A program made the translations under genes and the position numbers. Source: Acidobacteriota bacterium (lineage in GTDB: Bacteria; Acidobacteriota; Vicinamibacteria; Vicinamibacterales; UBA8438). From it: a stretch of DNA of 64,000 bases. Positions within the stretch are counted from its first letter, which is position 1; every line of letters starts with the position of its first letter. Positions 1-64,000 of this stretch are shown here, piece after piece. The DNA is taken from the NCBI GenBank assembly GCA_015659035.1, contig DQNS01000028.1:8711-72710 (forward strand). Direction: 5' to 3'. The notes below the pieces were generated by a model. The model saw only the letters and a program-made list of their open reading frames with translations, was not told the origin of the DNA and made no database searches.

Positions 1-464
1 GAGCCGAACTCCACCTGCACCGGCCCGCGCTCGGCCGCAATCGCCTCCTGGATCAACCCGAACATCCGCTCGGCGAGCCCGTGCCCGTACACGAAGTTGT
101 CCGGATTGATCTGGATCGGCGCGTTGTGGTTGTGCGTGGCCAGCAGGATCAACCGCGACGGGTCGATGCCCAGCTCGGTGCGCACCCGCTGCCGCAGGAT
201 GGGGGTGGCGACATCCAGACAGTTCAGGTCGTAGGTGACGAAGACCAGCCGGCTGCCACCGTCGTTGAGCACCAGCACCCGCGCGTGGATGTCCTCCTTG
301 GTGCCTTGCGACATCCGGCCGTTCACCATGACGAGCGATGCATCGTTGGTGATCACCCCCTTGGCGGTGCCGGCGGTCATCGTCTGTGCCGACGCCGCGC
401 CGGCCAGACCGAGCACGGTGCTCAGGACCCCCAATGTGACGAGCCGGTTCATCACGGATGTCAT
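1..464 (-). CDS. neutral/alkaline ceramidase-like hydrolase, N-terminal part (gene continues past the window start)
   Basis: Not in the ORF track because it is open at the window edge. Minus-strand translation from ATG 464 gives MTSVMNRLVTLGVLSTVLGLAGAASAQ (signal peptide) ...ARVLVLNDGGSRLVFVTYDLNCLD...LLATHNHNAP. A GAGGAG RBS lies about 7 nt upstream. The layout parallels the paralog at 3695..4990. Confidence 0.5.
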   Translation of the reverse strand, partial: MTSVMNRLVTLGVLSTVLGLAGAASAQTMTAGTAKGVITNDASLVMVNGRMSQGTKEDIHARVLVLNDGGSRLVFVTYDLNCLDVATPILRQRVRTELGIDPSRLILLATHNHNAPIQINPDNFVYGHGLAERMFGLIQEAIAAERGPVQVEFG

Positions 465-493
465 CTGTTGTTTCTCCTCTGCTGGCGGGCGCT

Positions 494-596
494 GTCAGAA
501 GTCAGAAGACAGAAGTCATTAATGAAGCCGGATGGCTTCGCCGGCTCTTGTTCAACCTCACAGCGCCTGAAGCCCAAAGCCTATAGCCCATAGCCG
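494..596. repeat. two tandem heptanucleotide arrays: family A (CTYCTGN, 3 units, 494-518) and family B (GCTWYNG, 4 units, 565-596), both read on the minus strand
   Basis: Minus strand reads TGACTTC TGTCTTC TGACTTC and GCTATGG GCTATAG GCTTTGG GCTTCAG. A GAAGCC-GGAT-GGCTTC hairpin at 524-539 sits between the two arrays. Confidence 0.7.
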
Positions 597-603
597 ACGA
601 GCG

Positions 604-3600
604 TCAGTGATTGTGCTGCTGCAGATACGCCAGCAGGTCCGCCAGATCGCCGGCGTCCAGCCCCTGTTCGAGGCCATCGGGCATCAGCGACAGCCCGTCG
701 GTCCGCATCTCGCTGATCTCGCTCCGCAGGATCGTCTCCGTGTCGCCGTCGGCGCGCGCCAGCGTGACGCTGCTCGGTGTTTCACCGGTGATGATACCGT
801 TCGTGAGCTCGCCGGTGACCGTGTCGACCTGGTAGTTGGTGTACTCCGGCGCGATGGCGGCATTCGGGTCGACGATAGAGGTCAACAGATCCTCCGAGCC
901 CTTGGTGAACGCCATGCCGAGATCCGGTCCCACCGCATGGCCCTGCCCCTGGAAGAAGTGACACGGCGCGCACAGCGTCTGAAAGTGCGCCTCGCCTCGC
1001 CTGGCGTTCCCCCGCCGACCCAGCACGTCCGGCAGCAGCCGGTCGACCGTCTCGCGCCGGTTGCTGAACTCGTGGTCGCCGAACAATGCCGCGGCGCGCC
1101 GCTGCAGGTCCGCGGTAGATCGTCGCAGCAGCCGCCGCCGCTGCTCCAGGTCGAGGTTCAGCTCGCCCACTCGCAACGCGCCGGTCTCGAGCGCCACGAT
1201 CAGTGGCTCGTGGAAGGCCCGGGTCCGCAGCAGCATCCCCAGCGCGATGGTGCGCACCTCTGGACCGTAGCGTCGCCACCCCTCGAGCACCGCCTGCCCC
1301 CGCCCCTCCGCAGTCGGATCGGCCAGCCCGGCCAGGGCGTTCGTGGCTGCCACCTGCACCTCGAGCGGCGACCGCGGCTCCATCAGGGCGAGCAGCGTCG
1401 CACCAACCTGGGCATAGGTGTCGAGGGCCAGCAGCGCGATCTCCTCGACCCGCCGGTCGACCGCCAGGTCCGGATCGGCGGCGCGCTGCCGCGCGGCGGC
1501 CAGCGCGCGGTCCCGCGCCGCTGTCGCCTCGACCTCCAGGTGGGTAGCCACCCGGAGCGCCGCGCGGACCACAGGCGTGGGGGACGATGGTGCGAGCAGC
1601 GTGTTCAGATCACGTTCGATACCGGTTCCCTCGGGTGACGGCTCGCCACGCTCCAGGCCGTCGGCCAACCCATCGAGCAGCGCGACGCGCCAGCGGTCGC
1701 CGAGCCCGGGCCGGCCCGCCAGGCGCAGCACGGTGCCGAGATCCGCGGGGCCGCGCGCGGTACCGGTCACCGCGGCGAGATGCCGCACGACGTCGAGCCG
1801 ACCGTCGCTGATATCCGACGTAAAGGCAGCGGCGACGTCGCTATCGCCGTCATCGCCGAGCAGACCCGACAGCACGCCGGCGGTGTCCGCAGTCAGCCCG
1901 GTCAGCACCGCATAGCGCGCCCAGCGGCTGTCGGCGTCGCGTTGCAGAATCGTCAGCAGCGCGTCCCTGGCCCTGTCGTCACCCGAGTCGCCCACGCTCA
2001 GCGCCACCTGCATCCTCACGCGCGGGTCCGGGTCGTCGGCCAGCGCCGCGACCTCCGTCAGCAGGGTGTCGTTCGCGTCGATCTCTGCTTCGGCGAGTCG
2101 CAGCGCGTTCTCGCGTACGCCGCCGCTCGGGTCCCCCAGTGCGGTCACGATCTGGTCGACCCGCAAGGCGCCGAGACCGCGCAGCGTCCAGAGCGCGTGC
2201 AGCCGCGCACGCGCCGGCGCGTCGGCGCCGAGCCGGACGGCGAGCAGCGGCCCCGCGGCCTGATCCTGTCGCTCGACCAGCAGTCGCTGCGCCGTGTCGC
2301 GCCGCCACTTGTTGGGGGAGGCCAGGATGTCGACGAGCGTGGCGAGCGTGGCGTCACCGAGCCGGGGCGTGCCCGAGGCGGGCAGCCCCTCGGCGGGCAC
2401 GATGCGGTAGATGCGTCCCTTGTCGTCGCCGGCGCGGACGTCGAGCGTCTCCTCGACCGCGTCGGGGATCCACTCGGGGTGCTCGATCACCGCGCGGTGC
2501 ATGTCGACGACATACAGCCCGCCGTGCGGACCGGTGGCCAGCGTGACCGGCCGGAACCAGGTGTCGCGCCCGCCGAGCAACTCCGCCTCCGTCTCGTGCC
2601 GGCTCGCCGTGAAGCTGGGACCGTGTGGCGTCAGGACATCCTGGTGCACCAGGTTCACCACCACGTCGTTCACGAACAGGCTGCCCTCGAAGGGCGCCGG
2701 CAGCGCGCCGCCGCCGTAATAGCCGATCCCGGACCCGCCCGAGAAGCGCCCGGCCTGCTCGGGATGATTGACCCGTGTCTGGGGCGGTGACACCTGGTAG
2801 AGCATCGCGGAGCTCTCGTGGTCTGACACCATATCGCGCGTCGTCGGCACCGCGAGCCACGGGTTGCGTGTCAGATACCAGGTCGGAAACACCATGTGTT
2901 GGACGTGGTTCAGGTTGTGGGTGCCGAACATCCGGCCCCAGGCATCGAACGCGATTCCATGCCCGCCCGTCGTCTCGTAGGAGACCTCCAGCTCGCCGGT
3001 GTCCGGTCGAAACCGGAAGTCCATGCCGCGGATCGACACGGCGTCATCGGGCGCGCCGGCCGGGTGCCCGCTGCCGTGGTTGCCGCCGTTGGCGGCATAG
3101 ACCCAGTTGTCGAGCCCCCAGGTCAGCCCGTTGATGTTGTGCTGCGTGTTGCCGACCGGGAACCCGGTGAACAGCGGCTCGCGGCGGTCGGCGACGTCGT
3201 CGCCGTCGGTGTCCTCGAGAAAGAGGATGTGGGGCGGCGCGGTCACCAGCACGCCGCCACGCCAGGGCAGGACCGAGGTCGGATGCTGAAGCCCGGCGGC
3301 GAAGAGCGACACCGTTTCGTAGTAGCCGTCGCCGTCGGTGTCGTCGAGCAGCTTCACCCGGCCGAGCGGCCCCGACCCCTCGGGACGCATCGGGTAGTCT
3401 CCCATCTCGACCACGTACATCCGGCCGTTGGCGTCGAAGGCAACCGCTACCGGGTCCACGACGTTCGGTTCACGTGCAGCGAGCTCGAGCCGCAATCCCT
3501 CGGGGAGCCGGGCGGTGGCGATGAACTCGTCAGGGTCGAGCGACGTGCCGTTGCCGTTGCCGCGGGCGCAGCCAAAGGCCAGCGTGAGGGCCAGTGTGGC

Positions 3601-3630
3601 CACCAAGGCGCGAGCGGTGATGATGCGCAT
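604..3630 (-). CDS. PVC-type haem-binding CxxCH protein (membrane-bound dehydrogenase domain + HEAT-like repeats + C-terminal cytochrome c domain), lipoprotein
   Basis: ORF track 604..3663. The lipobox LTLAFGC follows MRIITARALVATLA when starting at ATG 3630; GTG 3663 is an alternative start. The N-terminus has a DTDGDG/beta-propeller-like region, the centre has Ala/Leu/Arg-rich HEAT-like repeats, and the C-terminus has CAPCH followed by LSLMPDG. Confidence 0.85.
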   Translation of the reverse strand: MRIITARALVATLALTLAFGCARGNGNGTSLDPDEFIATARLPEGLRLELAAREPNVVDPVAVAFDANGRMYVVEMGDYPMRPEGSGPLGRVKLLDDTDGDGYYETVSLFAAGLQHPTSVLPWRGGVLVTAPPHILFLEDTDGDDVADRREPLFTGFPVGNTQHNINGLTWGLDNWVYAANGGNHGSGHPAGAPDDAVSIRGMDFRFRPDTGELEVSYETTGGHGIAFDAWGRMFGTHNLNHVQHMVFPTWYLTRNPWLAVPTTRDMVSDHESSAMLYQVSPPQTRVNHPEQAGRFSGGSGIGYYGGGALPAPFEGSLFVNDVVVNLVHQDVLTPHGPSFTASRHETEAELLGGRDTWFRPVTLATGPHGGLYVVDMHRAVIEHPEWIPDAVEETLDVRAGDDKGRIYRIVPAEGLPASGTPRLGDATLATLVDILASPNKWRRDTAQRLLVERQDQAAGPLLAVRLGADAPARARLHALWTLRGLGALRVDQIVTALGDPSGGVRENALRLAEAEIDANDTLLTEVAALADDPDPRVRMQVALSVGDSGDDRARDALLTILQRDADSRWARYAVLTGLTADTAGVLSGLLGDDGDSDVAAAFTSDISDGRLDVVRHLAAVTGTARGPADLGTVLRLAGRPGLGDRWRVALLDGLADGLERGEPSPEGTGIERDLNTLLAPSSPTPVVRAALRVATHLEVEATAARDRALAAARQRAADPDLAVDRRVEEIALLALDTYAQVGATLLALMEPRSPLEVQVAATNALAGLADPTAEGRGQAVLEGWRRYGPEVRTIALGMLLRTRAFHEPLIVALETGALRVGELNLDLEQRRRLLRRSTADLQRRAAALFGDHEFSNRRETVDRLLPDVLGRRGNARRGEAHFQTLCAPCHFFQGQGHAVGPDLGMAFTKGSEDLLTSIVDPNAAIAPEYTNYQVDTVTGELTNGIITGETPSSVTLARADGDTETILRSEISEMRTDGLSLMPDGLEQGLDAGDLADLLAYLQQHNH

Positions 3631-3662
3631 GGTGTTGGGCTGCGCTGTGATGACGGCACTCA

Positions 3663-3683
3663 CAGAAGTCAGAAGTCAGAAGC
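3663..3683 (-). repeat. family A tandem heptamers (CTTCTGA CTTCTGA CTTCTGT on the minus strand)
   Basis: Read directly. The array lies 33-53 nt upstream of ATG 3630. Confidence 0.7.
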
Positions 3684-3694
3684 GGGCTGCGGTC

Positions 3695-4990
3695 TCATGG
3701 CGTCCGGCTCACCTGACCGGAGAGATACGCCAGGTTGATCAGGGCCCGGTTCACGAGCAGCTCGCCCGCCCCCACCTCGACGATTGTCGAGCTGCCGGCG
3801 CCGTAGCCCCCCTGGGCGGCCGCCTTGATGGTTGGGAAATACCCCAGGTGCCCGTTCGAGTACCCGACGAAGAGCGTGTTGATCACCACGCTCTCGTCCT
3901 TGAGACGGAGCCCGTGCTCGACAAAGAACTCGCCCGGGAACGACACCAGCGCGAGGTCGGACCCGATCAGCAGCGTCTTGACCTCCGCCTCTCCCTCGCG
4001 GCCGAACCGCTCGACGTAGTCGCGCCGGACACCGGCGCGGATCGCCGGGTCGTCGATGTCCCACCGCGGGGAGATCTGGACGCGCTCGACACCGAGCGCG
4101 ATCGACTCGACGTCGGCGAAGAACAGCTCCCTTCGCACCCTGACCACCGCGGCGCCGATCGTCTCACCCATCGACCGCATCTGCTCGTAGGCCCCGTCGG
4201 CCAGCGAGGTCTTGTCCCAGAACGGGTTGATGTCGCCGGCGGCGCCCTGGAGAAACATCGCCTGACCCCCCACTCCGCGCTCGACCGCCGCCATCATCGC
4301 GCCGGGATAGTCGGCCGAGTACTCCAGGTTCTCCGGCCCGAGCACCACCGGGTGAATCGCCAGGTTGACGAGCGTGGCGATCGGATCGCCGGCCGGCGTA
4401 TCGAAGGCAACCACGGCAACCGACTTGTCAACCGGGCTGGTGGGGATACCGCGTCGGTTCTCCCAGAGCATCTCGACGGTGCCGTCGGCGCGCACGCGGC
4501 GACGGTTGTGCCCCAGGTCCACCTGACCCCACCCGACGCCGAGCCGGGCCGGTTGCAGCGCGCCGTGGGCCTCGACGATCGCCGCGATGACCTTGCGACG
4601 CAGCTCCTGGACCCACGGAGTCGCCGCGCTCGGAAAGTCGGGGACAAAGGTGGGACCGGAGTGCGTGTGCGACGAGGTGAGGAAGACGTCGTCGAAGCCG
4701 AGCGCCGCCGAGACCGAGGCGCGGACGTCACGGGTCAGCGGCTTGTCGGCGTAGCCCAGATCCATGGTGACCCAGGCCGCCGTCCGCTGCCCGTCGCTCA
4801 GGACGATCGCCTTCGCGTAGAGCGGGTCGTGCACCCCGGTCGACACGTTCTCGCCACGCGCGCCATAGCCATACATGCGCACCCCGGGTGGCGGGGTCAC
4901 ATCGGCCTTCGCCACGCCGACACGGATCTCGGCCGCGGCAGGTGCGGCCGTCAGCAACACGAGTGCGGTGACAGAGACGATTCGTCGCAT
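3695..4990 (-). CDS. neutral/alkaline ceramidase-like hydrolase (secreted)
   Basis: This is the last 432 codons of track ORF 3695..6136. The real start is ATG 4990 (MRRIVSVTALVLLTAAPAAA signal). Motifs: KADVTPPPGV..YGYG, HDPLYAKAIVL, SSHTHSGP. The start shares one base with the upstream stop (TGATG). Confidence 0.7.
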   Translation of the reverse strand: MRRIVSVTALVLLTAAPAAAEIRVGVAKADVTPPPGVRMYGYGARGENVSTGVHDPLYAKAIVLSDGQRTAAWVTMDLGYADKPLTRDVRASVSAALGFDDVFLTSSHTHSGPTFVPDFPSAATPWVQELRRKVIAAIVEAHGALQPARLGVGWGQVDLGHNRRRVRADGTVEMLWENRRGIPTSPVDKSVAVVAFDTPAGDPIATLVNLAIHPVVLGPENLEYSADYPGAMMAAVERGVGGQAMFLQGAAGDINPFWDKTSLADGAYEQMRSMGETIGAAVVRVRRELFFADVESIALGVERVQISPRWDIDDPAIRAGVRRDYVERFGREGEAEVKTLLIGSDLALVSFPGEFFVEHGLRLKDESVVINTLFVGYSNGHLGYFPTIKAAAQGGYGAGSSTIVEVGAGELLVNRALINLAYLSGQVSRTP

Positions 4991-6240
4991 CAGTGTGCCC
5001 CCCCTCCCGTCCAGGTTCCCTTCGCCACCGCCGGCACGAACGCGTCGAGTCCGTCGGGGCGAAACGACAGCGTCCGTTCCTGTTCGGCGCTCATGTAGGC
5101 GGTCATCAGCAGCTCGACCACCTCCACCCCATCGTCGAACGTCAGGTCGGGCGTCTCCCCGTGCAGGAACGCCCGGGCCATGTGCCGGTTCTCCGCCGTG
5201 TAGCCGTACTCGCCCACCTCGTCGGCCACGACCGGCATCAACCCGACCTCGGCGTTCTGCTTCTCGACCAGATCCTCGCCCGCCTCGCCGCGCACCTCGC
5301 GGCTGAAGAACAGCTTCAGCCCGCTGTCGAGCGTGTTGAAGGACATCGAGTACTCGGGCCCGAGCAGCTCCATGCTCAGCCGGAGCCCGGCGCCCACGTA
5401 GTCCCACGAGGTGCTGGCCTCGCCGACCAGGGGCGCGCCGTCGTCCGCCTCGTACTCGACCGTGACGCTGGCGAAGTCCTCGGCCGGGTGCGCGCGGTAG
5501 TTGACGCGCTCTCCCATGGTTCGCCGCAGCTTGTCGCGGTAGGCGGGCCGCGTCCACTTCAGCGAGGCGATGTGGCCCGTGATCCGCCGCGGTCGGATCG
5601 ACGCGCGCGGCGCGCCGGGCGCCGTCAGCAGATGACGCACCACCTCGATCGAGTGGCACATCATGTCGTTCAGCACACCGCCGCCCTGCAGGTCGCCGCG
5701 CCAGAACCATGGCATGTGCGGCCCGCTGTGCTCCTCGGCGGCGCGCGCCAGATAGGGCCGGCCGGTCAGGGCGGCGCCGCGCCGCCAGAGCAGCTCGCGT
5801 CCCCGGGTCACCGCGGGCGCGAAGAGCTGGTTCTCGAGATAGCCGTGGCTTAGACCGGCCTCGTCGACGAGTGTCTTGATCCGCTTCGCCTCGGCAACGG
5901 TTCGCGCCAGCGGCTTCTCGCAGGCGACGCCACGCAGCGTCGCCCCCGCCGTGAGGGCGGCGCAGATGGCGTCTATGTTCGCCACCCGCGTGTGGTTGGG
6001 TCCGCACAGCCAGACGGCGTCGACAGCCGGGTCGGCCACCAGCGCCTCGATCGACGCGAACGCGCGTGCCGCCCCCACGTCGAGGTCGCGCGCGAGCGCC
6101 GCGGCCGCCTCGGCATGCTCGTCGTTGGGGCTCCACACGCCGAGCACGTCAGCCTCGCGCACGCCGACCATCGACTGGATGTGGAACCGGGTGATGAACC
6201 CGCTGCCGATGAAGCCGATACCCAGACGATCCGAAGACAT
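4990..6240 (-). CDS. Gfo/Idh/MocA family oxidoreductase
   Basis: N-terminal Rossmann motif LGIGFIGSGFITRFH. The 416-aa ORF is coherent throughout, with a CEKPLA motif. Confidence 0.85.
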   Translation of the reverse strand: MSSDRLGIGFIGSGFITRFHIQSMVGVREADVLGVWSPNDEHAEAAAALARDLDVGAARAFASIEALVADPAVDAVWLCGPNHTRVANIDAICAALTAGATLRGVACEKPLARTVAEAKRIKTLVDEAGLSHGYLENQLFAPAVTRGRELLWRRGAALTGRPYLARAAEEHSGPHMPWFWRGDLQGGGVLNDMMCHSIEVVRHLLTAPGAPRASIRPRRITGHIASLKWTRPAYRDKLRRTMGERVNYRAHPAEDFASVTVEYEADDGAPLVGEASTSWDYVGAGLRLSMELLGPEYSMSFNTLDSGLKLFFSREVRGEAGEDLVEKQNAEVGLMPVVADEVGEYGYTAENRHMARAFLHGETPDLTFDDGVEVVELLMTAYMSAEQERTLSFRPDGLDAFVPAVAKGTWTGGGAH

Positions 6241-6283
6241 GGTCTTGATAGGCTAATGCACCGAGTTCCCCGCTTGCCCGCAG

Positions 6284-6331
6284 CAAGGCCATTTAGGGCC
6301 GCCCAAGGCCCAAGGCGAAGAGCCCAACGCC
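6284..6331 (-). repeat. degenerate family B-like heptamer array (GCCTTGG GCCTTGG ... on the minus strand)
   Basis: 7-nt periodicity is visible in caaggcc caaggcg aagagcc caacgcc. Confidence 0.4.
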
Positions 6332-6366
6332 GTCGAGTCGACGCGGTGTCCCCTCTGGTCGGCTTC

Positions 6367-7542
6367 CTATTGCTCAGCTACTCCGGTGTCGACCGCCCTG
6401 TTCACGAGCTGCTGGAACTCGACCCGGGGGTTCCTGCCGCCCGGGCTCTGCGTGAACACCATGCCGACCAGCTCGCGCGACGGGTCGACCCAGCCCATCG
6501 TGCCGTCCGAGCCGCCGTGCGAGTAAGCGCCGTTGGCGGCGATCTGCCAGCCCAGCCCGTACGAGGTCGTCTCGCTGCTCGCGATGTAGCCCTTGGTGCC
6601 GGCTGCTACCGAGTTCTCGGAGATGATCTGCGCGTCGGCGTAGCGGCCGCCGTTCAGATACATCTGCAGGAACCGGGCATAGTCGGTCGCCGTCGAGATC
6701 ATGCCGCCCGACGCCCGGACGACGGGGAAGTCTGGTGGGTCGCCCGGTGTGAACCCCTGTCGGAACTCTACGCTGCCGTCCTGCTGGCGGCGCCCGCGAT
6801 AGACGGTCGCCATCCGACTCAGCTTGGTCTCGTCCTCGTGGTTCAGCGTGTCGACCATCCCAAGCGGCTCGTAAATGCGCGTTCTCAGGAAATCCTCGAG
6901 CGGCATTCCCGAGGCGACCTCGATCACGGCCCCCAGCGTGTTGTAGCCAGCGTTGCTGTAGCTATAGGAGCTGCCCGGCTCCACCTCGGGGCCCTCCACG
7001 CCGAACCTCGTGACCGCGCCAAGCAGGGTCGGCGTCTCGTCCTCGTCGAACGGGTAGAAGATCGGGCCGATCCGGAATCCGGAGGCGTGGGTCAGTAGCT
7101 GCTGGATGGTGATGTCACGCGCCCGGACATTGTCGAACGAGTCCAGATGCGTCGCGACCCTGTCGTCGAGCGAGAGCTTGCCCTCCTCCTGGAGGATCAA
7201 CGCCGCGGTCGCGACCACCGGTTTGGTGTTCGACGCCATCCGAAAGATGGTGTCCCGCTCCATCGGCAGCTGGTACGCCTCGTGACGCCACCCGACCGCC
7301 TCCTGCATCACGATGACGCCACGGCGCGCCACCAGCAGCACGGCGCCCTTGAGCTCGTCCCGCGCGACCGCGTCCCGGTAGAGCTGCGCCGCCTCGTCGA
7401 GCAGCCCCGCATCCATGCCGACCGAGGCGGGCGAGCCGTGGGTGAGGGTAGCCGCTTCTTGCGCCGACGCGGGAACGGCCCCTAGAACGAGGGCACATGC
7501 GATCAGTCCGGCGGCAAATCGATGGTGGGTCGATGGTGTCAT
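6367..7542 (-). CDS. serine hydrolase, class C beta-lactamase-related family
   Basis: Signal peptide present. Motifs: SxxK (ASNTK), YSN (SYSYSNAGY), and HGG (SHGGSDG) in place of KTG. Confidence 0.85.
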   Translation of the reverse strand: MTPSTHHRFAAGLIACALVLGAVPASAQEAATLTHGSPASVGMDAGLLDEAAQLYRDAVARDELKGAVLLVARRGVIVMQEAVGWRHEAYQLPMERDTIFRMASNTKPVVATAALILQEEGKLSLDDRVATHLDSFDNVRARDITIQQLLTHASGFRIGPIFYPFDEDETPTLLGAVTRFGVEGPEVEPGSSYSYSNAGYNTLGAVIEVASGMPLEDFLRTRIYEPLGMVDTLNHEDETKLSRMATVYRGRRQQDGSVEFRQGFTPGDPPDFPVVRASGGMISTATDYARFLQMYLNGGRYADAQIISENSVAAGTKGYIASSETTSYGLGWQIAANGAYSHGGSDGTMGWVDPSRELVGMVFTQSPGGRNPRVEFQQLVNRAVDTGVAEQ

Positions 7543-7699
7543 TGGCGTCTCCCTGACGGACGTAATCTGTCCATATGTCTAGGAATGGAGATTATAGCTC
7601 TCGCCAAAGCCCACAGCCTGAGCGCTGGATCGCATCTTCGCTGATGACATGTGGCCGATTATGGGCTCCGGTCCGGGTCCCTGCCCCGCGGAAACCGCA

Positions 7700-7722
7700 T
7701 CGCATCCCGGCCCCGGATGCGA
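7700..7722 (-). terminator. stem-loop downstream of the PhzF-family gene (8-bp stem TCGCATCC/GGATGCGA, 7-nt loop); weak terminator candidate
   Basis: Read directly. There is no clear U-tract. Confidence 0.3.
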
Positions 7723-7746
7723 ACTGATTGATGAAGGCCGGCGTAG

Positions 7747-7779
7747 CCCTCTTGCTCCTCCTGTCTCCTGCCTCCTTGG
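7747..7779 (+). repeat. family A tandem heptamers (CTCCTGT CTCCTGC CTCCTTG on the plus strand)
   Basis: Read directly. The array sits immediately after the PhzF-family stop codon. Confidence 0.65.
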
Positions 7780-7785
7780 GAACAC

Positions 7786-8706
7786 TCAAAGATACAGCTC
7801 CCCCTCGGCCACGAGCACCGCTGCTCCGCCGACCTGCACGGATGTGATGTCCCCGTCCTTGGACGAAGACGAAATCGAGATGTGCACCCGGCTGGGACGT
7901 CCCATCTTGACCCCTTGCAGGCTGACCATCGGCGCGGTGCCCTCTGGCGAGACGGCGCCGTGGTGCACGAGGTATGCGCCGAGCGGTCCGCTGGCCCCGC
8001 CGGTCGCCGGGTCCTCCGGAATGCCGAACGCCGGCGCGAACATCCGGCTGTAGGCGGTCGCGTCGTCGTGGCCCGTTTCAAGCGAGAAGATGAAGACCGG
8101 GAGGTCATCGAGCCGGTGTCGCGCGAAGATCGGACGCATGCCGGCCAGCTCGAACGTCACGGCGTCCACGGCGCGTCGTGTCTCGAGCGGCACGAACAGC
8201 ACCGGTAGTCCGCAAGACACCACCTGGATCGGCAGACCTGTGGTGACCGCACCCGGGTCGATACCCAGGGCCGCCGCGACCCCGCCACGGTCCTCATCCT
8301 CGATGAGGGGACCGAATTCCGGGAGCGGCTGACGCATCCAGGCGAACGTCAGCTCGTCGCCGGCCCATTCCAGCGAGACTGGTGTGGGACCGATACCGAG
8401 CCCGAAGACGAGTCGGTCCCGGTCCGGTCCGATCACACCTTCACTCGCCAACGCGAAGGTGGAGCCGATTGTCGGGTGGCCCGCCAGCGGCAGCTCGCGC
8501 CGTGGCGTGAAGATGCGCATCCGGACGTCGGTGTCGCCGGTCTCCGGCGGCAGGATGAAGGTGGTTTCGGGGAACGCCATCTCGAGCGCGATCCGCTGCA
8601 TGAGGGTCGGGTCGAGCCCGGTGGCCTCCGGAAACACCGCCAGTTGGTTGCCCGCGAGCGGCTGCCGCGTGAACACGTCGTAGTGAAGGTATCGATGACC
8701 ATGCAT
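7786..8706 (-). CDS. PhzF family phenazine-biosynthesis-like isomerase
   Basis: MHGHRYLHYDVFTRQPLAGNQLAVF..ETTF is the typical PhzF N-terminus. The ORF is a full-length 306 aa. Confidence 0.85.
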   Translation of the reverse strand: MHGHRYLHYDVFTRQPLAGNQLAVFPEATGLDPTLMQRIALEMAFPETTFILPPETGDTDVRMRIFTPRRELPLAGHPTIGSTFALASEGVIGPDRDRLVFGLGIGPTPVSLEWAGDELTFAWMRQPLPEFGPLIEDEDRGGVAAALGIDPGAVTTGLPIQVVSCGLPVLFVPLETRRAVDAVTFELAGMRPIFARHRLDDLPVFIFSLETGHDDATAYSRMFAPAFGIPEDPATGGASGPLGAYLVHHGAVSPEGTAPMVSLQGVKMGRPSRVHISISSSSKDGDITSVQVGGAAVLVAEGELYL

Positions 8707-8775
8707 CTATCGATGCTAGTGTACGACCCGACCCGATGGGACGGCCTCGGTGCACGCGTGACTTTCTCGTGAGAC

Positions 8776-9213
8776 ATGGCAGGACACCAGATGAGTGAGA
8801 CCCCGACCACGCGGATCTTCCCGTTTCTTCGCTACGAGGACGCCCCCGCGGCTTTCGAGTGGCTCGCCCGGGCCTTCGGCTTCGAGAAACAGATGCTCGT
8901 GCCGGGCTCCGACGGCACGATCGCGCACGCGCAGCTGCGCTACGGCCGCAGCCTGATCATGATCGGCTCGACCCGCGACGACTTCATGGACCTGAAGAGC
9001 CCCGCCGCGGTGGGCGGTGCCACACAGGGGATCTACGTCCTCGTGGACGACGTGAACGCACATCACGACCGCGCGAAGGCGGCCGGCGCCGAGATCATCA
9101 TGGAGCTGGAGGACACCGACTACGGCTCGCGCGAATACATGGCCCGCGACCTCGAGGGGCACCTCTGGAGCTTCGGGACCTATGCGCCGGAGGTGGAGGG
9201 CAGCGGGGAGTAG
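8776..9213 (+). CDS. VOC family (glyoxalase/bleomycin-resistance, PhnB-like) protein
   Basis: IFPFLRYEDAPAAFEWLARAFGFE...HAQLRYG...DYGSREYMARDLEGHLWSFGTY. ATG 8791 is an alternative start. Confidence 0.8.
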   Translation: MAGHQMSETPTTRIFPFLRYEDAPAAFEWLARAFGFEKQMLVPGSDGTIAHAQLRYGRSLIMIGSTRDDFMDLKSPAAVGGATQGIYVLVDDVNAHHDRAKAAGAEIIMELEDTDYGSREYMARDLEGHLWSFGTYAPEVEGSGE

Positions 9214-9504
9214 GGAGGAATTGCAGCGCTGGTGACGGTCGGGGAGCGCGGTTTCTGCCCTCGTCGACTCGACGGGTCCGCTGAAAGCGTTCCGGACGAC
9301 ACGGCACGACTCCTGCGGGGAGGGTGACCAGGTCGTAGAGCTCGTGGACGTCGACCTGCGCCGCCGCCGGGGCGACCGAGCCCAGCCCGAACAGATGTGT
9401 CGCGTCATGAGGGAACCTCCAGGGGCTCGAGTATACGGGCGCTCCGCTGAACGGGAGCAAGGCCCCTTCGAGAGGCTCAGGGCAGGCCGTCAGGGTCGTT
9501 GTGG

Positions 9505-10572
9505 TTACGGCGGTTCCAGATTTCCGTCCAGCTCGACCACGGCGCCGCCGAACCGCATGTCGGTCATCGTGACGCGGAAGCCGTCATCCTGCGGTTCGAT
9601 CCTGAAAGTGGGGAACCGGGTCCAGGTGGCGAACCCCTTCAGGTTCGGTGCCGCCAGCGCAGCGGCGGCCGCCGGGTGGTCGTCGCCGATCGCGGTCCCC
9701 GGTCCACGTGGGCGCACGCGTTCCGGAGCGAGCCAGTCGAACGTCAGCCGATGATAGTGAAGGTCGTCTGCGATCAGCACGTCACGCCGAAACGGGTCGG
9801 CCGGCATCGGGCTCACCATGATCCGGTTCGGTTCGAATCCGCGGTCCCGGGCCCACTGCGCCACCTCCAGCCGCGCGAGCTGCGCGCCGCCGACCATCGA
9901 GGCGACGTAGAGCCCGACGAGTACCAGGCACACGCTCGCGACCTGCGGCAACCGGGGTTGAAGACCGCCCCAGACACGCAGGCCGGCGACCAGCGCCAGC
10001 CCGAGGCACCACAGAACCCGCAACGCGACCGGCATGCCGGGAACCCCGGTCACGAGCGTGGTGACGATCGCGCCCAGTGCAATCCACCCGGCGACCTGGA
10101 GCCGCGACCCGCTGTGCGCGAGCACCACGATGGTGCCCAGGAGCAGCCAGACCCACGGGTCGACGATGAACAGCGCATCGCCGTAGAACCAGCGTCCATC
10201 GAACGGCATCAGCAAACGGATGCCGTACGTGTTCATCCAGTCGAGCGCCGGGTGGGACAGCACCGCGATGTAGGCGAGCACAACGAGCCGGCCAAACGGG
10301 ACCGGTCTCGCCGCCGGTGTCCGGCTGCAACGGACCCGGTCGACCTGATGCATCACCCACGCGAGCAGCGGCGGCAGCACCGCCATCGCCAGCACACCAT
10401 GGGTCCAGCCCCGGCGGAACCCAAGCGCCAGGTCGCCGCCCAGGAAGTAGGTGGCGGCGTCGATGTCCGGCAGGTTGGCGCCGATGACGCACGTGGCGGT
10501 CCCGAGGCCCACGCGGCCGACCCGGGTCTCGGCCAGGCTGGCGCCAACGAGTGTGTGGGTCAGCGGGTCCAT
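9505..10572 (-). CDS. metal-dependent membrane hydrolase (YdjM/DUF457-like)
   Basis: Track ORF 9505..10650. The family-typical N-terminus MDPLTHTLVGASLA begins at ATG 10572. Several TM segments and an HPALDW motif are present. Confidence 0.7.
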   Translation of the reverse strand: MDPLTHTLVGASLAETRVGRVGLGTATCVIGANLPDIDAATYFLGGDLALGFRRGWTHGVLAMAVLPPLLAWVMHQVDRVRCSRTPAARPVPFGRLVVLAYIAVLSHPALDWMNTYGIRLLMPFDGRWFYGDALFIVDPWVWLLLGTIVVLAHSGSRLQVAGWIALGAIVTTLVTGVPGMPVALRVLWCLGLALVAGLRVWGGLQPRLPQVASVCLVLVGLYVASMVGGAQLARLEVAQWARDRGFEPNRIMVSPMPADPFRRDVLIADDLHYHRLTFDWLAPERVRPRGPGTAIGDDHPAAAAALAAPNLKGFATWTRFPTFRIEPQDDGFRVTMTDMRFGGAVVELDGNLEPP

Positions 10573-10580
10573 GGGGACGA

Positions 10581-10632
10581 AGGAGTCAGGAATCAGGAGG
10601 CAGGAGACAGGAGGAAACCGGAGGGGAGGAGA
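10581..10632 (-). repeat. family A tandem heptamers (CTCCTGT CTCCTGC CTCCTGA TTCCTGA on the minus strand) plus a GGAGG-rich tail
   Basis: Read directly. The array lies 9-45 nt upstream of ATG 10572, in the divergent region shared with proC. Confidence 0.7.
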
Positions 10633-10770
10633 CTGCGCCTCTCCCGGCATCGGTCGGAACTGGCCATCGTCGGCATGCCCTCGTCACTTGCGCGAAGGAT
10701 ACCGGAGTTCGCCGCCGCGAGACTGGCGAGTAAGATAAAGGATTCGATTCGCGACGGAAAGGAGCGGCTC

Positions 10771-11676
10771 TTGAAACGGTCCACGATACTGCACGACGTG
10801 CCGATCGCGTTCATCGGCGCCGGGGCGATGGGCGAGGCGATGATCGGCGGCCTCTTGCGGCACAAGCTCGTCGAGCCGAGCGCGATCACCGCCGCCGACC
10901 GGCACCCGGATCGGTTGAACGAGGTGGGCGATCTCTTCCATGTCCAGACGACACAGGACAATCGCATCGCCGCGCGCAAGGCCCGCATCGTCGTGCTGTC
11001 GGTCAAGCCGCAGGTCCTCACTGCGGTCTATGCCGACCTAAAAGGGGTGCTGCGGCCAAAGACGCTCGTGGTGTCGATCGTGGCGGGCGCCCGCATCGTG
11101 TCGATCGCCGCGGGCCTGGGTCACAAGGCGATCGTGCGGACGATGCCCAACACCCCGGCACAGGTGGGCGAAGGGATGACCGTGTGGACCGCGACAGACG
11201 CGGTGTCGGATGGGCAGCGGGAGCAGGCGGGCGCTATTCTGGGTGCGCTCGGGAAGCAGATCTACGTGCAAGACGAGGGATTTCTCGACAAGGCGACCGC
11301 TGTCAGTGGTAGCGGGCCGGCCTTTGTCTTTCTGTTGATGGAGGCGCTGATCGACGCCGCCGTGCATCTCGGGTGGTCGCGCGCCGACGCCCGGCAGATG
11401 GTCATCCAGACGGTGAAGGGCTCGGCGATATTCGCCGAGCGGTCCTCGGTGCATCCGGCCGAGATGCGGAACTTGGTGACGTCACCGGGCGGGACTAGCG
11501 CCGACGCGATCTATCAGCTCGAAAAGGGGGGGTTCCGGACGGTCCTGTCGAAGGCGGTGCTGGCCGCCTACCAGCGCAGCGTCGCGCTCGGCGCCCCCAA
11601 CGAAGACAAGGCCGCCCCGTCCGCGCCCCGCCCCAAGCGCAAGACGACACGCACGCCCCGCGCGAGGTGGCGGTAG
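10771..11676 (+). CDS. proC: pyrroline-5-carboxylate reductase
   Basis: C-terminal part of track ORF 9499..11676. Motifs: IAFIGAGAMGEAMIGGL (NADP site), LSVKPQ, TSPGGTSA. TTG 10771 follows an AAGGAG RBS at 6-nt spacing; ATG 10675 is an alternative start. The protein has an unusual basic tail, PKRKTTRTPRARWR. Confidence 0.8.
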   Translation: MKRSTILHDVPIAFIGAGAMGEAMIGGLLRHKLVEPSAITAADRHPDRLNEVGDLFHVQTTQDNRIAARKARIVVLSVKPQVLTAVYADLKGVLRPKTLVVSIVAGARIVSIAAGLGHKAIVRTMPNTPAQVGEGMTVWTATDAVSDGQREQAGAILGALGKQIYVQDEGFLDKATAVSGSGPAFVFLLMEALIDAAVHLGWSRADARQMVIQTVKGSAIFAERSSVHPAEMRNLVTSPGGTSADAIYQLEKGGFRTVLSKAVLAAYQRSVALGAPNEDKAAPSAPRPKRKTTRTPRARWR

Positions 11677-11688
11677 AAGCCTGAACCG

Positions 11689-11930
11689 CTACCTCGTCCC
11701 CTTGCCTTCCATGAAGAACTGCCCGCCGAAGTCGAAGGCCACGTCCAGGTCGTCGCCGTCCGGCTCGAGGGTCACCTCGACCGGAAGCTCTGCCCCTGCA
11801 CGTTGGCGTCATACTTCAGCACCAGGTCATCACCGGACTTGGTGATATCGGTGACCGTCTCGTTCCCCATGTAGTCGTTGGAGATGAGCGCCGCGACCAT
11901 ACCGCCGACGTTGGTCAGGTCGAGCCCCAT
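11689..11930 (-). pseudogene. small hypothetical gene with an apparent 1-nt deletion or -1 frameshift near 11782-11786
   Basis: MGLDLTNVGGMVAALISNDYMGNETVTDITKSGDDLVLKYDANVQGQSF runs into TGA at 11772. The -1 frame continues with the protein-like PVEVTLEPDGDDLDVAFDFGGQFFMEGKGTR* ending at TAG 11689-11691. Total length is 242 nt (3n+2). Confidence 0.45.
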
Positions 11931-12016
11931 CGCGAACTCACCCCGGCCCTCTTCTCCTTCGACAACGCGTGCCCCTTTCAGGGCAGGCAGAGGGAGCGGG
12001 GGAACCCGGAGCGCCG

Positions 12017-12814
12017 TTAGCTCCCAGGCTGGACGATCTCGATGGACACGTCGTCGGGGCCCATGACAAAGGAGATCTTCATCTCTTGCCCCAGCGCGTT
12101 CGTGAATGGGCGCGGCTCCATCGTGAACGCGACCCCCTTGCTCTTGATCTCGGCGGCGGCGGCGTCGAGGTCGGGGAAGCTCCAGCCAAGGTGGTCGATC
12201 GCCCGGCGCTGTGTCGTCGCCAGCGTGCCCTCGCGCAGTGGGGAGACCAGCAGCCAGGTGCCGCCGTAGCGCAGACCGTCGATTCGGCCCTTCAGGCTGT
12301 CGCTCTCTCCGCCGAAGATGTTCTCGTACCACGCGAGCGTGGCCTCGGGGTCGGGCGAGCTGAGATGGATGTGATGGAAACCCGGCCACTCGTGGTCTTC
12401 GACCACCTCGATGCGTGTGCCCCAGGGGTCGGTCAGGAACGCCAGCTTGAACAGGCCGGGGATGTCCCTGATCGGTTCGTCGGGGTTCTCGATGTCGAGG
12501 CCCGCTGCCTGCCACCCGGCCATCTTGGCCGTCAGGTCGCTGAACGAGAACCCGATGTGGTTCACGCCCGAACCAACGCTGCCGGCCTGTGGCTCACGCT
12601 CGAACCAGTAGAAATCAGTCGTGCCGACCCGACAGGCGCCCTCACGCCCGAAGTCCTCGCATCCCATGTGCTCGATGTACCAGGCGGCCGCGACCTTCGC
12701 GTCCGGCGCGGTCAGGTGCATGTGATGATAGTCGGTGGCGTTGGCGTCGGTCGGCAGCCCGACAACGGCGAACGTGACGACGGCGGTGGCGAACAGGACG
12801 TGTTTTGCGTTCAT
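12017..12814 (-). CDS. secreted two-domain VOC family (glyoxalase/dioxygenase-like) protein
   Basis: Track ORF 12017..12964. The signal peptide MNAKHVLFATAVVTFAVVGLP starts at ATG 12814. Duplicated metal motifs: HHMHLTAPD and FHHIHLSSPD. Confidence 0.75.
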   Translation of the reverse strand: MNAKHVLFATAVVTFAVVGLPTDANATDYHHMHLTAPDAKVAAAWYIEHMGCEDFGREGACRVGTTDFYWFEREPQAGSVGSGVNHIGFSFSDLTAKMAGWQAAGLDIENPDEPIRDIPGLFKLAFLTDPWGTRIEVVEDHEWPGFHHIHLSSPDPEATLAWYENIFGGESDSLKGRIDGLRYGGTWLLVSPLREGTLATTQRRAIDHLGWSFPDLDAAAAEIKSKGVAFTMEPRPFTNALGQEMKISFVMGPDDVSIEIVQPGS

Positions 12815-12854
12815 GATTCGATCCTCATCGTGGCGAACCCCACAGGCTGCTGAA

Positions 12855-12905
12855 GAAAGCGGCGAAGCGATTCCGCCTTCGCCGAGGCTACGGCGGACAG
12901 GCCTG
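12855..12905. repeat. GGCGAAG-N9-CTTCGCC hairpin module, copy 1
   Basis: gaaagcGGCGAAGcgattccgcCTTCGCCgaggctacggcggacaggcc is about 80% identical by eye to the copy at 20113-20160. Confidence 0.6.
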
Positions 12906-12975
12906 TCTCCTGAGAGCGCTTCTAGCGAGAGATTCACTTCGTTGACACTCCCTCCAGGCAGCACATTACACGGGG

Positions 12976-13068
12976 CTACTTCTTCTTGCCGACGAGCACG
13001 AACACCATCAGGATGTGGAGGACAAAGGCGCCGACGCCGGTGATGAGGAACAAGAGGATCGGGTTCAT
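12976..13068 (-). CDS. 30-aa hydrophobic micro-protein (single TM helix, C-terminal KKK)
   Basis: Below the ORF-track size cutoff. ATG 13068 is preceded by GGAGACC at about -13. Translation: MNPILLFLITGVGAFVLHILMVFVLVGKKK*. Confidence 0.35.
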   Translation of the reverse strand: MNPILLFLITGVGAFVLHILMVFVLVGKKK

Positions 13069-13184
13069 CTACTAGGTCTCCGTCAGTGCCGCACGCCTGG
13101 CACCGGACATTCTACCAATCCCGGCGTGCCCAGTGGTAGCCGGGTCCTTTCCGCCGCCGTTCGCCGCCGATACCTGACGGCGAA

Positions 13185-14216
<1,032 letters not shown>

Positions 14217-14300
14217 TCACGAGACACACGAACCGACGTGCAGAAATCCGCTTACGGAGTAATGCCATAATGAGGGCTGGCGGCAGATTGGCGGGGGACG

Positions 14301-15158
14301 ATGACGAAGCTCGATCAGTTCCAGTCCGTGTTCCTGGCGGCCGACAAGACCGCCCTTCGCTACGAGAAGATCGGGGTCGAACACGTCCTGGTCGTCAGCG
14401 ACCGCGATGGCGACGCCGCCGGGGAGCTGTTGAACCGGATGCGGGCCTTCCTGTCGGTCATCGACGACGAAGAGACCCGTTGGGCGCGACTGGACGGCGG
14501 AGGGTTCTCGAGCGTGAAGCAGCTCCTCGACACCGTCGATGAGCAGGCACCCGATCTGATCGTCACCTACCGCCATCTGCATTCCTCGGCCTGGCAGTGG
14601 CCCCACAGCCTCGGCGAGTACCTCGACGTCCTCACCCAGGCGACACGCGTACCGGTGGTCGTCCTCCCGCATCCCGATGCCGCGCGTGCCCTGCCCCATA
14701 CCCTGGAGCACACCGAGCGCGTCATGGCGATCACCGATCACCTCAGCGGAGACGACCGGCTCGTGAACTACGCGCTCGGCTTCACACAGCCCGGCGGAAG
14801 CTGCTGGTTCACCCACGTGGAGTCGCTGGCGGCCTTCGACCACTACCTGGACGTCATCTCGAAGATTCCCGAGATCGATACCGAGTCTGCGCGCGAGCTG
14901 ATCGAGAGGCAGCTCCTCAAGGGGCCGCGCGACTACATCGAATCGTGCCGGCGCCAGATCGCCGAGCAGCACCTGCCCTTCGAGATCGGTGAGATCGTCA
15001 CCATGGGCCGGCGCCTTGGCGAATATCGCAAACTGATCGCAGAGCACCGCGTGGACCTGCTCGTGATCAACACCATGGACGACGACCAGCTCGCGATGCA
15101 CGGCCTCGCCTACCCGCTGGCCGTTGAGCTGCGGCAGATCCCGCTGCTGATGCTGTGA
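14301..15158 (+). CDS. tandem universal stress protein (UspA) domain protein
   Basis: 285 aa with two Usp-like halves (..DLIVTYRH.. and ..VDLLVINTM..). The stop overlaps the next gene's start (GTGA). Confidence 0.7.
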   Translation: MTKLDQFQSVFLAADKTALRYEKIGVEHVLVVSDRDGDAAGELLNRMRAFLSVIDDEETRWARLDGGGFSSVKQLLDTVDEQAPDLIVTYRHLHSSAWQWPHSLGEYLDVLTQATRVPVVVLPHPDAARALPHTLEHTERVMAITDHLSGDDRLVNYALGFTQPGGSCWFTHVESLAAFDHYLDVISKIPEIDTESARELIERQLLKGPRDYIESCRRQIAEQHLPFEIGEIVTMGRRLGEYRKLIAEHRVDLLVINTMDDDQLAMHGLAYPLAVELRQIPLLML

Positions 15159-16534
15159 CCGACGACCCCCATAGCGTTTCGGGCGCCGTGACCGTCGGGT
15201 TCGCCCTGCTGCTCGTCGCGATGATCCTGTGCCTGGCCCTCGAGGAGAAGCTTCACGCCAAGAAGTCGGTGATCGTCGCGGTCTTCGCCGTGGCCTGCCT
15301 GCTGCTCGGCGGCCTGCTCCATCTGCTGCCCTTCGAGGAGATGGTGGTCGTCGTGGGCGAAGAGCGCATCGAGCTGCCGATCTATATCCCCGCCATCAAC
15401 TGGGGGGTCGTCGCGATCATCCTCGGTTCGTCGCTGTTCGTCGACATTACCTCGAAATCGGGACTGTTCACCTGGATCGCCATCGTCCTGACGAAGACCT
15501 CGAGGGGCGATCCCCTCAGGCTCCTGATCTTCTACGGCGTGATGACCGTGGCCTTCTCGGCGGTCCTCAACAACGTCACCGCGATGATCATCGTCGGGTC
15601 GCTGACGGCGGTGTCACTCGGCCGTCTGGGCATCGGCGACAAGTTGCTGGGCTTCCTCCTCGTCGAGGGTCTGCTCACCAACGTGGGCGGGCTGCTCACC
15701 CTGATCAGCTCGGTCCCCAACATCATCGTCGGCAACGCGGCGGGTATCACGTTCATGACCTTTTTCGTAAAAGCGATGCCGTACGTGGTGGTCGTGACCG
15801 GAATCACGATCTGGCTCGGCGCGAGGGTCTTCAAGATTCGATCCCTCGCCGGCGACGAGGCGCGCAGCGAGGCGGCACGGCTGGTATCGGGCTTCGACGA
15901 GAACGACGGCATCGAGTCGCGCTTCAAGTTCAACTTCGGTGCCGTGATGCTTGGCGCCTTCATCGTCACGATCGCAGCCGCCTCCATCCCGGACACCGTC
16001 CTGAATTCCCTTGGGATGGGCTACGTCGCCCTGTCGTTCGCGGTGATCATGCTCGTGCAGTACAAGTCAATCGCCGACCGCTTCTACCAGGCCGTCGACT
16101 GGGACCTGCTGGCCTTCTTCGGAGCGCTGTTTGTCGTCATCAACGTAATGGAGCACGCCCAGGTGCTGGCACTGATCGGTCGCGGACTGGCACCGATCCT
16201 GGAACTTGGCGAGACGGTTGGCCCCGCAACGATGCTGTTCAGCTCGGCGGTCGCCAGCTCCGTCACCGACAACATCCCCCTGGCGGCGATGCTGGCGCAG
16301 ATCCTGGGCAACCTGGACCTCGCGGCAGACTCCCCCTACTGGTGGGCCGTGATCTTCGGCGCGAACCTCGGTGGCAACATCACGCCGATCGGCTCGGCGT
16401 CGACCCTGGTCGCGGTCACCATCATCCACAAGCATGGCCTGGAGCTCTCCTTCGCGGGCTTCGTGCGGGCGGCACTCCCCTTCGCCGCGCTGCAGCTGGT
16501 GTTGGCAGCCGGTTACGTGCTGTGGGTCTTGTGA
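15155..16534 (+). CDS. ArsB/NhaD superfamily ion transporter (citrate-transporter-like permease)
   Basis: 459 aa and polytopic. The duplicated SVPNIIVG / GANLGGNITPIGSAS hairpin motifs are typical of the IT superfamily. Confidence 0.75.
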   Translation: MTDDPHSVSGAVTVGFALLLVAMILCLALEEKLHAKKSVIVAVFAVACLLLGGLLHLLPFEEMVVVVGEERIELPIYIPAINWGVVAIILGSSLFVDITSKSGLFTWIAIVLTKTSRGDPLRLLIFYGVMTVAFSAVLNNVTAMIIVGSLTAVSLGRLGIGDKLLGFLLVEGLLTNVGGLLTLISSVPNIIVGNAAGITFMTFFVKAMPYVVVVTGITIWLGARVFKIRSLAGDEARSEAARLVSGFDENDGIESRFKFNFGAVMLGAFIVTIAAASIPDTVLNSLGMGYVALSFAVIMLVQYKSIADRFYQAVDWDLLAFFGALFVVINVMEHAQVLALIGRGLAPILELGETVGPATMLFSSAVASSVTDNIPLAAMLAQILGNLDLAADSPYWWAVIFGANLGGNITPIGSASTLVAVTIIHKHGLELSFAGFVRAALPFAALQLVLAAGYVLWVL

Positions 16535-17988
16535 CCCTCAACCGTTGGAGGTGAGAATGGCCTCGCGCTCGCGTGCGAGCGATACCGACGCAGGATGAGA
16601 TGGTCGAGCTCGCCTGCCGGTAACGACCGATACTCGCTGGTGCCGGCGAAGAACGCCAGACCGAGGCCGACCCAGAAGGCCAGGGCAATCCAGGACGGCG
16701 TGGCCATGAAGCCCGGCATGCCGGGCGCCGATAGTAGCACGATGAAACCGACCGAGAGTGCGGCGCCAACCAGGGCGTATCGGCGACCCCCCGGGCCGGT
16801 GTCGACCTGGCCGGTTTGTGCGAGCCGGGCGGCGGCAAGACAGGTGTAGAAGTAGCCGAACGCGGTGCCCAGCGCCGCCATGTCGACCACCCAGACGATC
16901 ACCTCGCGGCCAAACCACGGGGCGGCGAGCGAGACGACCCCAACGAAGAGGATGGCGTTGGCGGGGGTGTGGTGTGTGGGGTGGATCTCGGCGAACCAGG
17001 AGGGCAGCAGCTTCGCCCGCCCCATGCCGAACAGCAGCCGGCTCGAGGCCATGAAGAAGCCGTTGATCCCGGTAAACACCGCCATGGTCACCGCCAGGGC
17101 GAGACACGTCAGCCCGACCACGCCCAGACTCTCGCGCACGGTGGTGCCGGTGGCCCAGAGCGGTTCGCCGGCCACCAGGTCCTGCCACGGCATCACCGAG
17201 GCGGTTGCCAGGATTACGACCGCATACATGACGGCCCCGGCACCGATGGAGAGCACCATGAGCCGGAGCCCCTGACGCGGCGAGAAGTCGAACTCCTCGG
17301 CCGCCTGCGGCAAGGTGTCGAAGCCGACGTAGAGCCAGGGGGCGATCGCCAGCATCGCCAGAACCCCCGCCAGTGGGCCGCGGTCGGGCGCGAAGTAGGG
17401 CTGGAGGTTCAGTGCTGAGGCTGCCCCCGAGACGGGCGTCCCGAGCCCGACGACCAGGACGCCGCCCACCAGCAACGCGGTCATGCCCACCTGGAGGTGG
17501 CCGACGCTGCGCACGCCGCGTATCTGGAACAGACCGATGCCGACGATGGCCGCGCTGCCCAGCAGGATCTCGCCGGCGAACACCTCGAAGCCGGCCACCG
17601 TGTAGAGATACCCGCGCGCGAAGAGCTGCGGCGCGACGAACTTGCCGAGGACCGCCAGCGCCGTGGCGTTGAGCGGGACGATGCTCAGATACCCCAGCGC
17701 CAGGAACCAGCCGCAGACGTAGGCGTGGTAGCGCCCGCAGGCGTGATAGGCGTAGGCGAACTCGGCGCCGGCGACCGGAAACGCCCGCACCATCACCCCG
17801 TAGCTGCGCGCGATGATGAGCATCGCCGCCCCGCCGAGCAGCACCCCCAGTGTGGCGCCGAGCGGGCCGGCGGTGATCAGGAAATCGCCGGGGAGCACGA
17901 AGCAGCCGAACCCGATGATGCAGCCGAGCGCCAGCGCACCGACCTGCAGCGGCTTCAGGGTCGGGCTGAGCGTGGGACGGTCCGACAT
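16513..17988 (-). CDS. APC family amino acid/polyamine permease
   Basis: 491 aa with about 12 TM segments. GCIIGFGCFVLPG and AFPVAGAEFAYAY motifs. Confidence 0.8.
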   Translation of the reverse strand: MSDRPTLSPTLKPLQVGALALGCIIGFGCFVLPGDFLITAGPLGATLGVLLGGAAMLIIARSYGVMVRAFPVAGAEFAYAYHACGRYHAYVCGWFLALGYLSIVPLNATALAVLGKFVAPQLFARGYLYTVAGFEVFAGEILLGSAAIVGIGLFQIRGVRSVGHLQVGMTALLVGGVLVVGLGTPVSGAASALNLQPYFAPDRGPLAGVLAMLAIAPWLYVGFDTLPQAAEEFDFSPRQGLRLMVLSIGAGAVMYAVVILATASVMPWQDLVAGEPLWATGTTVRESLGVVGLTCLALAVTMAVFTGINGFFMASSRLLFGMGRAKLLPSWFAEIHPTHHTPANAILFVGVVSLAAPWFGREVIVWVVDMAALGTAFGYFYTCLAAARLAQTGQVDTGPGGRRYALVGAALSVGFIVLLSAPGMPGFMATPSWIALAFWVGLGLAFFAGTSEYRSLPAGELDHLILRRYRSHASARPFSPPTVEGHKTHST

Positions 17989-18029
17989 CGGAATCGATCG
18001 AGGCGCTTGCTGAAAGGGCGCTCCAGTTT

Positions 18030-18079
18030 TCGCCCTCTCCCTCGGGGTGAGGGCCGGCCCTTCGGGGTGATCATCACCC
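18030..18079 (+). repeat. REP-like element (CCCTCTCCCTCGGGGTGAGGGCC) followed by the GGGTGAT-C-ATCACCC palindrome
   Basis: Read directly. Same family as 20041, 24611, 38008, 45090 and 49602. Confidence 0.6.
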
Positions 18080-18217
18080 GACGAGACGGAATCCGGTCGA
18101 GGCGAACTTGATCGCGACCTTGCGATCCAGCTGCGTGTCGTCGGCGAGAAACACCTCGCCCATACCGCCTTTACCGAGGCTGGAGAGGATGCGGTAACGG
18201 GGTAAGGAGGCGCTCAT
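18074..18217 (-). pseudogene. N-terminal stub (47 aa) of a Ser/Thr protein kinase
   Basis: [38 protein letters not shown] carries the glycine loop and the VAIK lysine. It then reads ASTGFRLVG* and ends inside the REP-like element. No kinase catalytic core follows. Confidence 0.6.
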
Positions 18218-18218
18218 T

Positions 18219-18303
18219 GGCTACAGGCTTCAGGCACTCTGGGTCGTCCTTGATCAAACGCTCCCTTCCGGTGATCTTCTGTCTCCTGCCTCCTGTCTCC
18301 TTT
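18219..18303 (+). repeat. family B heptamers (GCTACAG GCTTCAG, 18219-18236) and family A heptamers (CTTCTGT CTCCTGC CTCCTGT CTCCTTT, 18275-18303)
   Basis: Read directly. Confidence 0.65.
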
Positions 18304-20008
18304 ACATCGATCGCTCATACACCGTTTCCCCACCCACGATCGTCTCCTGCACCTGGATGTCGCGGATGGCGGTCGGGTCGACCGTCAGGGGATTCCCGTC
18401 CAGGATGACGAGGTCGGCCAGCTTGCCTGGCGCGATCGAGCCCTTAATGTCCTCTTCGAAGTTCTGCCAGGCGGCGTCGATCGTCACGGTGCGCAGCGCT
18501 TCGAGCGGGGTGATCCGTTCGTCGGGGCCGAGCACCTGGTCGGTCTTTGTCAGCCGGTTCACACCGACCCAGACCAGCTGCAGCGGGTTGACCGGTGTGA
18601 CCGGTGTGTCGTCGTGCACGGTGAACCGGATGCCGCGGTCTATGGACGACCGCAGGGCGCTGATGCCGGCGGCGCGTTTCGGCCCCATGAAGATGTCGCG
18701 GTGCCGGTCGCCCCAGTAGTAGACATGTCCGACGAAGAAGGACGGGGAGAGGTTGAGCTCGGCGATGGCGTCGAGCTGGTCCTGGCGCACCATCTGGCAG
18801 TGCTCGATCCGATGCCGGGCGTCTTCGCGGGGAAAGGCCAGCTGCGCCTCGCGGAACGCGTGGAGGACGTCGTCGATCGCCGCGTCGCCGTTGGCGTGAA
18901 TCGCGATCTGGTAGCCGGCCTCGTGCAGCTCCTTGACCATCGTCGTCAGGTCTTCGCGCCTGCGGCGCGGATAGCCGCGATAATCGGCGTCTCCCTTGAA
19001 CGGCGTGTGATACGGCTCGGTGAAGTAGCCGGTGTAGCCCTGGTTCGACCCGTCCTGCACGATCTTGATCGCCCCGAGCTTGAGATACTCGTCGCCGAAC
19101 CCGGAGACCATGCCACCCGCCTCGGCGGCGGACGGTTGCCCCGGGGCACCCCGCGACATCATCGTGATGATGCGGAACGTGAGGATGCCGGCGTCACGCG
19201 CGCGCTGCAGCCCTGCCAGGCTGCCGCGGCCCCCGCCGGCGATGACGGCGGTGGTGACCCCGTCCTCCACGTAGTCCTCGACCGCCCACCGATACGCCTC
19301 CATCGTCTGCTCCGGGGTTGGCGGCGGAATCAGCCGGCTGACCATGCCGCCGCTCTCCTCGAAGACACCGTCCGGCTCGCCGGTGTCTGGGTCCTTGCGC
19401 ACGACACCGCCCGGCGGGTCGGGCGTGTCGCGGGTGACACCGGCCAGCTCGAGCGCCAGGCTGTTGGCGACACCGAGGTGTCCGGATGTATGGCTGATGT
19501 AGATCGGGTGCGTCGTGGAGGCTTTGTCCAGGTCTGCGCGGGTCGGGTGCCGCTGCTCCGCCAGCAGGGTGTCGTCGTAGCCGCGTCCGGAGACCCACTG
19601 GCCCTCGGGTAGCTCCTCGGCTCGAGCGCGCAGCGCCGCGACCAGCTGGTCCATGTTCTCGATGCCGCCGATCGGCGGGCTGTTCAGGTCGACCTGTGTG
19701 ACCGCCACTCGACCGGATCCGGGAAAGTGGTCGTGCGCGGCGTAGAATCCGGGTGTCATCGTGCGCCCGTTCAGGTCGACCACACGTGTCTCGGGGCCGG
19801 CCAGCCCCCGGACCGCGGCATCACTACCGACAGCCACGATCAGGTCGCCGAGGACCGCCACAGCCTGGACGACCCGCTCGCCCTCCATCGTGACGACGGT
19901 GCCGTTGACCCAGATGGTGTCGGGGGCGATGCCCCGGCCCGGAGCGGTGCACCCCGCGGCAATAGCGGTGACGAAGACCACGGCGATGAGGTAACTCGCC
20001 CGTTTCAT
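18302..20008 (-). CDS. amidohydrolase family protein (YtcJ-like, Amidohydro_3), lipoprotein
   Basis: Track ORF 18302..20023. ATG 20008 has a GGAGGA RBS at 7-nt spacing. The sequence begins MKRASYLIAVVFVTAIAAGC (lipobox). Metal motifs: HDHF, HANGD, HC. Confidence 0.8.
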   Translation of the reverse strand: MKRASYLIAVVFVTAIAAGCTAPGRGIAPDTIWVNGTVVTMEGERVVQAVAVLGDLIVAVGSDAAVRGLAGPETRVVDLNGRTMTPGFYAAHDHFPGSGRVAVTQVDLNSPPIGGIENMDQLVAALRARAEELPEGQWVSGRGYDDTLLAEQRHPTRADLDKASTTHPIYISHTSGHLGVANSLALELAGVTRDTPDPPGGVVRKDPDTGEPDGVFEESGGMVSRLIPPPTPEQTMEAYRWAVEDYVEDGVTTAVIAGGGRGSLAGLQRARDAGILTFRIITMMSRGAPGQPSAAEAGGMVSGFGDEYLKLGAIKIVQDGSNQGYTGYFTEPYHTPFKGDADYRGYPRRRREDLTTMVKELHEAGYQIAIHANGDAAIDDVLHAFREAQLAFPREDARHRIEHCQMVRQDQLDAIAELNLSPSFFVGHVYYWGDRHRDIFMGPKRAAGISALRSSIDRGIRFTVHDDTPVTPVNPLQLVWVGVNRLTKTDQVLGPDERITPLEALRTVTIDAAWQNFEEDIKGSIAPGKLADLVILDGNPLTVDPTAIRDIQVQETIVGGETVYERSM

Positions 20009-20040
20009 GTGTCGTTCCTCCACGCGTGTATCTGTTTGGC

Positions 20041-20075
20041 CCTCACCCCAGCCCTCTCCCAGAGGAAGAGGGAGC
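20041..20075 (-). repeat. REP-like element (CCTCACCCCAGCCCTCTCCCAGAGGAAGAGGGAG)
   Basis: Read directly. It is in the reverse orientation of the family. Confidence 0.65.
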
Positions 20076-20112
20076 TATCAGAGCACGTTTCTCAGCAATT
20101 CGCTAAAGCAGA

Positions 20113-20182
20113 GAAGCTGGCGAAGCCCTTCCGCCTTCGCCAAGGCTTCGGCGGCCAGGCCGGTTTCCTTCTGCCTTCTGTA
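20113..20182. repeat. GGCGAAG-N9-CTTCGCC hairpin module, copy 2, followed by two family A heptamers (CTTCTGC CTTCTGT)
   Basis: gaagctGGCGAAGcccttccgcCTTCGCCaaggcttcggcggccaggcc ... ttccttctgccttctg. Confidence 0.6.
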
Positions 20183-20193
20183 GAGCATCCTCC

Positions 20194-21915
20194 CTACCCG
20201 CTCAGCGAGCGGTACTTTTCGAGCAGACGTGTCGGCGTCGGCTTGAACGCGTCGCGCCGGAACGGGTCGGCCAGCTCCTGGTTGAGCCGCAGGGTCAGCA
20301 CCGTCGGCCGATTCGAGGCGATGGCCGCGCGGAGCGCGTCGCCGATCTGGTCGACCTCCTCGACAAGCGTGCCCTCGGCGCCCATGGCGCGGGCGACGGC
20401 CGCGAAGTCGGGGTTCTCCAGGTTCGTCGCGACGGCGCGGCCGTCGAAGAAGTCGAGCTGGTTCCGCTTCTCGGCGCCCCACTGCTGGTTGTCGAACACG
20501 ATCGCCACGACCGGGATCTGCTCGCGGACACAGGTCATCGTCTCGGTGAGGCTCATCCCCCAGGCCCCTTCGCCGACGTAGGCGATGGCCGGCCGGTCCG
20601 GGCGCGCCACCTTGGCGCCGATCGCCGCCGGGAACGCGTAGCCGCAGTTGCCCCAACTCATGGCGGCGAGAAAGCTCCTGGGCTCGTCGAAGGCGAGGTA
20701 GCTGTTGGCGGTCGAGCACACGTTGCCGATGTCGGTCGAGACCACCGCGTCGGCCGGCAGCGCCCTGGCCAGCTCGGTGAGCGCGGCGCGTGGGCTGATG
20801 CGACCCGTCTGGGACGGGGTGGCCAACCCAGCCAGCTCGGTCGCCCAGGCCGTCTTCTCGGCTGCGATCTCCGTCAGTCGGGTCTCGTCGCGCGCGGGTG
20901 CCGGGCCCGAGCCCTGGAGCCCTGCCAGCAGCGCTTCGGCCGCCAGTCTGGCGTCACCACGAATGCCCAGCGCGATCGGTTTCACGAGCCCGAGCGTCCG
21001 CGCGTCGGTGTCGACCTGGATCACCTGGGCGGAGGCAGGCCAGTACTCGAGCCCGTATTGCGGCAGCGTGCCGAACGGACCGAGCCGGCTCCCGAGCGCC
21101 AGCACCACGTCGGCCTTCGCGAGCAGCCGCATCGCCGCCTTCGACCCTTGATACCCGAGTGGTCCGCACGCCAGCTCGTGGCTTGCCGGGAACGCATCGT
21201 TGTGCAGGTAGCTGGTCACGACCGGGCACGAGAGGTGCTCGGCCAGCCGGCGCGCGGCGTCCACGCCGTCCGCCATCACGACGCCGCCGCCGGAAATGAT
21301 GACCGGAGAGCGGGCGCCGGCCAGCATCGTGGCCGCCCGGTCGAGCGAGTCGCTGCCCCCGGCGCTTCGCTCGGTCGGCTTCGGCGTTGCGATCGTGGTC
21401 TCGAGCTCGCCATAGAAGTAGTCGCGCGGGATGTTGATCTGCACCGGTCCCCGTTCATCGAGGGCGACCGTGAAGGCACGGTGGGTCAGCTCCGCGATCC
21501 GCGCGGGCGAGTTCACGTGGACCTGATACCGCGTGATCTTCGAGAAGATCGGCATCTGATCGGTCTCCTGGAACCCACCCAGCCCCGCGGTGGTGCTGCC
21601 GGCCTCGGGTGTGATGGCGACGACCGGCGAATGGGCCCAGTAGGCGGCGGCGATCGCGGTCACGAAGTTGGTGACCCCGGGTCCGTTCTGCGCGATACAG
21701 ACCCCGTGGCGGTTGGTCACGCGCGAGTAGCCGTCAGCCATGTGCGCCGCGTTCTGCTCGTGCGCCACCGAGACCAGACGGATTCCGGCCAGCGGGAACA
21801 GATCCATCGCGTCCATGTAGGCCGACCCGGCGATGCCGAACACCGTGGTCACCCCGTGGGCGACGAGCGTTTCCACGAACGCCTCGCTGGGGGTCATACG
21901 GGTGTTTTTGCTCAT
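20194..21915 (-). CDS. xsc: sulfoacetaldehyde acetyltransferase-like thiamine-diphosphate enzyme
   Basis: MTPSEAFVETLVAHGVT, AAHMADGY, NGPGVTNF, AAAYWAHSPVV, INIPRDYFYGE, GYQGSKAAM, QWGAEKRN and NQELADPFRRDA all match my recollection of Xsc sequences. The TPP motif GEGAWGMS is present. Confidence 0.7.
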   Translation of the reverse strand: MSKNTRMTPSEAFVETLVAHGVTTVFGIAGSAYMDAMDLFPLAGIRLVSVAHEQNAAHMADGYSRVTNRHGVCIAQNGPGVTNFVTAIAAAYWAHSPVVAITPEAGSTTAGLGGFQETDQMPIFSKITRYQVHVNSPARIAELTHRAFTVALDERGPVQINIPRDYFYGELETTIATPKPTERSAGGSDSLDRAATMLAGARSPVIISGGGVVMADGVDAARRLAEHLSCPVVTSYLHNDAFPASHELACGPLGYQGSKAAMRLLAKADVVLALGSRLGPFGTLPQYGLEYWPASAQVIQVDTDARTLGLVKPIALGIRGDARLAAEALLAGLQGSGPAPARDETRLTEIAAEKTAWATELAGLATPSQTGRISPRAALTELARALPADAVVSTDIGNVCSTANSYLAFDEPRSFLAAMSWGNCGYAFPAAIGAKVARPDRPAIAYVGEGAWGMSLTETMTCVREQIPVVAIVFDNQQWGAEKRNQLDFFDGRAVATNLENPDFAAVARAMGAEGTLVEEVDQIGDALRAAIASNRPTVLTLRLNQELADPFRRDAFKPTPTRLLEKYRSLSG

Positions 21916-21929
21916 TGGGTGAATGCTCT

Positions 21930-21968
21930 CTGGCTACTGGCTACTGGCTTCGGGCTACAGGCTTCGGG
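21930..21968 (+). repeat. family B tandem heptamers (GCTACTG GCTACTG GCTTCGG GCTACAG GCTTCGG)
   Basis: Read directly. The array lies 15-55 nt upstream of the xsc start, on the opposite strand. Confidence 0.7.
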
Positions 21969-22243
21969 CGCTCGGCCGGGCCATGCAGAACGTAACGGCC
22001 GGACCCTAGCTCGGCCCGGGGCGGGCCTGAAGGCCCGCGTCCACCTTGTCGAGAAAGACGGAGCGCCCCCTCCGAGGCACCCACCGCCGCCGATCCCGCA
22101 GGCTGGCGTTCCAAACAAGCAGCCTGCACTGAGAGACCGAGCGACCGTACACCCGGCGTCCTGTCGCGGTCAATCCGCCATCGGCCTGAGTGGGTGATAT
22201 AACATCCTGACCGCTCGAGTTTCGAGAGCCTGACGAGAGACGC

Positions 22244-23104
22244 ATGACCGATTCACCTCTGCGGGTCGACCCCATCTCTCCGGTCATCGGCGCCGAGATC
22301 TCGGGTATCGACCTGTCCGCGCCACTGACGCCCGAGGTCGTCGAGACGCTTCACCAGGCGCTGATGACGCACCTGGTGCTGTTCTTCCGCGACCAGGCGC
22401 TGTCGTTCGAGCAGCACAAGGCGTTCGGCCGCCACTTCGGCGATCTGCACATCCATCCGGCGGCGCCGAAGGACGTCGATCACCCCGAGATTCTGGTGGT
22501 GCACGGCGACGCGACGGTGAAGTTCGTGGCCGGCGAGCTGTGGCACTCGGACGTGTCGTGCGACGTCGAGCCCCCACTGGGCAGCATCCTGCGGATCGAG
22601 CAGGTCCCGACGTCCGGGGGCGACACGCTGTTCGCCAGCATGTACGCGGCCTACGAGGCGCTCTCCGGTCGCCTGCAGCGGTTCCTGGGTGAGCTGACCG
22701 CGGTGCATGATGGTCAGCAGTACTACGTGGGCCGCTATGGTGGCCGGGACCTGCGCGACGGCGCCTACCCTTCAGCCGAGCACCCGGCGATACGGACTCA
22801 CCCGGTGACCGGCCGTCAGGCGCTCTATGTGAATGAAGTGTTCACGACCGGCTTCAAGGAGCTCAAGCAGGCCGAGAGCAACGCGTTGCTCTCGTTTGTG
22901 CTGAAGCACTGCGCGGCGCCCGAGTTCCAGTGCCGTTTCCGCTGGCGCCAGAACTCTGTGGCGTTCTGGGACAACCGGTGCACGCAGCACCACGCCATCT
23001 GGGACTACTATCCGCAGACTCGCCACGGCTATCGGGTCACCATCAAGGGCGACCGCCCGTTCTACGCTGAAGCCGACGTCGACGGTCGACGAGCTGTCCC
23101 GTGA
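22244..23104 (+). CDS. tauD: taurine dioxygenase (TauD/TfdA family Fe(II)/2-oxoglutarate dioxygenase)
   Basis: The sequence is colinear with E. coli TauD as I recall it: IGAEISGIDLS, FGDLHIHP, WHSDVS (HxD), STGGDTLFAS, RTHPVTGRQALYVNEVFTT, WDNRCTQHHA. Confidence 0.75.
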   Translation: MTDSPLRVDPISPVIGAEISGIDLSAPLTPEVVETLHQALMTHLVLFFRDQALSFEQHKAFGRHFGDLHIHPAAPKDVDHPEILVVHGDATVKFVAGELWHSDVSCDVEPPLGSILRIEQVPTSGGDTLFASMYAAYEALSGRLQRFLGELTAVHDGQQYYVGRYGGRDLRDGAYPSAEHPAIRTHPVTGRQALYVNEVFTTGFKELKQAESNALLSFVLKHCAAPEFQCRFRWRQNSVAFWDNRCTQHHAIWDYYPQTRHGYRVTIKGDRPFYAEADVDGRRAVP

Positions 23105-23118
23105 CCGCCGCGGGGTCG

Positions 23119-24597
23119 TCACCCCGTGAACAGCCCGACGAGCGTAATCGAGACGGTCACACAGGCGGCGGCGGCCAGGGTCATCCAGATGCCGACCCGT
23201 GCCATGTCGCGGATCGAGAAGTAGCCGGCGGAGTACGGCAGCACGTTGGTGGGGCTCTCGGTGACGAGGATGAAGGCGAGCGACGACGTGAAGGCCGCCG
23301 GCGCGGCGATCGTCCAGGCGTCGAGTCCGAGGTCGATCGCCAGGGCGAGCAGGATCGGCATGATCAGCGCGCCGGTGACGGTGTTGCTTGAGAAGAGTAG
23401 GTGCAGGAGCGACACAGCGAGCACGATGACGAAGGGGCGGAGCAGCACCGGAATCAACGTGAGGTTGCCCAGCAGCAGCTGCGCGAGCCAGCGGGCCGCG
23501 CCGGTGTCGAAGACCATCAGCCCGAGCGACAGCCCGGCGACAATCAGCATCACTCCGCCCCAGTCCATGTTCTGCTGCGCCTCCTTCCAGGTCATGACGC
23601 GAATGGTCGGTAGAAACAGGGTCAGCCCACCGACCAGCGCGACCGCCTGAACCGGCGGGTCGACGCGTCCTCCCGTCAGGTCGGCGAGCCACGGCGTGAT
23701 CAGCCATGCGGTGATCGTCAGGCCAAAGATGGCCAGGGTCTTGCGCTCGACCGGTGTGAGCGGGCCCAGTGCCGCGAGCTTGGCGTCGATCTCGTGGCGC
23801 TCGAACGGCAGGACGTCGATCTCGGGCGGGAAGATCCGGAGCAGCAGCCACCAGCCGACCGGAATCATCAGCAGCGATGCCGGCACGCCGACCACCATCC
23901 ATTGCCCGAACGAGATGGACAGCCCGGCCAGCTCCTCCAGATAGCTGAGCGCGATCAGGTTGGCGGCGGTGCCGGCCGGGGTCCCGATACCGCCGATGAG
24001 CGGCCCATACGCGCAGGAGATCATCAGCGCGCGACCGAAGTTGCTCTCGAGCGGTTTCAGCTGCGCATCTCGCAGCACACCGACCCCGAGCGGCAGCAGC
24101 ACCGCGGCCACCGCCATGTCGGTGATCCACATCGACAGAAGGGCGCCGACAACGAGGAAACCCAGCAGCACCCGGTCGGTGCGGGTGCCGGCCAGTCGCA
24201 GCACGTGCAGCACCATCCGGGTGCCGAGGCCTGACAGCGTGAAGCCGGTCGACAGGAACAGTACCCCGATGAAGAACACGATCAGCGGGTTGCCGAACCC
24301 GGCGTTGACCGCCGTCGCAAAGTCGGTGATGCCGAAGGCCGGGATCAGCACGAGCACGAGCAGCGAGGTGGCGGCAAACGGCATCGCCTCGCTGACCCAG
24401 AGCGTGACGGCAAACAGGAGAATCGCCAGACAGGTCTTGCCGTCGGGTGTGAGGGCGATCAGCTCGCCGTTGCGCTCGAGCGGCGCCGGCGTCGGCAGCA
24501 GATGCACCGCCAGCATGAGCGCCGTCGCGGCCACCAGCATCCAGACCGCGCGTGTGTCCCCGGTCTCTCCAGCGGTGTTCTTCACGGTTGCGCTCAT
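23119..24597 (-). CDS. DASS/SLC13 family anion:sodium symporter
   Basis: Track ORF 23119..24669. Its first 24 codons are the REP-like element, so I start at ATG 24597 (MSATVKNT). The protein is polytopic, with duplicated GGIGTPAGTAANL and SPTNVLPYSAGY motifs. Confidence 0.8.
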   Translation of the reverse strand: MSATVKNTAGETGDTRAVWMLVAATALMLAVHLLPTPAPLERNGELIALTPDGKTCLAILLFAVTLWVSEAMPFAATSLLVLVLIPAFGITDFATAVNAGFGNPLIVFFIGVLFLSTGFTLSGLGTRMVLHVLRLAGTRTDRVLLGFLVVGALLSMWITDMAVAAVLLPLGVGVLRDAQLKPLESNFGRALMISCAYGPLIGGIGTPAGTAANLIALSYLEELAGLSISFGQWMVVGVPASLLMIPVGWWLLLRIFPPEIDVLPFERHEIDAKLAALGPLTPVERKTLAIFGLTITAWLITPWLADLTGGRVDPPVQAVALVGGLTLFLPTIRVMTWKEAQQNMDWGGVMLIVAGLSLGLMVFDTGAARWLAQLLLGNLTLIPVLLRPFVIVLAVSLLHLLFSSNTVTGALIMPILLALAIDLGLDAWTIAAPAAFTSSLAFILVTESPTNVLPYSAGYFSIRDMARVGIWMTLAAAACVTVSITLVGLFTG

Positions 24598-24610
24598 TCG
24601 TTTCGACCAA

Positions 24611-24652
24611 CCCTCACCCCGGCTCTTTCCCAGAGGGAGAGGGAGGAGCCGG
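24611..24652 (-). repeat. REP-like element (CCCTCACCCCGGCTCTTTCCCAGAGGGAGAGGGAGGAGCCGG)
   Basis: Read directly. Confidence 0.65.
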
Positions 24653-24697
24653 AGCACCCGCTCGCGCAACCTGAGCGACGCCGATTGCGCGGCCTGC

Positions 24698-25486
24698 CTA
24701 TGGTGGATCGAACCGGCCGTCCACCGCCGTCCATCCGCCGTCGGCCATCAGCAGCGTGCCGGTCACGAAGCTGGCAGCGTCCGAGGCGAGAAACACCGTC
24801 GGTCCGACCATCTCCTCCGCGGTGGCCCACCGGTTGAACACGCTCTTGGCGGCGTACGCTCCATGCCAGTCCGGGTCCGCCTGGATCGGCGCCGTCAGCG
24901 GTGTCTCCACCACACCCGGTCCGACCGCGTTCACCCGCACACCAGAGGGGCCGAATTCCGCCGCGGCGGTCCGGACGAGCTGCACGATGCCGGCCTTGGT
25001 CGAGGCATAGACCGACTGTCCCGGTTCGACCACCTGGGCGCGGATCGAGGAGAAGAGGATGATGCTGCCGCGGCCGCGCGCGGTCATGATCCGTCCGGCC
25101 GCGCGCAGGACGTTGAAGCTGCCCTTCAGGTTCAGCCCGACGACGCGGTCGAAGTCCGCGTCCGTGTAGTCGAGAATCGGCTTGCGCACGTTCACTCCCG
25201 GTGTGGAGACGACGATGTCCAGCCCGCCGTGCCGCGCCATGACCTGGTCGAGCGCGTCGGCGACCGACGTGGCGTCGGTGATGTCGAGCCGGACTGCATC
25301 GGCGACGCCCCCCTCGGCCGCGATCGCCTCGGCCGTCGCGCTGGCGGCGTCGCCGTTGACGTCCAGACAGCGCACGGTCGCGCCCTGACGGGCGCACCCG
25401 TGGGCTACGGCCTCGCCGATGCCCGACCCGGCGCCGATGATGGCGGCCACCCGTCCGCCCAGCCCGAAGACCCGGTCGCTCTTCAT
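24698..25486 (-). CDS. SDR family oxidoreductase
   Basis: Last 262 codons of track ORF 24698..27373, starting at ATG 25486. Motifs: IIGAGSGIGEA (TGxxxGxG-like), NxxG, and YASTKAG (YxxxK). ATGA overlap with the upstream stop. Confidence 0.85.
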   Translation of the reverse strand: MKSDRVFGLGGRVAAIIGAGSGIGEAVAHGCARQGATVRCLDVNGDAASATAEAIAAEGGVADAVRLDITDATSVADALDQVMARHGGLDIVVSTPGVNVRKPILDYTDADFDRVVGLNLKGSFNVLRAAGRIMTARGRGSIILFSSIRAQVVEPGQSVYASTKAGIVQLVRTAAAEFGPSGVRVNAVGPGVVETPLTAPIQADPDWHGAYAAKSVFNRWATAEEMVGPTVFLASDAASFVTGTLLMADGGWTAVDGRFDPP

Positions 25487-26883
25487 GACACCTCCATCGA
25501 CTTGCGGGTTGCCGCCATGACTGCGAGCGTCGCGGTCAGGGCGGCGGCGAGCCCAAGCATTGCCGGGGTGAGCCATGCGACGCCTTCGCTCCCGGCGGTG
25601 ATCTGGTCCACTGCGACCACCGCCACGCCGGCCGCGATCGACGCGATCGCCTCGGGGGTCCGCACCCGCCGGATATACAGCCCGACGATCACCGGCACGA
25701 ACAGGCTGACGGCCAGCAGCGTATAGAAGATGCTCAACGCGTCGACAATCGAATCCGAGAATATCGCGATGGCGGTGCCGAGTGTGCCACCGACGATGGC
25801 GGCAACGCGGGCGACCCGCACGACCTGCGCATCGTTTGCATCCGGCCGCGCGAAACGACGGTAGAGGTCTCTCGACAGAGACGTCGCCAGCATGAACAGA
25901 ATCGCGTCGGCCGAGCTGACTTCCGCTGAAAACAGGGCGGCGAGTCCCAGCGCACCGACCAGCGGCGGCAGCGATTCCAAGAGCAAGGTCGGGAGCGCGA
26001 GATTCTGGTCGGGCAGGTCCGGCACCAGCATGCGCGCGATCATGCCAAGCAGTGTGAACACCACTGCGAAGACCAGCAGCGCGAGTCCGTTTAGTCCCAC
26101 GCCTAGCCTGACGGCGCGGTCGTCGCGCGCGGCGTAGACCCGCTGGAGGATCCCGGGTGAGACGATAAACGAGGGACCCAGCATCGCGAGATAGAACCAC
26201 CCGGATTCGCCACCAGTCCAGAAGCTCCAGAAGCCCTCGATGTCGCGAGTGCCGGCGATGACCTGCGGCAGGCCGCCCACCGACGCCAGGATCATCGGGA
26301 ACACGACGATGAAGCCGAGCACTAGCACGACCAGCTGCACCGCGTTGACCCAGACCGAGGTCAGCAGCCCGCCGGCGGTGAAGTACACCGTGACCACGAT
26401 GCCGCCGATGACCGAGCCGACCCAGCGGTCGAGCCCGGTCACGGCGTTGAGGACGAACCCCATCGCGATCAGCTGTGCGGCCAGGATCCCGAGGCTGCCT
26501 ACCCAGAGGAGCGACGCGATCATGGCTCGCACCTCGCGGCCGTAGCGGTGCTCGAGGAAGTCGCCCACGGTGTGCAGATCCCGCGCCGCGGCTATCTCCC
26601 GGAGCCGCGGCCCGACCCAGAACGCGAGCGCCATCGACCCGATTCCGGCCGACCCCACCCACCACCAGGCGCTCAAGCCGTCGCGATACGCGAGGCCGGC
26701 GGCGTTGACCGTCGTGCCGGCGCCGAGGTTCGCGGCCAGCAGCGTCGCGAAGATCAGTCCGGGCCCCAGACGTCGCCCGGCGACGAAGAAGTCGCTCGAC
26801 CCCTGGACTCGGCGGCCGACCCATAGCCCGATCGCCATCAGGAGCGCGGCGTAGAGAAGCAGGATGGTGAGATGGGGACTCAC
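25483..26883 (-). CDS. sodium:solute symporter (SSS) family transporter
   Basis: 466 aa and polytopic, with FFVAGRRLG near the N-terminus. GTGA overlap with the upstream stop. Confidence 0.85.
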   Translation of the reverse strand: MSPHLTILLLYAALLMAIGLWVGRRVQGSSDFFVAGRRLGPGLIFATLLAANLGAGTTVNAAGLAYRDGLSAWWWVGSAGIGSMALAFWVGPRLREIAAARDLHTVGDFLEHRYGREVRAMIASLLWVGSLGILAAQLIAMGFVLNAVTGLDRWVGSVIGGIVVTVYFTAGGLLTSVWVNAVQLVVLVLGFIVVFPMILASVGGLPQVIAGTRDIEGFWSFWTGGESGWFYLAMLGPSFIVSPGILQRVYAARDDRAVRLGVGLNGLALLVFAVVFTLLGMIARMLVPDLPDQNLALPTLLLESLPPLVGALGLAALFSAEVSSADAILFMLATSLSRDLYRRFARPDANDAQVVRVARVAAIVGGTLGTAIAIFSDSIVDALSIFYTLLAVSLFVPVIVGLYIRRVRTPEAIASIAAGVAVVAVDQITAGSEGVAWLTPAMLGLAAALTATLAVMAATRKSMEVS

Positions 26884-27983
26884 TGGCCGGTCGGGAGATC
26901 GCGAGCCGCCGGGTACCCGGGGATGCCGGTCGCGGCGCGAACCGCGCGCACGATCGCTTCCGCCATGACGTCGGCCGCCAGCGCACCGATGGTGGTGAGG
27001 TTGGGGGTCTCGGCGTGGAGACCGGTGGCAAGCGCGAAGATGGCGTCACCATCGTTCGGGGTGTGCGAGGGGGCGATCGCCCGCGCGAAGCCGTCGTGCG
27101 CCATCTGCGCCATGACGGTGGCCTGGGCCTGTGTAAGCCGGGCGTTGGTCGCGACCACGCCGATCGTCGTATTCTCACCCGGCCGGCCACGGGCGCTCGA
27201 CCCGGCCCGCAGCAGTCTGCGGGCATCGGCGAGACCCCGGCCGTCCGCGGTCCGGACCCCGGCCACGACCTGCCCGGTGGCCGGGTCGATGACGTCGCCG
27301 ACGGCATTGACCGCGACCAGCGCCGCCACGACCAGCCCGCCGGGCCCCGTGACCGCCGCCGAGCCGACCCCACCCTTCATCGCCCGTCCGCGGCCACCCG
27401 TCTTCCCGATCGTCGCGCCGGCGCCGGCGCCGACGTTGCCCTCGGCGACCGGACCGGTCGTGGCCGCCTCGGCCGCCTGATAGCCGCATTCAGCCGTCGG
27501 CCGGATCGTCGGGTCATCGCCGATGCCGAGGTCGAAGAGGATGGCCGCCGGGACGATCGGCACCTTCGCGATGCGTGTGTCGTAGCCGATGTCCCGTTCC
27601 GACAGATAGCGCATGACGCCGCTCGCGGCGTCGAGACCGAACGCGCTGCCGCCGGACAGCACCACCGCATGGACCTCTTGGACCGTCTTGGCCGGGTCGA
27701 GCAGGTCGGTCTCGCGTGTTCCGGGCGCTCCACCACGGACGTCGACCCCGGCCACGGCGCCCGCCTCGACGAGCACGACGGTGCAGCCGGTCGGTCGCTC
27801 GGTCAGGGTATGATGACCGACCTTGATGCCGTCCACGGCGGTCAGTCCGCGGTGGCTCTGTGCGTGGGTGCCGGGGTGGGCCATGAGCCCTCCGGCGAGA
27901 CAGGCGACTGCGACGACCAGCGGACGCCGCGCTCGGAGCCTCCGGTTCGTCTGGTGCCGCATGGCTCGCGAAGAAGACGGCAT
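26880..27983 (-). CDS. P1 (DmpA/S58) family aminopeptidase, secreted
   Basis: Track ORF 26880..28019. GIKVGHHT, TGCTVVL, GGAPGTRETD, NTTIGVVATNA (autoprocessing/nucleophile region). The start is ATG 27983 or ATG 27962, the latter giving the signal MRHQTNRRLRARRPLVVAVACLAGG. Confidence 0.75.
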   Translation of the reverse strand: MPSSSRAMRHQTNRRLRARRPLVVAVACLAGGLMAHPGTHAQSHRGLTAVDGIKVGHHTLTERPTGCTVVLVEAGAVAGVDVRGGAPGTRETDLLDPAKTVQEVHAVVLSGGSAFGLDAASGVMRYLSERDIGYDTRIAKVPIVPAAILFDLGIGDDPTIRPTAECGYQAAEAATTGPVAEGNVGAGAGATIGKTGGRGRAMKGGVGSAAVTGPGGLVVAALVAVNAVGDVIDPATGQVVAGVRTADGRGLADARRLLRAGSSARGRPGENTTIGVVATNARLTQAQATVMAQMAHDGFARAIAPSHTPNDGDAIFALATGLHAETPNLTTIGALAADVMAEAIVRAVRAATGIPGYPAARDLPTGQ

Positions 27984-28053
27984 GGATTCCCAGTGATGAT
28001 AGACGATAGCGGAAAGCACGGGTCCTGAAAACGGGGCGCCTGGGTCCTAAGGG

Positions 28054-29322
28054 ATGACGACACAAGTGGTCGACCGAGTCTTGGCCGAGGTGGAGTCGGC
28101 GACCGACGAGATCGTCGCCTTTGCGGCCGATCTGGTGCGGGTCCCGACCCTCAATCCGCCGGGAGAGGCCTACGAGACCTGCGCGCACGTGCTCGGTGAC
28201 CGGCTGCGGGACTGCGGGTTCTGTGTGCGGTATCTCGTCGCCGAGGACCGTCCCGAGCATTCGACCCGGTACCCGCGTGTGAACGTCCTGGGCCGGCGGG
28301 ACGCGGGTCGCGGCGGACCGGTCGTGCACCTGAACGGCCATCTCGACGTCGTGCCGCCCGGCGAGGGGTGGACCGTGGATCCGTTCGGCGGTCTGGTTCG
28401 TGACGACCGGCTGTATGGGCGCGGCAGCACCGACATGAAGGCGGGCATCGCTGCCGCGGTCTACGCGGCCGAGGCGCTGCGTCGAGCCGGCGCGCCGCTG
28501 GCCGGCACCGTCGAGGTCAGCGGCACGGCCGACGAAGAGAGCGGCGGGTTCGCCGGGATGGCTTGGTTGGCCGAGCAGGGGCACCTCTCGGCGTCGCGCA
28601 CCGACTACGTGATCATCCCAGAACCGTTCGGGCCGGAGCGCATCTGCGTCGGGCACCGTGGCGTCTACTGGTTCGACCTGGTGACCACCGGTCGCACGGC
28701 CCACGGCAGCATGCCGTTCCTCGGTGTGAACGCCATCGACCAGATGACGGTGGTGCTGGAGGCGATCCGGGAGCGTCTGGTCCCCGGCCTGTCCCAGCGG
28801 CGCACGGCGCTTCCGGTGGTGCCAGAGTCGGCCCGGCGGGCCACGCTGAATCTCAACGCGATTGCCGGGGGGCAGACCGGCCCGGCGGCGCAGACACCGT
28901 GTGTGCCCGACCGGTGCGTGGCCACCTTCGACCGGCGCTTTCTGTCAGAGGAACGGTTCGAGACCGTCAAGACGGAAGTCGAGCAGGTGCTGGCCGACGT
29001 CACGGCCGAGCATCCCGGCCTGCGGTGTGAGCTTCGAGACCGAATGGTGGTCCATCCCGTCCGAACGCCGGACGACGCGCCGCTGGTCGAGGTGTTGTCG
29101 GCAGCCGTGGAAACGGTGACCGGCAGCCCGGCCGCGCGGGTTGCCAGCCCCGGTACCTACGACCACAAGCACGTCGCGCGGCTGGCCGGCATCGAGCAGT
29201 GTGTCGCCTACGGACCCGGCACCCTCGAGCAGGCGCACCAGCCGGACGAATGGTGTGGTGTCGACGACCTGATACAAGCGACCCAGGTGCTCGCCCTGAC
29301 CCTGCTGCGCCTCGCCGGCTAA
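28054..29322 (+). CDS. M20 family metallopeptidase (ArgE/DapE/CPG2-like)
   Basis: HLNGHLDVVPPG, GRGSTDMKAG and SGTADEESGG are metal-ligand motifs. Confidence 0.85.
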   Translation: MTTQVVDRVLAEVESATDEIVAFAADLVRVPTLNPPGEAYETCAHVLGDRLRDCGFCVRYLVAEDRPEHSTRYPRVNVLGRRDAGRGGPVVHLNGHLDVVPPGEGWTVDPFGGLVRDDRLYGRGSTDMKAGIAAAVYAAEALRRAGAPLAGTVEVSGTADEESGGFAGMAWLAEQGHLSASRTDYVIIPEPFGPERICVGHRGVYWFDLVTTGRTAHGSMPFLGVNAIDQMTVVLEAIRERLVPGLSQRRTALPVVPESARRATLNLNAIAGGQTGPAAQTPCVPDRCVATFDRRFLSEERFETVKTEVEQVLADVTAEHPGLRCELRDRMVVHPVRTPDDAPLVEVLSAAVETVTGSPAARVASPGTYDHKHVARLAGIEQCVAYGPGTLEQAHQPDEWCGVDDLIQATQVLALTLLRLAG

Positions 29323-29336
29323 ATGACCCTAAGTGC

Positions 29337-30782
29337 CTACTCGCCGCCCTCGGTTCTGATGCCCTGCCGCTGCCGTTCGGCCAAGCGGGATTCGTACTGC
29401 GCGTCCGACATGAACGCGATATCGGTCCAGCCGTGTCCCATCTCGTCCATGGTGCGCGAGCCCCACCCGATCCAGGCCGAGGGATCAGGGTTGTGCCGGT
29501 TGTTGACCGTGTTGTCGTGCCACGACACCGTGTGAAGAATCGTGCCCTTCGGGAGCAGGTGTGGCTCCTTGTAGGCGTAGACGATCTGCCAGGTCTGCTC
29601 GTAGTCGGTGACGTCGGTCAGCACCTCGCGCCGGCCGTCGACGTGAATCGCCTCGAGCAGCATCCGCTTGCCCCGGAAATGCATATGCGGCTGGAAGCTA
29701 AGGACGAGCCCCGCCTGCGGCAACGGCCAGAACCGCTCGTGCCGCGCGATCGTATTTGGCGGAATGCTCATCAGCGCGACGCCGTTCAGCGTGTTGTCGT
29801 CGATGAGCGCCCCCGTCGGCATCCGCTCCTCGTGCAGGTCGAGGTCGTAGCCGGCCCGCAGCAGCCGGTCCTCGACCGCCTCACGGTTCAGCTTCCAGTC
29901 ATGCCCGATGCCGGTCCGGATGCGGTGCGCCGTGACAATGAGCTCGGGCACCTCGCCCTTGGGGTAGAACTTGATGCCGACCTTCTGGCGGTCGATGGTG
30001 TCCTCGCCCCAGGGGTGGTAGTGCGGCGCAAATCGGAACAGCCCGCCGGCTGGCAGCTTACGCCCTGTGCCGTCCGGGTAGAACTGACCGGTGCTGCCCA
30101 TGGCGTACTCGATCAGGTCGATCTCGCGCGTGTTCGACCCCATGCCCAACCGGAACCCCTCGCGGTCCTCGACGGTCTCGGGCACACTGACATAGACGTG
30201 CGAGTGATGGACGCAGCAGTAGGCCTCTGGAATGATCTGCACCCACTTCACGTAGCGGTCCTCGGTCAGCCCAGGGTCGACGATCTCGGACGGGTAGAAG
30301 TCGGCCCCCTCGGCCGGAATCTTGAACCCTTCCTCCATCTGGACGATGAGGTCCGGCTCGCCGTAGGTCCATTCGTTCAGGTCGGCGAGACCGAGCGGTG
30401 GCGGCGCGTCGGCTGGGTTGCCGCGGGGCGCGCCGGCCTCGACCCAGGCCACGATCGTTGCGATCTCGTCGTCGCTCAGCGAGGGGTCGGCAACATACTC
30501 GCCAATGCTCCGGTCGATGTGCCAGGGCGGCATCTGACGGGCCACGACGCGGTCCCGGATGGCTCGGGCCCAGGGCCGGGTTTCTGCGTAGGTCAGCAGC
30601 GACATCGGGGCGCTCGTACCCGGACGGTGACACTGCTGGCACGACCGCTGGAAGATTGGCAGCACATCGCGCGTGAAGGTGGCGCCATCGTCGGTCTGTC
30701 CCGCCGCGGCGGGACCAGGGAAAACGGCGCTCGCAAGCAGGGCGGCGGCGATGACGGCAACGCGTGTCGTGACAGCACCCAT
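29337..30782 (-). CDS. c-type cytochrome domain fused to a PHM/DBH-like copper monooxygenase domain (paralog 1)
   Basis: Track ORF 29337..30911. ATG 30782 has a GGAGGA RBS at 6-nt spacing, followed by a signal peptide. The haem motif is CQQCHRPGTSAPMSLLTY..RPWA..MPPWH. The His/Met pattern VHHSH ... HYH ... HMHFRGK ... MDEM is in PHM copper-ligand order. Confidence 0.7.
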   Translation of the reverse strand: MGAVTTRVAVIAAALLASAVFPGPAAAGQTDDGATFTRDVLPIFQRSCQQCHRPGTSAPMSLLTYAETRPWARAIRDRVVARQMPPWHIDRSIGEYVADPSLSDDEIATIVAWVEAGAPRGNPADAPPPLGLADLNEWTYGEPDLIVQMEEGFKIPAEGADFYPSEIVDPGLTEDRYVKWVQIIPEAYCCVHHSHVYVSVPETVEDREGFRLGMGSNTREIDLIEYAMGSTGQFYPDGTGRKLPAGGLFRFAPHYHPWGEDTIDRQKVGIKFYPKGEVPELIVTAHRIRTGIGHDWKLNREAVEDRLLRAGYDLDLHEERMPTGALIDDNTLNGVALMSIPPNTIARHERFWPLPQAGLVLSFQPHMHFRGKRMLLEAIHVDGRREVLTDVTDYEQTWQIVYAYKEPHLLPKGTILHTVSWHDNTVNNRHNPDPSAWIGWGSRTMDEMGHGWTDIAFMSDAQYESRLAERQRQGIRTEGGE

Positions 30783-30900
30783 AGGGATTCCTCCAGGCTG
30801 ATGCGACTCGGGCGACATCCGCCAGATTAGCACCAATACGACGCGCTCCGCTTGCACGGAGACGCTGCCCCATGATAAACCGTTTGCCGGAGAGTCGATC

Positions 30901-31686
30901 GTGCGAAACATGACCGTCTATCGAAGGCGCTCTGTGCCGGCGCTTTTGGCCGTCGTGCTGCTGGCCGGGCCATTCGTCGCTGCGTCGTTCGCGCAGAACG
31001 AGCCGGTGTATGCGGTGTATGACGGATTCGTGCTGACCGATGAGGGCTTGCACGTGCTGGCCTTCGCCTATTTCAGCCACAACTTCGAGCCGGTCACTGT
31101 GCCGGTCGGCCCACTGAACAGCTTTGGGCCTGCTCCAGCTGATCGCCAGCAGCCCACCACGTTTCTTCCTGGGCATCACCGTTTCCAGTGCGTCATGGTC
31201 GTGGGGCCGGATTTCGCAGGTGACCTTCGCTGGACGCTGGACCACGCCGGCACGGCCACGACGAGCAGCGACGACATGCTGCAATACAACTGGGAGTTCG
31301 AGGAGCGCTCGGTGCGCAACGTGCTGCGGGACGTCGAGCCGGCCGAGGCGCCGCGGGGCGTCTGCCTGAACCGGTCTCCAACGGTCAGGTTTCTCGGTCT
31401 GCGTAACGGGCCCCGAGGGGCCCCGCCGGAGGTCGTCGCCACCGTCGGCGACGAGTTGAAGCTGTTTGGGAGTGTCAGCGACGAAGGATTGCCGCGCGCC
31501 GGTACGCTGGTCACCCGCTGGCGGATGCTGGGCGGTCCGGGTACGGTGACCTTCAGTGCCCCGGACGAGCCCCGCACCCTGGCCTCGTTTGATACCCCGG
31601 GTGCCTACGAGCTCGAGCTGTGGGCGAGCGACGGGGAAAAGGATGGCAGCAACCGCGTCGCCGTCACCGTCGACCCCGCGCCCTGA
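30901..31686 (+). CDS. secreted hypothetical protein with a C-terminal PKD/Ig-like domain
   Basis: Signal RRRSVPALLAVVLLAGPFVAASFA. C-terminal FSAPDEPRTLASFDTPGAYELELWASDGEKDGSNRVAVTV. ATG 30910 is an alternative start. Confidence 0.6.
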   Translation: MRNMTVYRRRSVPALLAVVLLAGPFVAASFAQNEPVYAVYDGFVLTDEGLHVLAFAYFSHNFEPVTVPVGPLNSFGPAPADRQQPTTFLPGHHRFQCVMVVGPDFAGDLRWTLDHAGTATTSSDDMLQYNWEFEERSVRNVLRDVEPAEAPRGVCLNRSPTVRFLGLRNGPRGAPPEVVATVGDELKLFGSVSDEGLPRAGTLVTRWRMLGGPGTVTFSAPDEPRTLASFDTPGAYELELWASDGEKDGSNRVAVTVDPAP

Positions 31687-31691
31687 CGCCT

Positions 31692-33248
31692 CTACCGGCC
31701 TGGTCTGCCTGGCATCCGGCCGGCCATCGCGTCCAGCTCGTCTGCCGTGATCACGTCGTCGCCGTTGGCGTCGACGCGGTCGAACATCCCTCCGGCCTGG
31801 GCGGGGATCTCCTCACGCGTGATCCGCCCGTCGCCGTTGGCGTCGAAGGAGCGGAGCCGGGCGATCGGGTCGCCCCGCATTCCGCGACCGCCGCGGCCGG
31901 CGCCCGGTCCCATCCGCGCCGGCAGGCTCTCGATCTCATCGGCCTCCAGCACGCCGTCACCGTTCTCGTCCATCCGGTCGAACCGGTCGAGCATCTGCTC
32001 GGGCACTTCGCTCCGGGCGACCAGACCGTCATCGTTCGCGTCCCAGCCTCTGATGCGCTCGATCATCGCCCCTGGGCCGCCGCGTCCACCGCGCCCGGCG
32101 AACCGCCCGCCACCGCGACCGGCGCCAAACACCCGTCCGGCATCCGGGTCGACCTGCAGGCTGACGGCGTAGCTCTGGGTCACCGGGATGCAGAAGGTGT
32201 TGTCGTCGTCACAGGCGTAGTAGGTGACGCTCAGGTCGAACGACGCGGCCGGGTCATCGGTGCTGATGTCGACGAGGAACTCGCGCGGGTCGGCGTCGGC
32301 CGGTTCCTCGATCTCCGCGAAGGTGGCGGACGTCGGTGTGATCCCCACACCGTCCGGGGCTGTCACCTCGTATGTCAACGGCGGCGCCAGGTTGTTCCAG
32401 TGCATGTGGTAGAGCGGGTCGATGTGAAAACCGAGCAGCAGCTTGCCCTCACCGTTGCGAAGGAACTCGCGGTCGACATCGGCGCGTAGCTTCGTGTAGA
32501 ACGGCAACTGGGTGCTGTCGAGGTCCGGCTCCACCTTCAACGTCATCATGCGGCCGGGTGGTGTCACGCGTGGCACGATGCCCTTGACCACGGTCGCCAC
32601 CGGTGGTTCGGATGGCAGATCGAGGTCGGATACTCGTGTCGGGTTCTCCACCGGTCCGATCAGTCGCTCGAGGTCCTCTCGCAGCGCGGTCGGGTCGCTC
32701 CACGCGCGTCGCTCCAGAATGCGCCCGTCCGGGTCGATGATGAACTCGGAGTTCGGCATGTCGCCGAGCGCGTGCTTCAGCTCGTTGGTCATCGCGTCGG
32801 CGATCCACGGAATACGGGACCCGAGCTGCCGCTCTGCTTGCTCGACGTGCATCAGCCGCTCTTCCAGCGTGTAGGGGTCGACGTAGTGGTCGAGCTCGGG
32901 ATGGGCGAGCTGCTTGTACAGGTAGAAGAACTGGACGCCCTCTGGCGTGTAGTCGCGTTCGATCGTCTCCACCCGGGAGACGTTGGCAAGAAACGGCGGT
33001 CAGGTGAGACAGCCGAGAATGAGCACCGCGAATCGACTGTTCAGCAACGCTGGCAGGCGCGACTCCTGGCCGTCACGGTCGTAGACCGCCAGGTTGGGCA
33101 TCAGCTCGCCGACGGCGGGCGCGCTCGCTTCGAAGTTCCGGATGAGCCTGCCGCGACCGTCCGCACCACCCGGTTGCGCCGCCGCTGTCGTCGCCAGGCC
33201 GAGGGAGAACGCCAGGGCGAGCAGACTCGTCGTTCTTGGTTGGAGCAT
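31692..33248 (-). CDS. predicted selenoprotein: secreted deiodinase-like thioredoxin-fold domain (CxxU) + DsbD-N-like domain + four EF-hands; read through UGA 33000-33002
   Basis: Track ORFs 33000..33350 and 31692..32972 are in the same frame and separated only by TGA. The joined sequence reads MLQPRTTSLLALAFSLGLATTAAAQ...SRFAVLILGCLT-U-PPFLANVSRVETIERDYTPEGVQFFYLYKQLAHPE... The middle domain contains GFHIDPLYHMHW...VTYYACDDDNTFCIP. The C-terminus has four DxNxDGxxxxxE loops. A hairpin follows the UGA. Confidence 0.75.
32964..32982 (-). promoter_or_regulatory. candidate bacterial SECIS hairpin
   Basis: The minus strand reads UGA + 17 nt + CGUCUCC CGGGU GGAGACG, a perfect 7-bp stem with a 5-nt G-rich loop. 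The loop starts 24 nt after the UGA. Confidence 0.6.
33000..33002 (-). other. in-frame UGA, predicted selenocysteine codon
   Basis: The codon sits exactly at the U position of the T-U-P-P-F deiodinase motif and three residues after a Cys (CLTU). Confidence 0.7.
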
Positions 33249-33629
33249 CGGTGTGCTTCCGACTCGTGGCAGCGGACCCGGCCCCCGCGGTCGGACGTGA
33301 CATGTGGAGGACGTGGCCGAACCGCGGTTCACCACCCCTCCATGATACAAGAGACCCCGTGACGCGGCGCTTTCTTCCCCGAACTAGACCCGCACCTTCA
33401 ACAACGACGGGTGTCACGAGAACCAGACCTGCTGGGTTGACCAGCTGGACGGGTCGGCACGAGCTGATCGCCTATATTTTCAGGGCTTGACGCGGCTGTA
33501 CACCGCCTGGAGCACACGCTGGCCCGGCTCCTCTGTTGTGGTTGCCGGCCTAGACGGGCTACACTTCTATAATCTGTCCTGGATTTCAGCGACCGACGCC
33601 CGATCGATTCGTTTCGAAAAAGAGGTTAC

Positions 33630-35138
33630 GTGCGCGTATATATCGTCAACCCGAGTCATTTTTCCTTCGGGACCGGCTTCATCACCCCGCGCTGGCTCTA
33701 CGTGCTGGCAGCGTCCACTCCCGCCAAGTGGGGTGACCCCGTCCTGAGTGACGAGGGGCTCGAGCCGTTCGACGTCGAGCAGCTCGAGAAGGGTGACGTC
33801 ATCGGTATCGGGCTCCACACGGGCAACGCTTTGGTCGGCTACGAGCTCGGGCTGCGTGCCCGCGAGCGCGGCGCCTGGGTGGTGTACGGCGGCAGCCACC
33901 CCACCTTGTATCCGGAAGAGGCCCACGAGCGGGGCGGTGCGCATGCCGTGGTGAAGGGCGACGGCGACGTCGCGTGGGGCGAGGCGATCGAGGACTGCGC
34001 CAACGGCGGGCCGAAACGGATCTACGACGGTGGGCACGTGGACGGCGGCAAGTTCCAACCGGCAAGGTGGGACCTGCTGCCACGCGAGAAGTACGCCTGG
34101 GCGTCGGTGCAGACGGTGCGCGGGTGTCCAAAGCACTGCTCGTTCTGCTCGGTGTGGCGCACCGACGGGCAGGAGCCCCGTCAACGCCGGGTCGACCCGG
34201 TCATCGGGGAGATCGTCGAGCTGCGGCGGATGGGGTTCCGGTTCATTGCGCTGGCCGACGACAACTTCTATCCGGTCACGCTGGACGACCTCAGGATGGC
34301 GGACCGTCGCGCGGACAAGACCCGGTTCAACGAGCTCAAGGCGCTTCGCGACGAACGGTTCGAGTTGATGGAGCAGATGTCGAAGCTGCCCGATGATCTG
34401 GTGTTCTTCACCCAGATCACGATGGAGGCGGCCGAGGACCCGGAGTTTCTGCTGGCGATGAAGAAGGCCCACATCATGGGTGCCCTGGTCGGTGTCGAGG
34501 CGGTCACGCCTGAAGGGTTGAAGGACGTCTACAAGGACTTCAACCTCGTGGGTGAGGAGCTGGTGGACCGGCTCAGGCTGTTCAAGAAGAATGGCGTCCA
34601 CATTCTCGGCTCGTTCATCTTTGGTCTGCCGAGCGACCGGCCCAGCACGTTCTTCGCCACGGCGGACCTGGCCAAGCGCGCCGACATCGCGTTCGCCCAG
34701 TTCGTGACGCTGACGCCGTTCCCGGGCACACTGGATTTCGAGAAGTGGGAGCGCGAGAAGGGCGACGACATGCCGACGGTCGATGGCATCCCGTGGTCGC
34801 GTCACTGGCTGATTCCGCAGGCGAAGCGGCCGAAGCTGCTGACACCGCACCCGGTGATGTCGCCCGAGGAGATCCGGAAGGGCACCGACGAGGTCTGGGA
34901 GAACTTCTACAGCGTCAGGGCCTCCTGGAAGCGCTCCGATGTGGTGAAGTCACTCAGGTCGCGTCTCATCTTCGTGCTCGCCTCGAAGGCCATTCTGCAC
35001 GGGTTCGGCAAGACCGGCCTGTCGACCGACAGTGCACGCGCCGACCGCGCGTCGAAGTGGGCGGGCCTCGGCTTTTCCCTCCTCCAGAAGCTGATGGCGG
35101 CCAAGCCGATGCCCGACCTGCAGGTGCCCACCGCATAG
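33630..35138 (+). CDS. B12-binding domain radical SAM protein
   Basis: The N-terminal B12-binding-like region (DVIGIGLHTGNA) is followed by the CPKHCSFC (CxxxCxxC) cluster motif. The GTG start follows AAAGAGG. Confidence 0.85.
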   Translation: MRVYIVNPSHFSFGTGFITPRWLYVLAASTPAKWGDPVLSDEGLEPFDVEQLEKGDVIGIGLHTGNALVGYELGLRARERGAWVVYGGSHPTLYPEEAHERGGAHAVVKGDGDVAWGEAIEDCANGGPKRIYDGGHVDGGKFQPARWDLLPREKYAWASVQTVRGCPKHCSFCSVWRTDGQEPRQRRVDPVIGEIVELRRMGFRFIALADDNFYPVTLDDLRMADRRADKTRFNELKALRDERFELMEQMSKLPDDLVFFTQITMEAAEDPEFLLAMKKAHIMGALVGVEAVTPEGLKDVYKDFNLVGEELVDRLRLFKKNGVHILGSFIFGLPSDRPSTFFATADLAKRADIAFAQFVTLTPFPGTLDFEKWEREKGDDMPTVDGIPWSRHWLIPQAKRPKLLTPHPVMSPEEIRKGTDEVWENFYSVRASWKRSDVVKSLRSRLIFVLASKAILHGFGKTGLSTDSARADRASKWAGLGFSLLQKLMAAKPMPDLQVPTA

Positions 35139-35243
35139 GTTTTCCTGGCGAGGCGCCCGCCTGAGCTGCGGTGCTCCTCGGTCACAGCCCGCCTGGCTGC
35201 TCACTCGTCGCGCCTTGTCAGCGAACGCCTCGCCAGGAAAACC
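35138..35243. repeat. 106-bp unit bounded by 18-bp perfect inverted repeats (GGTTTTCCTGGCGAGGCG / CGCCTCGCCAGGAAAACC) with a 70-nt spacer
   Basis: Read directly. The left arm starts at the last base of the radical SAM stop codon. The right arm is followed by CTCGTTTTCTC. Confidence 0.7.
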
Positions 35244-35336
35244 GACCTGCCTCGTTTTCTCGAGTAGTGGTGCGTGGTGTATTGTGGTCATCCGATTCCG
35301 GATCATCAATGCGCCTTCATGTGGAGGATGTCCCTC

Positions 35337-37985
35337 ATGTTGCTCACTCGACTCTTGCCGACCCGCGTGTTCGTCCTGCTGCTCCTGCTCGGTCTGGCGT
35401 TTCCCGGGCTCGCCGCTGCACAGGACCAGCCGCCGGACGACGACCAGGAACAGACGGCGGAGGGTGACGATGCTGACGAGGACGATGACAACGATCGACC
35501 GCGTCGAGGCCGCGATCGGGACGGCATCCAGCCGTATGACGAGGTCATCACCGACGAGGCGGAGACCGACGAGGGGGTCTTCACGGTGCACCAGCTCGAC
35601 GACAAGGTGTTCTACGAGATCCCGGAGGCGGAGCTCGGGAAGGAGTTCCTCTGGGTCAGCCAGATCGCCCGGACCACACAGGGCGTCGGCTACGGCGGTC
35701 AGTCGCTCGGCAATCGGGTCGTGACCTGGGAGCGCCAGGGCGACCGTGTGCTGCTCAAGAGCGTGTCCTACGCCATCGTGGCCGATGACGAGGATCCGAT
35801 CGCCAGGGCGGTCCAAGCCGCCAACAACGACACGATCATCAAGGCGTTCGACATCGAGGCGCTGTCGGAGTCGGGTGCGCCGGTCATCGAGGTGACGTCG
35901 CTGTTCAATACCGAGGTGCCGGAGTTCAGCGCGCGGTCGCGTCTGCAGGCGCGTGGGTTCGCGCGCGACCGGTCCTTTGTCGAGGAGGTGGTGTCGTTTC
36001 CCGAGAACATCGAGGTGACGACCACCCACACCTATACCGTACCGCCGCCCTCGGGCTCGCAGACCGGGCCGAGGACTCAGAACCGTCGCGGCATGCGCCC
36101 CGGCAGCGCGACCGTCGTGCTGCACTACAGCATGGTGAAGCTGCCCGAGGAGCCGATGCAGCCCCGGCTCTTCGACGAGCGGGTCGGGTATTTCTCGGTG
36201 CGACAGATCGACTACAGCCGAGACGAGCACCGGTCGCCGAATCGGCGCTTCATCACACGGTGGCGGCTCGAGAAGCAGGACCCGGACGCCGCGGTCTCCG
36301 ACCCGGTGACGCCGATCACCTACTGGATCGACCCGGCCACTCCGACCAAGTGGGTGCCCTACATGAAGAAAGGGGTCGAGGCCTGGCAACCGGCGTTCGA
36401 GGCGGCCGGGTTCAGCAACGCCGTGATCGCCAGGGAAGCCCCGTCAGTCGAGGAAGACCCCGACTGGAGCCCCGAGGACGCCCGATACTCGGTCATCCGC
36501 TGGCTGCCTTCGACCACCGAGAACGCCTCCGGGCCGCACGTCCATGACCCACGCACCGGTGAGATTCTCGAGACCGACATCCAGTTTCATCACAACGTGA
36601 TGAATCTTGTGCGCGACTGGTATTTCGTGCAGGTCGGGCCGCTCGACCCGCGGGCCCAGACGCTGCCGCTGCCCGACGAGCTGATGGGCGAGCTGCTGGC
36701 CTACGTCGTTACCCATGAGGTGGGGCACACGCTCGGGTTCCAGCACAACATGAAGGCCAGCTCGCTGTATCCGCCGGAGAAGGTCCGCGACCCGGAGTGG
36801 GTCAAGACGATGAGCCACACACCCACCCTCATGGACTACTCGCGGTTCAACTACGTGGCGCAGCCGGAGGACGGCATCGCGGTCGAGGACCTGATTCCGA
36901 AGATCGGGCCCTACGACAAATGGGCGACGATGTGGGGGTACAAGCCGATTCCGGGCGCCGCCAGCGCCGACGACGAGAAGACGACCCTCGACGCGTGGTC
37001 GCGTCAACAGGACGAGACGGCGTGGTATCGCTTCTCGACGCCCGGCTCGCGGAACGCCGACCCCGGCCAGCTGACCGAGGCGGTCGGTGACGCCGACGCC
37101 GTGCAGTCGACAGCGCTGGGGCTGAAGAACCTCGAGCGCGTGGCGGCGATGCTGCTCGACGCGACCAATGCGCCGGGGGACCCCTATGACGACCTGAATG
37201 AGCTGTATGGACGCCTGGTCGGTCAGTGGGCGACCGAGATGAACCACGTCGCCGCCGTCGTCGGCGGCGTCACCTCGCAGCAGAAGCACTTCGGGCAGGA
37301 CGGTGTCCGGTTCACGACGATCCCGCGTGAGACCCAGGCCGGGGCGGTGGCGTTCCTGAACGACCACGTGTTCACGACGCCGATGTTCCTGGTCGACCCG
37401 GAGATTCTGCGGCGGATCGAGCCGGTGGGGGTGCTGGACCGGATCCGGACCAGCCAGGCACGCGTGCTCCGGACCTTGCTGAACAGCGCCCGGCTCGCGC
37501 GGCTGGTCGAGCAGGAGGCGATTGAGGGCGACGCGGCCTACGCGCCGACCGACTTTCTCGCCGACTTGCGCGGCGGTCTGTGGCGCGAGCTGGCCGAGGT
37601 GGAAGTGGAGATAGACGCCTATCGCCGCAACGTGCAGCGGACCTATCTGGACCTGATCGACGACCGGCTGAACGGTCCCTCACCGGCCCAGGACGACGCG
37701 CGGCCGTTCCTCCGTGGCGAGCTGCGCGCTCTGGATCGCTCTATCGCCGCGGCTCTGGCGCAGGTGTCGGACCGGGCGACGCGCCTGCATCTCGAGGACG
37801 TCCAGGATCAGATCGTCAAGACCCTGGACCCGCCGGCCCGGGCGTCCGCGCCGTCCGGCGGCGGGTCGGGCCGGGCGTTCGACGACGTGAATCTGGTCGG
37901 CACTCTGGTCGACCCGTGGTCCGGTCTGGCCCAGGCCGGCGAATCGTGCTGGCCTGACTACGCCATCCGGGTCAACCACCCGTAG
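35337..37985 (+). CDS. secreted zinc-dependent metalloprotease (DUF5117/DUF4953-type)
   Basis: Track ORF 35274..37985. GGAGG lies 9 nt before ATG 35337; ATG 35319 and 35328 are alternatives. After the signal peptide comes an acidic linker. Zinc motif: [15 protein letters not shown]. Confidence 0.8.
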
Positions 37986-38007
37986 CCCCGCGATTGCGGG
38001 ACCTGCG

Positions 38008-38050
38008 CGCTCCAGCTTCTCCCTCTCCCTCTCCCTCTGGGAGAGGGAGA
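38008..38050 (+). repeat. REP-like element with a perfect 13-bp stem (CTCTCCCTCTCCC TCT GGGAGAGGGAGAG) followed by GTGAGGGTT
   Basis: Read directly. Confidence 0.75.
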
Positions 38051-38142
38051 GGTGAGGGTTACGGAAAACTGCGGCCAACCGCCGCGTAATACAATCCCCA
38101 GCTAGTTTCCTACCACGGCTCGTGTCTGCCGGAGGCCACGCT

Positions 38143-38877
38143 ATGGATTGGCTCTTCAACCCCGAGATCTGGATCGCCCTGATCACCCTCACCATTCTCG
38201 AGATTGTCCTGGGTGTAGACAACATCATCTTCATCTCGATCCTGTCCGCCAAGCTGCCGGCGCGGCAGCAACGGCCGGCGCGGCGTCTCGGTTTGGCGCT
38301 CGCGATGTTCGTGCGGATCGGGTTGCTGCTGTCCATCAGCTGGATCATCCGGCTGACCGAGCCGCTGTTCGCGGTGGCAGGACATGACTTTTCCGGTCGG
38401 GATCTGACCTTGCTGGTCGGCGGGCTGTTCCTGCTCGCGAAATCTACCTACGAAATCCACGACTGTCTGGAGGGAGACGAGGGCCACAGGTCGGCGCAGG
38501 TCACCGCGTCGTTCGCCAGTGTTCTCTTGCAGATCCTGGCCCTCGACGTGGTGTTCTCGCTCGACTCCGTGATCACGGCGGTCGGGATGGTGGAGCAGGT
38601 CGGGGTGATGGTTGCCGCGATCGTCATCGCGGTCGGGGTGATGTTGCTCTCGGCCGAGGCGATCAGCGCGTTCGTGAACGAGCGGCCGACGGTCAAGATT
38701 CTCGCGCTGAGCTTCCTGCTGCTGGTCGGATTCTCTCTGGTGGCGGAGGCGTTCCACCAGGAGGTCCCGAAGGGCTATCTGTATTTCGCGATGGCGTTCT
38801 CGGTGTTCGTCGAGCTGGTCAATCAGCGGGTCCGGCGCCAGGCGCCGGTACGTCTCAAGAAGGCGTACACAGATTAG
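38143..38877 (+). CDS. TerC family integral membrane protein
   Basis: MDWLFNPEIWIALITLTILEIVLGVDNIIFISI is the family signature. GGAGG lies 7 nt before ATG 38143. Confidence 0.85.
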   Translation: MDWLFNPEIWIALITLTILEIVLGVDNIIFISILSAKLPARQQRPARRLGLALAMFVRIGLLLSISWIIRLTEPLFAVAGHDFSGRDLTLLVGGLFLLAKSTYEIHDCLEGDEGHRSAQVTASFASVLLQILALDVVFSLDSVITAVGMVEQVGVMVAAIVIAVGVMLLSAEAISAFVNERPTVKILALSFLLLVGFSLVAEAFHQEVPKGYLYFAMAFSVFVELVNQRVRRQAPVRLKKAYTD

Positions 38878-38986
38878 CAGCTGCACTGCGGGGGATCGCC
38901 GCCCATCCCCGACTCTTCGTAACGTCTAGTATTTGCCTGGCCTCTTGTAATCCCGGTATAGACACCGCAACCGACCCGAAAGGACG

Positions 38987-39027
38987 CGCAGGCCGTCAGG
39001 CCTGCGTGGCAAGGCGGAAGCCTTGCC
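38987..39027. other. two consecutive perfect 8-bp hairpins (CGCAGGCC-GTCA-GGCCTGCG and GGCAAGGC-GGAA-GCCTTGCC)
   Basis: Read directly, in the intergenic region between the TerC-family and arylsulfotransferase genes. Confidence 0.5.
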
Positions 39028-39109
39028 CCACTGATGCCGACACTAAGGGCCCACGCAAGAGACGTCGTTTGAAAAAGCGGGCGAATGCGGCTATCGTCCC
39101 GGGAAACCG

Positions 39110-40753
39110 ATGAGCATTGCGAAACTTGCCATCCTGGTTGCTCTCGGAACGGCCGTTGCGTGTGGCGACCGCACGCCGCCGGTTCTTGGTGAGGTCACGC
39201 TCGCGCAGCCGAGCGAGCACACCCCGCTCGCCGCGTTGCTCACCTTCTCGACGGACGAGCCGGGTCGGGTCTCGCTCGAGATCGCTGATGGGGACAGGAC
39301 GTGGAGCGTGACGCCCGTCGACGATTATCACACCGACCATGAGATTCCGGTGCTTGGCCTGAGACCGGATCGTTCGCACGACGTGACCGTGGTCGTGTCG
39401 GACGAGGCGGGCAACGAGTCGTCGGCGCCACCGGTCACGATACGCACCGACCCGCTGCCCGAGAACTTTCCGCCGCTCGACGTCAGGGTCAGCAAGCCCG
39501 CGGCGATGGAGCCCGGGGTGACCCTGTTCGGGATGTTTCGCTGGCCCGATGGTGGGCGCCCCGACCAGACCTTCGGTCTGCTGATCGCGGTCGACGAGGC
39601 GGGCGACGTGGTCTGGTATCACCGGACCGACGAGGCGGCGTTGCTTGCGATCCGGCTCCAGAACGGCAATCTCCTCTACAACACGTCACCCGGGGGTGCG
39701 AGAGGAGCGCTTGTCGAGATCGACCTGCTGGGCAACGTGAAGCACACGTGGCGGTCCAGAGCAGTCTCGGCGGAGGGTCTGGAAGACGCCATCCTGGTCG
39801 ACGTCGACTCGATCCACCATGACGTGCTGGAGTTGCCGTCCGGCAACTTCGCGGTGTTCAGCTCCGAGATCCGCACGTTCGAGAACTACCCCACCAGCGA
39901 CGAAGACCCGGCCGCGCCTCGCGGAACCCAGGAGGTCGTCGGCGACATCGTTGTCGAGTTCGCGCGCGATGGCACCCTCGTCAACCAGTGGTACCTGCTC
40001 GATCTGGTGGATCCCTACCGGCTCGGATACGGCTCGTTGGACACGGGGTTCTGGCGCATCACCTACCAGGCGCTGATGGAAGACGAGCCCGACGTTGTCG
40101 ATTGGGCGCACGCGAACGCGCTGTTCTACGATCGTGTCGAGGATGCGTATCTCGTCGCCCTCCGGCATCAGGATGCGATCGTCAAGCTCGATCGGGCGAC
40201 GGGTCAGGTGGATTGGATCCTCGGTCCACACAGCGGCTGGAACGCACCGTGGGGCGAGCTGTTGCTGCAACCGCGCGGCGACATGGCGTGGGCGTATCAC
40301 AGTCACGGGCTGGAGGCGACGCCGCAGGGGACCTTGCTGATGTACGACAACGGCAACGACCGGGCCAGCGCGTTCGAGGCGCGGCTGCCGGGCTCGGACG
40401 CCTTCAGTCGAGCCGTCGAATTCGAGGTCGACGCTGAGGCGAGGGAAGTACGGCAGGTCTGGTCGTATCAGGGCTCGGAGGGCGAGCCGTTCTATTCGTC
40501 TTTCCTGAGTGACGCCGACTGGCTCCCAGTGACGGGGAACGTGCTCATCACCGATGGCGCGCGCGTCACTGAACTCGAGGGTGACCAAGGGGACAATGAC
40601 GACTTGCCTGACCACCAGTGGGCGCGCATTCTCGAGGTGACGCACACCGCACCCGCCGAAACGGTGTTCGAGCTGGTGATCGACGACGACCCGCCGTCGG
40701 GATGGCGGGTATATCGTGCGGGACGATTGCCGAGTCTGTATCATGAGCAATAG
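39110..40753 (+). CDS. arylsulfotransferase (ASST) family protein, lipoprotein
   Basis: Lipobox LGTAVAC. The protein is beta-propeller-like, with VDSIHHDV, WAHANAL and YHSHG motifs as in ASST family members. Confidence 0.7.
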   Translation: MSIAKLAILVALGTAVACGDRTPPVLGEVTLAQPSEHTPLAALLTFSTDEPGRVSLEIADGDRTWSVTPVDDYHTDHEIPVLGLRPDRSHDVTVVVSDEAGNESSAPPVTIRTDPLPENFPPLDVRVSKPAAMEPGVTLFGMFRWPDGGRPDQTFGLLIAVDEAGDVVWYHRTDEAALLAIRLQNGNLLYNTSPGGARGALVEIDLLGNVKHTWRSRAVSAEGLEDAILVDVDSIHHDVLELPSGNFAVFSSEIRTFENYPTSDEDPAAPRGTQEVVGDIVVEFARDGTLVNQWYLLDLVDPYRLGYGSLDTGFWRITYQALMEDEPDVVDWAHANALFYDRVEDAYLVALRHQDAIVKLDRATGQVDWILGPHSGWNAPWGELLLQPRGDMAWAYHSHGLEATPQGTLLMYDNGNDRASAFEARLPGSDAFSRAVEFEVDAEAREVRQVWSYQGSEGEPFYSSFLSDADWLPVTGNVLITDGARVTELEGDQGDNDDLPDHQWARILEVTHTAPAETVFELVIDDDPPSGWRVYRAGRLPSLYHEQ

Positions 40754-40786
40754 ACTGGCGCGACCGCCGTATAGGGGAAAAGAGCG

Positions 40787-42064
40787 ATGACGATGAGTGC
40801 GATAGCGAGAACCGGTGCCGTCGCGGTGTGCCTCGGGCTGTTCGCGGGGGGTGCCTCCGCCCAAGACGTGACGTATACGGAGGACGTTGCGCCCATCTTG
40901 ATGCAGCACTGCGCCACCTGTCATCGGCCGGGCGAGGTCGCCCCGATGTCGCTGCTGACCTACGAGGACACCCGCCCGTGGGCACGATCGATCGCACAGG
41001 AGGTGGGTCAGAAGCGGATGCCTCCCTGGCATGCAGCAGCGGGCCTGCGGGAATACACCAATGACCGCAGTCTCGACGCCGCCCAGATCGACGTCATTCA
41101 GCGGTGGGTCGCGGCCGGTGCGCCACGGGGCGACGACGCCCTGCTGCCGCCGGTTCCCACGTTCAACGACGGCTGGCAGCTTGGAGAGCCCGACCTCGTG
41201 CTCGCCTGGGAGGCTCCGTATCAGATCGAGGCCGACGGCGACGACGAGTATCGGTGTTTTGTGCTCGACCCCAAGTTCGAGGAGGACCAGTGGGTCGACG
41301 TCGTCGAGGTGCTCCCCGGCAATCGAACCACGGACCACCACATCGTGATCTATATCGACCAGGCTGGGGCGACCGCCACCAAACTGGATGAGGCCGAGCC
41401 GGGAGAGGGTTATACCTGTTTCGGCGGGCCCGGGCCCGGCTTCTTACCCTACATGGTGCCCGGGTGGGGGCCTGGATACGTTCCATCGGAGACGCCGGCC
41501 GGATCGGGGTATCTCCTGGAAGCCGGGGCCAAGATTATCGTGCAGGTGCACTATCACAAGACCGGCAGCCCTGAAGAAGATCTGACGCGGGTAGGACTGC
41601 GATTCGCCCGGAGACCCACACAGCGGGTGCTCTACAACGGCTATGTGCTGGGCCTCAGTCTGCAGATTCCGCCCGGAGACGCGAACTACGTTGTCACAGG
41701 ACGCACTCCGGTCCGCGAGGACATCACCGTCCACTCGATTGTGGCGCACATGCACTACCTCGGCAAAGCCATGGATATCTGGGCGACCTTGCCCGACGGC
41801 ACACGCGTCGACCTGGTCACGGTGCCCCGATTCGACTTCTACTGGCAGACCGATTACCTGCTGGCCGAGCCTCAGCGGCTGCCCGAAGGTTCGGTGATGC
41901 ACATGCAGGCGACCTTCGACAATTCACCCGAGAGCCCGTACCAGCACTCGGATCCCCCGCGGCTCGTCACCTTCGGCGAGCAGACGACCGACGAAATGGC
42001 CGTGGCCGTGTTCTTCCACACCCGTGACGCACAGAACATCAGTGTCGGCTCCACGTCGCCGTAG
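40787..42064 (+). CDS. c-type cytochrome domain fused to a PHM/DBH-like copper monooxygenase domain (paralog 2)
   Basis: Signal peptide, then CATCHRPGEVAPMSLLTY..RPWA..MPPWH. The pattern DHHIVIY ... VHYH ... AHMHYLGK ... TTDEM follows. The gene starts 33 nt downstream of the ASST gene. Confidence 0.75.
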   Translation: MTMSAIARTGAVAVCLGLFAGGASAQDVTYTEDVAPILMQHCATCHRPGEVAPMSLLTYEDTRPWARSIAQEVGQKRMPPWHAAAGLREYTNDRSLDAAQIDVIQRWVAAGAPRGDDALLPPVPTFNDGWQLGEPDLVLAWEAPYQIEADGDDEYRCFVLDPKFEEDQWVDVVEVLPGNRTTDHHIVIYIDQAGATATKLDEAEPGEGYTCFGGPGPGFLPYMVPGWGPGYVPSETPAGSGYLLEAGAKIIVQVHYHKTGSPEEDLTRVGLRFARRPTQRVLYNGYVLGLSLQIPPGDANYVVTGRTPVREDITVHSIVAHMHYLGKAMDIWATLPDGTRVDLVTVPRFDFYWQTDYLLAEPQRLPEGSVMHMQATFDNSPESPYQHSDPPRLVTFGEQTTDEMAVAVFFHTRDAQNISVGSTSP

Positions 42065-42094
42065 CGCCCCGCAGTCGCGCAGCGGACCCTCCCG

Positions 42095-44911
42095 CTACGG
42101 TTGCTGGCCTTCGGTGGTGCCGCGACCGTTGAGCACCACCTCGTCCGCGGTGCCGTAGTAGATGCCGTTGAAGATCAGCTTGAACGTGCCGTGCGGCTGT
42201 GCGCGGTTGGTCACTTCGGGCCCGTAGAGGAACAGCTTGCCCTCGCCCACGGTGGCGTCGACGACCCCGACTCCGCCGTCCAGATAATGCTGGCCCCAGG
42301 CCCAGCCGCTGCGGAGCGGCTCGGCGTCGGCGAACCAGGCGACCGGCGTGACGCCGCGCCGCGCCGCCTCCGGCCCCAGACGGAAGACCGGGCTGTTGTT
42401 GAAGAAGACGTCGACCTCGTCACCCAGCCCGAAGGCCAGCGGGTTGGTGTTGTCCACCCGCATCCGCAGCACCGAGCCGGGGATGTAGTAATCGTCACGA
42501 CCGAGCCGCTGCTCGCCGCCGCCCGGCAGCTTCTCCACGAGGTGGTTCGTCAGCGGCAGCTCGAGGTGACCGCCAAGGCTGGTCGAGCTGCCGATGGCCA
42601 GCAGCGTCCCGCCCCCCTCGACGAACGCGCGCAGCTCGGGCACCGTCTCGCTTACCGTCAGGGTGCCGAGCCAGGCGTGGAACTCCGCCGGAACGGTCTC
42701 ACGTGTCGGCGTGAAGCCGCGCCGGTCGTCCTCGGCCGCACGGTCCTGCTCGGGAACGCCGCCGGTGACGAAGATCAGCACGTCGTAGGCCGAGGCGAGG
42801 TTGCCGGCGTCGAGCGTCTGCGGGAACACCTGTTCGAACGGGAACTCGAACTCCTCGAGAATCCAGCGGAGCCAGCCTGACGGCATCGAGCCGCCGTAGC
42901 GGTCCCAGAGCCCGATGCGGACCGGCCGGAGCTTGAGCGCCGACCCGGTTGGTGGCTCCTTCACCCCGATGAACGTCAGACCGAGCTCGGTGGCCGCGAC
43001 CCGCAGCGTGTCCACGGTCGTGCGTCCCCTCGGGATGTACATCGTGCCGGGGCCACGAGTCGCCCCGGCCGCCTCGGTCGGCTCCCGCAGCCAGTAGACC
43101 TCCTCCTCGGTGGCCAGCAGCCGGTTCACCGCGACGAAGGCATCGTTGGGTTCGTGACTCAGCAGGAACCCGGCCGCACCGGTGGCCAGCAACACCCGCC
43201 CCGGCGGTGGAGCCTGGACGTCACTCAGGATCTCGAACGGACCGTCGAACGGCCCGAGGATCCGGTCGAGCTCGATCCCCATCTGATAGGCGAGCGTCCA
43301 CCCGGCGTTGTCGTACGGCGGGATCGGTGGGCCCCCGGGGTACTGAAAGTCGTTCGGGTGATCCTGTGGCTCGAACATGTCGAGCACGTGCGGGCGGAAC
43401 GCCTGCGCCGTTCGGATCACGTAGGAGCCGGCGCCGTATTCCGCGCCACCGACCTCGAAGGCGGTGCTGGCCCGGTGCACCGTCACGCCGTTCTTGATCA
43501 ACGCGTTGACGAACTTGGTCGCGGTCAGAAAGTCCGGCTGGTCGGCGGGCAGGATGTAGCCGCGGGGATCCCGCAGCGCCGGGTCCCGCAGGTCGTCGAA
43601 GAACCGGAGCGGCGCCCCACGCCGCCGGCCCTGCCCGGTCGTGTCGTCCGGGCCCGCGTCGGCAATGGCGGTCTGCACCTGTGCGACGCGGCTGGGGGAG
43701 ATGGTCCAGGTATCCTGGGACCCGCGCTCGATCGAGTTCCGCCCCATCCGGTAGATGTTGAAGAGAAACTGCTCGCGGTGCCGCGACGCCACGTCGAGCA
43801 CCGCCCGGTTGGCGCTCATCGAGTACTCGATCGACTGCCGGAAGTGCCACGGCTGCGGCGCGATCGGATACGGGGTGTCGACGCTCGGGAGCTGTCGTTC
43901 GGGTAGGAACGGGATCTCGATCGGGGTCGGGTTGCCGATCATCTCGGTGAGCAGCCCGAGCATGTTGTGGAAGTACGGCGTCGTGCGTAGCCCGCCGTTC
44001 CACCAGGTCGAGTAGGTCCCGCCGCGGGTCATGGTGGCGCCCGGTTTGCCTTCGACCGCGAACCGGCTGTGCATCGACGCGCCGATGAGGTCGAGCCCGA
44101 GCGGAATCAGCGGGTCATACACATAGTTGAACGGCCCGCGGAACGGCGGCGCGAACAGCACCGCCCCGGCCGGTCCTGACTGGTGGTGGTTGTAGACGAT
44201 TTGCGGGAACCACTCGCGATACAGCACCCGGTTCATGTTGGTGGTTTCCGGTTGCACCGACATGTAGAAGTCGCGGTTGTTGTCGTGCCCGACATACTTC
44301 TGATAGAGACGCGGCAACCCCCTGGTCGTCCGCTGCTCCGGGTCCGGCTCCCGCAGGTACCAGTCGGCCACCAGATCGTGCCCGTCCGGGTTGCAGTGCA
44401 CGGCCAGCAGGATGACGTCGTCGAGGAACCGCAGCGTCTCCGGGTCGGTACCGCTGACCATCTGGTAGACCAGCTCGATCAGCTGCTGCGCCCCCAGGAC
44501 CTCCGTGGCGTGCAACCCGCCGTCGATCCAGACCACCGCCTTGCCCTCGGCCGCCAGCACCCGTGCCTCGTCGTCGCTCAGCCCCTCGGCGCGCGCCAGC
44601 CGCTGCGCGATCTCCTGATACCGGTCCAAAAGGCGGTGGTTCTCCGGCGACGTGATGATCGCCATCCACTGGTCCCGGCCCTCGGCGGTCTGCCCGATCG
44701 ACTCCAGCCGCATCCGGTCCGACTCGCGCGCCAGCGTCTGCCAGTAGCCGGTCAGCTGCGCGTAGGTGGCCAGCTGGTAGTCGGCGCCGATCTGGAAGCC
44801 AAATGCCTCCTCGGGCGTCGTGACCTCCACCTGGGCGCCGACGGGCGCCGCGGTCAGCCCGAGCCCCAGGATGAGACTGAGACCCGCCATCGTTTGTGCG
44901 AAGAGCGTCAT
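42095..44911 (-). CDS. M14 family zinc carboxypeptidase-like large secreted protein
   Basis: 938 aa with a signal peptide. WIDGGLHATEV (HxxE zinc site), AVHCNPDGHD. Confidence 0.8.
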   Translation of the reverse strand: MTLFAQTMAGLSLILGLGLTAAPVGAQVEVTTPEEAFGFQIGADYQLATYAQLTGYWQTLARESDRMRLESIGQTAEGRDQWMAIITSPENHRLLDRYQEIAQRLARAEGLSDDEARVLAAEGKAVVWIDGGLHATEVLGAQQLIELVYQMVSGTDPETLRFLDDVILLAVHCNPDGHDLVADWYLREPDPEQRTTRGLPRLYQKYVGHDNNRDFYMSVQPETTNMNRVLYREWFPQIVYNHHQSGPAGAVLFAPPFRGPFNYVYDPLIPLGLDLIGASMHSRFAVEGKPGATMTRGGTYSTWWNGGLRTTPYFHNMLGLLTEMIGNPTPIEIPFLPERQLPSVDTPYPIAPQPWHFRQSIEYSMSANRAVLDVASRHREQFLFNIYRMGRNSIERGSQDTWTISPSRVAQVQTAIADAGPDDTTGQGRRRGAPLRFFDDLRDPALRDPRGYILPADQPDFLTATKFVNALIKNGVTVHRASTAFEVGGAEYGAGSYVIRTAQAFRPHVLDMFEPQDHPNDFQYPGGPPIPPYDNAGWTLAYQMGIELDRILGPFDGPFEILSDVQAPPPGRVLLATGAAGFLLSHEPNDAFVAVNRLLATEEEVYWLREPTEAAGATRGPGTMYIPRGRTTVDTLRVAATELGLTFIGVKEPPTGSALKLRPVRIGLWDRYGGSMPSGWLRWILEEFEFPFEQVFPQTLDAGNLASAYDVLIFVTGGVPEQDRAAEDDRRGFTPTRETVPAEFHAWLGTLTVSETVPELRAFVEGGGTLLAIGSSTSLGGHLELPLTNHLVEKLPGGGEQRLGRDDYYIPGSVLRMRVDNTNPLAFGLGDEVDVFFNNSPVFRLGPEAARRGVTPVAWFADAEPLRSGWAWGQHYLDGGVGVVDATVGEGKLFLYGPEVTNRAQPHGTFKLIFNGIYYGTADEVVLNGRGTTEGQQP

Positions 44912-45089
44912 GGAGCTAGGTTAGACCCTGCCGCACCTGGTCACAACCCCGCGGGTCGTGTGGCTGCTCTGTCATGGCGTGCGCTCCTGCTCGAGACCGA
45001 GATGTCTTCCCACCGCGACATCGGAGCGTGTGAGAAAGGTTTCGTCGTCCCCCGCGTAGCGAGGCTCTACTCCGCAGGGCGCTCCGGTT

Positions 45090-45163
45090 TCTCCCTCTCC
45101 TGCCTGCCTGAGCGGGGCGCGTCGTGGCGTTGTCGAAGGGGGAAAGGGCGCGGGTGAGGGCCA
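45090..45163 (+). repeat. expanded or degenerate REP-like element (TCTCCCTCTCC ... GGGGGAAAGGGCGCGGGTGAGGGCC)
   Basis: Read directly. It shares the CTCCCTCTCC and GGTGAGGGCC ends with the other copies. Confidence 0.45.
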
Positions 45164-45166
45164 CGG

Positions 45167-45913
45167 CTAGGGCACCAGCACGCCTGACACCCACCACCCG
45201 ACAATGCCGACTGCCAGACCGAGGATCGTGTCCACCGCGTAGTGGTAGCGGCCGATGACGGTGGCCAGGGCGATGGCGAGCGCGCCCGCCACCAGGACCG
45301 GGAGCAGGCCCGGCAGCAGCTCGCCCACGACCAGGGCAGCGGCCAGTGCCGTCGCCGCATGACCGCTGGGCAGGGTGTTGACCTGGACCGACACCCGGTC
45401 GAGCACCGCCATGTTCAGCCGTCGGAGCGCGAGCGATCGCTGGTCGATCGGGCCGGCGGGCTCGATGGACCGAGGCGGTCGGGTGTGCAGCCAGGGCAGT
45501 ATGCCGTAGCAGCCGAACGAGGCGACGAGCACCGCGACCCAGAACCGGTCGGCCTCCGCGCGCAGACCGGCGGCGTACAGGAGGCCGAGGGTGGCGGGGA
45601 TGAACGGGTAGGCGCACAGGTAGGCCAACTCGAGCAGCTCGAGCAGCGCCCGCGGCGCCCGCCGCACCAGCGGCGCCAGACGGGTGAGGGCGAACAGCCG
45701 CTGGTCGAGCTGTAGTAGACGGTCTTCGACAGCACGCATCGGATGCGTAAAGAACAGCCCGCACAGCCAGTAGGCCTGCAGCAGGTACAAGGCAGGCACC
45801 CAGTCGCGCGCCACTTGCATCGGCAACCGCAGCCGCAGTTGCGACAACATCACCACCAGCCCGACACAGACCAGTCCGACCAGCAGCACCCGGGCGCGCC
45901 GTCGACCAGACAC
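45167..45913 (-). CDS. PAP2 family phosphatase (membrane)
   Basis: TLPSGHAA and GRYHYAVD are PAP2 motifs C2 and C3. The protein is polytopic. The start is uncertain (GTG 45913 or ATG 45850). Confidence 0.7.
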   Translation of the reverse strand: MSGRRRARVLLVGLVCVGLVVMLSQLRLRLPMQVARDWVPALYLLQAYWLCGLFFTHPMRAVEDRLLQLDQRLFALTRLAPLVRRAPRALLELLELAYLCAYPFIPATLGLLYAAGLRAEADRFWVAVLVASFGCYGILPWLHTRPPRSIEPAGPIDQRSLALRRLNMAVLDRVSVQVNTLPSGHAATALAAALVVGELLPGLLPVLVAGALAIALATVIGRYHYAVDTILGLAVGIVGWWVSGVLVP

Positions 45914-46064
45914 CGGGAATAGCCGCGCCAGGACGACGAGGTAGGTGAAGAAGCCGCAGACGATCTATTCGGAGATGCGCACCGTTTCATCCTCGCAGCG
46001 TCACCCGCGGCACGCAACCCGTGGGGCGAGCCATCCGTCTCACGTCGTAGCTCGCAAGGGCAGG

Positions 46065-47372
46065 TCATGCCCGACGCGCCACACCGATGGCGGGTTTGAT
46101 CAGCCAGAGGTTCCCAACGATCCGCCCGAGCAGGATGGCCGTTGCGGCCGCCACCGCGCCGACCCACGACAGCGAGTGGATCGTGACCGCGAGCACGGTG
46201 ACAACCGTGGCGACCTCGGCGACCGACGCCCAGGTGATCGACGTCGTCTCGCGTGCGTGCACCAGCACGGCACGCTGGAACGCCATCCACACCGAGCCGA
46301 CTGGAAACAACGCCAGGATCTGCACCGGCCGGAACGCGAACGCCGAGAGCTCGGGGGTCAGCCCGGAGATGTCCAGGAACCAGATGGACGCCAGCGGGGT
46401 ATAGGCGATGAGCCCGAGTCCAGCCGCTGCGGTTACGGCCAGCCCGCACGCGAAGTTCCGGATCTGCCGATAGTGCTGCCGCCGGTCGCCGAGCAGGGCG
46501 ATCCCGACCTCCTGATAGGAGAGTCCCAGCGCTCTGAAAATGAAGGTCAGCCCGTGGACAACCGGCAGCACCGCCAGGGACTGGAGCGCGAACCGGCTTT
46601 GTCCCATGAAGAACGTGACCATCGGCTGGACCGCCATCGCGAGCACGGAGGTCAGGGCCAGCGGCAGGTAGAAGCTGGCGATCGCCCCCAGCGTCAGCGG
46701 GGTCGTGCTCGCCCGCTCTAGTTGTCCGTCGAGCAGCTTCGAGACGATCTCACGGGTCATCCAGCGGCTCGCCACCGCCTCGACGACCACGCCGACGGCC
46801 AGCGCCGCCGCTCCGACATGGACACCCTGGAGAGAAGGGATCCGTGAGACCACCAGCGCCACGATCGACATGGTGACCAGCCGCAACACCGTCCCATAGG
46901 CGACGCGGCGGGTCAGGTTGTGGCTGATCAGCAGGCCCTGCTGGAACCGGCGGTACCCGATCGCGACCGGCCAGGGGAGCATGATGGCGAGGCCCTGGTG
47001 GGTCAGGCGTGCGACCTCGGGTGGCAGCCCGACCATGTCGGCGATCCAGGCGAAGACCGGCGGCAAGACGACGACCAACTGGGCGCCCGTCAGGATCGCG
47101 CCGAGACCGTAGGCGAAGCGGCGCAGTGCGAGGTAGCTGTGCCGGCTCCGGACGAGCGCCGTCGCCGCGGTCATCAGCATGATGACCGGTGCTTCGATGA
47201 TGATAGCGAACGCGAAGGCGACCCCGAAGGCAGCGAGGTTTTCGGTCGGTCGATCGAGGCGCGCGATGATCGCGGCCAGATACGGGCCCTCGACGGCCAT
47301 CATCAGCCAGGTGCCGGCGAGGGGCAGCCAAAACAGGAAAATCTGCCGGTAGGTGAGCGTCGAGCCGTGCAT
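46065..47372 (-). CDS. MOP/MATE-superfamily flippase-like membrane protein
   Basis: 435 aa with about 12 TM segments. No soluble domain is present. Family assignment is by overall pattern only. Confidence 0.55.
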   Translation of the reverse strand: MHGSTLTYRQIFLFWLPLAGTWLMMAVEGPYLAAIIARLDRPTENLAAFGVAFAFAIIIEAPVIMLMTAATALVRSRHSYLALRRFAYGLGAILTGAQLVVVLPPVFAWIADMVGLPPEVARLTHQGLAIMLPWPVAIGYRRFQQGLLISHNLTRRVAYGTVLRLVTMSIVALVVSRIPSLQGVHVGAAALAVGVVVEAVASRWMTREIVSKLLDGQLERASTTPLTLGAIASFYLPLALTSVLAMAVQPMVTFFMGQSRFALQSLAVLPVVHGLTFIFRALGLSYQEVGIALLGDRRQHYRQIRNFACGLAVTAAAGLGLIAYTPLASIWFLDISGLTPELSAFAFRPVQILALFPVGSVWMAFQRAVLVHARETTSITWASVAEVATVVTVLAVTIHSLSWVGAVAAATAILLGRIVGNLWLIKPAIGVARRA

Positions 47373-47479
47373 GCCGAGCCGTTGATGTTATCCGACGTAC
47401 TGGCCCCCCTTGCCAGCCGGGCGCCTCGCCACCCTCGGTGCGTCACCGTAACTACGACCGGGGCCAGTACACAAGAAAC

Positions 47480-47506
47480 GGGATGCCCGCGTCTGGCGGG
47501 CATCCC
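47480..47506 (-). terminator. rho-independent terminator after the pilin gene
   Basis: Perfect 11-bp stem GGGATGCCCGC/GCGGGCATCCC with a 5-nt loop, followed on the minus strand by GTTTCTTGTGT. It lies about 50 nt after the pilin stop. Confidence 0.65.
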
Positions 47507-47554
47507 GTGGCTGTTCCCGACTCGGGGGATAACCCCGGGCGTCGTGCCGCTCGG

Positions 47555-48079
47555 TTACTGGATCGGGGAGGCGCCGGCGGGGGCACCATTCTGCGTCACG
47601 GCGACGGTCGCCGTGGAGGTGTAGACTGTGCCGCCCTGGTTGGTCCCGAAGAAGCGCACGCCGCCGCCCGATGACGGGGCCGCGCCCGCGAAGTAGGTCG
47701 AGACGGTCGCGCCCGCGGCGACGCCGTTACAGGACGCCGGCGCCCCGGGGACCGTCGTGCCGGGGGTCAGGGCTATCGTGTAGCTGCTCTTCATCGACGG
47801 GTCGGTGCTGAGGTCGGTCCCGACGAAGCCGTCGCCGCCACCCACCGTCGGGGGGGTCGCGAGCGAGACGAGGCTGGGCGCGTAGAACCCGCTGCCGCAG
47901 CTGGCCGCGTAGGTCGACTGGGCCGAGCTGATGGCGCGCAGTGACCCGATCGAGGAGGCCTCGTTGCCCGCCATGCGAGCCCGCAGCAGGCCCGGCACGG
48001 CGATGGCCGCGATGATGCCGATGATGGCGACGACGATGAGCAGTTCGATGAGGGTGAAGCCCTTGGTGTTGCTCCGCAT
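47555..48079 (-). CDS. type IV pilin / type II secretion pseudopilin-like protein
   Basis: Prepilin leader and methylation motif MRSNTKG|FTLIELLIVVAIIGIIAAIAVP. AAGGAG RBS at 7-nt spacing. Confidence 0.85.
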   Translation of the reverse strand: MRSNTKGFTLIELLIVVAIIGIIAAIAVPGLLRARMAGNEASSIGSLRAISSAQSTYAASCGSGFYAPSLVSLATPPTVGGGDGFVGTDLSTDPSMKSSYTIALTPGTTVPGAPASCNGVAAGATVSTYFAGAAPSSGGGVRFFGTNQGGTVYTSTATVAVTQNGAPAGASPIQ

Positions 48080-48162
48080 GGTCCGTCTCCTTGTGGCCGA
48101 ATCAGCTCGGCCAGGTGTGATGCTTCCGTGATGGGCGTTCCGTGTTCACTGCCAACAAGTGA

Positions 48163-48178
48163 AGCAAATGCAATGCCA
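48163..48178 (-). promoter_or_regulatory. sigma-54 (-24/-12) promoter for the pilin gene
   Basis: The minus strand reads TGGCAT-tgcat-TTGCT, matching the consensus TGGCAC-N5-TTGCW with exact spacing. It lies about 85-100 nt upstream of ATG 48079. Confidence 0.65.
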
Positions 48179-48263
48179 GAATAGATATATTTACATAAGA
48201 CATTTACGTACAGTAAGTTACAGAATACATGTGATCTGTGGACAACATTTTAAGACACATAAC

Positions 48264-48301
48264 GTCATTAAAATGACCAATATTTTGTCAATTAGTGACA
48301 A
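48264..48301. promoter_or_regulatory. two perfect palindromes in the AT-rich island (GTCATT-AA-AATGAC at 48264-48277; TTGTCA-ATTAG-TGACAA at 48285-48301); candidate enhancer-binding-protein sites
   Basis: Read directly. They lie about 90-125 nt upstream of the -24 element. Several TGTC/GACA motifs are nearby. Confidence 0.4.
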
Positions 48302-48344
48302 ATAATGTCTAGATGAGCGCAAGACGATGCGGCTGGGCTGTGCG

Positions 48345-49583
48345 CTAAGCGACCGGCATTGCCGGAAGCCGGCGGAACAGACGCACGAGAAGGCCTAGCG
48401 AGACGAGGAACAGCAGCGACCCCAGGAAGAACGGGGCGCCGGGCAGGATGACCGGCGCGGCGGCCGATGTGAAGAAGCTGAATAGTCCGGCCGTGAAGAT
48501 GAGCGGCGAGAAGATGGCGGTCAGGCTGGTCAGCGACGTGAATGCTGCGTGAATCTTCCCCTGCTCGGAGGGGAGCACTGTGCCGGCCACCAGCCCTTGA
48601 ATCGTCGGGAGTGCAACACCCGCCAGCGCGCCGAAGACGATGATGACCGACACCATCCAGCCCTGACTGGCGAGACCATAGGCCAGAAACGCCAGCGTCG
48701 ACACCGTCAGGCCCAGCGTGATCGACCGGCGTTCGCCGATCCGTGCAACGATCGGTTTGATCAGCAACCCCTGGACCAGCACCGCCATCACCCCGACCAG
48801 CCCCAGCGTCAGCCCGTTGGTCAGCAAGTCCCATCCGTAGCGGAACCCCGTGTATAGGATCCAGACGTTCTCGAGCCCGCGCTGTGCCATCGTCGCAAAG
48901 AGAAACGCGACCGCCAGCCCGGCCACGAGCGGATAGGTACCCAGCCGCCGCAGACTGGCCAGCGGGTTCATCTTCCGCCAGGAAACGGTGCTGCGATGTT
49001 CGGGCGCGAGCGATTCGGGCAGGACGAAGAACCCGTAGAGCCAGTTGACCAGTGCCAGCCCGGCCGCGACGAAAAACGGCAACCGCAGGCTGATGGCGCC
49101 CAGTAGCCCGCCCAGCACCGGTCCGAAGATGAAACCCAGGCCGAAGGCGGCGCCGACGAAGCCGAAGTTCTGGGCTCGGGTCTGGGGTGTCGAGACGTCG
49201 GCGATGTACGCGTTGGCGGTGGTGATGCTGGCGCCCATGATGCCCGCGATGATGCGCCCCAGGAACAACCAGCCGATGCTCGGGGCCCATCCCTGGATGA
49301 GGTAGTCGATGCCCAGGCCGAAGAGCGACACCAGGATGACCGGTCGCCGGCCATACCGATCCGACAGCGCGCCGAGGACCGGCGCGCACAGAAACTGCAT
49401 CGTCGCGTAGGTGGAGATGATGACGCCGTAGTAGACCGCGGCCTGTACATTATTCCCGCCCAGGAACTCCCTGATGAGCACCGGCAGGATCGGGACGATG
49501 ATGCCGATCCCGAGGATATCAATGAACAGCGTCACGAGAATGAAGGCCATCCCCGCCTGACGTGTCCGCGCTCCGAATGCCAT
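48345..49583 (-). CDS. MFS transporter (TCR/Tet-like drug:H+ antiporter family)
   Basis: [12 protein letters not shown] (motif A) and 12 TM segments. Confidence 0.85.
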
Positions 49584-49601
49584 GTATCAGGGTGATGAGA
49601 A

Positions 49602-49638
49602 CTCCCTCTCCCTCTGGGAGAGGACCGGGGTGAGGGCC
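49602..49638 (+). repeat. REP-like element (CTCCCTCTCCCTCTGGGAGAGGACCGGGGTGAGGGCC)
   Basis: Read directly. Confidence 0.7.
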
Positions 49639-49726
49639 ACGAGCACAAGCCCGTCAGTATCTCACGGACGCCGCGTTCGTTCTGTGGCCCGCCCGTCGGG
49701 TGACCCGAGCTTTTGTCCGCCGCAGG

Positions 49727-51205
49727 TCACGTCGTGACCGCGGCGTCCTCTCCGACCGGGGCGCTAGCCGGGAGCTTCGCGATCGAGATGTTGGTCCAGC
49801 CGTAGAGGGCGGCCACCAGCGGGTTGATGAGGTTGAAGAAGCAGAACGGGGCGTAGGTCAGGGTGGCGACACCGAGCGTGCTGGCCATGTAGGCGCCGCA
49901 GGTGTTCCAGGGGACCAGCACCGACGTGATGGTGCCGGCGTCTTCCAGCGTTCGTGACAGGTTCTTGGGGTCGAGTCCCCGTCGCGCGAACTCCGCGCGG
50001 AACATCCGTCCAGGCAGGACGATCGCGATGTACTGGTCGGATGCCAGTACGTTGGTGCCGAACGCCGTCAGCAGGGTGGCCGTGATGAGGCTGCCGGTGC
50101 TATCGACGAAGCCCAGGATCTTCCCGGCGATCGCCTGCAGCTGACCGGTGGTCTCCATGACCGCGCCGAACATCATCGCCGTCATGATGAGCCACACCGT
50201 CATCAGCATGCTCGCCATGCCGCCGCGGCTGAGGAGGTCATCGAGCGCCGGGTTCCCTGACTCGAGCGTGAACCCGTCGAAGAGCGCGATCCAGCAGCCC
50301 TTGACCAGCGCCAGCGGGCGCGCCAGGGTGGGGTCGTCCACGAACGTCACCACCGTCTCGCTCTGAAAGAGCACCGCGAAGAGCGCGCCCGTCAGGGCGC
50401 CGACGAGCAGCGCCGGCAACGCCGGTACCCGGCGGACGATGAGTACCAGTACAAGCACGACCGGGATGAGCAGGTGTGGGCCGATCACAAACTCCCGTTC
50501 GAGCGCGTCGAGGACGACCGCTAGGTCCTGGGTGGGGCCGGGGGTCGGGGCCACGAACCCGGCGGCGGCGAAGAGCACCAGCGCGAACGCCATGCTGGGG
50601 GCTGTTGTCCAGACCATGTGCCGGATGTGGGTGAACAGGTCGGTGCCGGCCACCGCGGGCGCCAGGTTCGTTGTGTCGGACAGCGCCGACATCTTGTCGC
50701 CGAAGTAGGCGCCCGAAATGATGGCGCCGGCCGCCAGCCCGAGGTTGAGCCCCTGCGCTGTGGCGATGCCGACCAGCGCGATGCCGATGGTGCCCGCGGT
50801 GGTCCAGGAGCTGCCGGTCGCCAGCGACACCAGGGCGCAGATGACACAGGCGGCCGCGTAGAAGACCGAGGGGGACAGAATCGAGAGCCCGTAGTAGATC
50901 ATGGTGGGCACCACCCCAGCCAGGATCCACGTGCCGATCAGCGCGCCCACCACCAACAGAATCAGCAGGGCGCTCATCGAGACCGAGATGCCCTGGCTGA
51001 TGCCCCGCTCGATCGCCTGCCACGAGTGCCCATTGCGGATCCCGACGAGGGCGGCAGCGGCCGCCGCCAGGATGAGCGCGATCTGGTTGGGTCCGCTCGA
51101 TGATCCGTCTCCAAAGAGGTAGACCGAGGCGGCCAGCAGTCCGATCAGCAGTCCGACGGGCACGAGTGCCTGGGCGACGGAGGGGCGCGCGGGACTGTCG
51201 GGCAT
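49727..51205 (-). CDS. nhaC: Na+/H+ antiporter NhaC family protein
   Basis: 492 aa and polytopic. GSSWTTAGTIG and SGAYFGDKMSALSDTTNLA motifs. Confidence 0.8.
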   Translation of the reverse strand: MPDSPARPSVAQALVPVGLLIGLLAASVYLFGDGSSSGPNQIALILAAAAAALVGIRNGHSWQAIERGISQGISVSMSALLILLVVGALIGTWILAGVVPTMIYYGLSILSPSVFYAAACVICALVSLATGSSWTTAGTIGIALVGIATAQGLNLGLAAGAIISGAYFGDKMSALSDTTNLAPAVAGTDLFTHIRHMVWTTAPSMAFALVLFAAAGFVAPTPGPTQDLAVVLDALEREFVIGPHLLIPVVLVLVLIVRRVPALPALLVGALTGALFAVLFQSETVVTFVDDPTLARPLALVKGCWIALFDGFTLESGNPALDDLLSRGGMASMLMTVWLIMTAMMFGAVMETTGQLQAIAGKILGFVDSTGSLITATLLTAFGTNVLASDQYIAIVLPGRMFRAEFARRGLDPKNLSRTLEDAGTITSVLVPWNTCGAYMASTLGVATLTYAPFCFFNLINPLVAALYGWTNISIAKLPASAPVGEDAAVTT

Positions 51206-51235
51206 CGCGGGGCGGGGGTCAGATCTGCCGGGCCG

Positions 51236-51922
51236 TCACAGCCGGGTCGCCCGTGCGGTCCTTTCATCATCCGGGGACGCGGGCGTATCCGTCGATGGGA
51301 GATAGAACGTGAAAGTCGAGTCACAACCGAGCTCACTCGCCACCTCGATGAACCCACCGCTCTGCTTGATGATCCCGTAGGCGGATGCCAGGCCCATCCC
51401 AGCGCCCTTGCCCTCTTCCTTGGTGGTGAAGAAGGGCTCGAACAGGTGTGCCCTGGTCTGGGCATCAATGCCGTCACCGGTGTCGATGACCGCCACCATC
51501 GCGTAGGGGCCAGGCGCCAGCGGCGGATGGTGTCGCACTCGCGGGTCGTCCAGCGTCACGTTGGCGGTGTAGACCTCGTTGGCCTGCTCGACGAGCTGCT
51601 CCATGCGTCGGGTCGTGGCGCGGGCGTGGTCGGCGGTCTTTCGCTCGTCAGTCACCTCTTCGAAGGCGCCGACAATCGGCGACCGGCCCGCGTCGTCGTC
51701 CGGGGCGCGCGACAGGTGTGGTTGGACCCAGCGCTCGGTGTCGTCTGGCGCGCCGAGTTTCAGGTCGATCCGGAGCGATGTCCCGTCAGCGGCCAGCGCC
51801 GCGAGGGCCGAGGCGCTGGCGCTGTCGAGCACCGCCATCCCGATCTGCGCATGGTCGGAGACCGCCCGCGTTGCATCGCGCACCGACATCGTCCCACGCG
51901 GGTCATCGAGCTCAGACGTCAT
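51236..51922 (-). CDS. histidine-kinase-like protein retaining a PAS-like end and the G1/F/G2 ATPase boxes but lacking the H-box (HisKA) and N-box
   Basis: VTDERKTA (PAS end) runs after about 20 residues into ANVTLDD...PGPYAMVAVIDTGDGI (G1), FEPFFTTK (F) and GKGAGMGLA (G2). I can find no phospho-acceptor His motif. Confidence 0.55.
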   Translation of the reverse strand: MTSELDDPRGTMSVRDATRAVSDHAQIGMAVLDSASASALAALAADGTSLRIDLKLGAPDDTERWVQPHLSRAPDDDAGRSPIVGAFEEVTDERKTADHARATTRRMEQLVEQANEVYTANVTLDDPRVRHHPPLAPGPYAMVAVIDTGDGIDAQTRAHLFEPFFTTKEEGKGAGMGLASAYGIIKQSGGFIEVASELGCDSTFTFYLPSTDTPASPDDERTARATRL

Positions 51923-52415
51923 CGTCCTCGGCTTGTGCGTAGATCTGCGGGGCGCGCTTGATGACCACGGTCAGACCGAAGAGGGCAATGAGCGTCGCGG
52001 CGGCGAGCCCCAGATAGGCGCCGGTCGCCATGACCGGCTCGAGGGTCGGCGACACAGCGACCCCGTCGACGATGGCGCGTGCCTGGGCGGTCGCCCAGCC
52101 CTGCTGGGAGGCGTTGCGCTCCATGAGCCGTTCGGCGAGGAAGAGGACGCCGAACGCGAACAACCCGACGAGCAGCAGTGGATGCCTGGAGTTCTTTCTA
52201 GTGGAGATGCTGAGCCCCGCCAGGACCACGGCGAGGATCGCGAGACCGAGGACCCAGAGACCGGCGATGTCGGGCACGCCGCCGAAGCGCTGGGTGCCGA
52301 CGACGATCCAGGGCATGAAGGCGCTCGACCCGAGAAGCACCGCGGCCGCTAGCGGCAGGTAGTAGGCTCGCATCGGGTGCCGGAGGGTCCCGACGACCGC
52401 CTCACGTAGTGCCAT
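51912..52415 (-). CDS. hypothetical integral membrane protein (4-5 TM segments)
   Basis: Track ORF 51912..52445 (TTG start); ATG 52415 is preferred. Hydrophobic segments are coherent. It overlaps the downstream gene's start by 11 nt. Confidence 0.55.
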   Translation of the reverse strand: MALREAVVGTLRHPMRAYYLPLAAAVLLGSSAFMPWIVVGTQRFGGVPDIAGLWVLGLAILAVVLAGLSISTRKNSRHPLLLVGLFAFGVLFLAERLMERNASQQGWATAQARAIVDGVAVSPTLEPVMATGAYLGLAAATLIALFGLTVVIKRAPQIYAQAEDDDV

Positions 52416-52674
52416 GGCGGGAGTGTACCATCGCCGTTTCGCCAAGCCGATCGCCGGAGTCTACACTGGAACGGACTGAAGGGCCCGGTCAAGAAAAACT
52501 TCGCATTTCTGACCGCCGATCCATCCGGGCGACGCTGCGCCTCAACACCACCCAGACGATCGGCGGCGCAGCCTCGCTGGCTCCTCCTGTCACAGCCCCG
52601 CTACGCGGGGGCTCGACATCTCCGCGTGTCATGAACACTTGCTTCAAACGTGACGATGTCACCGTAGAAGATGT

Positions 52675-53487
52675 CTAGCGCGGCTGTGTGACCGCGGCAA
52701 GCCGGATCAGCAGCCGCTCTACGGCCGCCGGGTCCTTCAGGCGATGCGCCGCCTGTGACGGCCGCCGGCCGACGACGATGGTGATGCCCCGTGTGCCCAC
52801 CGCGTCGAACGCATGCTCGTCGGTCCGGTCATCGCCCAGGTAGATCGGCCGGACGACAGAGCCAAGCCGACGGGTGGCGTCGGCCTCGATCCAGCGCACC
52901 GCATCCCCTTTGTGCCATGCGATGTCGGGGAGCAGCTCGAACACGCACTCGCCGCGCTGCAGCCGGAGGGTCCCCGCGTCGAGCGCCGGCGTGGCCAACG
53001 ACCAGAACGCGTGCTCGGCTCGCTGCCGATCGGCGGCCGACGCCGCCCGCACGTGCAAGGCCCACGACAGTTCCTTGTTCTCGAGAAAGGCGCCCGGCAG
53101 GGGTGCGACCGCCGCCGTGATCGACCGGGCGAGCTCAGCCAACAGGTCACGCCGCGCAGCCAGGTGCGGGACCTCGAACCTGGCGTCCGGTCCGTCGATC
53201 TCCATGCCATGGAGACCGGCGTAGTAGATGGGTCCGTCCAACGTGGTGCGTCGCCGAATGTCGGCGGCCCGGCGCCCGCTGACGACCCCGACGCTCAGGC
53301 CCCGCCGTGTTGCCAGCGTTGACAGCGCTGTGCGGCATGGGTCTGACAGGAACACCGCGGCCGGGTCGGTCTGGAACTCGCACAGCGTCCCGTCGAAGTC
53401 GGTCAGCAGCAGCAAGGGGCGCCTGCGGTCGCGCATGATCGCGGCGACGACATCGTCTACGGTCGAGGACAAAGGATCGACAGACAC
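52675..53487 (-). CDS. otsB: trehalose-phosphatase (HAD superfamily)
   Basis: LLLLTDFDGTL (HAD motif I), VVSGR, WHKGDAV, YLGDDRTDE. The start is uncertain (GTG 53487 or ATG 53436). The track start at 53583 lies in repeat sequence. Confidence 0.7.
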   Translation of the reverse strand: MSVDPLSSTVDDVVAAIMRDRRRPLLLLTDFDGTLCEFQTDPAAVFLSDPCRTALSTLATRRGLSVGVVSGRRAADIRRRTTLDGPIYYAGLHGMEIDGPDARFEVPHLAARRDLLAELARSITAAVAPLPGAFLENKELSWALHVRAASAADRQRAEHAFWSLATPALDAGTLRLQRGECVFELLPDIAWHKGDAVRWIEADATRRLGSVVRPIYLGDDRTDEHAFDAVGTRGITIVVGRRPSQAAHRLKDPAAVERLLIRLAAVTQPR

Positions 53488-53593
53488 CGGCGACAAGCCT
53501 ACCCGAAGGAGGCGACAGACGCGGGGCAGGTTGCTAAAGAATGCGGCGAAGCCTCCCGACTTCCTCTTGTCTCCTTCAAGCACTCGCCTTGGC

Positions 53594-54439
53594 TTAGAAC
53601 GCGTCCGGGTGCAGCGCTCGCGCGATCGCCGCCGTCGCCTCGGCCAGACGGGGGCCCGGCACCACGAACTGGTTGCCGAGCAGCAGATGCACGCGCCCGT
53701 TCCGGACCGCCGGGATCACCGGCAGCCGGTTCCAGACCGCGATCTCCGATGCCTGGTTGTCCGGGGTCATCCGGTCGTCGTAGGTGAGCTCGATGATGAC
53801 ATCGGGTGCCGCCGTCAGAATCGCCTCGGAGGTCAGCTGCACCGACTCGCGCCGCACGTCGGCGAACACGTTGTCCCCGCCGGCCGCTTCCAGCATGTCG
53901 TGCAGGAACCCGAACCCGCCGCTGGCGTAGATGTTCCGGAGCGAGCGTGGCTCGCGCCCGAAGACGAGGAGCACTCGGGGGCGAGCCCGGCCAGCGGTGC
54001 GCGCCCGCAGGTCAGCGAGCTGCGCCTCGATCGCGGTGGCCACACGCTGGGCTTGTGTCGTGTGGCCCGTGCGCGTCCCGAGCTGCCGGATGACCGACAG
54101 CGTGTCGGCGAGCCCGCCGTGCGCATAGGAGAACACCGGGATGCCGGCCCGCGTCAGTTGCTGAATCTGGTCCTGCTGGCTGCCGTAGAGGATGACGAGA
54201 TCGGGACGCAGTGCGAAGATCAGCTCCATGTTGGGGTCGATTAACCCGCCGACACGCGGCAGGGTCGCGACCTCTGCTGGGTGCGTGTCGAAGCTGCCGA
54301 CACCCACTAGCTGGGGACCGGCGCCGATCGCGAACAGGGTCTCGGTCAGCGCGGGCACGATGGAGACGATCCGCTCGGGGCGCTGCTGCGCGGTGACCAC
54401 GAGAACGAGACATGCTGCCAGCCCCGCTGTCATCCTCAT
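53594..54439 (-). CDS. btuF: cobalamin/iron-chelate ABC transporter periplasmic binding protein (BtuF-like)
   Basis: Track ORF 53594..54547. ATG 54439 gives the signal MRMTAGLAACLVLVV and an ATGA overlap with the permease stop. RIVSIVPALTETLFAIGAG is the typical cluster A-II N-terminus. The operon is preceded by a cobalamin riboswitch. Confidence 0.65.
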   Translation of the reverse strand: MRMTAGLAACLVLVVTAQQRPERIVSIVPALTETLFAIGAGPQLVGVGSFDTHPAEVATLPRVGGLIDPNMELIFALRPDLVILYGSQQDQIQQLTRAGIPVFSYAHGGLADTLSVIRQLGTRTGHTTQAQRVATAIEAQLADLRARTAGRARPRVLLVFGREPRSLRNIYASGGFGFLHDMLEAAGGDNVFADVRRESVQLTSEAILTAAPDVIIELTYDDRMTPDNQASEIAVWNRLPVIPAVRNGRVHLLLGNQFVVPGPRLAEATAAIARALHPDAF

Positions 54440-55479
54440 CGGCTGCGCACCAGTAGCCAGAGAAAGAACGGTCCGCCCAGCATCGCGGTGATGATGCCCA
54501 CCGGCAGCTCCATGGGCGAGAGCAGGGTCCGTGCCCCCACGTCGCACATCACCAGAAACGCGGCGCCGAGGCCCGCGGAGGCCGGTAAGACCAGCCGGTG
54601 GTCGGCGCCGACCAGCAGCCGCACGAGATGCGGGATGATGATGCCGATGAAGCCGATCGGCCCGCCCAGCGCCACTGCCGCGCCGGTCACGAGCGAGGCG
54701 CTCAGAAACGCCAGCCGCTGCGTGCGCAGCACGTCAACACCCCGCGCCGCCGCGCTGTCGGCGCCCAGGGTCAGCAGGTTCAGCGCGCGCGGCAGCCGGG
54801 CGAACACGACGAACCCGATGCCCATCAGGGGGATCGCCGACAGGATGGGGCTATAGCTGCCGACGTCCAGGTTGCCCATCACCCAGCGCACGGCCTGGAA
54901 CGTTTGCAGGGGATCGGCCAGGAACTGGACGAACAGGATGATCGCCGAGAACAGCGAGTTCAGGGTGACGCCGGCCAGCAACAGCACGTTCGTCGACAGG
55001 CCCTCGCGTCGCATCGTCGCCAGGAAGTAGACGATCGCCATTGCGCCGAGCGCCCCGACCAGGCTGGCGACCGGTCCCCCCAGCACCCCGAGCATGCCCA
55101 ACGGCAGACCGAGCGTGATGGCCAGCATCGCGCCCAGCGACGCCCCGGCCGACACCCCGAGCGTGAACGGGGTGGCCAGCGGGTTGCGGAGCATCGCCTG
55201 CAGGACGACGCCGGCGGCGGCGAGCGAGGCGCCGACCAGCGCACCTGCGATCGCGCGTGGCAGACGGAGGATGAAGAAGATCTGCGCGTCGACGTTCTCG
55301 GCAAACGGGATCGTCGGGTCGAACACCTGCCGGAAATTGATGGCGGTCGACCCGACCAGCGGCGCGGTCAGACAGGCGACCACGGCGAGGGCGCCGAAGC
55401 CGAGCTGGACGAGCCAGACCCGGCGGCGGAGATCACCCGCGCCGACGGGGGCACCCGCGGTCAGTACAGATACAGCCAT
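54436..55479 (-). CDS. btuC: FecCD/BtuC family ABC transporter permease
   Basis: 347 aa. RLPRAIAGALVGASLAAAGVVLQ and GPIGFIGIIIPHLVR motifs. Confidence 0.8.
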   Translation of the reverse strand: MAVSVLTAGAPVGAGDLRRRVWLVQLGFGALAVVACLTAPLVGSTAINFRQVFDPTIPFAENVDAQIFFILRLPRAIAGALVGASLAAAGVVLQAMLRNPLATPFTLGVSAGASLGAMLAITLGLPLGMLGVLGGPVASLVGALGAMAIVYFLATMRREGLSTNVLLLAGVTLNSLFSAIILFVQFLADPLQTFQAVRWVMGNLDVGSYSPILSAIPLMGIGFVVFARLPRALNLLTLGADSAAARGVDVLRTQRLAFLSASLVTGAAVALGGPIGFIGIIIPHLVRLLVGADHRLVLPASAGLGAAFLVMCDVGARTLLSPMELPVGIITAMLGGPFFLWLLVRSR

Positions 55480-55481
55480 GC

Positions 55482-56426
55482 CTATCGTCGGGCGAGCGGT
55501 ACAACCGTCAACTGGTGACTGGCGGGATGACGCCGGATGTCCGCCTCGACGTCATAGACCGCGCCGACGGTCTCCGGTGTCAGCACCGCCTCGGTCGGGC
55601 CGGCCGCGGCGATGCGTCCGTCACGCAGCAGGACCAGATCGCGGCAGAGCCCGGCGGCAAAGTTCAGGTCGTGTGTGCAGATGACGATGGTGGTGCGCCG
55701 GTCCCGGTTCAACCGGCGCAGCAGGTCGGCCGTCTCCAGCTGAAAGGCGAGGTCGAGCGACGATGTCGGCTCGTCGAGCAGCAGCACCTGTGTCTCGTCC
55801 GGGCCGTGGCCGCCGGTGTCCGCGGAGTCTTCGAACTGCGCCAGTGCGCTCGCCATGACGACCCGCTGCTTCTCGCCGCCGCTGAGCGTGCGAAACATCC
55901 GCTGCTCGAAGGTCGCGGTGCCGGTGGCGGCCAGCATCCGCCGCGCGATCTCCAGGTCGGCCGGTCCCTCGAGCTCGAACGCGCGCAGATGCGGGTACCG
56001 GCCCATCAGGACGATCTCGAGCACCGTGTAGTCAAAAGCGAGCTGTGTCTCCTGCGGCACGACGGCGAGCCGACGTGCCAGGGTCGCGCGATTGAGCCTG
56101 GCCGTATCGTGGCCGTCGAGGGTGATCCGCCCGCCGGCCGGCGTCAGCAGCCCGGCCAGCAGCTTCAGCAGCGTCGTCTTGCCCGACCCGTTGGGACCGA
56201 GCACCCCGAGCAGGCTGCCGCTCGGCACCCTCATGCTCACCTCATGGAGCACCAGGTGGGCGTCGTACCGGAACGAGACCGCTTCAGCGCGCAGCAATCC
56301 GGACCCCCGCGACACAGCTGCGGCCGAAACCGGGGCATCCGATGGATCGGTAATTGGGGGAGGGCTCCACAGGCTCCTTTCGGCGTGACCACGCGCCGCA
56401 CCCGTTCGTCTACACGAACGAGTCAT
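55482..56426 (-). CDS. btuD: ABC transporter ATP-binding protein (BtuD/FecE-like)
   Basis: Walker A GPNGSGKTT, signature LSGGEKQR, Walker B LLLDEPTS. The start is uncertain; ATG 56426 is the first ATG after the riboswitch. The track start at 56618 lies inside the riboswitch. Confidence 0.75.
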   Translation of the reverse strand: MTRSCRRTGAARGHAERSLWSPPPITDPSDAPVSAAAVSRGSGLLRAEAVSFRYDAHLVLHEVSMRVPSGSLLGVLGPNGSGKTTLLKLLAGLLTPAGGRITLDGHDTARLNRATLARRLAVVPQETQLAFDYTVLEIVLMGRYPHLRAFELEGPADLEIARRMLAATGTATFEQRMFRTLSGGEKQRVVMASALAQFEDSADTGGHGPDETQVLLLDEPTSSLDLAFQLETADLLRRLNRDRRTTIVICTHDLNFAAGLCRDLVLLRDGRIAAAGPTEAVLTPETVGAVYDVEADIRRHPASHQLTVVPLARR

Positions 56427-56465
56427 AAGGACGTACCCGATGGTCAGGTCTCCTGACTTGCGGAT

Positions 56466-56640
56466 CAACGCGGAACGGCGACGCCTTCCCATGCTCAGTC
56501 GAGCACAGTGGCGGGCGTTCTCGTCTGGGTCGGCCGTGTGGCCAGCGCGTCGGAGGACGTCAGAGTGCCGCTTCGCTCCTCGCTTACAGTGGCGGGACCG
56601 TGTGGGCATCGCACCCACTTCCCATGACCGTTGGGAAACG
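56466..56640 (-). promoter_or_regulatory. cobalamin (B12) riboswitch
   Basis: The minus strand reads GGTCATGGGAAGTGGGTGCGATGCCCACACGGTCCCGCCACTGTAAGCG ... GCCCGCCACTGTGCTCGACTGAGCATGGGAAGGCG. This matches the conserved GGGAA..GGTG..CC..CGG.CCCGCCACTGT core and the B12-box GCCACTG...GGGAAGGC. A downstream hairpin GTCAGG-AGA-CCTGAC contains an AGGAG. Confidence 0.8.
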
Positions 56641-57081
56641 TCGATTGTCTCGTGAGTATAAACGATGACGCGGGGCAGCTACCGAGGACACTCCGCGTCT
56701 GATTCGTCGACCCGACGGGAACCCATCAGACAGCCGTCGAAGCTCCAGCATCAAGAGCCGATACTGATTCACGTCCCGGCCCGGGTTTCCGCACACTGTG
56801 ACGGTGTCACCTATCGCGAACGTCGTGCCGTCGATACCCTTTTGTCTGAGCTGTGTCGCGCCTTCCAGTTCCACCGCCCAGGTCCGGGTCCGAACCTCAT
56901 CGCCCACAACCGAGAGATGAATGAAGGCATGTGGGTTCGTGAGCACGAGACCATCGATGGTGCCCGTGATCGTCGTCGCCTGTCTAACGTCGTACACCTC
57001 GGTGATCAGGTGGTGACCGAAAAGCGGCGTCATCGTCGCGACCGCAAGCAGCGAGATGAGTGCGAACGCGCACGCCGTCAT
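56584..57081 (-). CDS. DUF6152-like small secreted protein
   Basis: Signal MTACAFALISLLAVATMTPLFG, then HHLITEVYD..TITGTIDGLVLTNPHAFIHL..W.VE..GD.V.V.G.P. The last roughly 45 residues are low quality and overlap the riboswitch. Confidence 0.55.
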   Translation of the reverse strand: MTACAFALISLLAVATMTPLFGHHLITEVYDVRQATTITGTIDGLVLTNPHAFIHLSVVGDEVRTRTWAVELEGATQLRQKGIDGTTFAIGDTVTVCGNPGRDVNQYRLLMLELRRLSDGFPSGRRIRRGVSSVAAPRHRLYSRDNRRFPTVMGSGCDAHTVPPL

Positions 57082-57172
57082 GCCTCCCTCGAACACCCCG
57101 GTCATCCGACGACGCGAAGCCGAGAATCCGTCGCTGGGTGTAGACTCCCAAACATCGACCGAACCGGGCGCG

Positions 57173-57562
57173 ATGCGGACCTCAATGACACGTTCATGGC
57201 TTCAGGTTGCCGCGCTCGTCGCCACCCAGGCCCTGGTGGGGTGCATCGGCACCCGGGCCGATGACGAGAGCCTCCGCGATTCGTTCGCCGAGCAGATCGC
57301 CACCAGCACGTTCGTTACCGATTTCGTCCGAGACGGCGACGAACTGAGGTTTTCTGACCCCGATGGCGAGGGGGGGACGGCTGCGTGGCTGGTACGCATC
57401 GAGAGGTCGTTCGTCGAGTCCAACGAGTTCGATCCGATCGCCCCGTATCAGGGACGCATCACGTCTGAATGGGTCGCCGATAGGGCGATCGTCGAGTGCC
57501 TGGGCTCGATGACCGCCCTGCCTCAAGAATTTCTTGACCGAGGTGTCGGCCAAGAGTGCTGA
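57173..57562 (+). CDS. hypothetical lipoprotein
   Basis: C-terminal part of track ORF 57056..57562. MRTSMTRSWLQVAALVATQALVGC carries a lipobox. ATG 57185 is an alternative start. Confidence 0.5.
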   Translation: MRTSMTRSWLQVAALVATQALVGCIGTRADDESLRDSFAEQIATSTFVTDFVRDGDELRFSDPDGEGGTAAWLVRIERSFVESNEFDPIAPYQGRITSEWVADRAIVECLGSMTALPQEFLDRGVGQEC

Positions 57563-57642
57563 GCGTACTGGCTGCCGAGCGACGCTGGGACTGGTAGCAA
57601 CCATCTCCGCTGCCCACCCATCCACCGGACCATCTGACCCGC

Positions 57643-60075
57643 CTACCGGAACGAAAACGACGTCGTCAACAGGATCTGACGTGGTGCCCCAGGGTCCGCC
57701 GACTCCGCGCGCGAGATATCCCCGTTCCAGTAGTACTCCTCGTTGAACAGGTTGTGGGCCGACAGCGTGATCCGTGTGGGGCCGACAAACCACGACACGG
57801 CCGCATCCAGCAACGTATAGGGGTCGAACTCGAAGGTGTTGCCTTGGTCAACCATGACGTCACCGACGTGCTTGACGTCCACCCTGATATTGAACGCTGG
57901 CACCGGCGTGATGACCACGCCGCCGTTGATGACGCGGTCAGGCGCGATCGAGAGACGGTTGCCGGTCAAGTCGGTGTCGCCGCCGGCCGACTCGATCACG
58001 AAGTCGCCAAATCGGTTGCGGTAGAATGCGCCGTTGGCGTAGACCGTCAGCTGTGACGTTGCTGTCCATGTCGCGCCCAACTCGACCCCTTTGTACTCGT
58101 GTTCACCGGCGTTTGTCGGGATGAAGAACGGCCCTTGCCGGACGTTATGAACAATGCCGTTTCGCGTCATGTAGAAGTAGGTGCCCTCGAACGCGATCTC
58201 GCCGTCGAATAGGCTGCCCTTTAGCCCGAATTCATAGTTGTCGATGTCCTCTGGGTTCAGGTTGATCTCGTCGTCGCCCGGGCGGAGCCCGCTGGGACGC
58301 CGTGGCGGAAGAAACGCCTGAGAGTACTGCCCGTAGAGATTGATGTCGGTGCTCACGTCATCGGGCAACAACTTGAAGGTGGCGCTGAGCTTCGGACTCA
58401 AGGCGTCGAAGGTGTTTTCCACCACCGGCTGCCCGGCGCGAAACGTCAAGGTGTTGTCGAGGTCCAGCCGGTCATAGCGTCCACCGGCCGTCAGGATCAG
58501 ACGGTTGGTCGGTTCGAGGTTGAACTGGCCGAAGAGCCCGAGGACTCCAACGCCATAGTCGTTGCCCCCAAACCGGAAGAACTCCCAGTCGCTCTTTGGC
58601 GGGTGCACCGGGTCCAGATAGTTGAGAGGCCACCCGAACGTGTCCGCATCGGTGTACATCAGGTTCCCGGCTCCAAAGCCGGTGGTGTACTCGAACGAGC
58701 CGCCCGCGACAAACGAGCTCTCCATCCCGCCCAACGTCGGATTGCTCTCGACGCGGGATTCAGCGTAGAAGATGTTCTCGTCGGTCTGGAGCTCGAACGG
58801 ATACTGGGTCAGCGTGTTCGCCGCCAGGTCGAACGGTGCACCGGTGATGTCACCCGACTCAATGAACTTGTATTGAATCTGTCGATACCCAAAGACGTTG
58901 ACCAGCCTCACCTCGTCGGTGAACTGGCGTGTGTAGTTCGCGGTGAAACGGCTCTCGTTCTGGCGATAGTTGACCCCTTCCACATTCAGGTCGGTCAGCC
59001 GGTCGAACGACGGGTCGATATCGCTGAGGAACCGGCCGTTGATGATCGGGACGTTGGTCGGGAGGCTCTGGGCGGACACCACGCGATTGGCGCTCACCAT
59101 GCCGAACGACTTCGAGTCTGGCACGAACGTCAGCTTCGCGTATACGGCGGTCTGGTCCACGTTGAAATCGAACGGCCCGGTGTAGAAACCGCTGTTTCGC
59201 TCGCTGGACGCGGAGACGTAGTACCCGCCCCAATCATCGACCGGGCCCGACGCCCGTGCGGCACCCTTGAAAAGCCCGAACTGTCCGCCCGTGAGATCGA
59301 AACTCGACTGGTGCTCAGGCGTCGGATCGGCCGTCCGGACGTTGACAGAGCCACCGATCGCCGTTCGTCCATAGAGGGCCGAGTTGGGGCCACGGACCAC
59401 CTCGATGCTGCTGGCATCGGTGATTGGCAGGTTGATCACCCTCGAGCTGTTTCGCGAGTCCGTCTGCGGGACGCCGTCGATGAGTAGGAGCGTGCTTGTG
59501 AACTCGTTGCCGTCCCGCGGCAGCCCACGCAGCATGACCGACTCGAAGGAACCGGCCTGGGTGCTCACGATGACACCAGGGATGTGGGAGATCGCCTCGG
59601 TCAGACGTTGGTCACCGCGCTCTTCGATCGTCGACCGATCGACGATGTCGGCCTGTGCGGCGAGCTCACCGATGCTGAGTGGCGCTTTCGTCGCCGTCAC
59701 CTGCACTCGTTCAAGGTAGTTGGGCGTTACCTCCAGCTCGATCGCCACCGAGGCCACCGCACCGGCAGGCACCTGGATCTGCGGACTCCGCAATTCGAGA
59801 AACCCCGGCGCCTGGACGACGAGCACCGCCGCCCCGGCTGGCACCTCGTCGATCTCGAATCGTCCAACGGCGTTCGCTACGCCGATCAGGTCGGTGCCGT
59901 CAACGAGTACGAGGGCAGCGGGAACAGCCCGACCATCCTCTCGTGCGACAACCGAGCCTGCGATGGACCCGGTAGACTGCTCCGCGGCGAGCGCGGAACC
60001 AAAACCAACCATCATCAGGGTTACCCCAACGGCGAACCATCGGGCCCATCGGTTGTTCGTCGTGCTCTCTCCCAT
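57643..60075 (-). CDS. TonB-dependent receptor with an N-terminal carboxypeptidase-regulatory-like domain
   Basis: Track ORF 57643..60255. ATG 60075 follows AAGGAAAAG. The order is signal peptide, CarbopepD_reg-like (GSIAGSVVAREDGRAVPAALV), plug (IEVVRGPNSALYG), then a beta-barrel ending TTSFSFR. Confidence 0.85.
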   Translation of the reverse strand: MGESTTNNRWARWFAVGVTLMMVGFGSALAAEQSTGSIAGSVVAREDGRAVPAALVLVDGTDLIGVANAVGRFEIDEVPAGAAVLVVQAPGFLELRSPQIQVPAGAVASVAIELEVTPNYLERVQVTATKAPLSIGELAAQADIVDRSTIEERGDQRLTEAISHIPGVIVSTQAGSFESVMLRGLPRDGNEFTSTLLLIDGVPQTDSRNSSRVINLPITDASSIEVVRGPNSALYGRTAIGGSVNVRTADPTPEHQSSFDLTGGQFGLFKGAARASGPVDDWGGYYVSASSERNSGFYTGPFDFNVDQTAVYAKLTFVPDSKSFGMVSANRVVSAQSLPTNVPIINGRFLSDIDPSFDRLTDLNVEGVNYRQNESRFTANYTRQFTDEVRLVNVFGYRQIQYKFIESGDITGAPFDLAANTLTQYPFELQTDENIFYAESRVESNPTLGGMESSFVAGGSFEYTTGFGAGNLMYTDADTFGWPLNYLDPVHPPKSDWEFFRFGGNDYGVGVLGLFGQFNLEPTNRLILTAGGRYDRLDLDNTLTFRAGQPVVENTFDALSPKLSATFKLLPDDVSTDINLYGQYSQAFLPPRRPSGLRPGDDEINLNPEDIDNYEFGLKGSLFDGEIAFEGTYFYMTRNGIVHNVRQGPFFIPTNAGEHEYKGVELGATWTATSQLTVYANGAFYRNRFGDFVIESAGGDTDLTGNRLSIAPDRVINGGVVITPVPAFNIRVDVKHVGDVMVDQGNTFEFDPYTLLDAAVSWFVGPTRITLSAHNLFNEEYYWNGDISRAESADPGAPRQILLTTSFSFR

Positions 60076-60153
60076 CACATTCTTTTCCTTTGTCGCCCAA
60101 CACGACGCTACGACCGGGGATCCTAGCGGGTGTCCACTTGGTTGGCGCCTTAG

Positions 60154-60339
60154 GAGATCCTGAACCGCACGTTCAGGTTTGCAGCGCGCGGAGGTTCTTA
60201 CGTTATCCACCAACGGTCGCCGGTCGAAGGGGCGACTCCGCTCCTGATTTCGCACGGCTGGCCCGGCTCCTTCTTGGAGTTCACGACCCTTGTTGCCGAT
60301 CCCGACACGGTCACACCGGAGCCGGTGACCACGGACAGC
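60154..60339 (+). pseudogene. internal fragment of an epoxide hydrolase (EHN-domain type)
   Basis: Plus-strand frame between stops 60151 and 60337: EILNRTFRFAARGGSYVIHQRSPVEGATPLLISHGWPGSFLEFTTLVADPD... It contains the HGWPGSxxEF hallmark. There is no start, no catalytic domain, and it abuts the converging hydrolase gene. Confidence 0.55.
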
Positions 60340-61613
60340 TAGCCGAGACCATCCAGAAACTCCAGCAGGAGCTGGCTCGTCGTGTCCGCCTGTTCCTGTT
60401 GCACCCAGTGACCGGCACCGTCCACCAGGTGCACCGCACGCATGTCGGTACAGGCCACTTCCTGCATGCGTTCGAAGGACCCAGGACTCTGGTAGGTGCC
60501 CCAGTCGCTGGCTCCGCTGATGAACATGGACGGCTGATCGATGGTCCTGCCCGCGTACAATTCAACCTCTTCCCGGCCGACGCGGCTGCCCCCCATGCGA
60601 TAGCCATTCAGGCCGCCTTGAAAACTGGTGCGGCCATACTCTTCGGCGTAGACCCGCAGTGCCGAATTGGGCAACCAGGTATTGGCCGCAATGTGGGCGG
60701 CAGACGGCATCACGTCCGCCACCGTTTCCGCCATGCCCTGGTCCAGCTGCATGATGTAGTAGTTCGGCATCTTCGCCCATTCTTCAGCCGTCCGCGCCGC
60801 GAGGCGATAGGGTTTGTTGCCCTCCCAGTCGGCACTCTTGAAGTGGTAGTAGCCCCGCATGAAGTCATGAACGCCCTGGCTAGCATGCCGCATGTTCTCG
60901 TTCGCGCCACGAGTGGTGTAGTAGCGCTGGTAATGCTTTCTTGGGCGCGGCAATGCGGTCAGATCGTCGTAGATGCTCTGACGGTTGGCGGCGGCAGGGG
61001 CTCGTGGCGGATCGTCCGCCGTATCGAACGGCAACGATGGCCTGCCACCAAACGGCGCGCTCATCATCACCACCGCGGGAAAAATGTCCGGGCGGGCGAT
61101 GGCACACCAGCCGGCGAGGGGCGAGCCGGCGTCGTGGCCGATCACGGCGGCCACGGATCTGTGGCCGAACGCCAGCACCAGACCCAGGGCATCCCGCACC
61201 TTGTTCAGCGTGCGAAACGGCGCGAGGTCGGTGTCGTAGTCGGAGCTCCAGCCGGTGGTGCGACCGTAACCCCGCACATCAGGCACGATGACGTGATACC
61301 CGGCCTCTGCCAGCGGTACCATGACGTTTCTCCAGCTGTAGGCCAGCTCGGGAAAGCCATGCAGCAACAGCAAGGCAGGTCGATTCGGGCTTTCGTAGCC
61401 CGCCTCCAGTACGTGCACCCGCAATCCGTTGATGTTGTTGACGAACCGGGACCGCACGCCGTCCGGCAGCCAGGCGGACGGGTAGGGTTCCAACTCGACG
61501 TCCGAGCCCGTGGGCTGGGCATACACTCGGCGAGTAGTCATCGGGGCTGCCCCGAACGCAGCCAGACCGAGCGAGGAAAGCGCCATCATCTGCCGTCGTG
61601 AATATCCAGTCAT
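60339..61613 (-). CDS. alpha/beta hydrolase (soluble epoxide hydrolase-like), Tat-type signal
   Basis: SRRQMMALSSLGLAAFGAAP, LLLLHGFPELAYSWR, VIGHDAGS (Asp nucleophile elbow), GAGHWVQQE. Confidence 0.8.
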   Translation of the reverse strand: MTGYSRRQMMALSSLGLAAFGAAPMTTRRVYAQPTGSDVELEPYPSAWLPDGVRSRFVNNINGLRVHVLEAGYESPNRPALLLLHGFPELAYSWRNVMVPLAEAGYHVIVPDVRGYGRTTGWSSDYDTDLAPFRTLNKVRDALGLVLAFGHRSVAAVIGHDAGSPLAGWCAIARPDIFPAVVMMSAPFGGRPSLPFDTADDPPRAPAAANRQSIYDDLTALPRPRKHYQRYYTTRGANENMRHASQGVHDFMRGYYHFKSADWEGNKPYRLAARTAEEWAKMPNYYIMQLDQGMAETVADVMPSAAHIAANTWLPNSALRVYAEEYGRTSFQGGLNGYRMGGSRVGREEVELYAGRTIDQPSMFISGASDWGTYQSPGSFERMQEVACTDMRAVHLVDGAGHWVQQEQADTTSQLLLEFLDGLG

Positions 61614-61623
61614 AGCTCTTGTC

Positions 61624-62856
61624 CTACTGAGCGGGCTCGATCCTGAGCACGGCTCCGTCTTGCATGTCGGTGGTCACATACAGGAACCCGTCGGGTCCCT
61701 GCTTGACGTCTCGAATGCGTTGACCGAGCTCGGAAAGCAGCACTTGGCGACGGCTCTCCAGGTCCTGCGCGTTGAATATGACCCGGGACAGTTGCCTGCC
61801 GGCGAGCCCTCCCGCGAACAGGTCGCCCGTCCACTCGGGAAACTTGTCACCGGTGTAGAAGGTCATGCCCGCGATGGCGATGGATGGCTTGTAGTACGTG
61901 AACGGCTCTTCCATGCCAGGCGCCGCGGTCGGCGGCTGTATCGTGGGCGGCGGCAACCCTGACCTCGCACCCTCCGGGTCGCTCGAGTACGCCCGTCCAT
62001 AGGTGACGACAGGCCAGCCGTAGTTCAAGCCTGCCCGGATGATGTTGATTTCGTCTCCACCTTGAGGGCCGTTCTCCGTCTCCCACAGCTGGCCGGTCTC
62101 GGGGTGAAACGCCATGCCGATGGCATTGCGGATGCCAAGCGCGAAGATCTCCGGCCGGTAACCGGGCCGATCCACAAAAGGATTGTCGGCGGGCGTCGTG
62201 CCGTCATCGTTGAGCCGGAGGATCTTGCCGCCATGGTGGTCCGGGTCCTGCGCCCAGGTCGTTTCCCCCAGGGTCTCCTGGAATCCTGGAGCGCCGATAG
62301 CCAGATAGAGCTTGCCGTCGGGCCCGAAGATGATCCGCGCCGCGGACGGTCCGTCGGTCCAGGAGACCGACTCGAAGATCTCCTCGACGTCGGTGAGCTG
62401 ATACCCCTCGAGACGTCCCCGATAGACGACGGCGGTCCGGAGGTGTTCCGCGTCCGGTTTCGGCTTCCAGAACGCGACGTAGACGAGTCGATTCTCCGAG
62501 AAGCGAGGATGGACGGCGACATCCACGCCGGCCGTGTCACGACGTTGGCTCGTGATTGGGCGAGGAAGGCCAGTGATGGGCGTCGGGTCGAGCACCCCTT
62601 CGCGAATGAGGCGAAGCGTGGTGCGGTTCTGCTCGGTGACCAGCATGTCGCCATTCGGGAGAAACGCCAGCGCCCACGGATACACGAGCCCCTTGATCGG
62701 GACGACACGCAACCGCCCGGCCGGGCTGTTCACCACCTGCGGCGTGTCAGCCAGGGTTGTCGCAGGTTGCTGGGCCCGACCCACGGGAGCCACGATCCCA
62801 ACGGTCAACGTCACGACAGCGGCGGTTGAGATTCTCACTGACCTCCATTGCACCAT
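61624..62856 (-). CDS. PQQ-dependent sugar dehydrogenase (sorbosone/glucose dehydrogenase-B-like beta-propeller)
   Basis: PWALAFLPNGDMLVTE, GKILRLNDDGTTPADNPF, FALGIRNAIGMAFHP, ENGPQGGDEIN, NYGWP. Confidence 0.85.
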   Translation of the reverse strand: MVQWRSVRISTAAVVTLTVGIVAPVGRAQQPATTLADTPQVVNSPAGRLRVVPIKGLVYPWALAFLPNGDMLVTEQNRTTLRLIREGVLDPTPITGLPRPITSQRRDTAGVDVAVHPRFSENRLVYVAFWKPKPDAEHLRTAVVYRGRLEGYQLTDVEEIFESVSWTDGPSAARIIFGPDGKLYLAIGAPGFQETLGETTWAQDPDHHGGKILRLNDDGTTPADNPFVDRPGYRPEIFALGIRNAIGMAFHPETGQLWETENGPQGGDEINIIRAGLNYGWPVVTYGRAYSSDPEGARSGLPPPTIQPPTAAPGMEEPFTYYKPSIAIAGMTFYTGDKFPEWTGDLFAGGLAGRQLSRVIFNAQDLESRRQVLLSELGQRIRDVKQGPDGFLYVTTDMQDGAVLRIEPAQ

Positions 62857-63144
62857 GTGCTACCTCGTATCTGTCGCCGCGCATCGCTTTCCAAGGTGCT
62901 GGCGCTGGGCTGGATGTTGGATTATAGAGGGATTCGATAGGAGCGCGCGCCGAATCGCGGAGTTCACAGGAATCCAGCGAGGCTTCCAACGGGCAGGTGA
63001 CCGCTACAACCCGCTGACGACTGTCCGCCATGTCGCCGATGGCGATCGCCAGACCGGCCAGCGAGTCCAATTCCGTGTTTATTCATGGTCGGCGACGACT
63101 TTCGTCGAATGCGGCCCCTTGGCCTCTTTGCTGGACGGTCGCGC

Positions 63145-64000
63145 TCAGAAGGTGAACGACACTCCGACCGAGGCGTTGATCCCGGGTGAGGGGAGGAACG
63201 CGCGCTGGAATGGGAACCCTAAGAAAAGCACACCGTACTCGGCGTACTCCTGGTCCAGAAGGTTGCTGACATCCAGGAACACGGTGAACCGCTCCTCGGT
63301 CAGCTTCACCCGCGTGTTCAGCAGGAAGTAGCTCTCGACCATGCCGAACGTGTTCTCGTAGTCGCTCTCGAAGAACCGCTCGCCGACAAAGATGCCTTCA
63401 ATGCCGACGGTGACCCCGGCACCCACTCCGACCACGGTCCGGACGCTTGCCCTGTGGCGCGGGACGTTGGGGATCTGCATGCCGGCGTACTGGCCGTTGC
63501 GGACCAGCGTGTCGGTGAAGCTGTAGCTGCCCTCGAGCGTGGCCTGACCCGCGCGTCCGGCGACGACCGTCTCGAAGCCGATCCGGCGTGACTGGCCATC
63601 CAGGTTCTCGTTTCCGAACGACGCCGGGTTGAGGAAGATCTCGCGCTCGGTGTCGAGGTGGAAGAGGGTGACGGTGGCGCGGGCTGCATCGCCGAGCTGG
63701 AGGCGGGCGCCGACCTGCACATCGTCCGACGACTGCGGCAGCAGGTCGGGGCTGATGGTGTTCGCAAAGAAGTTAAAAAGCTCGTCGAGCACTGGATACC
63801 TGAAGCCGCGCGCGTAGCTGAAAAACAGCTGCGCGTCAGGTCGCACCTCCACGGTCACGCCCACCGTGGTGAGGTTCACATCGAATTCCTTGCGGCCCGG
63901 GGTGCTCGGCGCGAACTGATAGGTGACGTGGTCGCGCCGGTACCCGGCCGAGACGGCGACGTTCGGCCGCGGCCGGTACTCCTCGTGCACGTAGACGCCG
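63145..64000 (-). CDS. TonB-dependent receptor, C-terminal barrel portion (gene continues past the window end)
   Basis: The frame stays open to the window edge. It shows an alternating beta-strand pattern and the terminal GINASVGVSFTF with a C-terminal Phe. Confidence 0.75.
   Translation of the reverse strand, partial: GVYVHEEYRPRPNVAVSAGYRRDHVTYQFAPSTPGRKEFDVNLTTVGVTVEVRPDAQLFFSYARGFRYPVLDELFNFFANTISPDLLPQSSDDVQVGARLQLGDAARATVTLFHLDTEREIFLNPASFGNENLDGQSRRIGFETVVAGRAGQATLEGSYSFTDTLVRNGQYAGMQIPNVPRHRASVRTVVGVGAGVTVGIEGIFVGERFFESDYENTFGMVESYFLLNTRVKLTEERFTVFLDVSNLLDQEYAEYGVLFLGFPFQRAFLPSPGINASVGVSFTF

Follow-up and report, generated by a model that had tools for sequence, protein, structure and literature searches.

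The hairpin encoded on the minus strand at 32982-32964, directly downstream of an in-frame UGA at 33002-33000, is very probably a bacterial SECIS element that recodes this UGA as selenocysteine (Sec) via SelB, a reading that draws on analogy with known bacterial systems. The UGA lies within a gene at 31692-33248 (minus strand, 518 amino acids plus stop), in which the TGA joins two in-frame open reading frames (ORFs). This gene belongs to the 64,000-nucleotide stretch of Acidobacteriota DNA that we analyzed as a whole and refer to as the window. We are equally confident in the corresponding prediction for the protein, namely that the gene product is a secreted, 518-aa deiodinase-like selenoprotein with a thioredoxin fold.

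On the minus strand, the mRNA order across 32964-33002 is UGA, CCGCCGUUUCUUGCCAA, CGUCUCC, CGGGU and GGAGACG, after which ATC follows. The UGA (33000-33002) would be read as residue U83 within the motif GCLT-U-PPF. Between it and the stem lies a 17-nt spacer (32983-32999, CCGCCGTTTCTTGCCAA), which holds the codons PPFLAN. The 5' arm, CGUCUCC (32976-32982), is made up of the third base of Asn and the Val and Ser codons; the apical loop, CGGGU (32971-32975), carries its conserved guanosine at 32974; and the 3' arm, GGAGACG (32964-32970), comprises the third base of Val and the Glu and Thr codons, all on the minus strand. The two arms form a perfect 7-bp Watson-Crick stem around the 5-nt loop, the first base of which lies 24 nt past the UGA. 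The original prediction had given the UGA, the stem and the loop in exactly these letters, had counted 24 nt from the UGA to the loop, and had described the hairpin as embedded in coding sequence for ANVSRVETI; the minus-strand sequence and the translation of the 518-codon gene agree with it on each of these points. It had also proposed folding the segment with RNAfold, which places the same hairpin in both the minimum free energy (MFE) and the centroid structure; the isolated 19-nt hairpin has an energy of -9.9 kcal/mol.

These features can be compared with the bSECISearch model of Zhang and Gladyshev, which specifies a loop of 3-9 nt, a stem of 4-16 bp, a UGA-to-loop distance of 16-37 nt, an MFE of -7.5 kcal/mol or lower, and a G at one or both of loop positions 1 and 2, as a rule with G or U as the next base (summarized in PMC13188914). 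The 16-37 nt range, which the original prediction had also named, is the published one. The window hairpin agrees with the model on all five points, with a loop of 5 nt, a stem of 7 bp, G at loop position 2, a distance of 24 nt and -9.9 kcal/mol. Taken as a single sequence, it is moderately unusual and, alone, weak evidence. The 63-nt segment is no more stable than its dinucleotide shuffles (z = +0.85); of the 200 that we generated, 161 are as stable. When we counted hairpins fitting the bSECIS model after TGA triplets on both strands of the whole window, which is 67% GC, 1.2% of the 1622 TGAs proved to be followed by one with a perfect stem of 7 or more Watson-Crick pairs, and the share rose to 11.6% when we also admitted G-U pairs and stems as short as 4-5 bp. 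The single-sequence argument made initially therefore stands insofar as the hairpin is real, and falls short insofar as such a hairpin is not statistically exceptional in GC-rich DNA. Neither of two Rfam searches assigned the hairpin to a matching family: at gathering thresholds the only match in the whole window was a cobalamin riboswitch, and a permissive search of 32900-33060 returned mir-236 and flavi_FSE at chance level (E about 9-10). What places the hairpin beyond chance is its conservation across orthologues.

To characterize the host protein, we compared it with profile and structure databases. Behind a signal-peptide-like N terminus, the gene encodes a deiodinase-like thioredoxin-fold domain (about 32715-33125; Pfam T4_deiodinase, 26.1 bits), a DsbD_N-like domain that contains a conserved pair of Cys residues (about 32172-32459; Pfam DsbD_N, a weak 19.6 bits) and EF-hands (about 31716-32000; Pfam EF-hand families), all on the minus strand; C346 and C353 of the middle domain are invariant in the protein alignment (A1). 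The match to PF00837 (26.1 bits, E = 6e-6) narrowly misses the cut-off of 27, and that to NF038285, the NCBIfam deiodinase_rel model (77.3 bits, E = 1.5e-21), widely misses its cut-off of 250. Judged by these profile scores, the protein is a relative of both models and a strict member of neither. Its best match among solved structures is mouse Dio3 (4TR3, E = 1.1e-5), in which LGCLT[U]PPFLANVS of the query is aligned to FGSCT[C]PPFMARMS. We take the Cys in this motif of 4TR3 to be the catalytic Sec position, replaced by Cys in the crystallized construct, and on this alignment the UGA coincides with that position. The UGA site likewise aligns with Cys in the Cys-form orthologues, and the redox motif of the product is CxxU. 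Of the 38 genes predicted in the window, 16 end at TGA as an ordinary stop, so there is no reassignment of the genetic code.

The protein search returned 776 relatives. The best 70 of these 776, and most of the best 120, span only about 75% of the query, and the partial database proteins begin at 'METIERDY', just past the UGA; such short relatives are to be expected where gene callers end a gene at a Sec-UGA and call a new start beyond it. Those with names among the best 120 of the 776 are annotated as 'EF-hand domain-containing' or as hypothetical proteins. A scan of one genome per species then yielded 80 related loci, in Acidobacteriota, Planctomycetota, Gammaproteobacteria, Verrucomicrobiota, Latescibacterota, Poribacteria and Krumholzibacteriia, which span at least six phyla. 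The Sec position is TGA in 78 of the 80; L018 has TCA (Ser) at that position and keeps the hairpin, and L010 has lost the 5' half of the gene. Frame and protein similarity continue straight across the TGA in 79 sequences. The nucleotide alignment used for the structural analysis (A2) holds 76 sequences, that is, 75 TGA genome loci and the window; three further TGA loci were found separately.

Across these orthologues, the hairpin occurs in the same register, with the 24-nt spacing, in 78 of 78 TGA genome loci; at least five of the seven register pairs are present in all 79 TGA sequences (window included), and the spacer length is invariant in all orthologues. Under the proposed structure, 88.7% of the cells in A2 are paired, versus 35-55% when the 3' partners are slid. 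The covariation score of 0.115 (0.044 for shuffles) lies above every slid control and was reached by none of 500 shuffles. Both-sided changes are found in three of the seven stem pairs (17 cells in total) and fall mostly at third codon positions. The outer pair, 30-48, which ties the Asn/Lys and Thr codons together at their third positions, is C-G in 48 cases, G-C in 10, A-U in 2 and U-A in 2, and its G-C, A-U and U-A states are each found in more than one phylum. Pair 33-45 joins the third positions of Val and Glu (C-G 69, U-A 2), and its change from C-G to U-A, seen at two loci from different phyla, is synonymous on both sides. Pair 32-46 is U-A in 68 cases, C-G in 1 and U-G in 2; at L035, a change from U-A to C-G alters the amino acids on both sides. 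The original prediction had named compensatory change in Sec-containing orthologues as a check, and the stem proves to be kept in this way at three of its seven pairs. The stem is also imperfect in many orthologues. Of the 72 distinct orthologue sequences, 30 form U-A at one of the stem pairs; in the other 42, where Pro CCC replaces Ser UCC, this pair is a C.A mismatch, which RNAalifold models as a bulged A. In isolation, the hairpins of this Pro type reach only -5.8 to -6.2 kcal/mol.

To examine constraint at synonymous sites, we took 59 sequences, left after removal of duplicates at 90% nucleotide identity and with gene GC contents between 51 and 72%, and scored each codon column against the codon usage of the respective gene. 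The hairpin codons +7, +8, +10, +11 and +12 account for five of the eight most constrained columns among the roughly 95 scored. Val is GUC in 54 of 57 cases (24.7 expected), Pro is CCC in 32 of 34 (10.6 expected), Ser at +8 is UCC in 25 of 25 (6.5 expected) and Glu is GAG in 57 of 59 (35 expected). At the loop codon, +9, Ser is AGU in 25 of 25 (3.9 expected) and Gly is GGU in 16 of 16 (3.1 expected). The synonymous sites of the spacer show no unusual constraint. Codon +9 encodes Arg, Ser or Gly, always with G as its second base, so that all 76 sequences have G at loop position 2; the next base is G or U in 75 of 76. The loop types among these 76 are AGUUU (32), GGUCU (20), CGGGU (13), AGGAU (6), AGGUU (4) and CGAGU (1). 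As read from these alignments, near-fixed hairpin codons and a fixed loop G are the pattern expected of selection on RNA, not on the peptide, and the covariation and synonymous-site tests together largely establish selection at the RNA level.

Orthologues with Cys in place of Sec provide a second comparison. A metagenome scan with the pattern GCLTCP[PA]F gave 120 stretches, most of them unrelated or chance matches, and contributed the Cys orthologues L129, L141, L145, L158 and L168; L081 and L082 were found otherwise, and six more Cys forms were fetched individually. Cys forms are single uninterrupted ORFs. The 12 that we compared retain 3, 7, 6, 1, 4, 2, 2, 4, 4, 2, 3 and 5 of the seven register pairs. 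At least six of the seven pairs are thus present in 2 of 12 Cys forms versus 56 of 59 de-duplicated Sec forms (Fisher test, p = 3.7e-8, on sequences that are not independent). Equal presence in Cys-containing orthologues, which according to the original prediction would have meant that the hairpin merely reflects the amino acid sequence, is therefore not what these counts reveal. Only L082 and L129 keep the hairpin; the other 10 have one to five of the seven pairs. L082, L129 and L081 share about 70% identity with Sec forms and about 57% with other Cys forms, and L082 and L129 are nested among Sec forms. These relationships suggest that L082, L129 and L081 are recent, independent Sec-to-Cys conversions, and that the hairpins of L082 and L129 may be relics that persist after conversion. 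The older Cys lineages have Y, F or I for V and A for T at the arm codons, which indicates that the protein tolerates other residues there.

We also surveyed the window and the orthologous loci for Sec machinery. A Pfam scan of 37 predicted genes found no selA, selB or selD within the 64-kb window, and ARAGORN found no tRNA-Sec in the window or at any of the 80 genome loci. ORFs in the flanks of these 80 loci were clustered, and no conserved neighbor was common to more than a few orthologous loci, with the exception of selA and selB in gammaproteobacteria. In 10 gammaproteobacterial loci, no more than 3 kb separates the gene from selA (TIGR00474, 549 bits, cut-off 268), and in 5 of those 10 selA is followed by selB (TIGR00475, 324 bits, cut-off 242); the gene, selA and selB are either on the same strand, in that order, or divergent. 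A scan of the window for further TGA-split ORF pairs gave none beyond the gene at 31692-33248 and a pair at 50142, which is an antisense artifact. The BtuF-like gene behind the riboswitch was considered as a second selenoprotein, since BtuF is a listed selenoprotein family, and was rejected, as it has no in-frame TGA.

A highly improbable alternative is that the hairpin has no function as RNA and simply follows from a conserved peptide, N-V-S/P-x-L/V-E-T, whose codons are self-complementary by chance. The amino acid motif is indeed kept in Sec forms, four of the seven pairs show little or no variation, the fold of the single sequence is unexceptional, and the hairpin is retained in the Cys forms L082 and L129 and in the TCA variant L018. 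A constraint on the peptide, however, would not account for third-position partners that covary in all four Watson-Crick combinations, for synonymous codons in the hairpin that are nearly fixed far past each gene's codon usage, or for a loop codon that may be Arg, Ser or Gly and yet always has G as its second base, with Ser encoded only by AGU. Moreover, since Cys forms accept Y, F or I for V and A for T and lose the pairing, the protein does not need this peptide.

Slightly less probable still is a UGA that acts as a true stop, leaving either a pseudogene or two genes, the second translated from an NUG codon at +10, with the hairpin modulating termination or re-initiation. Such a codon is present at +10 in every case, and public gene calls do start the downstream ORF at GTG, TTG or ATG within the hairpin ('METIERDY'); yet no Shine-Dalgarno-like sequence precedes +10, the split would sever the thioredoxin fold at its active site, and the upstream fragment would consist merely of a signal peptide and half a domain. 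The continuity of frame and similarity across the TGA in 79 sequences and the uninterrupted ORFs of the Cys forms also argue against a stop. We give just as little credence to recoding of the UGA without Sec, in which the hairpin would promote near-cognate read-through (by Trp or Cys, for example) independently of SelB. The base after the UGA is always C, and UGA-C is a weak termination context; in addition, Sec machinery was not found within the 64-kb window. On the other hand, that C is imposed by the Pro codon, the site corresponds to the catalytic Sec of deiodinases and is occupied by Cys in homologues, the hairpin fits a SelB-type model down to the invariant loop G, and selA adjoins the gene in 10 orthologous loci, with selB in 5.

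We therefore favor SelB-dependent Sec insertion directed by a SECIS element. The SelB-SECIS mechanism is established in E. coli and Moorella, and it is on this basis that we propose SelB binding and Sec insertion here. The G-containing apical loop would be bound by the C-terminal domain of SelB carrying GTP and Sec-tRNA(Sec), the tethered complex would deliver Sec once the UGA enters the ribosomal A site, and the ribosome would then melt the hairpin while translating ...VSRVET....

The element resembles the bSECIS consensus in being a coding-region stem-loop directly 3' of a Sec-UGA, with G at loop position 2 followed by G. It differs in that the bases at the two ends of the window's CGGGU loop (N1 and N2) are unable to pair, although N1/N2 pairing is possible in 62 of the 76 orthologues (those with AGUUU, GGUCU, AGGAU or AGGUU loops), and in that the stems of most orthologues contain a C.A mismatch or a bulged A. 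The experimentally defined archetype of a SelB-binding element is the SECIS of E. coli fdhF, a longer, 40-nt structure that begins at the UGA. The two elements share their position relative to the UGA, a G/U-containing apical loop and, presumably, the tethering of SelB, and the fdhF loop resembles the GGUCU loop of 20 orthologues. The stem sequences differ, the window hairpin has no bulged U on its 5' side, and only the short hairpin is conserved here. The SECIS of eukaryotic iodothyronine deiodinases serves the homologous catalytic Sec codon, as the Dio3 alignment indicates; in contrast, it lies in the 3' UTR and relies on a kink-turn GA quartet, SBP2 and eEFSec, and nothing similar is seen here.

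Among bacterial proteins, deiodinase-like selenoproteins with bacterial SECIS elements were described from marine metagenomes in 2005 (PMC1088965), and 22 Sec and 21 Cys deiodinase-like sequences (pfam00837) were counted in the GOS data (PMC2398784). As far as a comparison by description allows, the window protein has in common with them the thioredoxin fold, an active-site Sec, a SECIS after the UGA and the existence of both Sec and Cys forms, and differs by its additional DsbD_N-like domain and EF-hands. The motif listed for the deiodinase-like family is UxxC (PMC13188914), whereas that of the window protein is CxxU. Both the kind of element and the broad protein family are thus already known. 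The gene might nonetheless represent an uncurated subfamily, a suggestion that we offer only tentatively, in which a secreted CxxU deiodinase fold is combined with a DsbD_N-like Cys-pair domain and EF-hands, Sec is near-universal and the SECIS is nearly invariant.

The finding leaves the known mechanism unchanged, and the element is an ordinary one of the textbook type. It corrects an annotation error in public databases, since the real product would be a 518-aa secreted selenoprotein, and it supplies a clean and densely sampled case of RNA-level selection on a bacterial SECIS, with synonymous-site covariation and what may be relic hairpins in Cys converts. For GC-rich genomes, the set of sequences could serve in the training or testing of SECIS predictors. 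If the gene does define a subfamily of its own, the majority form of its SECIS, which has the C.A mismatch or bulged A and lies below the energy threshold, may explain the truncated annotation. The presence of near-identical SECIS elements in distant phyla would, in that case, suggest that the gene and its element were transferred as a unit and that SelB compatibility is broad.

The public gene calls in this family begin at a NUG codon at +10, counted in codons from the Sec UGA, so that the protein starts 'METIERDY...'. This codon (32973-32971 in the window, on the minus strand, with a matching codon in all loci) straddles the SECIS loop and the 3' arm, taking in the last bases of the loop and the base that opens the arm. 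Among the 120 database matches listed, the majority, with all of the best 70, are shortened to this start, and the shortened entries are named as EF-hand or hypothetical proteins.

Outside the hairpin, synonymous constraint, scored for each codon column against each gene's own codon usage, is raised just 5' of the UGA at Leu-2 (CTC; 33008-33006; z = 5.7) and Gly-4 (GGC; 33014-33012; z = 4.8), and this upstream pair may mark an effect of sequence context on the decoding of Sec. Arg+48 (CGG) and Ser+101 (AGC) are likewise constrained. One orthologue (locus L018, 3001-4173; protein P0071) has TCA (Ser) rather than TGA at the Sec site with its hairpin wholly preserved; its near kin at L023 and L032 carry TGA. 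The TCA may have arisen by recent mutation, may mark an allele that is inactive, or may come from a sequencing error. At a Vicinamibacterales locus (L010, 2580-3000), unrelated sequence replaces the 5' half of the gene, UGA and SECIS included, which could represent either gene disruption or an assembly join.

A survey of flanking ORFs located selA within 3 kb of the deiodinase-like TGA gene in ten gammaproteobacterial loci of the Woeseiaceae and 'Rariloculaceae' (L028, L036, L039, L040, L047, L067, L068, L069, L075 and L078; for example, beside the genes at L069:5203-6783, plus strand, and L040:2-1462, minus strand). In half of these, selB comes next after selA, and the layouts are of two kinds, with the gene, selA and selB all on one strand or divergent. 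Several genomes carry the gene twice (L011/L012 in OY760074.1, L009/L021 in OY761158.1, L022/L033 and L054/L058), and protein P0130 is an ORF that begins just past the UGA of one copy and reaches as far as the UGA of the following copy, implying a tandem arrangement.

In the window, the downstream neighbour of the selenoprotein gene (29340-30917, minus strand) has no Pfam match and is conserved in only 4 of the 81 loci; its relatives at L001, L030 and L062 occupy the same position and contain a CxxCH haem-binding motif and TPR repeats. Elsewhere, a cobalamin riboswitch (56426-56646, minus strand; 64.9 bits) is followed 3' by genes for an ABC ATPase, a FecCD permease and a BtuF-like binding protein (53594-56678, minus strand). 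Since BtuF appears elsewhere as a selenoprotein family, we checked the BtuF-like gene for an in-frame TGA and found none.

The middle domain of the selenoprotein (residues 264-359; 32172-32459, minus strand) bears a weak, below-cut-off likeness to the DsbD N-terminal domain (19.6 bits). Its cysteines C346 and C353, in the motif YYACDDDNTFC, are invariant, and four EF-hands follow it. Together, the invariant cysteines and EF-hands suggest an internal thiol/selenol electron relay within a calcium-binding secreted protein.
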